Below, one piece after another: positions 1 through 64,000 of a stretch of 64,000 nucleotides of DNA; position 1 is the first letter of the stretch; each line of letters begins with the position of its first letter. A model generated the notes under the pieces. The model was not told the origin of the DNA and searched no databases. It saw only the letters and a list, made by a program, of their open reading frames with translations. Made by a program: the position numbers and the translations under genes. This DNA comes from Balanoglossus misakiensis (taxonomy: Eukaryota > Animalia > Hemichordata): assembly GCA_040954595.2 (NCBI GenBank), contig CM082591.2:2813258-2877257 (forward strand), written 5' to 3'.

Positions 1-408
1 ATTAAAAGGGTTTAAATTAAGGTCTATCTCAAGGACACAATTGAGGAAAAAATAACAATGCAGTAACATTCTAACAAAAACTAGGTTATGTAAATGGTGG
101 GTTTCTGTGTTTCATGGTTAGGTTGGCTGTAGATATCTCTTTAAAAACTAATTCTGAAATTTATTGTGTGATAATAACACCTCTCTGTATATCACTATGC
201 AGGAATTCTGTGTAAGCAAGTGCTTAGAATTTGAGTTTCAATTTAAACAGGTTTCATTATTGGAAATTTTGAATATAATTTGGTAAATTGAAAAGTGCTA
301 AAAATCTGTTTTCAATAAAAATTCTAAAATTGTTTCAAAACGATGTTTATACAGTGAATACGTTTATTTTATGGAAAGTAATTTTCAATTGATAATCGTA
401 TTTTGCAG

Positions 409-6314
<5,906 letters not shown>

Positions 6315-7988
6315 CCCCCAGCACCTTGTGATGTCAAATGAGAGCAAAGCGCAAAGGTGCAACACTGGAGCTTACATTTTGTACAGCGTGTTGACAACAA
6401 ATCGAAGATAAATATCCTATCGTGTGAAGTGCAATCAACTGGATTGATAACGAATTAATGATCAAGTACAGTATCGCGTTTGTCATTTCTGATTACATCC
6501 CCGAGGAAGTGATCACGCATAGTTAACAGTTGTATATAATGTGAGAGGTTCCGGTGTTGACTTCTACAACCAATGGGTCCAGAAGCTAGGACGCCGCGGT
6601 TGAGAAGATGGATTAATTACTCGTGGAAGTAATTGAGATACTTGCACCTCCAACATCGGAAAAGATGCTTGGAATATTCCCGCACAAAGTGCTTACGTGT
6701 CTGTGATGTGGAGGGGTGCGAATGACTTTCCGAGGGAGAAAAAAGACAGAAAGTAACACTATCTGCTTGGTTTTCTTCAATGGAATTATCTGTTACATAT
6801 ATTTGTTGAAATCTCAATCTATTGTGGTCTGTGTTGTGGTGGCAGAAATGGAGTACTTGACTTTGGGAAGTCAATTGAACTTGAGACTTGTACAAAATTC
6901 GCTGTGTACACTAAATCCCCTTAAGGGAATTTTGTTTCAGATTTTCTTGGACTTATCTTATTTTTGGCAGCCGGCTTCTTATGTTACAAACAGCTCATAT
7001 TGCTTTCGCTGTTGTTATTTCGCATAAATCATGAAAAAAACATAAAGACAAGCATTATACACAGTCAGCAAGAAATCAATGTTGATATCTGCTTGTCATC
7101 CCTCGTTCACAATAAACAAACCAAAATCAAACATTTTGCTCAAGGGTGAGGGTAAATTAAAAAAGAAAAGTCGGCATTTTATCTAGTGTCTACTCAGTGT
7201 TTTATATTTAAATATATCTTTATGTTTATTGTGTTCTTTTAATTTTTTGTGCATTTCTGCTTTGAAAGACTTATGCAGAAATGCAAAGTGAACGTACTGT
7301 GGACCATCTGATCAGTGAAATACAAATTATATACCTCTTGATTCAGAGAATCAACAAGGAGAAAAAAATGAAAAGTCAAATGTAATGATTCCCTCTTTAT
7401 ATATAGTATTATATTAAATATAACTATAAACAGTATTTTAACAGATAAGACACCCAGTAACCAGAGATAGCCCTGTGTAAAGTTTTTATTCAATTTTATT
7501 CAAGCGAGACTTTTGTGCTCGTAAAGCATGGCTAATGAGCTTCAAAAATAACGAAAAAATTGTATGTATTTTATCCCGAACTAATGCATCTTGAAGTGAA
7601 CTTGCATAAGAAATGCTATACCTGGTGTAAATATTAAAATGCAGCTAATAATGTGTCCGCTGTTGAGAAACCTTGATGTTCTATCATAAATTTGCATTTA
7701 GGAATGCATTTTTAAAGCTCCATTACTTAGACTGTTTCTCTTCATTATGCACAGTGTATGTTTCTTGACTCGCTGAGTTCAGATTATAATCACAGTATGT
7801 TATCAGAAAATTGGAAATTTCTCCATGTACATGTGTAATTCTAATAACGGTTTATTTGTCGTAATTGTGTTTTGTACACTTTTATATAATACATGTACAA
7901 CATAATCATATGAGGAATGAGCGAGAGAACATTTTGTTTCGCCAACTATGTATATTTTTTCCCGACTTTTAACATTCGTTTGACGTTC

Positions 7989-7994
7989 AATAAA
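7989..7994 (+). terminator. Probable polyadenylation signal of MYRF
   Basis: AATAAA at the end of a ~1.7-kb AT-rich stretch after the MYRF stop, followed by a T/GT-rich tract (ttgtattttttt). Confidence 0.5.
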
Positions 7995-8605
7995 ATGTTC
8001 TGTCAGAATTGTATTTTTTTCTGGAGTATAAATATTGTAGGTTCCATTTTAATGTGGTAATAGAAGCTGCTGGTATGTATGATGTTGATATTTTACAATG
8101 TTATCAGGTTGCTATGTTATTGGTTGTAACAGGGGCCAGACCTTACAAACTGGAATTTTGCAAGACGTCGTGTAATTTCGATGAACTTTGCTCACTTGTG
8201 AACACTCTTACATGTGCAAATAAGATAAGGAAACACCCTTCACCTATTTTGTTGTTGATGACTGGACCCATTGTAAACAGCTGTATAGATTTGGCATTTC
8301 TTATGTATAAACTAGCCTAGGACTTTGGCAGGTGTGCAAGTGGGTGGGGAATAGGGAGTAGGTAGGTAGTAAGTATACTTGTGCGGCTATGCAGCTGGTT
8401 GGTTGATTTGGCTTGGGGTATGGGGGAGTGGTTTAAGGTGATTGACAGGTTCGTCCGACAGAATTGATGGTATGCAAACTGTGCCTGAATTTACAGTCAT
8501 GATTAGATCTCATGCACAGACATAAATGAGAAAGTGTGACCAGAAGTCGATCAGAATCTAGTTATAGCGTCTATACGTGTGTGTTTGGTAGTAATCTCAG
8601 TTGGC

Positions 8606-9255
8606 ATGGCAACCTTGGGCATCCCCCCTCCAGATGGCGGCTATGGCTGGGCGATTGTCTTTGCTGGTTTCTTGGCGTACTCTTTGTTCGGTGGCACTGG
8701 AATGGCGTTTGGTGTTTTGTTTGTTGCCTTTCTTGATGCGTTTGGGGCAAGCAAGGCTGAGACAGGTTAGACAAGATGGCGGAGCCATATTCAAAGGGGG
8801 GAGGGGTTGATCTTGTTCTTTGTATCAATGCATGTCTACATTGTATACAGATCTACTCACCAAATATGGTGGGTTTATACAAGAATCATGATTTTGATCC
8901 TGCAAGTGACGGTTTGGAGACTTGGTGCATGTTGTTAGGCGTGAATGTTGCATGCAAATGTTTGCTGGGTAGGGGCCTATGTGTACATGGACATGTATCT
9001 CTAAAATGACTTCTTTGGCTTTCTGACTTTGTTACAGCATGGATAGGGTCTATTTCTATGGGAGCTGGTGTCATTTTCAACTTCCTGGCTTTAGCTCTGC
9101 TCAAGAAGTACGAACACAGAACTGTTATGATGATGGGCGGCATTGTGTATGCTACCGGTTTACTTTCAAGTGCCTTTACGACCAGGATTGGACAAATATA
9201 TTTCACCTATGGAATCCTTGGCAGTAAGTTTCTCGAGTGTATGTATGTATGTAAT

Positions 9256-9286
<31 letters not shown>

Positions 9287-11165
9287 TATCTCTCTGTCTT
9301 ACATTATGTTTGTTTTTCTTTTAAAACAAGGTATCGGGACGTGGCTGATCATCTTGTCTGTAATGGAGATGGTCCCCAGATACTTCAGGAAGCGTCTTCC
9401 TTTGGCAATGGGCTTCATATTGGCCGGGGGTGGCGTTGGACAGGGTGTGATGTCTGTAACGATACCGCATCTCTTGGATGCCTACGGTTGGCGAGGCACT
9501 CTAATTATATTGGCAGCAGTCAATCTGAACCTGTGCGTTGCCGCTTCATTGTTTAGACCGGTTACTCAAGACAGACCAGGTGCGAAGGAGGACCCCGATG
9601 AAGTTACAGAAGGCGTCAATAACTCCTTGCGCGACCAAAGAGGAATTGGACATAATCTATCCACAACCTCGCAAGATATTAGTTCTGTAGACAAAGAAAA
9701 AGATAGTCGCGGGACAGAGAAGGGAAATAATCGCTCATTTCTTGAGAATATCAAAGCTCTATCGCCTGATTGGTCACTGTGCTGTTGTCTCCCGTTTGTC
9801 TTAATAGCCATCTGTGGATTGTTTCGTTCAGCCGGAATGGTTTCAGTTGTTTCTCACTCAGTAAGTACATGTGGTCCATTTTGACATAATCTAATATTTA
9901 GGTCTATTGTTATATACACTAAATTCGATATCATTCTTAGCGCCCATCTTGGTCTATTTGAGCTGTTGTACTTATATATCACATACAATTTACATTTGTA
10001 TATGCATAATCATTGCAATTATCTGACTTGGAACATCTGGGGTTGTGCCTGTCAATCCACGCGAGCATATTCAGTTAACGTTTGGTATGATTTGTGTTTG
10101 TAATACCACATCCAAGAATAACGTATTTGAAAAAGTGCATGCACGCTATGCTTGTCGTTGTGCAGGTCAAACGAGGAATGGAATACGGCATCGCCAATAG
10201 CCAGATCTTGCCAAGTGTGCTGGGTATAACGCAAGCAGTTGGACCGGTTTTCTGGGGCTTCTTTGGTGTGAGGGTCAGAAAGATTAAACCGATTATTACA
10301 CTTGGTGCAACCTCGGCAGCTGCTGGGATTATATGCTTCGCTAGCATATTTATGACAACATACGCAGGTTCGAGATTTAAATGGACTTAATGTCCCTGAG
10401 ACTTTCCCCGTTCCTTGGTGTAGCCTATGTCCAAAGAAATAGCGCTTTTGGCAAATTACCGGTACACTTTCAACCAGGGCAGTTTACACGCCTTATCTCA
10501 AATGAGAATGACCCTTGACTCTGCGATAATGTTCCCCACGATTTGTATCTTCAGGCCAGATAATTTATATGGTGCTGTTTGGTACTTGCATGGCGTGCAT
10601 TGTACCCATGCATGCTGTAACCATACAACTGATGTTAGACGAGCAGCGCATGGGCAGTGGTTTGATGTTCGGTTCTCAGGCGATTGGTATAGGCATGCTT
10701 CTAGGACCTCCCTTTATTGGTGAGTTTCTCTGTGACGAGATGTCCTAAAACATCCACGTGGTGTAGCAGACTTACACTATCTGAACAATGTACTTCACCA
10801 TCTGATGCTTTCTAGGAATACTTGAGTTTGTTACATATTTGTATCTAGTTGAAAGGGCAGACAATGTGGACGGTTGCTAGCAACACCTGTACCGAGCTTT
10901 GGAGACAAATGATACTATATCCTATTGCCTAGAGGTCTTTACTTTTGTTTTTAATTTCCTAACAGGCTGGATCCGTGATGTCCAAGGCCACTACGATGGA
11001 GCGTTTTGTGTCATCGGGGCGATGTTTATAGCCACGTCCGTGTGTGTCTTTCTCGCAGCAGCGGCAGATAAGTACACAAGGAAGAAAGGCAGATATAATG
11101 TTGATGTCGTAATGTCGGAGGCGGTTGTTACTTTGAAAGAGGACAAAAGTGAGAAAGTAATATAA
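8606..11165 (+). CDS. SLC16 / monocarboxylate-transporter-family MFS protein, multi-exon
   Basis: N-terminal signature PPPDGGYGW, then FGVLFVAFLDAFGASKAET|AWIGS, RYFRKRLPLAMG, YGWRG..IL..LNLCVAASLFRP, GMLLGPP, GWIRDVQGHYDGAF. Coding exons at about 8606-8765, 9038-9223, 9331-9860, 10166-10367, 10555-10719 and 10966-11165. Confidence 0.93.
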
Positions 11166-11977
11166 AGCCCCTTCTCGTTCATATATGCCTTTTGCAAGTC
11201 ACGTTTGTCTGGCTACCATTGGTAACTAGGTGATCAGAACGATTTTGATAAGCGACGCAGCAGGAATACGTCTAGTATTACAAATATTTGACAACTTGTA
11301 CACTTAAGGAGACAGATTTGACAACAATATTTTGATGGCTTCGGGGGAGAGGTCAAGCAATTGACCAGACTGAAATTTATGATTGACCTAATCGATATGC
11401 ATAGTTGACCTGACTGAAACATAAACATACGGTCGATATAGCTTTGTTAGATTTTGCTGCCTTGTTGCAAACTGGTGTGACCGTCTCTTGTTTCACGTCA
11501 TTGCTTGAGAAAAAACACGCAAGCTTGAATGTAGAAAGTGTTTATGTAAAATGGCAAACGCACATGCCGAGTTAACAATAGCATCACAAAATCAAACTAA
11601 TTACATTATATTTAAAATACAACAATACACACTATTAGGAAAATATAAAAACGGCCGCATTAAAATAAGTTACTGGTTAATAACCCGCCACCATTGATGA
11701 AAACTGAGATGTGACCGGATGTGACGTTACACTGACACACCAGTGGAACAAAGAGGGCGGGCTACCCAAAGCTTGTCTTCCGGTGTTGGGTGGTACATGT
11801 CAATGAAAGGAAGTCCGAAAGCATGTGAAAACGGAGTGAGTATGATTCTTGAAGACATTGTTCCCCAGTGAGTCGATTTGCCCCCTGAAACGTGAAATTC
11901 ACAAAAGCAGAAACCAAGGAGAGCCAGTCCAACACTCTCGTCTTCGGCGCGGCGTCATTCTAGTGACATCCATGAAC

Positions 11978-14228
11978 TTACAATGGCGGCGGCTTTTCTG
12001 AAGATGAGGAAAGAGAGAACTTGTTACAAAAATCTCTAACAAGCTCAAATTGAAAGCAAGATGATGCAGCCATAAATGATCGCCAAGTACAGTACAGAAC
12101 AGTACAGTACAGCAGGAAAAGCAACCCCATAATGACTTACCATAGCAGAGAGACTCGTCTTCTCCGTCTGGACAATCATTCACATCGTCACAAAACTTGT
12201 CAGACGGAAGGCACGTTCCATCACTACACGCGTAATCCGGGTAACAGGGACCTGTGTGAAGACAAATAGTGACGTCAGTCATCCTGTCATTTGTATTGTC
12301 TAAATCCATGGCCTCTTAACCTGGCAACAGTAAATTCTTTTCTGGGAGCGGAAATAGATGGCTGTGGTTCGAGAGAATAGTAATTTGAAACAAGAGCGTC
12401 GCCCTCCATGTACTCACAGTTGATCTCGTCACTGGCATCCCCGCAGTCGTTATAAAAATCGCACTCTTGATCACGTGACACGCAGTTACCGTTATCGCAT
12501 GTATAATCCGGAATGCATGGAGCTGAAAACAATAAGATTTACATCATATTATCAGTTTTTTAAGTTTGGATGTTTAGCTCGCCATCCGCCCCTTTTTGAT
12601 AAAGTTCTGCGTTGCTATACGTTTCCCTGTAGGTTTGTCTGATGCAAATAGCCCCCGTGACCATTGTTAGTGAATGACCGACTTTAAGGATTAGAAGCCA
12701 TTTTCATGACCCATATGTGACCTTTGCATCCTGGAGAAGTTTGTAAATTCAACTCACATGCATATTGGCAAACGGATTTGAGAGTCGTATTGCAGTCATC
12801 GTCGTTCCATTCCAATGATGGCCTGTGAAAAAAATTCAAAAGAAAATTGTTCTTTGATAATTAGGCAGCTTAGTGCGAAAATCTGCCACTGTGCACGACG
12901 TGTCAACAAGATTTAAAGGCCCATGCTTGTTGACGTGGGCGTTTCCAAATATATAAACAATATACTTTTTGTCAGTGCACGGAACTGTTTACTAAGAAAC
13001 AACAGCGGTAGAATATGCCCCTTTAACGACTGGCAATGACTATAATAGGATTGGGGACTTACACAATCTGACCACAGTCCTCCACTCCATCATTATCATT
13101 GGGCTCGCCGTCTTTCCAGTATGTGAAGCTGATGGGGCTACCGTCTTCGTATACCCATATTCCTTCTTCAGTAATATCATTTAAGCCAAACCATATTTTG
13201 CCTATTAGAGGTTAAACGTGGCAGACTTGTATAAAAGTTAACTTTTGATGTAAAAGGCGAATATATTGTTGTATGCTTTGTAACCAGACTCTGGTTACAA
13301 AGGTTTACAGATTCAGTCGTGTGCGGGCGCCCGTACAGGTGCCGGAGCGCCCTCACACGACTGGATCTTGGAATCTTTCAGTCTTATGAGATTGTAAGGG
13401 AATGAAAACTACCTCGCAGCCCTTTTTTCCAATCTATGTGACGATATCTGTTGTATTCGACATCGGTATGGAATTCCGCCAAAGTGGCACCGTGAGAGGC
13501 ACATTGTGCAGCCGCATCATGCCAATGTAACCTGGTGCTAGTAATAATATATTTGTATGTATCTGCAATGAAAAAAGTACATATGTTGTAAATAATGATT
13601 AATGAAGACATTGTTGTAATATACCTTCGATTTTATCATACATACATACACACATACATAGTACATAATATATACATATACACTGTACTTACTTCGACAC
13701 AGTCTGTTTGGCTCAAAACTTTGGCAGGAGGCGACTCTGCTTGTACTGTTGGATGCGTCATACCAATACCAATTGGCCCCGGCAGCCGGATTCACCTCCC
13801 AACAAATCATGTCGTACTCCTCGCAAGTAGAAAGCGACAAATTCAACGTCAGGAGGGTACCGTTAAATACCACTGAGGTAGACGGTCCAACTGTGTTTTC
13901 CTCACTTTCCGTTGCCGTGACGACGGCATCCACCAGCGGGGTTGTTCCCTCTGGGTTGAAAGGCGTGCCCCGACTAACTGAAGCAGTGATGCGGAATAGC
14001 TCCTGGTTGTTGCCAACGATTTTACCGGTGTTGACATTGCCCGTCTCCAGGGTGAAAGAGAAATTGTAGGTTCGGGTGATTCCCATGATTAAATAGAATT
14101 GTTCAGAGTCGTGGTTTATCATCGCTGTTGGTTTATCGACGCTGACTGAAAATAAGAAAGGAGGTGTTCGATAGGTTGATAACAGTCGTAACGCCAATAT
14201 TCATTCATTCTTCCATCCATCCATCCAT

Positions 14229-14261
<33 letters not shown>

Positions 14262-16054
14262 AATCAATCAATCCATCCATCCATTCACCCACTCATTCAT
14301 TCTAAGTCAGTCAGTCAGTCAGTCAGTCACCCATCAACCCGTCCACTCCTGAGCTCACTGACCACTAGCCCCGGTCACTTGCACCAAATACCTTTGCACT
14401 GGTCCAAAGGAGTACACGCTGTGGACCTGTCATTTTCATCCCACACCCAGTTGCTGCCGTTAGCCGGCATCACGTCTACGCACGCGTGGCTGTATTCATG
14501 GCAACCGAGGTTGAACAGGTCGTAGTCTGAATACACGATGGCCACGTCTCCAGTCGAACACTGCGGGCATACTTGCACAGCGCGGTTGTCCGTTGCGAAC
14601 GCCTCCACCTTTACAGACGCGGATGCGCCACCTATACTGTTGGCGATGTACATTCGGAAATCAAAGAGAGCATTGATGTCGCCCGCAAACGACGCAGTAT
14701 GTGTTCCCATGGCGATGTCGACATTCAAGTGAAATGCAACTGTTCTGCCCATGTGTACCACCAGCGGTTGGTTGTCCATTTTACCCAGAGTAATGGTACC
14801 GCTCAGCTGATCTTAAATTAACAGCACAATCAGAAATATATAAAACAGATATTTCTACAGAAAGTTAACAGACGCGGCTTATTAACAACATTCGATCGAA
14901 TAATCAAGTAGGAATTGAACTCAGAAGATAAACACTTACTTTTACACGTCTGTATTGGTATGCAAATCGTTTCCTCATTAGAGTCCACCTGTGCTGTGGC
15001 GGAATTGGCTGAGATGTCCAAACAGAGATTCCGTCCTTCACTGCAGGACAAACCACTCAGGTCAACTATCACACCAACGTCTGGAATAGTAATCGGTGCG
15101 CTACCAATCGATATGTTCACCAAAGAACTCGGAACCAAGACAGTGGAATATATTCCAAGCCTGGTGCCATCTTGGTCTGTTATATACGATGTCATATTAA
15201 ATAAGTCGTCAGCCCGTGCGGAAATGACATCACCCGTGGTTTCCATGTGTATAGTAACGTTAAGTTTGAGATCTTGCATGGACCCCATGATAACTTCGAT
15301 GTCGCCGCCACCAGCCCACGTTAACGAAGCATTGCCCCATGCAATGCTCGTACCATCTTGCAGTTTTCCATGTTCTTATAAATACAAATAAATAACACAT
15401 TAATTATACGATGGTCAGCTGAAACTCGCGATCGTCTCTCGATAAGCTCGTTTACATGATATACTTTTCGTTCCTAAACTCACATGGGTTTTAAAAGTTG
15501 TATGTAGTGATTAAAATAAATGTACCTGCAATTTCGGTGTTTGGTCTGCAAACTGAAATAAAAATAAAAAGATAGGTGGACACAATTATTCACAATTAAA
15601 ATGCACATATATTGATTTGATTTGACTTTTGGGGGCGATGATATTTTCATGAACCTTCAATTGCATTCAATTTCTAGTGTTTGATTTTCATAAATTACTG
15701 TACATGGATACTTACATTTATAAATCAAACCACTCAGCAAAGCCAGCGATGCCAACGCACCAATCAGAAAGAATATGGCGAGACGTCTTTTCGACTCTCT
15801 TCGTCTCTTTGTTTGAATTTCGTCCTTACTGTCCTGTACGAATAAATGAAATGAGTCGGAGGGTGTGTGTTTATGTGTGTATATGAACTATATATGTATG
15901 TGTGAATGTGAGAGAGAGAGAGAGCACATGCACATGATACATGCACATGATAGAGTGTAGGACTATGTACGTTTGCGCAGTTATTTCATATGGCAATTAC
16001 AAACACTAAATTCGTCCTACGTACCAACATCGAACTGGGGACTACCTCAGCCAT
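11978..16054 (-). CDS. Type II membrane mosaic protein: short tail + TM + 3 uncharacterised repeats + C-type lectin (EPN/WND) + 2 LDL-receptor class A modules
   Basis: Phase-compatible exons read [10 protein letters not shown]|[39 protein letters not shown]|FCRPNTEIA|. Repeat exons lie at 15356-14940, 14811-14392 and 14145-13693. CTL exons read [41 protein letters not shown] and WNDDDCN..KSVC. LDLa exons read [34 protein letters not shown] and [34 protein letters not shown]. The last exon is EKPPPL*. The first exon is the least certain. Confidence 0.85.
13276..13367. repeat. Two adjacent short inverted repeats in an intron (probable MITE/SINE remnant)
   Basis: ctttgtaaccaga-c-tctggttacaaag (13276-13302) and gattcagtcgtgtgcgggcgc...gcgccctcacacgactggatc (13310-13367). 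Confidence 0.6.
14212..14330. repeat. Compound microsatellite (CCAT)n/(CAAT)n/(CAGT)n
   Basis: Tetranucleotide arrays visible directly in the intron. Confidence 0.9.
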
Positions 16055-18501
16055 TTGTGATGTATCGATGATCGACCAGATTTCAGTTGTGACTCCAGCC
16101 TTCTACCATGTTGATCTGATCTTGGTATTTTGCATGTATTGCTTTTATGTTCCAGGCGCATGCTAGATCCTTAGTAAGTGATTACTATTAAAGTATATCC
16201 AAGGGTACCTACATGGAAAATATGCGTTGTTGAATGTATATGATCTACTTGGCTTTAAGGGAGCATTCGCCGCGCAATAAGATTATTTTCATCGTGGCAA
16301 CTCTGAGGTAATTCTCTCTTAAAATTGAAAGTAAAAAACCACTCACATACATAAGCTTATACCAAAGGTTTTCAGAACTATTATTTTCTCTAAATCTGTC
16401 CGCGAGGTTCATATTACCGGTTGTTACTCAACACTGATGAAATCCAAAGCGTTTTGGCCCGGCCTTGATCCGTACTTAGAACACCTGGATCTGTAATATC
16501 AACTAAAGTGCGAGACTAAGTTGGTTATCAAGTCCTTGGGCGTTTTAGAGCAAATCTGTCTGGAAATGGAATACTGCTTCTGGTTATATGCAGTGCCACC
16601 CAACGCTAATTAAAAACCACGTCATTTAAAATATGGTATCTTTTTATTTGGTCCATTGTTTTGGGTCGTATCTCTGGCACAGGTGGAACTTGACTGAAGA
16701 GAGAGGTCACAAGTGCACATGTCAATATCTGCATATTACGGTAGATTCACCGCCTGAGGGCGTGTAATATTATGTATATGAACGGATGCACAGAATACGC
16801 GCCGTAGTCAACACAAATGTAAATGTTTTGCTTTCAGGAAGAAAAACTATTTTAATTTTCATATTTGAAACGGGAAACGTTGCTGTGCCAACGGTTATTG
16901 GCCACTTATGAAACCCAGAAACGACTCTCGTCTGTTTATCCCAGAATACATAGCTTCTTGTGCACGCGTATAAGACGTGCTCAGTACGTTCCGGTTGACA
17001 AATGGAAGACCTCGTGTGCATGTCGAGTTTGGCGTCAACATGTCGTACGGCGGCATTTGCCAGACTACGGCGTTTACATCTCTGCGGTAGGAAGAAGGTA
17101 AGGTTAATTGTCGTGTGTGTGATCATTACGTGTTATTTGTGTGTGTGCGACAAGGGACTGCGTCTACAATATTCTCTCAAGACCTGCCTGTGGTATTGTA
17201 CATTGCGTTGCCCATGCTGGGCTTGATGTCGCAATCGGATTCTGAGGTGACGCGCGCGCGGTCACCATGCGAACGTCATCGGATACAATGTCTCCTTAGT
17301 TTAGCGCATGCGTTAGAAAACTTATGGGCCAATTAAGTTCAGATCTTTTGTTTGTTTTTAGCCAAGTGTCGTCGAGGCGGGAATCGACCCTACGACACGT
17401 GTATTCTATAAATCACGTTTGTTTTTCATTCAGACGGCCGATAAAATAATTCTAGTCCTAATACTGCAAGCATAAATGGATGAAGCATAGAACATATATG
17501 CTCCGACAGTAATGGACCGACAGCCCTGATGAGTGTGGACGTGCTGCCTGGGTAAGTTATGGCTTTTTCTGGATGGTCATCAAAAACTCGTACACATTGT
17601 CTTGTGGCATGAAATCGCTCACTACGGAAGGGCTAGTCACAGTGTATATATTTTGGAAAAATGCACCAAGAACGACAAGACAGAGGTCAGAAAGTAAATC
17701 AGAGTTGTGATTTATTTACAACATAAGAGTGGCTAAAAAATCGTGAAATCAAACATTTACATTAATTTTGAATTTTCCAATTAAAAAAATAAAAATCTTC
17801 GTGGAAATATGAACGTGTACAATCACATATAAATCGACATTTTTTTACAATGCATTTTGAAAAGTCTGAATATAAGTATAAGGCCTTCGGCAAACGTGTA
17901 TATATAATGTAAATAGTATTTGTCTTTCATTTGATGTGTAAATGCGGAAAAGGGCATGCTATAATTTCCAACAATTTGTCTCTCGCATCTCACAACGTAA
18001 CTGTCCGTCCGTCCGTCCGTCTGTCTGTCTCTAATTAAAGAATAATTTACCCACGAAAAGAAAGGTGATTCACAACGAGTTGTTTTCGTATTGGGGAACA
18101 TGAAATGCATAGAATCGTATTTAGACAAGGTACTCTTCCACCATGTTGATATGAATTGTGTCTCGCGCTTGTTGACCCTTTTTTTCTGCCAGCCTGCGAG
18201 CGAGGCATTGCAAAGGCCCCGTCAGGAAATCATAAGAGGTACAATGTATCTGCTTGTAGCAACCAACCCCCAAAAGCGTGCCCAGCTGCATAAAATGGCC
18301 ACTCAGCAGTCCTCACGATCACCGAATGCCATGTGTCACTATGTCTAGCTTGCGGGGTATAAATTAAACTGGAGTGCATGCATGTATGCGGCAAAAGCAT
18401 CATCTCAGGCGCACAGTGTGTGTCAGTCGTCAATAGCAGGGTTGGTTTCGTCACATGATCGCAATTTTGTCATGGATGTTCGCAGACACTGGAGATCTGT
18501 T

Positions 18502-21500
18502 TTACGGCAGTTGGCCTTTCAATTCGAGGTGGAACAGACCTAGAGAACGAAAAGGAAAAACACATTGAGCGTTTTCTAGCAAATCAGATTTTTCACACTA
18601 TCCATTGTTTAGTCGAAAGTGTGATGTCTAGACGTAGGACGCCATGAGGTCTGTCCAACGAGATGCCAAAACGAGTCAGCTCACTTTATTACCATAAGTC
18701 AACATAGAGGGCAGTATTACAGATAGTAATGTACAAGGCATTCATTGTAACATATATTGCAGAAAGTAGCCAGTCGAATGAACATAGTTTAAAGAATATG
18801 CACATGAAGACCGAATATTTATAAACTATGAAATTTTGAACAGAATCTTACCTGCAATGGCCGACTGGAAGCCCGCGTTATAGTCCAGCGTGACTTCATT
18901 CTGGTAATAATCACTGCGTATATCTTGGTAGTTGTCGTTGATATCCGGTCCACCTACCATTGCACCGTACAGCACATGCGCATTGGGTTCGTCTGCGCTG
19001 TATGTCCCACCCCAAGTACACGGTTCCGGAGGGAGGGGGCAGGAACTGAAAGCAAGAAAATACTTGAGTGAGAAAAAAAAACGTTGCATCAAAACTCGGC
19101 TCGAACGAAAGTGTATAGCCAATAGTTTCTGTGCCAAAACCAAGGAATCAACTGTCGCGAAAGACATTGATCTGGGCATTATAGTATACCTGCTTCGATG
19201 ATGTGCTTGAACTGGCGGGTTGTCGCCAAAACCATTGATGAAACTCCGCCCTGTCCGGCCAAGGGCGTAATGTACTTGAGATTTTGCGAAGTCACGGTAT
19301 TCGTCCACGTTTAGGTTGTTTTCCGCAGCTACTAGGGCCAGAAAGGCCGTCGACACTGGAAAGAACAACAGACATGGGTTAAATTTGACCGGCTTTGAAC
19401 CAGAGCTGATGAAGTCGGGGGGGGGGGGAGGGGGGCAATTGAATACTTAGTCACCACACCACAGCATAGGTCTGATTGTTTTAATAAGCGTTCATGATTT
19501 CAAATGATAATGGGTGGACGTTGTGTTTAAGGAACGGTGAATCTTCCAGCTATGGTAGAAGTTAATGTATTTCACTCTCTTATAGCGTCGATTTTGTACA
19601 TGTATATGAATATATCAATACCAGTTAGGAATTATTTATGGAATCAGTCTGTCAATCCGTCCTTCCGTCTGTCTGTCTAGTTCTGTCAAATTACCTGCGT
19701 AGCGCAAGGAGCCCCAGTCGTCTCTGAACACGAGTCCCTTTGGAGTGTGTGCAACCTTGCCACCCGGCAGCCACTCATCAATGTATTTGGTCACTCGTTT
19801 TGAATACTCACTGTCTCCAGTCGCGTTATACAGCAATAGCTGCAAGGGAGATAGATGAAAGTGTTTGCATTAAATATTGTTGATTCAAAACATAGGGGAG
19901 TATATATCTTCCATTGCGATACATATTGACGGTCCTGATGAATTGCCGAATGAATAACCAGAGCTCCAGCCATGCAACACTGAAGAAACGTATTGTATCT
20001 AACTAAACTACTTCAACCGACTTACGTGAACGCCGGGATCTACGATCGACCAGCCAAACGCCCACGCCCGACCATTCGTCATGTGGGGATAAAACTCTTC
20101 GGTTTTGTTCAGGTAGATACTTTCGCCGGTTGCTTTGTACAGCCAGATGGACGCCCATCCGAGCTCGTCGTGATAATTAGACCCCCTGTGAAGTATATGA
20201 AAACGTATAGTTGTGGTGCCATTCTTTGTACTTGTTAAATTGTGAGTGACACACAGATTGTGGAATTGTTGTTTGTGGACGAAACTTTCCCAAGTATTTC
20301 TGTCTGTGTGTGTGTGTCTGTCTGTCTCTTCAGTTCGTTTCTCACAATGAACTGAGCGACGTGTCACGTACAGCGCCCTCGTGGCCAAAGCGCTGAAACT
20401 GTTATAACCAGTCTGCGCAGTCTCTACTGATCATATTTATAACTGCTGTACGCCACCACTGGCAGTATTTCGAAATTCCCTGGCAAGCATGATTCAGATA
20501 CTAGTACTTACGAAGTATATATTCCCTTGCCTTCTGGAAGACATTCCCTGTAGTACCCTCGGTAGTTGTCGGCAAATTCGAACAATATCTTGGATTCATT
20601 GAGCAACAGTTCGGCATACTCAGGATCTGAGGGGATAAAAATGGCGATGTTCAAAGGAAAATAAAGATACACATTTTCGGTTGTTTCGCACACATGCGCG
20701 TTACGACCTAGAGCATTTTCACGGACATTGGGGAACACGTTGAGGAAATTTAATGGAACTTACCGTAGTCGCGGAATATTATGTGAGCGGCCGCCAAAGC
20801 TGCCGACGCGTCACCAGCCAAATCGCATCCGGGAACCGTGGTATTAATTTGGTAGGCTGGTCTGGGCATATCCATGTCTTCAGGTCTTCCCCAGTAATTG
20901 TGATCGAGGTCTTTATCGGCAACCTTGGAGGAGAAGAAAACAAGATGAGTTCTGTTTATTGATGGTGGTCGTGGTGATGGTGATCATGGATGATGATGAT
21001 GATGATGACAATAAGTTTATTAATTTACTGAACGAGCAGTAAATATTTGACACATACCTGCGCGTATAGTTCGTACTGGCTCGTGTGGGATTTCAATATG
21101 AAATCAGTTCCCCATTTTATGCAGTCAAGCATGTACTCAACTTCCTCAGCTGTTTCATAGGAGTCGCGGAATTCCAGAAAACCCCAGCTTAGCACTCCCA
21201 TACTCCAGGCCATCGGGAAGAGGGACTTGATGTGGTCACCCGCTGTAATGAGGAAAAATCGACATCAAATGCCAGAATTCAAACGCCTGGCATAGATTAG
21301 TACACATGAGCACGAGTACTACGGCACTAGTGATGACGTCACCCACTTACCGTCGTAATAGCCGCCCGTCAGGTCCTCCCCGTTTCGCCCCGAGTCGTTC
21401 ATCGCCGAATCGTTGCGATAATAGATGCGATTGGTCGCCGGTAGCTCGCCAGACCGCTGGGCTTCATAGAACAACAGCGACTTGTGAATGATTTCAGTGT

Positions 21501-24500
21501 AGTTGAAACTGTCAGGGTAGTTGTCATCTGATGAAGCAACACAAACAAAACAGTGTAAACAAGTAATGACTAGAACACTTAAATATTATTTTTGCTTCAA
21601 ACTTGTTTCTTTCCCTCACTATCTCCTGCATTCAAGTATATGGATTCACTAACGCGCCATATATATATATTTTTTCTAATGCCCAACTTTCATCTCTTGC
21701 AGCCTAGCGCCATCACTGGCTCATTCTGGTTTAAAGGGCAACCAGGCGGCTATTGATAATGGGAGGAGATTGGTAAGTAACAAACTCTTATAAGATTGGT
21801 GAAATAAAACGAATGATAAAATGGGAGTTATAACTGACTGATGACAGTGATTTTTTTTCTAATTCCCAACTTTCCTTTCTTGCAGCCTGGCACCCCAACT
21901 GGCTCATCCTGGCCACCGATTAGTCCAGCAAAGGGCGACCAGGTGGCTATTGACAATGGAAGGTGATTGGTAAGTTATTACAAACTGTGTTAAGATTTGC
22001 GAAATAAAAAAATATGATAACATGAGAGTTATAATAACTGATTGATCATGACAGCGAAATGTATATCGTTTGCTTTCCAGTGAAACCAAGCGCCTAAAGC
22101 GGGCTTCGAGAACCGATTGAGTACCCGGATGCAATAACAGGTGCTGACGTCACGTTGGAACAGGTATGTGGTCGTATTACCGTCTAAGAAATTATTGTGT
22201 AATCACTCCTATGTGTGATAATTATGCGTAACTACAGAATCAATGCACATCAGAAATTTAAATTCGGTTCGCAAAGGCCCACCCTTCAGAAATCACTTCA
22301 CACTACAGACAATATAAGAGTCTAAGAGTGAAATATCGTCGGGTGTTAAAACTGTTTCACTATCCCAGGTTGTAGGCAAGATGTTACGGTCGCCAATTTC
22401 AAAAGGGCTACGTCACGAATCACATTGCTAGAATGTGACGTCTATGCACCTGTAGAACCCTGGTAGAGGGAGATGGAATCATTGGGAAATCATACATTGA
22501 CAAATTTTAACGTGGATCGCGAAATACGGTAACTAAACATCGCTGAGTGAATGAAGCGCGCTTTAATTTTGTCACATCATTACATTGATTTATCGACCAA
22601 AGCCAACCCTTATTGTACAGCTAATAGTTACTACATGTAATATTGATCGAGTTATTTTATTTTCATTCAAGTCGATTCTGGCCCTCTGGGTTATGGATGA
22701 TACGTGATTCATTCAATAGATGGTGGTTTATCAAACAAACCATTCCCTTTTAAATGGTCACGTTTTCCCAATTAACGCAATTGTTACAAGCAGCATGACA
22801 TTTCACTCTTAAAAGTTTCTGGGGGGTTTTAGTGCAGGGAAATTGTCTGCAGTGAGTGCTTTCATGGAGGGCTAGCCATTGGCAACAACTCGTATGTAAA
22901 AATCAGATTCAAGTTGTTTTCGTCTCGGTGCTTCGCTAGTTTTGAATTCGTTGGCACTAGAGTTTCTCGAATGTCCCGTTTGACAATCCCACCTGATCGT
23001 GCGGACCACGCAAAAAAATCTTCGATGCATGGGAATCAACCGCCATTACAAACAGACGCTGAGTACTTCGACCCCAGGAATTGCGGAGTTGCCAAGAGCA
23101 ATAACATATCAACGCCAATTAAAGTTTTACTGAGCCAGTGCGACTTTGCTGCGTTCCAATTGGGCGTGTAAGTAGTTCCACCAATAGCTTAACAATGGCA
23201 GTCGGTGTTTGCCATCGGATAGATTTATCAGTATCTTAATTAAACCACAAACTTGCACAGCACTTAATGATTCGCAACAAACTAACACACCTGTTCCAAT
23301 AGAGAACTCAATTGCCGTTGACGTCAGAAGTTCATTTAATTTTCTTGTAGTTAGTTCTTTGAAATTTAGCACCCTTCCTTTGTTTGTCTACATTCCCCCA
23401 CTATGTGGTTTATCATTGTATCTGTCCAAACATTGTTGGGTACGGGTTTGTTCTGTCCAAACATATATGTTTGCTGCGAGTTTGCGGTTAACTACAATGC
23501 GGATGGAGGATCTTGCCCAATCCTCAGTATTTCACTTTTGCCTCACGATGGAAAGGTCCTCTATTGTCGCATTATGTCGATATACTTAAATGAGAATTGC
23601 AGCTGTGTATATTAAGAGGTCTGCAACTTACCGCCCCCTGATAGGACCACAGCCAATGTCACGGCAACAGCAACCAGAGCGCAGCCTCCCGCAACGGCCC
23701 CCGCGATGGCCACCAGTTTTGCATTGGCTGCCAGCCATGTTGTCTTTGTTGCCGCTGAGGTCGCGGTGCCGGCCGCATTTGCTGCTCCGTTCTGCAATCA
23801 AACATTCCCATAGTGAATGTTAGAGATTGTATTGGATGGCGAGTGATGGGGAAAAAAAAACGCAGAGTGAATGAGACAGCAAGATTGTCTCGAATGTGAA
23901 ATTCAAAATGTCGCATGTTAGAAAAGCGATGGTCGATGGCTAATTCGGTTTATTTCTGTAACTAGGGACCTTCACGCGAGAAACGACACCATATCATAGG
24001 CATACAATAACGTTCCCACAGTTTTCATTAGTTGGTCTGGGAGAAATACCGTCGTATATTTCTTAGAATATATGGCAAGTATGTCGTGAATTTAGTCAAA
24101 ATAGTTTCTCTCCACATCATAGACATGCAACCATAGCACTTAGTGATATTTTTTCACTCCAACCGTCGTTGTTGGCCAATAGCGGACTGTCAAACGATAT
24201 GACGTCAGCTGAAACTATATGGTGTCGTGCGTTATTGTCAGGACTGTCAGTAACCCTTGGCTTCGTGTTTATTATGTTTGCCATGGTAGGGGTTATCGAT
24301 GACCAAATGGCATGTCTCTTGCGATTGTATTTTTGTAATGAGGTTTGAGATTGCTCTGAACCTTCACAAAGACAGGATTACGTGACACAATCCACAGAAA
24401 ACTTGGCACCAAAAGTTATTAAACTATCGAGTGTATGGCAAACAGGGCAACTTAATGAAATCACACACTGTAGGCAAAAATCAATCATTGCGAATTAAAC

Positions 24501-27500
24501 TTTCAGTCGATCCTGCCAATTTGTATTGAATTCGTCGCCACCTTGTCGAGAGAGGTATTTACGGCGTGTTTGTACTTTGGCAGAATTTAAACATCCTTCG
24601 GTTGTAAGCGTCCATAATAGGGGGAGTTTAGCAGTCTCGGTTACGGCGACTCGGGGTGATAAAACACAAACACCTTGGAAAGAAATTGAGGCAAACAGGG
24701 CCATAGGCAAGATCAAGTGGTATATAAAATGGCTGAGAGTCAAATAAAAGAATAATCGCTGGTTTTAAGTCAACAATGCAGGGTTCCAACGTGCCAGGGT
24801 TCGTGCATGGTGTTGCCAGTCGAGGCTGTCACATCTGTGCAGGAACCAAAAGACGGGTGATTATTTCAGAAGTGGGGGGAGATTGTTTCCATCAATCACC
24901 CGTGACTAAAATGCCATTGGGCATATTTGATATCTCATCAGCTACTCGCATGAAAAGAATGACTCCCATAGTTGTAGATATTAACCATTTGCACGATATT
25001 GTAATGGCAAAGTTTCGTTTGCATGCATGTGATTTCAAACCAAATCCCCACCATTAGCACATACTTCCCCACCCAACCTTCCCTCCTTCCACCCGCAACC
25101 CCACTTTGCCAGTATCAGGAAGAAAGCCCTTGGCTGGATATTTTCAGCCCAGCAGGGATAGGGGAATCTAACTGCCAGGGATAACTGTTCCATCCTAAAT
25201 CCACCCGTCCGACCACTCATCCATCCACGCATCACGATCCATCCATCCATCCACTCGCCCAACCACCCACCCACCCACCCTCCGTACAAAAAGATGCGTC
25301 TCTGTTTCATACTTTTGTACTTATTTTCCTCTAATGGCTTTCCAATTGACCGATTCATTTCTGTATCGCGGTCACTCACCACCACAATACTAACAACTCC
25401 AGGGTTCTGTAAGCTTAGCCCATTGACCTTGAAATCGAGTGGACTGAAGAGTGTAAAATAACGCTAATACCCGTGGAAGAAATCTGCCTGATTGAGTAAA
25501 CTCCACCTGAAACCTGTATCACCCACAAAAGAGACAATGCCCACCAATTCTTCCAATTTCAAACTTCAGGTGGGACGTACTTAGCGTCATGGCAACGGCC
25601 AAAACATAAGTAAAGCATACCAAACTATCACTGTAGGTTAAGGCCCGGGCTTTAGAAAAGAAATAAGCACCTGTGTAAAACATGGATGAAATTTTAAATC
25701 GCTGAAGGATTGTCATTTGGGGGTTTCCGCTGTGAATGTCGACTATAGGGATCAGATACAATGAAAGCGTTGGTGAAATGGCGAAGGGATTGACACAATT
25801 TCGTCAATGCGGATTGCAAAAGTATAGAATGAAGGGGGTACACCCGAGCGCTGTTCTCCCAGGCTGGGACTAAGAAAGAGACGGATCTTAATCCCCACTT
25901 AGTGGACCCACTTAATCTGTTTTTATAAAGTGTCTGTGTATGGCCCTGTCTGAATGGATGAATTCTTAGGATAGGTAGAGTCGTATGTCTGTATTGCAAT
26001 CGCTATGACTATGTGGAACGTACTTTAGTACATTCCCACTGGCGAAGATTTAATTTGCTGTAAGTTTGTTTACCTCTCCTTGCGTAATGTTGTTTCTAGT
26101 TTTTTTGTCATGGCACTTAATTTCGTATCCGTTACGATACAGTGGACAATATGAAAGGGAATTCTGAGATGACCTTGTTAAGGCCCTTTCTTTGAAGACA
26201 CGTTTCGCCACCTTTCTTTAAAGGCCCGATTGGCCACGTTCCCTAACCAAGCTTGCGACTGAGGCGGAGTTTCCTCTGATTGGCCCAGGAGTGTTCAAGG
26301 GGGCTCCTCGTCACAATTTACGAATCTTTCCCAAAATTAGACGTATTAACTTCTCCGAAACTGAAATATTCGGCGACGAAACGGCGCGACACTACCGCAC
26401 CGGCGCCATCATATTCGTGGCTGCTCCACAAATCATAATTTTATGTGTGGTCGTCTGTTCGTCGGAGAGAGTGCACGTGCAAAATGTACCTTTGTAATAC
26501 TGCAAGGGAGTATACCATGTGCAGTAACGATTGATGAGCAATATAGAGTTAATCTTGACAACAAATTAAACAACCCATACACGCATAATAGTATCTTTTT
26601 TATATTAATCATGCCGCAGGGTACTCGTGATGATCAGAGTTTGGAATAAATGCCTTCACACTAATCAACAGGTGAAAAACTGTGTCATTTATTCTCTGGT
26701 AATTACACCGCCGGGGTCGAAGTGTCAATGAGTCTTTGTCAAGAGTGTGAGATTTACGAGATCCATTATACCGTGGTGTACCGGACAATCTTGATGCGGC
26801 AGGTTTTGGTGCACGACTGTGGCACCTGGGAAAATTGGCCTCGCGGAATGATTTTGACGACCAGTCGTGCGTCACACCTTTAGCAAAAGCCCTCGCTTGA
26901 TATTTCAAGGCTAATAATGGCGGTCTCCCGTAGCGTAGCCTTCCAGGACACTCCGTTTATTGAAATATTGGCCAGGGCTCCGTCCTACCTCTGTGGTAGT
27001 TCCATGGTCCTACATATTCTGTATATATCGGAAGGAACCGTTTCCGTTTATTGTGTGCGAGAGTTTAGTCGGCGGGTCTAAAGCTTCTCATAATACAATC
27101 TCGTTGTAGCAACGTTAATGATATTGATCGGGATATCATGCATACTCGCCTTTTCAATGCGCCAGAAAGGTTATACCTGCATCGACTTCAGAACCAGGTA
27201 TAATCGCTACTTTGCCACAAAAGATGTATGTCATGCGAGACAACAGCGCCCCCGTTTGCTCGCGTGCTATCATTCAAGTGTGCGTACGTACATTTGCAAA
27301 AAGCAATGAGGCTGGCCTGGATCCAGCTCGTCGATCGACGTTTCGCATTGGCTAGACGAGACAAGTACAAGGGCCATTCAATATATGATAGATTTTCGAA
27401 GCGACCTACAACCAAGTTCGACCTTGCAGGCTTATCACCAAGTTGGCGAGAATTGGTACAGGCATTTTCTTTCCGTATCAGATTTTGATCAAAGTCGCGC

Positions 27501-30500
27501 ATACACAAACGCGATAACAATACAATAAATTCTAACACCGACGGGGATCCCCGTGTGGTGCTGTTAGAGAAAGCGTTGCTGATTGGCTTATAAATACAGA
27601 CTATTGCCATTTCTGATTCTTTCACTGGCCAGAATATGACGATACATCCTACCCATAACGGATCATGTCCCCCGCGTTTATAAATGTGGTCGGCGCAGTC
27701 AAACGATCGACTACAAATTGCGCCCATTTGCCGCCACCTTCGGGGTTAGATAAACACTCTACCCCGGCCTATAATTGAAAAATCGATGCCTCTAAAATTA
27801 ATAGCACGCAAATGGTGTATTTATGGCCGAAACCCATGTGTGCGACACAAAAACCAGAACTAAGAACAAAGAAGTCGTGAAAACTTAAGAGAAAATAAGC
27901 CTGGGAGTGTTCTAACATTATTTGCTGTTAAGAAACTTAATTGCGGACAATGATTTTCGTCGTAGGTTTTGGCAATGGCTACTTCGGACCGGGTTCTCCG
28001 TTTCCCAACACAAATCATAATATATTCGGACGTTCATATTATTATCAGTTTCTTGAAAACATTTTCAGGTAACTTCCAACGCCCACGCTTCGTTCTCCTT
28101 TCGCATACAATACCTTTGTTTTGAAAAAAGTCCAATATAACAACAGCGTTGTGTAAACGTAGCTACAGCATATACCTGATGCGATAACGTGAGGATGTTA
28201 TCAGTCGTATTATTTGGAGTGATTTGCAAACTATGTTATCAAAACATCATTACCAGTTCACGGTGCTGATAGTGTCAATTCACGGCTAATGCCGACAAAC
28301 ACTGGCTCAAGTGCGTCGTTCTCGTCTGTGCCATTTTACGAGCGGAACCGGTGATACAGAAAGAAACGGACGGAGTTCTAGTTGGGGGGGGGTGAGATGT
28401 GATAGCGATATGCGCGAATATAGGACATGGTCAGTTGGTCAATACGTGCGGCCAAAGAGATGGCGAGACGCTCGTGTACGCGGTGTCCAGTACTGACCAC
28501 AAAAGCCACTCAATATTTCTACCAAATCTGCATCAGGGTATCACTATATCATTTGGACACACATTCAACACAAAGTGCTTGAAAAGACCACATAAATCGC
28601 AGACAGAAGTCGAAAGACTTAATCCCTCCTAATCTCGACGTATAAATCAAACCATAGCAGCAAAACAGGCACGATTGTCTACGTTTACCGGTAAATGGCG
28701 AGAGTGCCCGGCTATGACTGCGGTACCAAAGCAGGGTTCACTCACTAATAGGGCTAGCTTACTATTGCAAGAGTAGAGAATATAATGTACTTGTACTCTA
28801 ATGTTATGGGACGAGGATGTACTGAGCAAAATTGCAATACATGTATGCCGAGATATCACACGCTGATGATCGAACGATCGAAGCAGACAGATAAAAAAAT
28901 ACGGGTCGGTAACCCTACGAGATACGAAGCGGCGGTTTCCATGACGAGAAATAACATAACACGGACAAGAGCTCAAAATACACACAGCGAAATTGTTACA
29001 TAAAGTATTACGTAATCGTAAGTGCTTCTGAAAGGGGCGCCTCCGAGACCCACTTTCCCTGAATGCTCGAATAATCTACACTGACAAGACGCATAGGCCA
29101 CAGATTTGGAGATGGTCCCAACGATTAATGAAATCGATAATTGCCGATTCAAGCGTTGGCTAATTCAGCTGTTAAAGACTGACCGTCGATAATGAGCGGA
29201 GAACGCCATTTTGTCGTGCGTTCGCTTTCTTTAGTCCCATTGTTGTCCCCACATTAAAAATGATTAAACCAATAGTTTACTTTAGAAAGCTTCATAGCGC
29301 ACAGACCCCCTGCTGATTGTGGTTCTATTGCTTGAAATAATACAATCGATTAGTTAATAGCTCTGTAGATAAATAGACGATGGTATGAATGAGTTTTGAC
29401 TCCCATTTCATCCTGGCTTATTTGAATACCAACCGTTTTACCCCCTTTTGGGATAAGCGCTAATCTCGTGTGGGCGTATTGGCCAGTCGAGGAGTTCATC
29501 TACTCGTTTGTCTTGACAGCGAATAACGTTCTTATTTGTTTTGATTACACTGGAGTAGAACAAAACAAATACGTGGTCGCACTTCAACTTCAAGAAGTAA
29601 TCACAGGCTACGGAAATAGCGATGCTAATCCGTCTGTTGGCCATGCAACGGTCCAAGAGTGTACCGTCAACCCGGCCAATTTTACGCGAACGCGCCTCTC
29701 TCAACCCATGACTGACGCGTGACCGGACGCAGCGTGGTTTTCACCGCGGATGCTTCGAATTCGCCGGGCTGAACACATCGCCATGGACACTCTTTGTACA
29801 GTGCATGCCTTAGATTTTCTGGCATGACAAACCAAGACAGTTTAATTCAGCTTCAGTCACGTTTGTTTTCTGCACGACCCCTCAGGGCTGCGGCACAGAT
29901 CATTCTTTTACGCTCATAGCACATGTTGTCTTTTCATTCCCTTTTAAGAGCAGATACTCGGATCAGTAAACCACTAGTATTTGGCGAGATTATTTCACGA
30001 CAGTCGTTGCACGCACTAAATATAACCTAACAGTGTCAGATACAGTCAAATACGCCATAAAATCGATAACTTTAAAACTTGACTTCTCTGGACCTTTAGC
30101 AAACGAACTGCCAACTATCGTGACCGGCATACCAGATTCGTGTCAACGTCTGCATACCGACACCCCAGTCTTGGAATTTCCGCGCATTCGAATCGATTGA
30201 TACATTGCGGATATTAAATGAATTTTGATTTCAATTCGGTTTCTGGAGCGCATTCAATATATTGTGTCACCGTTTCCTAATTGTGCGGTTTCAAGGCGAT
30301 GGTAACACCGGGAACGATAAAAAATTCATTTAATTATTGTGTCGCTCTCTTCCGCGACCAATAATGTCGGACACGATGTCGCTTTCATTTCGATCAACTA
30401 TTAATAAGATTTCAATTTCCGCACAAATTCGAACATTCGTCGTCTCGTTGGAAATGGTTACATTATTTATACTGGAGAGTGTGGATTGTCGTCAAAGATG

Positions 30501-30713
30501 CAGAATTTGTCATGAACGTTAACATTGTCGCCAGATTATATAAATGAACAACAAGACAAACCGAAACAAAAATTAATTAAAGACATTATTTTTGGAAACG
30601 ACGATAGACTCGGAAAAAATGTACGTTTTACTCACGGATGCTTTTCCAGCCGCGTCGACGCCGTTTGCCGTTCCCGGTTCCACCTTGGGAACCACTTTGT
30701 TCTTTGAACTCAT
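18502..30713 (-). CDS. Glycoside hydrolase family 9 endo-beta-1,4-glucanase (cellulase) with N-terminal signal-anchor
   Basis: Catalytic-domain exons give KSLLFYEAQRSG, DLTGGYYD|AGDHIK, WGTDFILKSH, YWGRPEDM, DELGWASIWLYKATG, TPKGLVFRDDWGSLRYA, PPVQAHHRS, LYGAMVGGPD..D.Y.D.RSDY..NEVTLDYNAG, ending GLFHLELKGQLP* (TAA 18502-18504). Upstream phase-compatible exons at 30713-30636 (MSSKNKVVPKVEPGTANGVDAAGKAS) and about 23791-23632 (NGAANAAG...KLVAIAGAVAGGCALVAVAVTLAVVLSGG) join in frame. The catalytic domain is very secure; the 5' exons are somewhat less so. Confidence 0.9.
21671..22060 (+). repeat. Diverged tandem duplication (~180-200 bp x2) inside a GH9 intron
   Basis: Both copies read tttttctaat.cccaacttt...ttgcagcct.gc...ctggctcat...aaagggc.accagg.ggctattga.aatgg.agg.gattggtaagt...caaact...taagatt...gaaataaaa...atgataa..atg.gagttataa. 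Confidence 0.85.
25640..25990 (-). mobile_element. Possible highly degenerate non-LTR retrotransposon RT fragment
   Basis: Stitching across frameshifts gives LYKN..S....GLRSVSFLV...GC.PL..ILFAIRIDE...SLR...SMFY, loosely like the LINE RT motifs LY.N..S.V..NG..S..F.V..GVRQGCPLSP.LF.I.ID and LLYADD. Weak. Confidence 0.22.
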
Positions 30714-33634
30714 CGCCGTTAGATTCTGTCTGGAGACACGGTTACAGCAAAGGTGGGAGAGGGGGGACAGCAGAGTGAGGGAACATCAACTAGTAAAGCA
30801 CCTGTTAGCAGTGGTACAACCACACTGAGTGCCGCGAACAGGTGCATTGAAGGTTAAGCGCGGCCATGGAATTTCCACGCATGCGCCTGCCTCAGATCAG
30901 CGCTGTAACTATGGCCACGGTATTGATTCTGTTTGCAAAATATCATCAGTGCACATTTGATACATGTGCAGGTCGGCTGAAAAGGTGAACCTTAGTACGT
31001 GCCAGAGTAGCTCAAACGAAGATAAAGAGATATTACGTTCACTGAGTGTTAATATTATCCTCGTGACGAAATGGACCCCAAGACAATCATGGTCTTAGGG
31101 CTCCCGTTCGTCGGTGAACGTGAACGTTATGCTGGGTGAAAGTGAACGCTATGCGGTGTGAAAGTGAACGCTCTGAAACTATTCATAGTGAATCTGATAA
31201 CCCCCTGCGGCGGGGCGTACTGCACTTTAGTTGGTTACCGAATCAAGCTATTGTAGGAGGCCCCCCAACCCCAGACCTCTTTTGTCTCGATGCAGATCTT
31301 AAGCTTTTTGGTGTTTCCTTTCTCTACTGAGTCTCACAATGGGATGCCTTGGGTAAACCCGATTTGTTCAGTCGCAGGAGACTGTGATTGGTCTACTTCT
31401 GGCAGCGATTGAAAACCTTTTGCAGACGCTGTACACGCTCATAATTTTAAATCCAGTAATTGCGGCTTTGTACATCGTGAAAATATCGCCTGGCGTCCAA
31501 CGACAGGTTTTGTTCGTAGCTATGATGAAATTATAACACCTAATCACGAAAAATGTTTGTGCTTGTGAAAAATTAGGAAAACGAACGAGCGTCTCCCATT
31601 TGATATTTGAATTTTAGTCCGGACTAAAATTCAGTGGTCATACGACCATGACATGAAGGCAAACATGAGTACTATTGCGCCCCCTTATTGTGATATATTT
31701 GCAGTATAATATCATGCCATTATATGTCTTCATAACACACTTCCAGATCTAAATTTCATATTTAGAGTTGACGCGATGATTGGCAGTGAGGACGATCATG
31801 AGAAGGAACCTTTGCCTGAAACTACGGTTTAATTAGTGGCCATTTGTCTTCATTTGGTAAATACTTGTATATTGGTATTTTCATCATTCGTTATCTCTAA
31901 TATGTTATCGCGAATTTCAATCGCAATTTAGAGTAATGACTATTTTTAGAGTGTTTGATTGATCGAGACGTCGGATTCAGACGCCAAAATGGAACAACCA
32001 GCACGTAGCAACACAATGTACGCATTGTCTCACGTATCGACTGACCAATTAATGTTATAGCGGAGCATATTGAAGAATACGCAACAGGTAAAACGTACGC
32101 ATGTGCACAGCAGATCCATGGTCTAGGGCCTGTGGTTAATCAAAACATGGTCAGTTAGTCAGATAGACAGACAGACACACGTAATCATGTGGGCTGGAAC
32201 TCCTCAACGATTCTACATAGCTGATAAAGCTCTAACTCCGGCCAAGGCAACGTTCTTGGCAGTTCTAGTCTTCTACAGAAACGATGGAGAGCCATCGTCG
32301 ATTGATTGTCACACCTGTCTGGGTTTCTCTAATAAAACCACCATCACGCATGTCACAAGCTTATTAAATTTGGTAGAATAATCAGTCTGTCCATTGTTGT
32401 TCCTCATGATTTACGTGTGGCATGTACGTTGCTGTGTACTAGGATGTATTTATAGACAAATGATGATCGCAAATACTTTAATATCAATAAAAAATTATAT
32501 ATGTCAGAGAGATAACCCAGTACATGTATGTCTGTGTAGGGTTTAGTTTGTCTTCTGAACCATTTTGTAGGTCGACTCTTAGTTCAAACAGTGGATTTAT
32601 CTATATTTTAAACAACATTCTCCATCTGTCCGTTTCTCTCTCTGTCTGTCTACCCGTCCGCCCACCGATTTGCCTTCCTTTAATCAGTCTAGTTTCACAC
32701 TTTTCTGTCTGTGTTTGCCTCTCCACGGCCTGCCACTGTCCAGCAGGTACTTGTCTTGTCAAAACGAGCGATGGATCCAGCCAGTATTTAATCATATGAG
32801 CCACATTGATCATACTGCCTGATTGATTTACGAGAATGAAATTATTAAGTCCTTTATTGGTTGTATTTAAGTAACAAAAATGATAACAACCGTCGGTGAA
32901 GTACACATATCAACACTGATATGAACTGTTGCCCATTCCTCAATCTCTGTGTGTTCAAAATCGTCGTAATGTGGTCTCTCATTGCCTTACAGTGAAACGA
33001 CGATGATTTTTGTTGTTGTTTTTTGTCCGGAGACATAAAATAAGCAAAAATGTTAAAACTCCCTTAGGCAGAATGCGGTAGACTATCTGATGATGAAAGT
33101 ACGCAAATAGTTCTCGGTCAACTCGACCTTGAGACAGTATACGCAGGCAGACTCCTTTAAGAGGAAATTACATTGCTTAGGGCATTTCTATAGGAGCAAA
33201 CTGTGGAACGTAATGTTAATTGGAAAGATACGATACGATGCACTGCGCACCTGTTCATTTTATGCAACGTTACTATGGCGACTTGTAAACACGCGGACGT
33301 ATTTTGAGATGTCTGGCTAGCTGTTTTGTAGAAGAGCAACATATTTCATTCCATCGGAACAACTGATAATTGACTCTATTATATTAATTGATCAGATAAT
33401 CTCCTACTCCCGCGTGACAACCGTTTCTTGTCTGTCGACACAAAGCAATTGCGTTCCCGGGTGATACCACATACTAAGCCCTGTTATGTGTCGAGGGAGG
33501 ATGATATATCTCGGTCATCAAATCCACACTGTCCCAAATAACTTTGTTCATTACTTACCGGTTGTACAAGATATTGTGTAGAAATATGAGGGCGTTTTTG
33601 TCGGTGAATGAACAGACATGTTGTTTGTCGAGGC

Positions 33635-33838
33635 ACATACATACATGTACATACATACATACATACATACATACATACATACATACATACATACATACAT
33701 ACATACATACATACATACTTGCATACATACATACATACATACATACATACATACATACATACATACATACTTGCATACATACATACATACATACATACAT
33801 ACATACATACATACATACATACATACATACATACATAC
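33635..33838. repeat. (TACA)n microsatellite, about 200 bp
   Basis: Long acat/cata array with two ttgc interruptions; it generates the spurious MYVC/HTYI ORFs. Confidence 0.97.
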
Positions 33839-36800
33839 AATTAACACGGCCATTGTTTAATGTTCTGAACATGATTAAATAGTTTTTCCTTGTGAGATTT
33901 GTCAGGTTGCATAACCTTAATTTTAACATCCACTCAAAGACATTCCAGATATGCTTTTTAAATAGTTTATCCCCTGTTTTTCTTGCCTACACTCGAACAG
34001 TTACTGCGCCCTCACGCGAGCCTCTTGTACTCTGCAGGTGATAGAAATAGCATCATGCAGAATCACCTGTAGCGGGCTAAATGTGTCCAAGAGGCACCAA
34101 CATATGCGGATGTCAAAATGAGAATACGATTCAGTGGGTTTTGTCTGAATAACCAATAAACATACGCCAGGGATTGATTTATGTACGTTCGAAATCCCAT
34201 GGCTTATCGGCTCAGTGGAGTTTTGAGGACTTATAGTGATATCTGAAGCACGCCCCCCTCTCTGGTAGTAACGAGACACTGAATAAACTATCAAAGTACG
34301 TTAAGTTTCAAAGTTCGACATGGCACTGTGCTGCAAAGTATGCAAACAACACCCGTCATTGAAAGATCAACTCGGCATAAATCAGAGTCTACGCACTTCG
34401 CTACAAGACTAGCGTTTAGCGCCCTCATGGGCGATGTTTGAATCACACCTTGACTGTGATGACGTCATGGGGAAGTCAGAGTTATTGTTGTGTGTCACCC
34501 TTGAATTTGCCGCGTAAAATTGTCTTTGTTTCTTAGTTCACTTAATAATTGGCACGGCCTATTAGTCATTAAAAACCCATCCGTTTTTTTTGTCAGATTG
34601 AGAGTATAATCATATTTCAAATATACATAACATAAATATGACTGTCACAATTAGGCAGCTCAGGCACTTGACCAATTGCATTGAGATGTTGGTCATTGTA
34701 AGCACTGGGCAATCAACAAATAGGCCTATGTAATTTATAACCATACTGGGATAAACACATATAGTACACGGGAGAGAAATACTTAACAGAGGAAGAAAGA
34801 GCAAAATACATGTCTGACAAAGAGAGGCATTGAATATATGATTATAATAAACAGCCACGTCTTACCTCTGCATATTTGCTTTTTCTGTTGGTAAACAGTT
34901 TCAAGTTCACGTTGGGACATCTTTTCATGATCGCGTCCATTGTGTATCAGGCTTGACCACTTCACCAGTGGTGGTCAATCTCTGTTTTCTGGCAAGAGCA
35001 GAACACCGCTGTCCAGGAACTCGCTGAAATAAATGCACTGTTGTTGCTTTTGGGTCAATGTTATACCTGCGTGTGCTACTTCCTTTTTTGTCGTGGGAAC
35101 ACACGACTTTAAGTGACTTCCTGGTTGCATGCAGTCGACGTTAGCCTCTTATCGTTCAACTTTTGACCTGGTGCACGACAAAAACTATGGAGGGGGCAAT
35201 TTATTTAACAACCAGAGAACTTTGGAAGGCATACATACCCAAATTGTCGTTAATATAAAAAAAATAAGTTACTTTATATAGTTAATGTATGTTAGCATTC
35301 AAAATCAGCACAGTACAAAGAAGCCTGGTCTAAATTTTAAATTTATTTCTCAAAAATTAAATTTAACATACTGGAGTGTTATCAAGTGAGTGTCACGCGC
35401 CCGTCACGCGAATTGAAAATGTCGAAACTTAAGTGGTTGAAGGGTGACGCAGAAAATCACGCAGCACACCGACACAATATTGTTGTTTATAAGATAACTT
35501 GTATCGCCTATATAGGTCAGTGATCTTCAACCCATTTCTGACACAGCATGTTAGGCCACAGACCCCCCGGGAAACTTTCCCGTGGGTTTGAGGTGAGGTC
35601 CGTGTGGTAGAACAGTGGGCGAGTCAGTACAACAGTCTGTAAATTGGGAATGTTTTTCTCAAAGAACAAGATTCCTCAGGTGTATTTACTGACCCAAATT
35701 CGCCAAATGTTTACTGCTGGCATGGTCAAAGGTTAACTGGCTGACTAACAAACAGAAAATGTCACATGATCGTATTTCTCGCTTCATCAGTTCCACCTCG
35801 AAGTCCTATGCTACTGTATTTCAAATAAAATATATGCTGATTCCTTCTCTCTCAGGCACTAGTTTTTCATTAGAAGGAGCAAAGTGCACCTATTTACATT
35901 TTTGAAAGTTTCATGTTGAACTTTAGCATATTCATTCAAATTTCCTGTGATATCCATGAATGTGAACTTAAACTGAAGTAAAGTTAAAATATGCCAGAGT
36001 ATGTCCATAGACAGGGATTTGCTTCATAGGGTATTGTGATTTCTATAAGTGTTTTCAATATCACGAATTTGATTACAACAACACAAGCAACAACAACAAC
36101 AACAACTGAGTTTTGTTTTATTTTTTTTGCAGAAACGACATAGACACAATCACAACCACCAATTGGACTACAACCAGAGTATGCTGTTTCTAGTGTTATC
36201 ATGATCTGAATTGAAGAAACAAAGGTCAGTTATGTTTAATGATTTTGCATATGTGAAGGACTTATCGGTTGCTTCGCATCTAAGGTCAATTCAATGTCGC
36301 GGCGTGTGTTTATCTCCGTTGAAGGCGAGAGTCACCGAGCAAGTGTTTAAATGATCAATGGAGGGAGTTTAACCACAGGGATATATTCAAGGAAAGTATA
36401 GTAATAATTATATGATAGAAACTGAGTAAGTTTGTTGTCTGTCAACTCTTCTGTCTTTCTCTCACCGATACGATTCTAACCGAAACACTGAGGTTTCTCT
36501 GCTCGCGCACAGTATAGTAAAAACAATGGCACAGTTATTTAATATGGGGTACACTTGCGACAGGCCGTGATTTCGCTATCCAGCACAATCACGGCCATCC
36601 GGCATTCTCCACTTGTCTAGTAAGACAAGGTAGGAGGTCAGCTGGAGGTCAGGTGGTATGAAGAGTTCGCCAAAAAGGGCGCATCCCGCGAGCAGGACAG
36701 CCTTGGTGTATCGGTAAGAGAAACGTTAGAATCGTAAGGGTAAAAGAAAGGAAAAAGAAGAAAAATAGGCTGACCGACAACTTTTTCTGTTAAATCCCTG

Positions 36801-37507
36801 AATTAATCTCTGTGGTTTAACCGTTGGGTTTTATTTATGAAGTCATGCACACAACAAGATAGATTCCAGTCCCAAGTTTATTTCTGAAGTTGAAATATAA
36901 ATAAACTTACTACAATATAAAGCAGTTTACACTAAATCCGCTAAAGTAACCGTAATATGTTTTAAAAATTAAACGTCAGTAGCTATAGGTTGATATGTGA
37001 CATTTTGTCGTACAATTGCAACATTTCTCAAGTTTGGCGCCCTCAAACGATAACCGCAAGAAATTTCATACAGCGAACTTCTCGCGCAGAACAATTGAAA
37101 CTGATGTTCTAAAATGTACAGGCATATAGGTTTTACTGATATCATGACTTTAAAATCTTCCAGTAAAATAGTTTGGCTTTTCGTATGTAGGTGATCTTTA
37201 ATACAATTAAAAACGGTCTGTTGCAGTTGGTGGCGCTCTACTATTTCGTACTATTCATCCTCGTGTGCTTAAAGTCTAAACAAAATTCTATACATGCCAG
37301 AAGAATTAAACTTAACATTGATATCTTCAGAAGGGGAACTCTACTTAAATTTTCATTTTTGAACTGGTATTTATGAAAATATTATCGCTTGTTGGAGAAA
37401 ATGACAGCGTTTGCGTGAGACAAACGATATACAGAGGGTAACAGTATTTTGCAAAATATAATACATGACGCGGAGAACGTCGATTTGAGTTGCCATGGTG
37501 ATAGCGT

Positions 37508-39618
37508 TTAGGGTTCTTCAACTGAGTTTCCGGTGAATGACTTCTGGGCCAGGCATTCGTCGAGGACGCCATTTTCTACAGACAAAAAAAGACGCTTGTC
37601 AAAAATATGTCCAATAATGTATATTTATACACATTTCAAGAAAACTGAGGTAGCTTAAACCTAGCCGTTAATAATTATGGTCATACCCATTCATATGCTG
37701 ATGTCCATAGGTCAAATATACAGTATTTTCATGGGAAGTTGTAAAGTGATGTAAGCTTTTTCGAAAATAGTAAGCATACACTGCCCCACATGTAAATGAG
37801 CTTAGTCTAGGCAAAGTCCCAGGTAGACAACCTCTAGCAATGGGCAAATCTTTTGACAAATAGCAGGTTTTGTGATGCAGGATGAAAAATAGACGACTAG
37901 AAGAAAGGTTCCATGATTTGTGGTTGGTTTCTGAATGCTTTGGTGTCTATATAGAAATTTCCTTACCTTTAAGTTCCATGTATGTGAGAATATCTTTAAC
38001 GACATCTTCAACATCGGTGGCTGTGTCGTATTCTAATGAACCACGTTTTCCGGCTAAGTTGGCAAAACAGAATCAAATATTTAAAAGATCATGTAGGATG
38101 ATTGGGTTTTGGTAACATATAAAACTAGAACCATCATTGTTACAGAGGTAATTGCTGTTAATAATCCATAAAAACAATTTAATAATCATGAAAACAAGGA
38201 CTTACTTTTACTGAAAATAAAAGGAGTCCACCTTTTGCCTTGTCTTCTGTTCGGTCCGCCTGCAACTGTTGAGAGGGGAGAGATCTTTAATTTAATCCAT
38301 TTGCTCTTTGATGAGCTGGTAAACAGTGTCTCTGAACCAGTGATCTTGCAGTTAAGATATTAAAATTGTTACTTACCATGGATAGAAAGGGGTCTAGGCC
38401 ACACGCCCCTCGCTCTTTTTTCTGTATCCCTCTGAAAATTATAGATGTGAATTTAAAGTTATTAAAGGATTACAATCACTTCTGTTAGTACAGAAATTGG
38501 TGATTTGTCAACTAGATTTACTGAACTGAAACAATTTGTTTTAAAGATCCATCATTTAACTATATCAAAGAAAATGTCAATGATAAAAAAATCTAGAACA
38601 AAAAGGTGATAAATGTCAGTTGATTAGGAAATGTGCCACGAGCAGCCAGTATATAATTTGCGAGAGGTCATCGCTCATACCGGTACTACAATTTCTCAAA
38701 CTTGATATTAAATATCACAAGTAGAACTGTGTCACGTCTTCCGAGTGACTTTGTAATCCGTCTATCTGTGTGAGCTTGCGGGAAGATATATGTAGTTTCT
38801 TCAGAAAACATCAATATTATACATCCATATCTTATTTGATAAGAGAAATATTATAACCATAGTGTTTGCGCATCTGCTTTTACAGATATTTAAGCCGAAT
38901 AGGTTGGAATTTAGACCCTCCAAATGAAAGCCTCATTATCGTTCACAAAGTCATTTTAAGGCTGTTGTAATTGACTCAGCTGATCACGCTAATCGATAAA
39001 CGCCAGACTTTATTACTTTTCAACGAATAACAATGATTTCCAAGTATTTACATCCCTAGAGGTTCATCTAGTTTTCCTTCCCTTGCAACTATTCTACAGG
39101 TTTTGTTTGGAATCATAGGTGGTGATGTAGAGTCTATAGTGTGACACTTACTCTGCTTCTGATTATACCCCAAAGTTTTATCCATTAAGGATTAAAATAC
39201 TTGCATGCAACATGTCTGCCTAAATGTACATAACTGCAGTGTGTCTACAACTTGTCAGACTACATATATGTGTGTCTGCAATCTATCTGCTGAAATCTGT
39301 TGGCTGTCTCTGCAAAATGTCTGCCTGCATAACAGTGTGTCCACAACATGTTTTCCTATCTTTCGGCGTGTCTGCAACTTGTCAGTCTATACGCCTGTGT
39401 GTCTGGAACCTATCTGCCTATAGCTTTTTGTCAGTATGTCTCCACCAGTCATTACTGTTAACAGAAAGTGGCAGTTCTTGTGTGACTATAGAGCAGTTCC
39501 AAAAACCCTGTCCATGCGGCATGTCATGACAAACTTCTCTTACCTTTTCAACGGAGTCTGCGCTGATAGCCATGACTGTGAGAGCAAGGAGGAACCCACA
39601 ACTAATTAACAGCTTCAT
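37508..39618 (-). CDS. Neuropeptide precursor, galanin/spexin-like (114 aa, 5 coding exons)
   Basis: Exons 39618-39544 (75 nt), 38431-38377 (55), 38265-38206 (60), 38053-37967 (87) and 37575-37508 (68), all GT-AG with phases 0,1,1,1, give MKLLISCGFLLALTVMAISA-DSVEKR-DTEKR-ARGVWPRPLSIHVAGGPNRRQ-GKR-WTPFIFSKT-GKR-GSLEYDTATDVEDVVKDILTYMELKENGVLDECLAQKSFTGNSVEEP*. It has a signal peptide, dibasic sites, two G-K-R amidation signals and a GMAP-like motif. The precursor call is strong; the family call is inference. Confidence 0.85.
39205..39420. repeat. Degenerate short tandem repeat (gtgtctgcaa/acttgtcag motifs) in the first coding intron of the galanin-like gene
   Basis: Recurring gtgtctacaacttgtcag, gtgtctgcaatctatctgc, gtgtccacaacatg and gtgtctgcaacttgtcag units. 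Confidence 0.6.
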
Positions 39619-42600
39619 CTTGAAAGACTTGTGATAGTTTCTGGAGAAAGGAATATAGAGAGGTTCTGTATTAGCCTTAATTAGGTTCTGTATTAGCCTT
39701 AATTACCCCAAGTTGCAATTAACCACAAATTCAGAGCCTCTAAAAATTAAAAGTTGTATGTGATTGTCAATTGCTGATTCCACGGGCACATGCTAGAGTT
39801 GTAGTACAGGTGTATATAGAAGCCATGTTCTGCTCAATCAAGCATATCAGATTGCTAATCTACTTCTATATACGAAGACAAAAATAAATGCATTTAGACT
39901 GATAAGATGATTGCAGAATGAGTATTTTATTCGCTCGATGATTAGATTAATAATGTTCAGAGAGAGAGCTAGACAGAGAGAGATAGAGAGACACTCAGAC
40001 AGACACGCAGACAGAAAGACCGTTTGTGTCACTCACTTTCCTATTTCAACACGTGCCTTTAATTTCTCTGCTGCAGTACTTAAAACTGAAATGCCTGATC
40101 ACACATTCAACACACACAAGTCAGTAAGACGAGTTTGTATCGGCAAATCAGGCAAGTTCCTCGACAGAAATGACTGCGCTTCTCCGGGATTACGCGCGTA
40201 TTCATTATCTATTCAGTCAACGATCCCTGTGAAGACACTTTAATCACGGAACTTCTCTGCAAGGGCGAACGCCAAAACGGTGGGCTTAAACTATGTGTAT
40301 CGCTGACTTCCAATTAAAGCCATGGTCTGCAGGTTAATGATCGCTGTTGGGACACATCCTGGCATAGTTAACATAGATAGCCTGTGACAGACTGACAACT
40401 TTGATTAAATTTGCTCTCTCGTTTTGAGGTTTCTTGACAAGAAAATCCTTTTCCACTTGATGCATTCTCTTAGCGATATTAAGTGAAAACTCTCCATAAC
40501 CTACATGTTTGTAAAGCTGCCTACAGATCCACTTGCATACAATGTTAGGAGTATGGGTAAAATGATAAACAGACCACTTATTTTCAAAATACACAGCCTT
40601 ACAGAATGCAATCAGACAATATTAGTCGACTGCTTTGGAAAGAGTGGCATTGCCTTATCTTATCTGATATGGTATCTAGGGTTTTCAGTGTTAAAGATAG
40701 GCTAATTTGATAACAAGAACAAGAAAACACGTAACGCTTTGCGTTTGTTACTTTTTCGCCGCAAACACCGTTCTCCCATAACAGCATTCTTTACGCCCGT
40801 CGGTCATTTTCGCTTCTTCCATAATTGATGTAATTTCCTAGCGGATTAGTTTACTCAAGATAGCATCGAGTCGATTACTACTTTGAACCAATCATCGACT
40901 GTTCCGATCAGGTTTCTCTGTGAAACTAGTGATTTCTGATCGAACGCGAATTGACCACCGAAATGCAATCTTTCGAAGGCACGCCAAGCTGACCTTAGGA
41001 ACAAATATGCACATCTTTTACTAATTGTTATATGCTACACTTGTATCGAGGTCACAGCTTTCTGGGGTGGCTTAATCGGTCCATTAAATAAGGCTAGATG
41101 TAAATGTAGCTTCCTTTATAATGTGTATTCAAGCTTGGTACAGACTACAGGTTCTTGATTAGTTTAATTTGTTTTGATAGGTTCTTAACGTAGGCTAATT
41201 GCTTTCTGAGGGATATCTTAGCGTGGAATAGTCTAGGCTGTTTTGCTCTGCTTTCGTGCATGAGAAGGGACGTAGGGAAGTCTTGTGGCCTACCGTATAA
41301 CTTCATTTGCGAAGTAAGAAGCACGCATTTTTAGATTTTGTGGTTGATAAGGCACCAGAAACGGTGAATTTGTGATTCGTTATTTTTACGGGTTGGTGAT
41401 AAATGCAATGAAGTCGAAACAGACAGTTATCGCTTGAGTGAAAGATTTTAAAGACATAACACGCTCTAACGTAATTTCCACACACACTTTCATGCTCGGA
41501 TTCGCGCAATATCCTTGATGTCTTCGTTGTAGTAACACAACATAGTATGCATCTGAATAGATCCACACTTTACCCATTAAGGAATTGCTTTAGGAGTCAT
41601 TGAGTCAAGGCTTTAGAATGCTAAAATGGTATAGTAGCCAGTGATTTAAAAAATCCTGTGGGGATATTACTTTAGGATATGTGACTGTTTAAATGTTTGA
41701 TGCCTCTCTTTATACTTTAAACCCATTTAATGCTTAAGAGGAGCCATGAGAAACCTAACAATCGATAGGAAACGACTTGTAAGAAGGGAAATGTTTATAT
41801 GGAAATTTGCCAAATAGACAAGTAATTGTATGTCACATTTTTTGTTTTACTTTTCATTTGCACCTTTTATTAGGTAGCTGTATAGTATGAAACTCAGTGT
41901 AAATGTCTTAACACAGCTAGGATGCTGAAACGGCCTTAACAATAGCGATCACCCACTGTGTATATGTCGCGACAAAATCTGACAATGGGAACTGTACACG
42001 CCGCACCTTCTGGGATATCACTAAACTCCATTAGTCATTTTGCGATGCGTCTGTCACAGTTCTCAAACAGGCCGAATATTTATCATTTTCCGTGTGTTTC
42101 TTATCGAGATATGCGTTAGATGGGGAACACGCAGATCAGATAGAATGACCATAGTTTATGACCCATTACCTTGACATTTGGTCCAGTCAAAGCGAACGAA
42201 TCGCGCTTTGCTTTGGAGTGTAGGTTTAGTCTGTTTGCTGTATTCTTCGAGTAAATACCACATGAGAAGATTGTGAAAGCTGATGGACGCAGCTTATCGT
42301 AAAAGTGACATGTTTGTTCTGTATGATGAGGTAGGGCATACCGTTGTTGTTTAAATATCATTTCGGCAATCCATCATTACGTCGCGTTCGTTTTTCTCTC
42401 TAGTATCACTGTAACGTCTCTCGTCACTGTCGTCATGTGTGAAATTTCGTGATTAAAGCAAAACTGACAATTAAAGTCTCACCTGTGTCACAGGTGTGAC
42501 TTCACTACTTCCGTCAGTCAAAATTAAGTAATCCTTCAAAAATTTCCAGTTAACCAAAGTTCTTAAATATGCAAATTAATTATGCAAGCAACGACTACCA

Positions 42601-43954
42601 AAATCCAATCAAGTGTGGATCTTCACCACTTTGCATGCTGCATCAGTTTGATGATTTCAATAGCAAGCTTCTTATATGTTAGCGCTTTTTATTCCGTGGG
42701 TTTGTATCAAAATAATCTGCGTTGCTTTCACATTCCTCGGTGTACAAAGTAATGGTTAAACAGCTGACGATAACACGGGAGTGATCATTTTGATAGGGAA
42801 AAGGTTAAGACGAGACTTTTCTTATATTGTTACGCGATTCATGCAAAATTGACCATTATTGGTCTCCCTAATGGCACATTTGCCATTACTTCTAATCGCC
42901 AAAATGCCAAATAGTTCGGTTCTACCACTCTGTGACATCTACTTGATTTTCCCTGATTGAAACGATTTATTTAGCTAATATCACTTTGGTCCCAGGTACA
43001 ACTGACTGGTGTGTACGCCCACTTATGTTGTAATGCCCTGTCATTTTGCCTGTGTTCCGGATTTGTGTTGGAGATATCGAATCGTTATTTTTATTCCAAC
43101 TGATAGTGTCCAACGTCACTCCTGACTCTTGTCATCTTGCAAAACTTCTCAATGTTTGCAATGTTAGGGTGTCTTCAATTACTATGCATCTTCTAAGTAA
43201 AGGTCACCTATGCATTAGCCTTTCCTAGCTATGACTTTCTAAGGAATGACCGCCTACAAAGATCTTGTTGGAAAAGGTTAACAGCCAAATCCTTATGACC
43301 GATGGAAAGACATGCGACCACTGCTATTTGCTAGTTTTTAGCCGTAAACCAACACAGGAAGACATGATGGACAGACAATAATGACGTAATGATACACTTT
43401 CCTTTGTCTCTTGTACTGAATGTATAACAGTATATATCCTTTGAGACCGACCCATCAAATATAATTTTTCGTATGTACTTCCGTCCGTTTACATGGTAAT
43501 TGCCGGCAAGATAAAATGGTAGTTTTTACTGGTGATATACTAATGGTATTAATAGTGCCTTGTTAAGGCATGTTACAATGAAAATGCCCAGCTGCTTCAA
43601 GTTCCCTTTAATAGTCATAAGCAAATCTTGATCATTGAACATCTGGGCACGCTGTTTTAGATAAAGCGCGTTGGTTATTCCTTTCTTCATCAAAACTGTC
43701 AGCTCAGCAGGTTTGAACTGAAGTCACAGACTTTGGTGTAACTTGGTTTCTTGCTACACTTTCTGTATACGCTATTAAGAATAAGCTAGTGCGGTCCGGG
43801 TTTTTGTGGTGAATGAAAGAAATAATCACTGTCCACGAGTTGTTTATGATGTAATTTTACCATGATATGACGCGTAAAATGTTACATCGTTCAGTTTGGG
43901 GCTACTTTCTCTACAAACACAGATAATAGAAATATAATTTTTAAACACACTTAC

Positions 43955-44216
43955 CGAAAAGTATGAGGTATAAAATATATGGCTTCCAAAAAGTAGCTCC
44001 CGTCTCTCGTAACTTCGTTCGTTCCAACTCTTCAGTATCAGCACGCCTCAACACCAGACTCCGCGTGGTCTTTTATAGCCGGGGTGTTGTGTGATCACGT
44101 GACGTGGTCGTCGGTCCCGCCCCCGTACTCGTAGAGAACTAAATCTCATTTGAGCTCAATTGACGCAGGAGTTAACCTCACATTCGATACGCTACACAGT
44201 CCCTTCTGTGACGTCA
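43955..44216 (-). promoter_or_regulatory. Putative promoter and non-coding exon 1 of the galanin-like gene
   Basis: Minus-strand TATAAAA (44071-44077), TCACGTGA/TGACGT (44095-44105), GC box (44116-44123) and full CRE TGACGTCA (44209-44216). A strong donor cg|gtaagt at 43955/43954 could splice to the acceptor ctttctccag| at 39640, 22 nt upstream of the ATG. Confidence 0.55.
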
Positions 44217-47200
44217 ATCAAACAATGCTACACAGTTATTCTAATGAGGAAAGAGCAAAGTTAAACAAAGTCAGTTAACATTTGAGTATTCTCAAGATAT
44301 AGCCAGAAAATATCACAAGATGTTATGTTCCATGTGAATTTACATATGGATTTATAGTTTCATGGACGACTGATGGATGGATTGATGGATTAACTGTTTA
44401 ATCAGTCTTAATGTACTTATTTTCTGTCTTTTATATTTAGTGCGGCGTTATTCTTAACTTTGATGTGGAGGAACAAGGTCGTTTGTTCAATTAGATTTTT
44501 GCATTCTACAGCTCAGCGGTAGTATGTGCCTCTCAGACAGATTTTCAAAAAGGATATAATCCTCGAGACTTTACAAAAGAAAAGTGTGTGAGGACTTTCG
44601 TGGAAAAGGAAAAAAAAACAAGGTGATTACCATCTTGTTTTCAAAAAATACAGTGCAATGTACTTTAAATTTTCTCCAAAGAATTATCACGGAGATGGTG
44701 GCCATGTTGGATGTCTTTTTGATAAATGTGGTACAATATGATAGAATTGAGTTGTATCATTCAAAATTTTTTCACAGTGACCCCTAACTTGTGTTCCTAA
44801 TGGTAAGAGAAAATAATCCAATGATGCCTTGAGCAAAATATTAGGAACATTTTAATACTGATTTTAGAGGCACTCTCTACCATATATTGGCCATGACTTT
44901 GACGAGCATGCTAGTGTTGCCAAGTGATAAATGATCATAGACTGTCCTGTGGCTCACAATATTTCTGAATTTCCTAAAACATACTTTTTCGATTACATTT
45001 TTTTTGTAAACTGTTGTAAAACTATCCCATTCTGTTCACCTATCTATTATATAAGCTGAGAAAAACATACACCGTCAAAAATATACCCCTGCAAATTTAG
45101 CCACTATGTAATAAGTTCCATCTAGATTGAAATCTGGATAGAACCTTAGTTTGTGCAGCCCAACTAAATCATGTATTTGTTTCTCATGCTAAACCGATAT
45201 CACCGACGTCATCTCATGTACGTTGCACATGCAAAATTGTTTCTAAAATGGAAAGGGAAACGTGATAAGTCTTTTTGCCTGGGGTGGCGTTTGTTAATTT
45301 TATCACTAATGACAGCGGAAGCCAAAGTTAATTGTATTTTCACCTGCCTAGTGGATAGGATTGCAGTGGCATCATATCATTTGCATAATTGGGGCAAGAC
45401 CTTCTGCTGTTCTCTTGACTGCCGTGTGACTTAAATGTCTTATGAGCTGTTGCAATAATCTCCCATCTATTTTTTCTTTGTATGTATCACCCTGTTATAC
45501 TTCCATTTGTAGCATCATCATATTCAAAGAAACGAAATGGCAGGTATGGATGATGTTACATTAAAACTATTCTATTTTCCTGCCAATCTGTGGGTTAATA
45601 TCCGTTGAGAATGATTCATAAGAGGAAACAATTTTACAGAATTAGATGGATATATTTGCTTAGCCATTAGTTCTCACGCACATGTCTTGTAATGTAGTCA
45701 GCACTTTTCTGAAGACTGTTTTGTTGCTTTGCATATGAATTCTCATGTGCTCTATAAGTTTGGGTTTAGCTGTTTCAAAAAACAGGAAACGCCCGTTCAG
45801 ATATGTCTGGTCTTGCACATCCAAACAGCCGTATTCAATCCTACTCTTGAATAATAAACCAACCCGTTCCTAAAATTACCCCATTGTAGAACTTCCTGGT
45901 CTAAAATGGGTGTTGCACATATAATTGAACCGACTTTACAAATTTTGGGTATGCATCGAATGTGGACATTATCTGTACACTGGTGTAGTTCAGTTTGACT
46001 TTGAGAGAATCAAGGATTAAATTCTCCATTTCCTGTCAAAAACGGCACTATGTGTCTGACTTTCTGGAATACAATACTTAACTCGGTCAACATGACAGTG
46101 TTTCCCCTTGTCAGTGATCGACTGCCTAGCAAATTCCACCTGGTCGAATGGATTTTATGTGACAGCACTGATACTAAACTGTTGTCTCACCTGCACGTAT
46201 ATCAGCAAATGTGAAAGACTTTTGACAGCTTAAGATACTATGGACATTATGGCACCATTGTTTCCTGATGTTTCCGATGGAGCAGGAAGACCCTGCTCAC
46301 CTGCCTCCGTGAAATTGAACAATCCAAAATGTTTGTTCTCTTTTTAATGGCATAATTTTTTCAGTTAATTTGATATGATGGTGTAACTTGTTCTGATAAT
46401 TACTGGTAGGAAACATGACGTATTGTAAAAACTTTCTGTTCGAGCCATACTACCTTGCTTCATTCAGGTCAAACCTGTTACATATTATCTGTAAAAAATA
46501 ACACTCTTTCAGTGAACTTGCGGTGTATACCCTATCTTTTGTCATGAAGATGAGATGATATGACTTGAACTCGCTTTTGTTGCGCTATCTACCTCTCTCC
46601 GTTTTGTTATTTTGCTGTGACATTCTCTGAGTGCTATGACATACAGATTAATGCAGCTTGATAAGGCCATTCTGTCTTTAGCCATATGTGATTGCTACAT
46701 GTATATTGGGTAGATGGGTTTGTCAAATGTCATGTGTATAGTGTATGTACTTCTACCTTGAAGAAGGCATTTGCATTTCAAAGTTGCAATTTGCATTACA
46801 AAGGGCTGCCGATATTGTGTTATAGAAAATCAGAATTAAATACACTAAATTATTCTTAAGCACAGAAGGTGTGAACGCTATTATGGTCCACTCGAGTTTG
46901 ACGTTTAATAGATGGAGACTTAAGTTTTCCTGGGAAACCTCTTCTTGGCAATACTTCAACGGGGATTGCTGCTTGTAATGACCACTCATCGCAATCCGTT
47001 CAGGAATCAACGCGTGAATTTCCGTCTATAAGGAGAAAGAGGAGAAGGCGTTCTAGGAAAAGATGAACTCGTTCCGCGCATTGAAGCTGTCGTGACGTTA
47101 AATCGTGCGCGTCATGCTCTGCGACAATTACCGGCGCATTGTTCATGAATGAAGCAACATTTTTCCCGTTCAGATTGACTTGAACCTGTGGACACCATGT

Positions 47201-49031
47201 CGCAGTAGCGGTGGATTGATAACGAAATCTAAAATCAAGAAGTGGGCCACTTGATTGATAATGCCCGATTACAGCTTTACGGCACGCGTGTCATTTTTTA
47301 AACCTCCCGGCGACGGGCAAGCCCTCGTAATCTTCGGCTCGAACAAGAATCGTGAGCATGGCTAATCAGAAAATGCAATTACCATGCAAAGTGTGAAGCA
47401 TTTGACGTTAAATGACCCACCCTCTGATCTTTATCTGATACCACAGTCCATTACACAGATCAAATTGATACCACGAGCGCAAAGCCCGGGAAACTTTCAT
47501 GAGGGATGGGGGAATATGTGTTAGAAGTTTACCGGACAGATACTCGCGGGATATCCCTCTTAGGAAAGGTGGAGTGGGTGTGACTGCGTGATGTTGTACT
47601 TGGAGTCCAGCTCCAGATTGTGACAACGTGCATTTCTATGACATGCAGACAAGCACACGCAGTCCTTATAAGGTGTAACAACCAATATTCAGTTCTTTAC
47701 GTTTACCTACACTGTCATATTGAGAACTCGGGGCTTAAACAGAAAGTAGCAGATGAATAGATAAAGTAATGAGTGATACTTCGGCAAAGGAAATTCTTTA
47801 CGCGAGAGATTACAAACAGTGAATACTCTAGTTTGATATATCAGATGGGCACAAGGGAGACATGTTGAAGTTCCACACAGCTTATCAAAACCATTGAATT
47901 AAAGATGTGTGTATTTACAAGGTACTTGATAGTATAAGTCCAATCTTCAGTAAAATGAATGGTGAAGTGTTGTATCGGCATCATGGGTCTTGCGGATGAC
48001 AAGTGTAATGCGAAAGTTGATTATTTCAAAGTCTCTGCTCGTGCATCGAGGTTAAACGCCCTCCTGGGAACCACGTTGTCGCTTCACTGAAGTTCTCAGA
48101 GCGTCAGTCACGTCACTGAAGCTACGTGGGAATATGCACACTTTCCTCTGGCTTAGGGATTCTCGAACTATCGATTCTACCAATAGGGTGACGTCATGAG
48201 ATTAATGGGGATTCCACGAGATTGTGCGAGATTTGATGAAGCAAATTCGTTGTATAATTATTGTATCTGTGTTGATCGTTCATTGTTTATTCGATCGCAC
48301 ACTTGAAGTCCTTTAGTTGTCTTGGGACTTTTTTGAAATGTCTGTCCACAGGCCTGAATGATTCTTTACGTGACATAGATTATAATAACATCTCTGTATG
48401 ATTCAACTTTAAAGTTTAGCCATTTTTCATCTATACATTTCACTTCAAAAATTTGTGGACGTTGAGGTACTATAATACATCTCAGGCAGGCGGAAACAAG
48501 GCGTATGATTGCCTATGTATAATATAATACATTTGCAAGGGCTGTGATGCCTCTTCACTCAATTATATAACATCATATCGCCAACACAGTGAGATCTGTT
48601 AAATCTCTGTTCGTGACATCTGTACTGAGTCAGCACAGAAATTTAAAATAATTATGTACGTAGGGTATCTTTAGTATTTTCAACTTCAGTCATCCAGCTA
48701 AAAGAGATTTGTTTGTAGGTCATGTTTGGCCTAACATTAGTCTAAAGGATCAAGTGTGTGTTAATTTTAAAGCTACACATTGTGATATACCATAAACCTA
48801 CATCACAGTTCTGCTATCAGAGCCAGGCAGCATTTAAAAATCCGACATGATCATGACATCATGCGGGGGCTGAGATTGCCAGCCCACAGCGGGCTCGCAA
48901 ATTTTCAAACGCTTACTGAATTTGGAGTGAGGGCGTGCTTTAGGGCTCATACAAAGACATAACTCATCAATTAATTTACACCAATAAAAAGCGAACAGTC
49001 AGCCAGTGATAGGTTACTTTAATGTTATTTA

Positions 49032-49174
49032 AGCAATAAAACACCCCCAGCCATGGTATACCACGAGATTTTGACCAGTTCACGACATATACGCACGACC
49101 GATAGCGAGTGCGTATATGGAGTTGAACTGGTCAAAATCTCGTGGTATACCATGGCTGGGGGTGTTTTATTGCT
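49032..49174. mobile_element. Near-perfect palindrome (~65-bp arms), MITE-like
   Basis: agcaataaaacacccccagccatggtataccacgagattttgaccagttca..catatacgcac, a short loop, then gtgcgtatatg..tgaactggtcaaaatctcgtggtataccatggctgggggtgttttattgct. Confidence 0.75.
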
Positions 49175-49784
49175 ATTATATTATGCCAGTATATTGAAAC
49201 TTTGCATAAAACATTTTAAAAAGGCATTTTCTTTGACTATGATATATGACTGTGGTATATGGCTAATATATCACGGTCACGTGTCGTGTCTCGACCAATC
49301 AAATAACGTGATTTACACCATCAATATACAGGTATAATATAATAATTATTTCTGTATCATTCATTCAAAAGCAAATACATGTTTTACATAATTATATAAT
49401 GTCTATATATACATGTATGATTGATATCAACGTCTATTAATATTTCAAGGGCAAATATCAGTATAGGAATTTTCATATACATTGAGAACGTTCAACCTAA
49501 ATATCTTTATATATTCATAGTTCTGTATGTTTTTACATCTTTGTTTTTGTTGCATTGTTATTTTTCAAGGGCAGTGTGAAAAAGTACAATTATCATTGAG
49601 TCATTCGTCCTTTCATATAAAACCGTAGAAAATGAAGAATAAAATAATACATGTAGTATATCGTTTGCAAGAAACAATTCGGCATTATAGTAAGTTGAGA
49701 GAGGAACTGCCATCTGCGGTGATCGCCAGGTTTCCTTCGTTTTGTCTATTGGAAAGAGAAAGAAAACAGGGCGTGAATGTCAAT

Positions 49785-49801
49785 ATGTATGTATGTATGT
49801 A

Positions 49802-49851
<50 letters not shown>

Positions 49852-49961
49852 TGGCTGTCAGTCTGTCTGTATGTATGTACATGTATGTATGTATGTATGT
49901 ATGTATGTATGTATGTATGTATGTATGTATGTATGTATGTATGTGTGTGTGTGTGTGTGTG
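49785..49961. repeat. Compound (GTAT)n/(GT)n microsatellite
   Basis: Visible directly; lies in the 3'-UTR intron of peptide paralog B. Confidence 0.97.
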
Positions 49962-50022
49962 TTAGCATCTATGTATATTTGTTGTAACATTGGAGAGTTA
50001 AATTACATTCCTGTGTACCTCG

Positions 50023-51773
50023 CTATCGTTGGATCTTTGTCATTTTCCTCTGGCTACCCATCAATCGACGGAGAAACTTGTAGTCTTCTTTGGCGTCTCG
50101 GCTGCCCTCTCGCGCAAGCTTTGCCCTTGACTCAAACAGCCTGTCATTTGCTATTCCGTCATCCCTCCTGATGGCAAAAAATAAGAAAGGTTCTTTAATC
50201 GTTGCATTTGGTGTGATACAGCCTTTTCAAGCCCAGCGCCCTCATGCAGACATTATAAACTTGAAAACACAGCTTTCCCCAAAACAAAGCAAAAGACCCT
50301 AATCACCAGTGATGGCACTCTCGGGCGATATCATTGGTCGTGCGGCTATAGTACGGTCGGTAATTTAAGTAGGAATTTATTTCGTACCTGGTTGAATTTG
50401 TCAACAAACACCACTAACAGCCAAACAAGGCGCTTAATTTGTTTGTACATCCTCCCGTGTTTATAATCTAACAGAGCTGTACAGTTCAAGTACGAACATC
50501 CGTTACACCGATACACGTCAACAAACTTTACTAATAATCAAAGCTAGAGTGTTAAGGCAAAACAAACAACCCAAGTACGTCATGTTGATTTGGTTTTCTG
50601 GCAAATTGACGCATTCCGCATACTTTGCACGGAAAGTCACATGTTTAGTAGGGGACTACCCAGATGCACTGCGTGGTTGTCACATTCCATAGCCTCAGTG
50701 TAGACTTTTGAGAAACACCGATAATACATGAAGCATACCACATGACTAGGATGGCGCACTATAACAGGCCTACCTTGTAATGAAGGTCTTCATGAGTCGT
50801 TTAGCAATACCAATGCCACCTCCAACACAGTGTGCCTTGTTTTGAGCTGATGTCCAACTACCACTGCAAAGGTTAAAATGTCAAGGTTATTTCGGAGATT
50901 TGCCAATTTCCATATTCCTTTTCATGCATTTTGGCGAAAGGAGTGTTTGAATGCAGAAATGGATAAATCTGACTTTGGGCATATCTCATTCTTTTTTTGC
51001 ATTCCGATCTCTAGACATCGACTCTGGAGTCACATTCCACACATTCTATGTCCGTCTCCACGTTGTTGACCTTGACTATGAGATATCTGTATCTTTTTCA
51101 CCTGATGAACACCACCGCGATTAGATTAGATTACATTAGATTAGATTAAATTAAATTGATTGCTTGCACTCAACAGGTGGTTCTTCTCTGTAGAAACCTA
51201 TTATAAATATTCCACGTCATTCTCGTATCACATGATCGAAATGACAAAATTGACGATTTCGGAGTTTTGAAAGAAAGGGCATCGGCACCTTACAGACTAG
51301 CTTCGAAAGGTTAGTACAAGTCGCTGAACTTAAGTAAAATATGGCGACTAAAACTATCAATGATATCAATGTACCTAGCCGAGACAGTAAAAATGCCTTG
51401 GTGGTTTTTTCCACCAATCAACGAACGATTAGCGGTCAGCTGGTATTTAGTGGTGACAGCAGATCATCATCAACCTTTTACTGTCATAAATATTTGCCTT
51501 ATCAACGAATATAAGTACGCAACTTTGATGAGGGTGAAATGTCCGAATTATGATGTGGTGATTCTGCACGTCTGCACAAGGATAATCAATGTAGCTCTTT
51601 TATTTAAATGCCCAGAGAAGACAAAGTTTGGCAAGTAGAAAATTTCATGAAATTTTGAGGTGCGAGAAAGATTAAGCGACACAATTGGACCGTACTTACC
51701 ACGTCTGTGCCTGCACATATTGCAGTGAAATCGCCAGAAATGTAACTAAAAGTACCGCGAGTTTAAAAGACAT
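50023..51773 (-). CDS. Secreted disulfide-loop peptide precursor, paralog B (102 aa)
   Basis: Exons 51773-51700 (74 nt), 50863-50774 (90) and 50167-50023 (145), phases 2,2, give MSFKLAVLLVTFLAISLQYVQA-QTCGSWTSAQNKAHCVGGGIGIA-KR-LMKTFIT-RR-DDGIANDRLFESRAKLAREGSRDAKEDYKFLRRLMGSQRKMTKIQR*. Supported by sequence and exon-structure similarity to paralog A. Confidence 0.85.
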
Positions 51774-53065
51774 GGTTGTTCGGTAGGCTATCAGGCGGAG
51801 AGAGGGAAGGACGGTGAGAAATAGAGAGGAGGGGGAGACAGAGAAAGGGAGAGAGTTAATGAAAAGAAAATCATGAGTTGTTGCAAGTAACGAAAGCACA
51901 CAATTCGTCGGAACATTTTCAAGTACCTGACAACTGCAGATCTACAATGTATTGCTCGTTTTGGGTTTGAGTACAGTGCTTACGACACTCCCTGTTTTGC
52001 CTTCAACGACTTGACTGAAACAAACAACTTTGTATTATTCCTTTTTATGTGCAATAAAAGTTTTTTGTCCGCTATTTATTTCAGTCAATTTAGCTTTGCT
52101 TATATTCGATTTCTTTGGTTTCGTTTTGCTCTTATATGTAGGCAGCGTTAAATCCAAGTGTTCGTTGCTGCCATGCACAGCCTAAATTCATAGAAAAAAA
52201 ATGGAAGTGCATTTATCGTTGTAGAGACTGCATGTGAAATGTTTTCAAAGGACATTCATTCATCAATGAGCCTATTATCGAAAATACCAGAAATCTTGTT
52301 GGTAATGAAAGAAAGACCTAGAGATGAAATGTTTTGTACTTTTGTGGCTTTTCGCATCGTCCCCGAGTTATATCATAGGGTTTCATGTTGAACAGGCACA
52401 TGCGCACTGAACTGTGTTGGGAATCTAGAGGAACAATCGAACATTCTCAAGTTGTTGTTTTTTAAAGAAAAAGGTCCCTCGTTACAAAATTTCAGGTGTG
52501 CTATAACTTGAAATTTTCGGTGACAGAATCAAAATGTTTTAATTTTTCTTTTGTCAAGCAAAGGTATGAATTTCTAGTTCAATTCATACACAAATGTCTC
52601 AAAGTCACCATGAAATGAGAAAAATATCATTTCGAAAGAAAATTGTGCGAATAAGGTTTATATGTTAGGTATTTCTTTAAGGAAACTATAATATTCACCC
52701 ATATTCTTAGTTTGGCTAATAAGTCGATATCGCATATACTTGCATAGGTGAAAAGACAAATACAATTCAATGCAGCACAGTTAACTAAGCCCACCAAACA
52801 AAAATTCGTTAAATTTACCTTTGTTTTTCCTTTGAAGTTGTTGTTAAAGACAGCTGAAAAGTGCTTGACTTTGCTTGAACTTGCTTGCAATGGAGAAAAA
52901 GTTGAATTGGTGCACGTGTTCAGAAGGAAAAGCGATTCTACACAAATAGTGAGATTGACTCGTCAACTTTGCACGCAATTTAAAGTTCAGTCTTGTCGAC
53001 GTACAACTCAGGTAATCGATACCATGAACACTCAGAGCGCAAGGATGACTCCCAGTTCGCGGTGC

Positions 53066-53076
53066 GCCTTATAAAC
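53066..53076 (-). promoter_or_regulatory. Candidate TATA box for paralog B
   Basis: Minus-strand TTTATAAGG. A downstream donor (aag|gtaaat near 52818) and a polypyrimidine acceptor at about 51788, just before the ATG, suggest a non-coding exon 1. Confidence 0.35.
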
Positions 53077-54739
53077 GTTGCGGAAGCCCCCCCTACGCAC
53101 GAAGGAATTCGTCACATGAGGTCAAACCTATTGACCCCGCGCACGACAAATAAACCTCCATGATGGAATAGATTCTGGTGATGATGCTTTGGCATACCGC
53201 AGCATATTTTCCCGAATCCCTGAGACGCCCGGTAACCCCACCAATTCCATTAAGCGATAGGACAGGAATTTAATGATTATAGTACTAGTAGTCGGTGACA
53301 TGCAAATCAAACGTCCACAACTGATAATCAAGGTATTCAGTTCTATGGTTTACGGATTGTTTTTCGAATGCATGAAATAGTAAAAAATACTTTTATTTTG
53401 TTTTTAGCATTTCAACAACGTCCAAAAGTACACCTTGCACTGACAGTTATAGATGAACAATTCTCCCTTGCCACAATAAAGATCTACAGTCATCTATGCA
53501 AATTTAACCTCTGTTTCCATGGAAAATTTAAATAATCCAATTACAGATTTTTAGTTGGTGGCACACATGAAAAAAGTACGCCACCACATAATCATTCGAA
53601 AACTTGGACACGCCCTCTTGACCATGTATAGGATATGTAAATTAGCGGTAACTGTATACTTTACATAAATTACGCATAAACTGTATCAATATTGGCACGT
53701 GTTGCTTGTTGCTCAGGTCAACCAGCCGACAAGGTGGGTCGACTGGTAGCGCAAGTCTCGCTAAATCCCCTCACACGATGTAATTAAAAAGGCGGGGAAC
53801 AAGAGCGTAATTAATTCGTTGCCGATAATACAAACATGCACATTTGCACGTTCCAATCACCCCGCAGTGGAATTAAGCCAACTCAATTGGTCTTTATCTC
53901 ACGTGAGCTTGTTGACTGCGGCTATATCTGGTAACAAGTATGCATACTCTGTCTAAGGTGTGCCCAGCAAATCAGGGTCGGTCACTAACACGAAGTCTGC
54001 GATCAATAAAATGCTAGGAAGGATGGTTGTCATCCCGTGTGCGGGTATGGGTCCTATACACTTCAACTCTTCATTTACTTTACCCATCTTCAGTGGCCAA
54101 TGTGTACGTTCTGTTGACCAAGGGTGAATTTTATTTCTATTTGCCATACTAGTCTGTTGCCCATACTAAGGTGATTTTATTACAATTCTCACATAAACAA
54201 CATCCGGGAAACTGAAAGACATGGGTAGTGAGCGAATCAAGAGTTCACAGATACAAAAGATCTTGAATAAATGTGAATTCATTTTAATTTGCAAACAATA
54301 ATATGAAAAAAGCTGAATACGCATAAAACACAGAAAACATACCAGGAAGTATACATATCAGAAACATCAACCAGTAAAGTAATTTACAGTTAACTTCATC
54401 AAAACTGATAACGCGACACTAATAGTTTGTCTAAAGTGTGACCAGTTAAATTCAGACGCGGATATATGATGCAAAGGATAAACTGTATTTGGACAAGCAA
54501 AGCCGACGTCAAATAAAGTAAATCTATCGCCAACTCAGAGGCGTTTATCGCTTAATTTTCAATGTGCAATCAAACAGTAACATTGGAAATATCTTAATTG
54601 AAAGACAGAAACAAACTTATGGTATAAAAATCGGCAAGAAGTGTTTTGAAAATGTTGGTAATCGTGTTTAAATATGAGAAATGAAATGCTAAAATTGATA
54701 ATAAATATAGAATGAGGATTTCAATCTTCATTCTTCCAT

Positions 54740-56265
54740 TCAATAACCTAGAAAGGAGAGAGAAAAAAAATCATCATCATCATCATTTCACTGTCATTTT
54801 GACATAGTGCACTAATACGTTGAAATTAAACAAAAAATGATGACTTTCATTTAATTTCTGTATCCTACCTTGCGATCTAAGGCTCGCCCTCTTGTATCCC
54901 TCCAACACTTGGCGAAGTAGTTCCAAGTATTCTGATTTCGGGACAGGAATCTGGTCGTTTTCGCCGACATTCATTTCTTCATCGGCAAATATAGGCTCTT
55001 GTACACCCTCGTCGTTTCTGAAATCGCCAAAAGATAGGCACATGGGATAAATTATCAGATATGATAACCTTGCTCATAATGGCTTCCTTTGTATTTGTCC
55101 TTATAATTTTGCGTGGTTTCTTTACCTGTGTTTCTTTACTACAACATAGCCATGCATGCCTTGTGACCTGGGTATAATATAGTAGGGTCAATGTACGAAT
55201 TCACCTAGGGTCACTTCGACCTTTTAAATAAACCTACAGCTAGACGTACTTAATACGACTGACTTACTGGCTAAACGGTCGATTGTAAGCTTCATCAATT
55301 GAATGATTGATTGATTGATTGATCAGTTGGTTTAGGATGCCTTACCTTTTATTAAAGCTTTCCCTTATTCTTTTCACTATACCGATACCACCTCCTTGAC
55401 AGAACACTTTGTGTTGAGCTTGTGCCCAGCTACCTTTGCTGTGAGAGAAATTCAATAATTTGGTTTGATTTAACATGACATTCTCATGCAGTAGATATGA
55501 TAGGAATTTAAGAGAGGGTTGGCATTTTCGCGTATTTCCGCTCGTTTCCAAGAGCTGGCCAAGTACGAGATACATTTGACAGTAATAGGCGATAATCTAA
55601 ATGTTTGCAGTCAACTTCAGATAGAAATATTGATTATTTGCCCTTCTGCGTTTAGCGGCACCGTACTCCGGTGACATCAACTTAAAAGACATTTTCTAGT
55701 TTAGTAAAAAAAAACTATTGAATGTGGACAGAATAGACCTAAAATATGCTACATGAACGCATAAATTACAACAATTACATAAAAAAGATGGAAGAATGTG
55801 TAAGAAAACGAACAAACATTCATGATAGATTTTAAAAATATGCATAAAAGAAATAAAAGACAGACAGAAGTCTGAAGTATCCAATCAAATTGAAACACAA
55901 GGATAAAAAAGCAGACAATCTGTATTATATAGTGACTGCAGTGTTTGTTTTTGCCTGCTTTAACATGGAATTTCATCACTATGGCCAAACAGCAACAAAT
56001 CGTCTCGTCAACCTGTTGATCAAAATAAAACTCTGCACACCTGCTCTTCTGGAGTTAACTTGGGAATGCTATTAGGAACACTTAACAGCTACTCTATATA
56101 ATTAATTTCATTGAGGTATTTTAATAGCTAAAATATAAACACTCCATGAGGGCAATGGCTTGGCCTATATACTTACCATGTCTGGGCATGCGCATGTTGT
56201 GCTGAAATGGCCATGAAAATTATCGCAAGAGCCACGAGTTTTAGATTCATGCTTGTCTTGTACAT
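54740..56265 (-). CDS. Secreted disulfide-loop peptide precursor, paralog A (112 aa)
   Basis: Exons 56265-56177 (89 nt), 55438-55346 (93), 55017-54869 (149) and 54747-54740 (8), phases 2,2,1, give MYKTSMNLKLVALAIIFMAISAQHAHA-QTCKGSWAQAQHKVFCQGGGIGIV-KR-IRESFN-KR-NDEGVQEPIFADEEMNVGENDQIPVPKSEYLELLRQVLEGYKRASLRSQGY*. Confidence 0.87.
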
Positions 56266-59200
56266 GCCCTGTGGGAGGAAAATAGAGAAGAAGATATCCT
56301 CAATAAAAAATACACCGTGTTGATATCCGCTATTTGAAACTGATCTAAAGAAAGTAAGTAAAAAGTTGATAATGTAAAACATCAACTCAAAGAGAAACAA
56401 AAATTGCCACAATGTAACCATTGATGAAACAGTTGGCAATGCGCCTCTGGAAACTTCCACAATTTCTGTTACATTGTAGTGCAAATTCACTTTGTCGTGT
56501 GCATGTCCTTTGAGTTTAATTCGGTACTTTTTAGTCAATTTGTGTATCATAGTGTAGCGTATTGAATTTGGTTACTTCCAACCTGTTTCAAAAAGTCCAA
56601 ACCTCTAATGTCGACACAACAGTTCTAAAATGTTTCTAGTGTACTACTAACTTGTAGTGAGTTGTGTTTAGCGTAACTTGACCCCCAATTTACACCATCA
56701 ATGATCTATCTAACAAAGGTAAAGTACCTTGTAATTTGCAATACAAATAATTCACCAATTGGATTGCAATTTAAGTGTACTCTAAATGTGCCATGGCATT
56801 TTATTTTGGTACGAATACTATCCCGAATTATCAAAACCACAAGAATTCTTGATAAACTCAGCTAGTGGGTGATACAATTGAACAATGTTATTCCATGCCA
56901 AGCATGAAATGGCAATACCCAGAAGGCTGTGTGTTGCAGCAGTCGGTGTGCAACACTGTCGCGAAACCCAACTCGTTGCCACAGAGAAAAAAGTGATGAG
57001 TTGGCATTCTCTGCATTCTAAAATGACAAATATAAATATGACCATCTTTTATCTCTATCAAGATAAAGTCATGTCGAATTTACAGGCCTCGGTCTCGTTC
57101 CCATAGTTACGGTTTATTTTTGGGTCCATTACACCTGCCCTCCCAGACAGACTGTAGTTTATAACCTATTAATCACAGTGGTATTTCGACTGACCCATCA
57201 TAAACCAATAGTCTGATAACGTCCAACAACAAATGCCAACAACAAATCGCGGTTACTCTACTTGAAAATGTCTATAATACTAACTCATAATACTTGGAAC
57301 TCAACCAAAAGCTTCTTCTACTATTTCATTATACCGGTACAAACTGGAAATTGGAATTTCTGTTTTTGTAACGTTCACGTGGTTGGTTTGCTGATATAAG
57401 GCTGCACTACGAACTGATTTTGTGTGGTCTTTACCACCATTGGTGTTGTGTGTAGGGAACATGAGGCATACCGGTACACCTATGATATACATTTCCATCG
57501 TATGCTATGTGAAGCAGATAATTTTGATATTAAGCGAAGACATTGCTAATTGCTGTCCATTTCTAAGACCAGTGATGTTTTTTTCTGCTAGAAATACAGT
57601 GAGAATGCTTACCGAATGTTTTATATACTCCCCTTTCTGGTGGTGTTCGGTTGGTCTTGATATCGTTAACTCAGTGTTCTGTTCTAACAGTACCTCATCT
57701 CCTGACTCAGGCTCATGGTGGAATAAAAAGCTTTGCTCAAATACCTGTACTTTCAAGCTGTCGTCTGACCACTAATTATCAAATATATAAGTGCTACCGC
57801 TATATTAATAATAAATGAAAACCGGCGTGTCTTGTCCCATTCGTCAATAGCCATTTCTTCTGTGTGAAACATATTTTCCTCTGACAAATATTGATGGTAA
57901 CGTCTAAAATATTGTGTTTATTTGATAGTTAGAAGTTGATTGTATAAACACCATTGATGAAGTTGTATTCAACTGTAGCGATAATCTCATGGGTTTAAGG
58001 CGAACAGTCATTTGAAGAGCAGACTAGAGACAATTTGAATCAATTTGGTAGGTTATTGTGTGCCTTTTTCAGTTATAATAAATTAACTACCATTCACGAT
58101 TAGCCCCTAATATAAATTAGAATATAGCATAATTAATTTGGCGGGAAACGAGGTGACAATTGACAGTGGATGCTAATTATGTATTTTAGTACCGCGCAGA
58201 ATTATTATTAATCACCCGTGAAATATTCTATTTCGATTCTGTATCCTCTAATTTGCATTCACGGCGTCAGATGATCAATCCCCGATGGACCCTTCTCTGG
58301 ATCTTTTACCATGTATTAGTGACTTCCAAGCAAACAGTGGAATGGCTAGGAGAATTGAGAAACTAAGAAAGGACTAAACTCAAACAGTAATGACTTTGCG
58401 CGGTTAAGTCGAATTTCGCTCTAACAGTTATACAGCGCCCAAAGAATGTTTACATCAAAGTGCGCCCTCTACCGCGTCCACCGTTTCATTCTCAGAAAAA
58501 AATAGGCTTCATCACGAACGATATTGAAGTTCGCCGTTCATATATCCCCATTCAGACTTAGGCGTTGAATGCGAAATTGTGAAAATGACAACATAATTGG
58601 TCTCGAAAATGAATTGGCAATCTCATGCCTATTTCAAGTCAAATTTAGGCTAATATATTCTTTTGTGCATTATGTATATTATAATTACTGTCATAAACTT
58701 TCAAATTCTCTTTAATTATTCATTATATGAATGTCTTTTCACGGGACACAGAACGGTTATATCCTGTCAAAAATATATCAACCTGTCCATTTGAACATAT
58801 AATATTTAGCGACACGTCATAGGGATTTTAAATGGGAAACCAAGTCCAGATTCATGACGTAGAAAGTTGCATTCAGACAATTAAAAGGTCTGGAGATGAC
58901 AAAACGAATAGAGAACCCCAGCCACAATAACGAATATTACAGTATAAACATGATTAAAGTCACTATACGTACCTTAAGACATACTATGAGCGACATCTTG
59001 TGGTGTGAATGTTAAGCCGTGAAATGAGTCGATTTGGATTGTTACTTGGATAGCTACGTTTTGAAAACTAAGCGTAAATCTATCAAGTTCACAATGACAC
59101 TTCCTGAAATGTACAAGCTTAGGGTACAAGACTCAATCTTAAATCGGCAAATCTCGACTGATAGTTTCCTTGATAGAAAGAAACTCCTCGGGAGACAAGA

Positions 59201-62200
59201 ATGCGTACACTGCTGAAGTTCTAATCCTTATAGTCTTCTCGCCCACATGAACGTGACTGGGCCCACGTAAATTGACTTTGTCCCTAAACTTGTTTGCTTG
59301 TTTGTTGAGAAACGGGGGAACAATGAAAGGAAATCTTAAAGGGTGAAGAAACTCCAATTATCTTTGTCCCAGAGTGCGGCTGTTAAAAGTGCACAGATAG
59401 TACTCATACCCCGTTCTTCGCAACAGTAAAACTGAAGTTTTGGTCGATGAAATGTGTCACCAGGGGAGAAGCCCACGCTTTGTCGTCACATGCTAAAAAT
59501 AAACGCGCCTTGATTTCCCAAAAGCTTGGAAAGTTATCTCAGCCTGCGTTTCTCTAGATACCAGACTGCACCATGGGAAACAGTGTGTATTTTGGGGAAC
59601 CAGTTGTGACTGGCCTGAGAAATTGATATTTCCATTCATTTCAAAGGGCGTCACGTGTCACGTTTTGAATAACGGCCCTCAATCACCTTACAATGAGTAA
59701 CCTTAATGGATAAAAGTTGCCTTTCAAGATCTTTATGGTATCATGAAAGGAAAAGCTTCCCCACCGACGTTGGGGTATCCCCAGGAACCGATATTCCTTA
59801 TCAGACTTTGTGATCGAAACACTATCATGGCAAAAAACTATTCCGGATAAACTGTATTCTTCTCTGTGTTTCAGAACTTGAAGCTTTAATGAGTTCTTGT
59901 GATGTGTGCATCTTTAGGAAGAACATGATAAGAACGAACTATAACAAGAAGTCCAAAATGTCCTGTGGATAGTCGCCATTAAAAGTCATTGTTTCACAAA
60001 TTGACTTTTTTTTCCAACGTTTAATCATGTTCATCGATGTCCATTTTCTGCCCAAATGGACAAACGACTGAAAAAACCTTGATTAAAATGGTATTAAAGA
60101 CAACTAAGTCTCGCGTAGATGATGCCTCCCGCATTAGTTTGTTTCTTGATTTCAATTTCAGAGTGGTTAATATTCTATCGATTCTCCTGGTAATTCTTAT
60201 CTAAGACTTGTTATTTTGCTTCTAATATCACATCCAACCAGGTCCAGTAATCTGCAAGCAGTTTGCCTGGGAGGGAAGGGAGGGAGGGGGGGGGTAGACA
60301 GTGAGGGAAAGTGCTAATAGCATTACGTAGATTACCAGCCTCCCCAGATGTCTATGCGCCGCTATTCCATTAAATTTTGATTTAATTTTATTGATGAGTG
60401 TAATATCCGTCAAATGCACGCTAATTTGGTCAGTAACTTGAAAAAATAAATAATTGATTGTGTAATAATGAAAGTGTCACACTCACATGGGACGGAAATT
60501 GCCACTGTTGATGTGTTTAAGTCGTACCCCAGCTGTACTAGGGGATAGGATAGAAAACGCGGCCATCATTGCACTTTGAAGTTGTCTGGGTTTTGAATGA
60601 TTTACATTTTGACGCAGAAAATTTGTCCTGTGAGCCTGTTGTGTATTCATGTTTATCGTGGACCGACGGTGAGATATACACAGAGAATGATGCGAGAACA
60701 GACAGACAGACAGACACATGCACACAGAAACACACACAGATAGACACTGACGAAGGGATTAGACATACACTGAAGACAGAATTCTGAAATTATAACCAGT
60801 CTTCAAATTCGATCAAAATGGTTACTAAGGGCACCATGCAGCCCTCCCATTGTCCATTCAATTACTGAAGTACACGACAGCGGACACATACATGCGTTTC
60901 GTCTTTTGACATTTCGCATGCGACTTGTCCTCAATCTGTGTCTCTTTCCAAACTGTGAGCCCTCCAACCGTAGCCAGTCTCTTCTGTATACACACACATC
61001 GTGTTCTGTCAGAATCTGTGCGACTGTATAGTACAGCCTTTAATGTTATGAAGTGTAAATGCATTTAATGGCGGTTCACCATTTCCACTTTTTGTCACAT
61101 TTATTATACCCCATTTCCTCTATCTCTGAGTTTAATACAGTTATAAATTAAAATTGGTAAGATCTCGAGTGGCTTCCATGAATGAGTCATCGTACGAGAT
61201 TGGTGGGCGCAAAGTAAGATTTATTAAATGGTTATGATTTTTTTCCCTGCGCATTATTGATCACGACCCATACGGACAAAGATCCCACAGTTGGTGACAG
61301 ATGATTGCACACATTCCCTGTTTAGACATCAGTCAGAATAGAGCAATTACTCCCGGTTACCTGCTAAACCCACCTAATGTCAAATAAGTTTGTTTTTGAT
61401 GAGACTTGGCAGAACCTTCCTGTGATAAAAATCTAATAAAGACAAAAAGGAATATTTTTCGACGAGACTAGATAGGAAATAAGAACGTGTTCCCTTTTGA
61501 GGAGGCTGTAAAAGATTGATAGTGCAGAAGAGGATTTCGTTATGGTCTCTGTGTACTTTTAAGTGCAGTCATTATCTCTCCTCTCACGAATTGGTTTGAC
61601 CAAAACACTTTCAACTTTAAACGAAAAATCTCCCCTGTCTTGTGCGCATCATAGAATATGTTTTTCAACTGGATGGTTGATGATTTTGGAACACACACTT
61701 TCGCAGCCTATCACAATGCCTCTTCGTTTAGAAATCAGTCTTGTTTTGTATAATTCTACAGTAGGCTTCGCATATACACCATCTATCTGGTACAGAGACT
61801 GATTCCTGTAAGCTGACATTGTTGGAATGCATTGTGAGGTGACATTGTTGTCTGACGGACAGAGACAAAATCATTGTTCTGTGTAAATATTTCATGTTTA
61901 ATCGAGGGTACAATCGCAAATTAATGATCCATTTTGATACGTGTACGTAATGCGTGTCATTGGCTATTGAGGTTGTGGTTTTAAGATAAAGAAGATAGGA
62001 TTCCCACAATTGATAAAGCCAAATCTTGTCTTGACAATGGATCTCTTGATTCCATTCTCCACTTATTGACTGTCCTCCACAAGAAAAGACGCTGTCCACG
62101 CTTCTGACTTGTGATCGCCGGCGAGATTAGGGGGAGAAGTATTTGTCAGAGTTCTACGACTGGACTCGCCGAGCCCACATTATCCGCGACTCAATCGAGA

Positions 62201-62479
62201 GTTACTGTTGACAGCCACTTTTGGTAATTGAAACCTTTTCATCCGATCAAAGTTGACATTTTCAAGATTGAGGCTTATGTAGTAATCCCCGTTAATCGAT
62301 AGTCGGCCAACCCTTGGGGACAGAGTCGAGTCCCTGTAGCCATGTGGTAGCGAAATGAACTGCGCGACTGATCATGAAATATAGTCCATTGTCTCCGGCT
62401 TGTAGTCATGTCGAGTTTTATTGATCCTTGCATTATTTTGACATTTAGCAGTGAAATGACTTCCCAATTGTTTTGCACT

Positions 62480-62480
62480 C

Positions 62481-62512
<32 letters not shown>
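62480..62512. repeat. (TTTC)n microsatellite
   Basis: Visible directly. Confidence 0.9.
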
Positions 62513-64000
62513 AATGTCACAATATCAATAAATCAAGTGATATTGACGATGAAAACACACATATTTGACGTTTAAATTGAAAGTGATATTACATGGAAGG
62601 TTTGGTTTAACTAATACTTTTCTTTATTCGTTTCTACCGCTTTACGCCCATGCACAAGCAAAAAGATGGTTTACCGGCAAAACTCAGTCGTTTTGACTCG
62701 AATTACTTCAAATAATCGCAATAATGTGGCCTATCAGTTCAGCGCATTGTAACGTAATTATCAGTCGCCTCTCTGCCTGTAGCGAGATCAAAGCTTAAAA
62801 GAGCGCCTCACAATGGAAATTTCACTAGCGCTCAATTACATTTATTGACAATAATTGGTTACGTTTCAGTGTTGAAATTTGTAATAATGCATGTCACGTC
62901 AATGCACACAGTGTGGCCTTTTTGGTTTATATCATGAGTAAGTTGGTCTACGTTGGGTTCTGTTGCAAACGACTAATTACTATGCACAGGTAACACGCAT
63001 TTATTTTGGGCCGTGCAAGATATGCCCAGTCAGGCAGACATACATATTAGGTCCTAGCTTGCAAGGGTGCAGATAAGGACCATTATCTAGCAAAACACAA
63101 CTGGCTGATTTTGCTTTTCTTTTCTTTTCCCGTTACTTTTTCCCGCAAATGGAACACGCTTTGACATTCCCTCCCCCTCCAACACTTTACCTTCGTTTAT
63201 ATTCGAAACACTAATTTCGAAATGATGCGGGCCACTTCAGATCTTAGTTACACCCACTGCTATGTATCAAGGTACGAGTTTTTAAATACTGTAATTTTTT
63301 AAGGGATATGCACACTCACCATTTTGCAGACATGATTCACCGCCACCCTCGTAACTTGTCCGAAACTAGACATCACGGTCATCGCCCCAAGTTTCACACG
63401 CCTACAGTTTGTTGTATATCACGCTGAAGCGGTAGCTTGCCTTCCTCACTTTTCAGGTATCACAGAGATTCTTTTAATGTGGCTTTTATGGTGGTCCCTT
63501 TAAGTCTTAAGTGGACAGTCAACGGCCGGTACAGTTCAGTGCGGTGTGGTGTGGCTCCCCTAACTTCATGGTTTATTTTCTTTTCGTCGCCAACAAGGGC
63601 AAATGTTTTGGATGATTTTGTCAAACTTCTAAAAGGTTTATTCAGTTTCTGTGTTATGTCATAGTATCATTTAGCTGGCAATTTATTATCGAGGTTTCGA
63701 TCTGAGGCCAAATTGCCAGCATGCTTACTTTTGTTTACTTTGAAAATGGATAGATTCATATCGAATGTTTTCTTCTCATCATCATTAGAACTGCTCAAAC
63801 GCAGATAGCGCAGTAATATGCCAGTGTATCTAAAATTCCGATGTTTTCAAGGACCACCTGCAACTTCGGTGGTCACGAAACACATTAAAAAAAATTGGCA
63901 AGCAAATATTTTTAACTCAATGGTCATTCTTGACAATTGATTTTCTTCTGGGTGGGTCACTGGTGGTCGATGGATGCGTCTTCATTATCAATTTTTCGGC

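Follow-up and report, generated by a model that had tools for sequence, protein, structure and literature searches.

The existence of galanin-type signalling in non-chordate deuterostomes has been implied by receptor trees since 2013. According to a 2017 review, the sea urchin genome contains galanin-type receptors whose peptides were unidentified (PMC5860471), and galanin/allatostatin A (AstA)-type receptors have been reported in hemichordates or in all deuterostome lineages (PMC4489612, PMC6475428). The question raised by the locus described here, located in a 64,000-nt stretch of the Balanoglossus misakiensis genome (hereafter the window), is whether it encodes a precursor of ligands for such receptors. 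Initial annotation of the window, made from its letters, suggested a galanin-family precursor: five short exons splicing in frame into a 114-aa prepropeptide with a signal peptide, EKR and GKR sites, two amidation signals and a C-terminal segment resembling GMAP.

The spliced window sequence joins five minus-strand exons, extending from position 39618 to 37508, in frame into 114 codons and a stop (Table 1). All four introns have GT-AG borders, with GTAAG donors and with acceptors located behind a pyrimidine tract, and the intron phases are 0, 1, 1 and 1. An alternative acceptor of exon 3, situated 6 nt downstream, would also keep the frame (112 aa), but the RefSeq model of the Ptychodera flava orthologue described below uses the upstream acceptor, the same one that had been picked at the outset. 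The tblastn search with this orthologue detected no second copy of the gene in the 64-kb window. An extra GTAAG donor is present on the minus strand at position 39151, inside intron 1; it was rejected as part of the gene model, since the one upstream acceptor checked by eye gave no open in-frame exon.

Table 1. Positions of the peptide gene, its candidate upstream elements and two neighbouring paralogous genes in the window; the promoter was seen in the sequence, its function being predicted.
Feature	Position	Strand	Remarks
Candidate promoter	44077..44216	-	
Perfect CRE palindrome	44216-44209	-	candidate promoter element
CRE/AP-1-like element	44167	-	candidate promoter element
GC box	44123	-	candidate promoter element
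E-box	44101	-	candidate promoter element
TATA box	44077	-	candidate promoter element
Likely non-coding exon 1	43955..44046	-	about 90 nt, start approximate; no ATG; GTAAGT donor, first intron base 43954
First coding exon	39544..39640	-	acceptor before 39640, 22-nt leader, ATG at 39618; coding part 39618-39544 (75 nt) for the predicted signal peptide (roughly residues 1-20) and the first part of the pro-segment; donor phase 0
Coding exon 2	38377..38431	-	55 nt, entered in phase 0 and left in phase 1; holds the EKR site and peptide 1 up to its 12th residue
Coding exon 3	38206..38265	-	60 nt, entered and left in phase 1; holds the remainder of peptide 1, the GKR site for amidation and cleavage, and peptide 2
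Coding exon 4	37967..38053	-	87 nt, entered and left in phase 1; holds the second GKR, an acidic spacer and the amphipathic GMAP-like segment up to its 12th residue
Coding exon 5	37508..37575	-	68 nt including TAA stop; remainder of the GMAP-like segment, acidic tail
Candidate poly(A) signals (AATAAA)	36882 and 36835		downstream of coding exon 5
Tandem paralogue A, exons	56265-56177, 55438-55346, 55017-54869	-	last exon unsure
Tandem paralogue B, exons	51773-51700, 50863-50774, 50167-50023	-	

A comparison of exon 4 alone against 1.84 billion proteins revealed a single match at E-values up to 0.001 (E = 6.5e-06), a 117-aa 'uncharacterized protein' of P. flava (P0121), which has no Pfam domain on record and is accompanied by a 118-aa isoform (P0122; RefSeq XP_070565269.1 / XP_070565259.1). 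The 117-aa protein is identical to the window protein at 90 of 117 columns over its full length, with every cleavage and amidation site kept, and tblastn places pieces of it on all five exons; the identities for coding exons 1 to 5 are 21/25, 15/18, 18/20, 22/29 and 14/22. Conservation is highest at the cleavage sites and in the predicted peptides, including both GKR sites (3/3 and 3/3), peptide 2 (8/9) and the pro-segment (10/11), while peptide 1 and the GMAP core keep 16/21 and 15/19 residues, respectively, and the tail is the least conserved part (8/15). The two P. flava isoforms differ by one extra and one changed residue located exactly at the exon 3/4 junction, as from a tandem (NAGNAG) acceptor, which suggests transcript support in P. 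flava; this difference appears to mark an intron that is common to both species and spliced in P. flava.

The possibility that short frames form this chain by chance, without being a gene, has a vanishingly small probability: the gene model of B. misakiensis is derived from DNA only, but the independent P. flava gene model preserves every one of the five exons, collinear and in frame. Judged by this conservation, the chain is a real gene and the observation is confirmed, the five proposed exons yielding the in-frame 114-aa prepropeptide with GT-AG borders throughout and an exon-by-exon match in P. flava.

No further homologue was found beyond these two species with a word-based homologue search, an insensitive tool whose only candidate (1 of 1) was the query itself. 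The same kind of search with the exon-4 ORF returned 14 candidates, none of them scored, and missed the P. flava protein, so that its blank result says little about absence. Other hemichordate, echinoderm and chordate homologues were found neither with the word-based search nor with the exon-4-only search of 1.84 billion proteins, and consequently there is no bridge of intermediates leading to galanin (GAL) or spexin (SPX).

The upstream region suggests a further exon. About 4.3 kb upstream of the coding part, on the same strand, lies a candidate promoter with a GTAAGT donor about 120 bases past its TATA box, and the acceptor matching this donor sits 22 nt before the ATG. The composite of CRE, TATA box and donor occurs once in the window, on the strand of the gene; it was encountered, anywhere and on either strand, in 13 of 200 simulated 64-kb windows, a frequency to be read with the pattern having been defined after it was seen in the window. 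Together, these elements make a non-coding first exon behind a CRE/TATA promoter likely, giving six exons in all.

The organisation of the protein is that of a secreted prohormone. Its N-terminus is hydrophobic, with Kyte-Doolittle 9-mer means up to 2.8, and the signal peptide was judged from hydropathy alone. KR pairs are located at residues 25-26, 30-31, 54-55 and 66-67, the last two being preceded by Gly, and an RR pair at residues 50-51; both predicted peptides have KR in front and GKR behind. The GMAP-like segment occupies residues 81-99, where it had been placed initially, and is split by intron 4. The predicted EKR and GKR sites and the two amidation signals likewise held up, as all of them are kept in P. 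flava, and the hydrophobic N-terminus agrees with the predicted signal peptide. AlphaFold2 modelling of the P. flava protein without alignment was poor (mean pLDDT 49), with helices at residues 79-89 and 97-103.

By established prohormone processing, the precursor would enter the regulated secretory pathway and lose its signal peptide near Ala20; prohormone convertases would then cut at KR 30-31, 54-55 and 66-67, and carboxypeptidase trimming and PAM would turn Gly53 and Gly65 into amides. PC2 and PAM are reported to be expressed in Saccoglossus (PMC10508912). The predicted products are an amidated galanin-like peptide 1 of 21 aa (residues 32-52), perhaps trimmed further at Arg33 or RR 50-51, both of which are conserved; an amidated spexin-like peptide 2 of 9 aa (residues 56-64), with its WTP start and GKR end; and a 47-aa GMAP-like C-terminal piece. 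The identity of the protein as a neuropeptide precursor is strongly supported by its sequence features. The peptides would act on a G protein-coupled receptor (GPCR) of the galanin/AstA type, the most likely receptor group. More tentatively, cAMP/CRE-controlled expression in neurons or in endocrine cells of the gut may be envisaged, as may a modulatory function in feeding or in the gut musculature analogous to that of galanin, spexin and AstA.

To which family the precursor belongs was assessed with Pfam and ESM Atlas, both run on the P. flava orthologue and not on the spliced protein of the window. Among 24,736 Pfam families, the only one reported for the 117-aa protein was GMAP (PF06540), with an E-value of 0.11 and 13 bits against a cut-off of 25 bits, residues 82-100 aligning with profile positions 28-46 of 61. 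GMAP was also the sole Pfam match of the 118-aa isoform (E = 0.1) and of a 37-aa C-terminal stretch (E = 0.042), the scores ranging from 13 to 14.4 bits relative to the same cut-off. Scoring with the GMAP profile, which the initial annotation had proposed as a check, thus singled out the expected family, but at a score below the cut-off. The match is worth more than its E-value suggests, because the family had been named beforehand and few Pfam families are peptide-precursor families.

The Galanin (PF01296) and Spexin (PF15171) models gave no match at E-values up to 10 with the orthologue or with the 37-aa C-terminal stretch. They likewise matched none of the five exon-bearing ORFs of the window, nor did any other Pfam family, when these ORFs were scanned separately; HMMER filters drop weak matches, and the intron-split GMAP-like segment is incomplete in such scans. 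Among PDB sequence matches at E-values up to 10 there was no galanin chain, only noise from ubiquitin, isoamylase and radical-SAM entries. Because the mature peptides matched neither profile, the gene is filed as galanin/spexin-like and not as a proven member of the family.

ESM Atlas ranked a galanin and GMAP cluster first, with a score of 0.92 and 171 of 256 features, the threshold of the tool being 170. Two CCAP clusters followed at 0.91, and a spexin-2 cluster was sixth (0.89). The tool attached a caution flag, as the top family accounts for only 4 of the 10 best family hits, a situation that it reads as usually indicating the wrong family. With exon 4 alone, only unnamed clusters appeared among the rows from 0.9.

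Sequence motifs were also compared. Positions 2, 9, 10 and 12 are common to GAL, SPX1 and SPX2 (PMC6593056), and are occupied by W, Y, L and G in spexin (PMC6593056) and in cichlid galanin (PMC4992253). With Trp36 taken as position 2, positions 9, 10 and 12 of peptide 1 are His, Val and Gly in both species (W-x6-H-V-x-G), this Trp being encoded in coding exon 2. The strict W-x6-Y-L-x-G motif is absent from the precursor. The relaxed motif, its residue classes having been relaxed post hoc, was obtained in 566 cases when residues 32-67 were shuffled 200,000 times, and among 1,095 background Trp residues it was present at 3. The Trp is not at position 2 of the predicted peptides but at position 5 of peptide 1 (or 3 after trimming), and in peptide 2 it is the first residue. 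With Trp36 setting the register, intron 2 comes at position 10, and not after 13 as in GAL, so that the motif and intron registers disagree by about four codons.

These observations have to be weighed against the possibility that the gene encodes a genuine neuropeptide precursor from outside galanin/spexin, of a family confined to hemichordates or of another one, its likeness to GMAP being a convergent C-terminal amphipathic helix of the kind frequent in single-copy precursors. Such an origin would accord with the sub-threshold GMAP score, with near-ties of CCAP, GnRH, corazonin, CCHamide and neuromedin-B clusters in the Atlas list (0.88-0.91), with mature peptides that have no detectable profile or PDB match, and with the restriction of the protein to two species. 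It is nevertheless unlikely, since Pfam reported no family other than GMAP, which had been predicted in advance, ESM Atlas as a second method puts galanin first, and galanin/spexin is also indicated by the exon layout, by the WTP start and by the spacing of W..H-V-x-G.

A more specific alternative is that the gene encodes the unidentified ligand precursor of hemichordate bombesin-type receptors. Bombesin-type receptors without a known ligand are described in Saccoglossus, and in bombesin-type genes, too, the peptide is interrupted by a phase-1 intron (PMC12002301); neuromedin-B clusters are present in the Atlas list at 0.88. However, a phase-0 intron is conserved in the region coding for the C-terminal part in bombesin-type genes (PMC12002301), whereas both C-terminal introns are of phase 1 here, which makes a bombesin-type identity unlikely; with no Bombesin Pfam match for the orthologue either, this assignment is highly improbable.

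Membership of the galanin/spexin family by descent is the favoured reading, and a likely one, drawn from several weak, partly independent lines of evidence. The original proposal of a galanin-family precursor is supported by the weak GMAP match, the top Atlas cluster, the relaxed motif and the exon layout; it does not extend to a match with the Galanin or Spexin profile, and the precursor contains two predicted peptides. The whole account, in which an acorn-worm member of the galanin/spexin family releases two amides acting on a galanin/AstA-type GPCR, is somewhat less secure but still probable.

The receptor assignment could be different even if the family is correct. The precursor may be of galanin/spexin type by descent while its peptides signal through a sister receptor, a hemichordate AstA-type or kisspeptin-type GPCR, and not through an orthologue of the galanin receptor (GALR). 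The absence from the peptides of the strict Y9/L10 core and of Trp at position 2 would be consistent with such a partner, as would reports that hemichordates have AstA-type receptors beside the GALR and kisspeptin receptor (KISSR) clades (PMC4489612, PMC9263205). Against it, neither peptide ends in FGL-amide or RF-amide, and in the one invertebrate case considered, Ci-GALP of Ciona uses a GALR-clade receptor (PMC6475428). A sister receptor is decidedly unlikely, even more so than an origin in another peptide family.

Among the papers listed in the literature searches, which for three sets of results means the top 40 of 660, 394 and 84, none described a galanin/spexin precursor of a hemichordate or echinoderm; subscription journals, theses and supplements might contain one. 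In particular, none is mentioned in the accessible portions of PMC9400282, PMC5818035, 10.1101/265579, PMC4131245, PMC13554239 and PMC4992253, and the three peptide motifs and both P. flava accessions are absent from the literature text searched. According to a 2025 paper, galanin emerged between hemichordates and chordates (PMC12749109), and this dating, after the hemichordate split, speaks against a galanin identity here. It had also been suggested that invertebrate deuterostomes have such receptors without a cognate precursor; this holds for non-chordate deuterostomes (PMC5860471) but not for Ciona, which has both a galanin-like peptide and its receptor (PMC6475428).

The genomic neighbourhood was inspected for additional hints. 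A Myelin regulatory factor (MYRF) gene occupies positions ~400-6310 on the plus strand, as shown by 14 tblastn segments with the P. flava protein. Among the best 120 of 1,216 matches, one of its exons is 89% identical to P. flava, 80% to Glandiceps talaboti and 76% to Saccoglossus sequences; one sturgeon-labelled record also reaches 80% and is flagged as a contaminant. These values make a ptychoderid acorn worm other than P. flava the most likely source of the window. MYRF lies 31 kb from the peptide gene in the window, which provides a weak synteny hint: in human, MYRF maps to 11q12. GAL maps to human 11q13 (PMC12811797). In P. flava, the records of the MYRF protein and of the orthologue of the peptide precursor give a longest contig of identical length (62,999,500). 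No GPCR or kisspeptin-like neighbour was detected by a Pfam scan of 118 of the 129 other ORFs of at least 72 aa beyond position 15400, whose matches were limited to exons of glycosyl hydrolase family 9 (GH9) and three hits below the cut-off.

Other genes of the window include a multi-exon GH9 (cellulase-type) gene at ~18800-21600 on the minus strand, an exon of a major-facilitator (monocarboxylate-transporter-like) gene at ~9250-9900 on the plus strand, and, at ~11900-15400 on the minus strand, long exons coding for an LDL-receptor class A repeat and unassigned Cys-containing domains, probably of an extracellular protein. Two tandem paralogous genes for small secreted precursors are located on the minus strand at 56265-54720 and 51773-50023. 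Both encode a protein with a signal peptide, a Gln at the N-terminus and a Cys whose codon is interrupted by a phase-2 intron; a C..GSW..C loop precedes GGG-IGI and a KR site. None of the four exons tried had a Pfam match. They presumably resemble lophotrochozoan excitatory peptide/GGNG, of the CCHamide-endothelin-bombesin receptor group. These paralogues could be another unreported hemichordate neuropeptide family; an antimicrobial peptide is possible as well.

The predicted novelty of the peptide gene is the presence of two amidated peptides on one GMAP-bearing precursor in a non-chordate. Galanin-type receptors outside chordates, for which a candidate partner has long been missing, would gain one with this gene, and since both peptides are short, defined and synthesisable, the decade-old orphan-receptor question becomes directly testable on cloned acorn-worm receptors. 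If the family assignment is true, the galanin/spexin precursor moves back to the deuterostome ancestor, which bears on the relations among galanin, spexin, kisspeptin and AstA. A more far-reaching and rather doubtful scenario is that this ancestor had one gene with galanin-like and spexin-like peptides in tandem before GMAP, which would be kept whole in acorn worms, with GAL and SPX as its divided descendants; the two amides would then be the missing ligands of ambulacrarian galanin-type receptors, and the GMAP-like exons a probe for echinoderm and amphioxus genes. The advance would be comparable to the recent discovery of bombesin-type signalling in starfish (PMC12002301).

The gene was also compared with known systems. 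Like GAL, the gene has five coding exons after the predicted first exon, an intron-split peptide and the GMAP-like part on the last exons. The human GAL gene would match in finer detail as well, with intron phases 0, 1, 1 and 1, a 55-nt third exon, and a last intron that splits the Glu codon of L-K-E in GMAP, all of them features of the present gene. GAL consists of six exons, of which the first carries start sequences and the next the signal peptide, with the pro-segment over exons 2 and 3, the mature peptide split after residue 13 and GMAP over exons 4-6 (PMC12811797, PMC12749109). The exon order is the same in B. misakiensis, with a likely non-coding first exon and peptide 1 split after residue 12. 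At the protein level, the precursor is similar in size to vertebrate preprogalanin (114 versus 123 aa) and shares with it the order of signal peptide, pro-segment, KR, intron-split peptide, GKR and GMAP-like C-terminus. Unlike preprogalanin, it has two predicted amides, the second being located where GMAP starts in GAL; His and Val replace Tyr9 and Leu10 in peptide 1, and the GMAP score is below the cut-off. The conserved 13-residue N-terminus of galanin, as given for the cichlid sequence (PMC4992253), is not recognisable by profile.

Peptide 2, encoded by coding exon 3 with an intron interrupting its final codon, resembles spexin. It starts with W-T-P, as spexin (SPX1, SPX2; PF15171) does after its first residue, is split between two exons, and is followed by G-K-R as in SPX2. 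The residue immediately ahead of G-R-R in spexin would be interrupted by a phase-1 intron, and peptide 2 is interrupted in the same way just ahead of GKR. It differs from spexin in having 9 residues and not 14, in having no residue before the Trp, and in reaching Y9-L10-x-G12 only with a 4-residue gap, and the precursor has no Spexin Pfam match.

AstA precursors are typically multi-copy. The AstA peptides are FGL-amides (PMC4489612), and the protostome AstA/buccalin receptors belong to the same GALR/AstA-R/KISSR group (PMC4489612, PMC9263205), whereas the precursor described here contains two unlike peptides without the FGL-amide ending. A functional precedent is Ci-GALP of Ciona, which activates the GALR-clade receptor Ci-GALP-R with an EC50 of 1.29 nM (PMC6475428): it is a galanin-like peptide of an invertebrate deuterostome too, but of a chordate.
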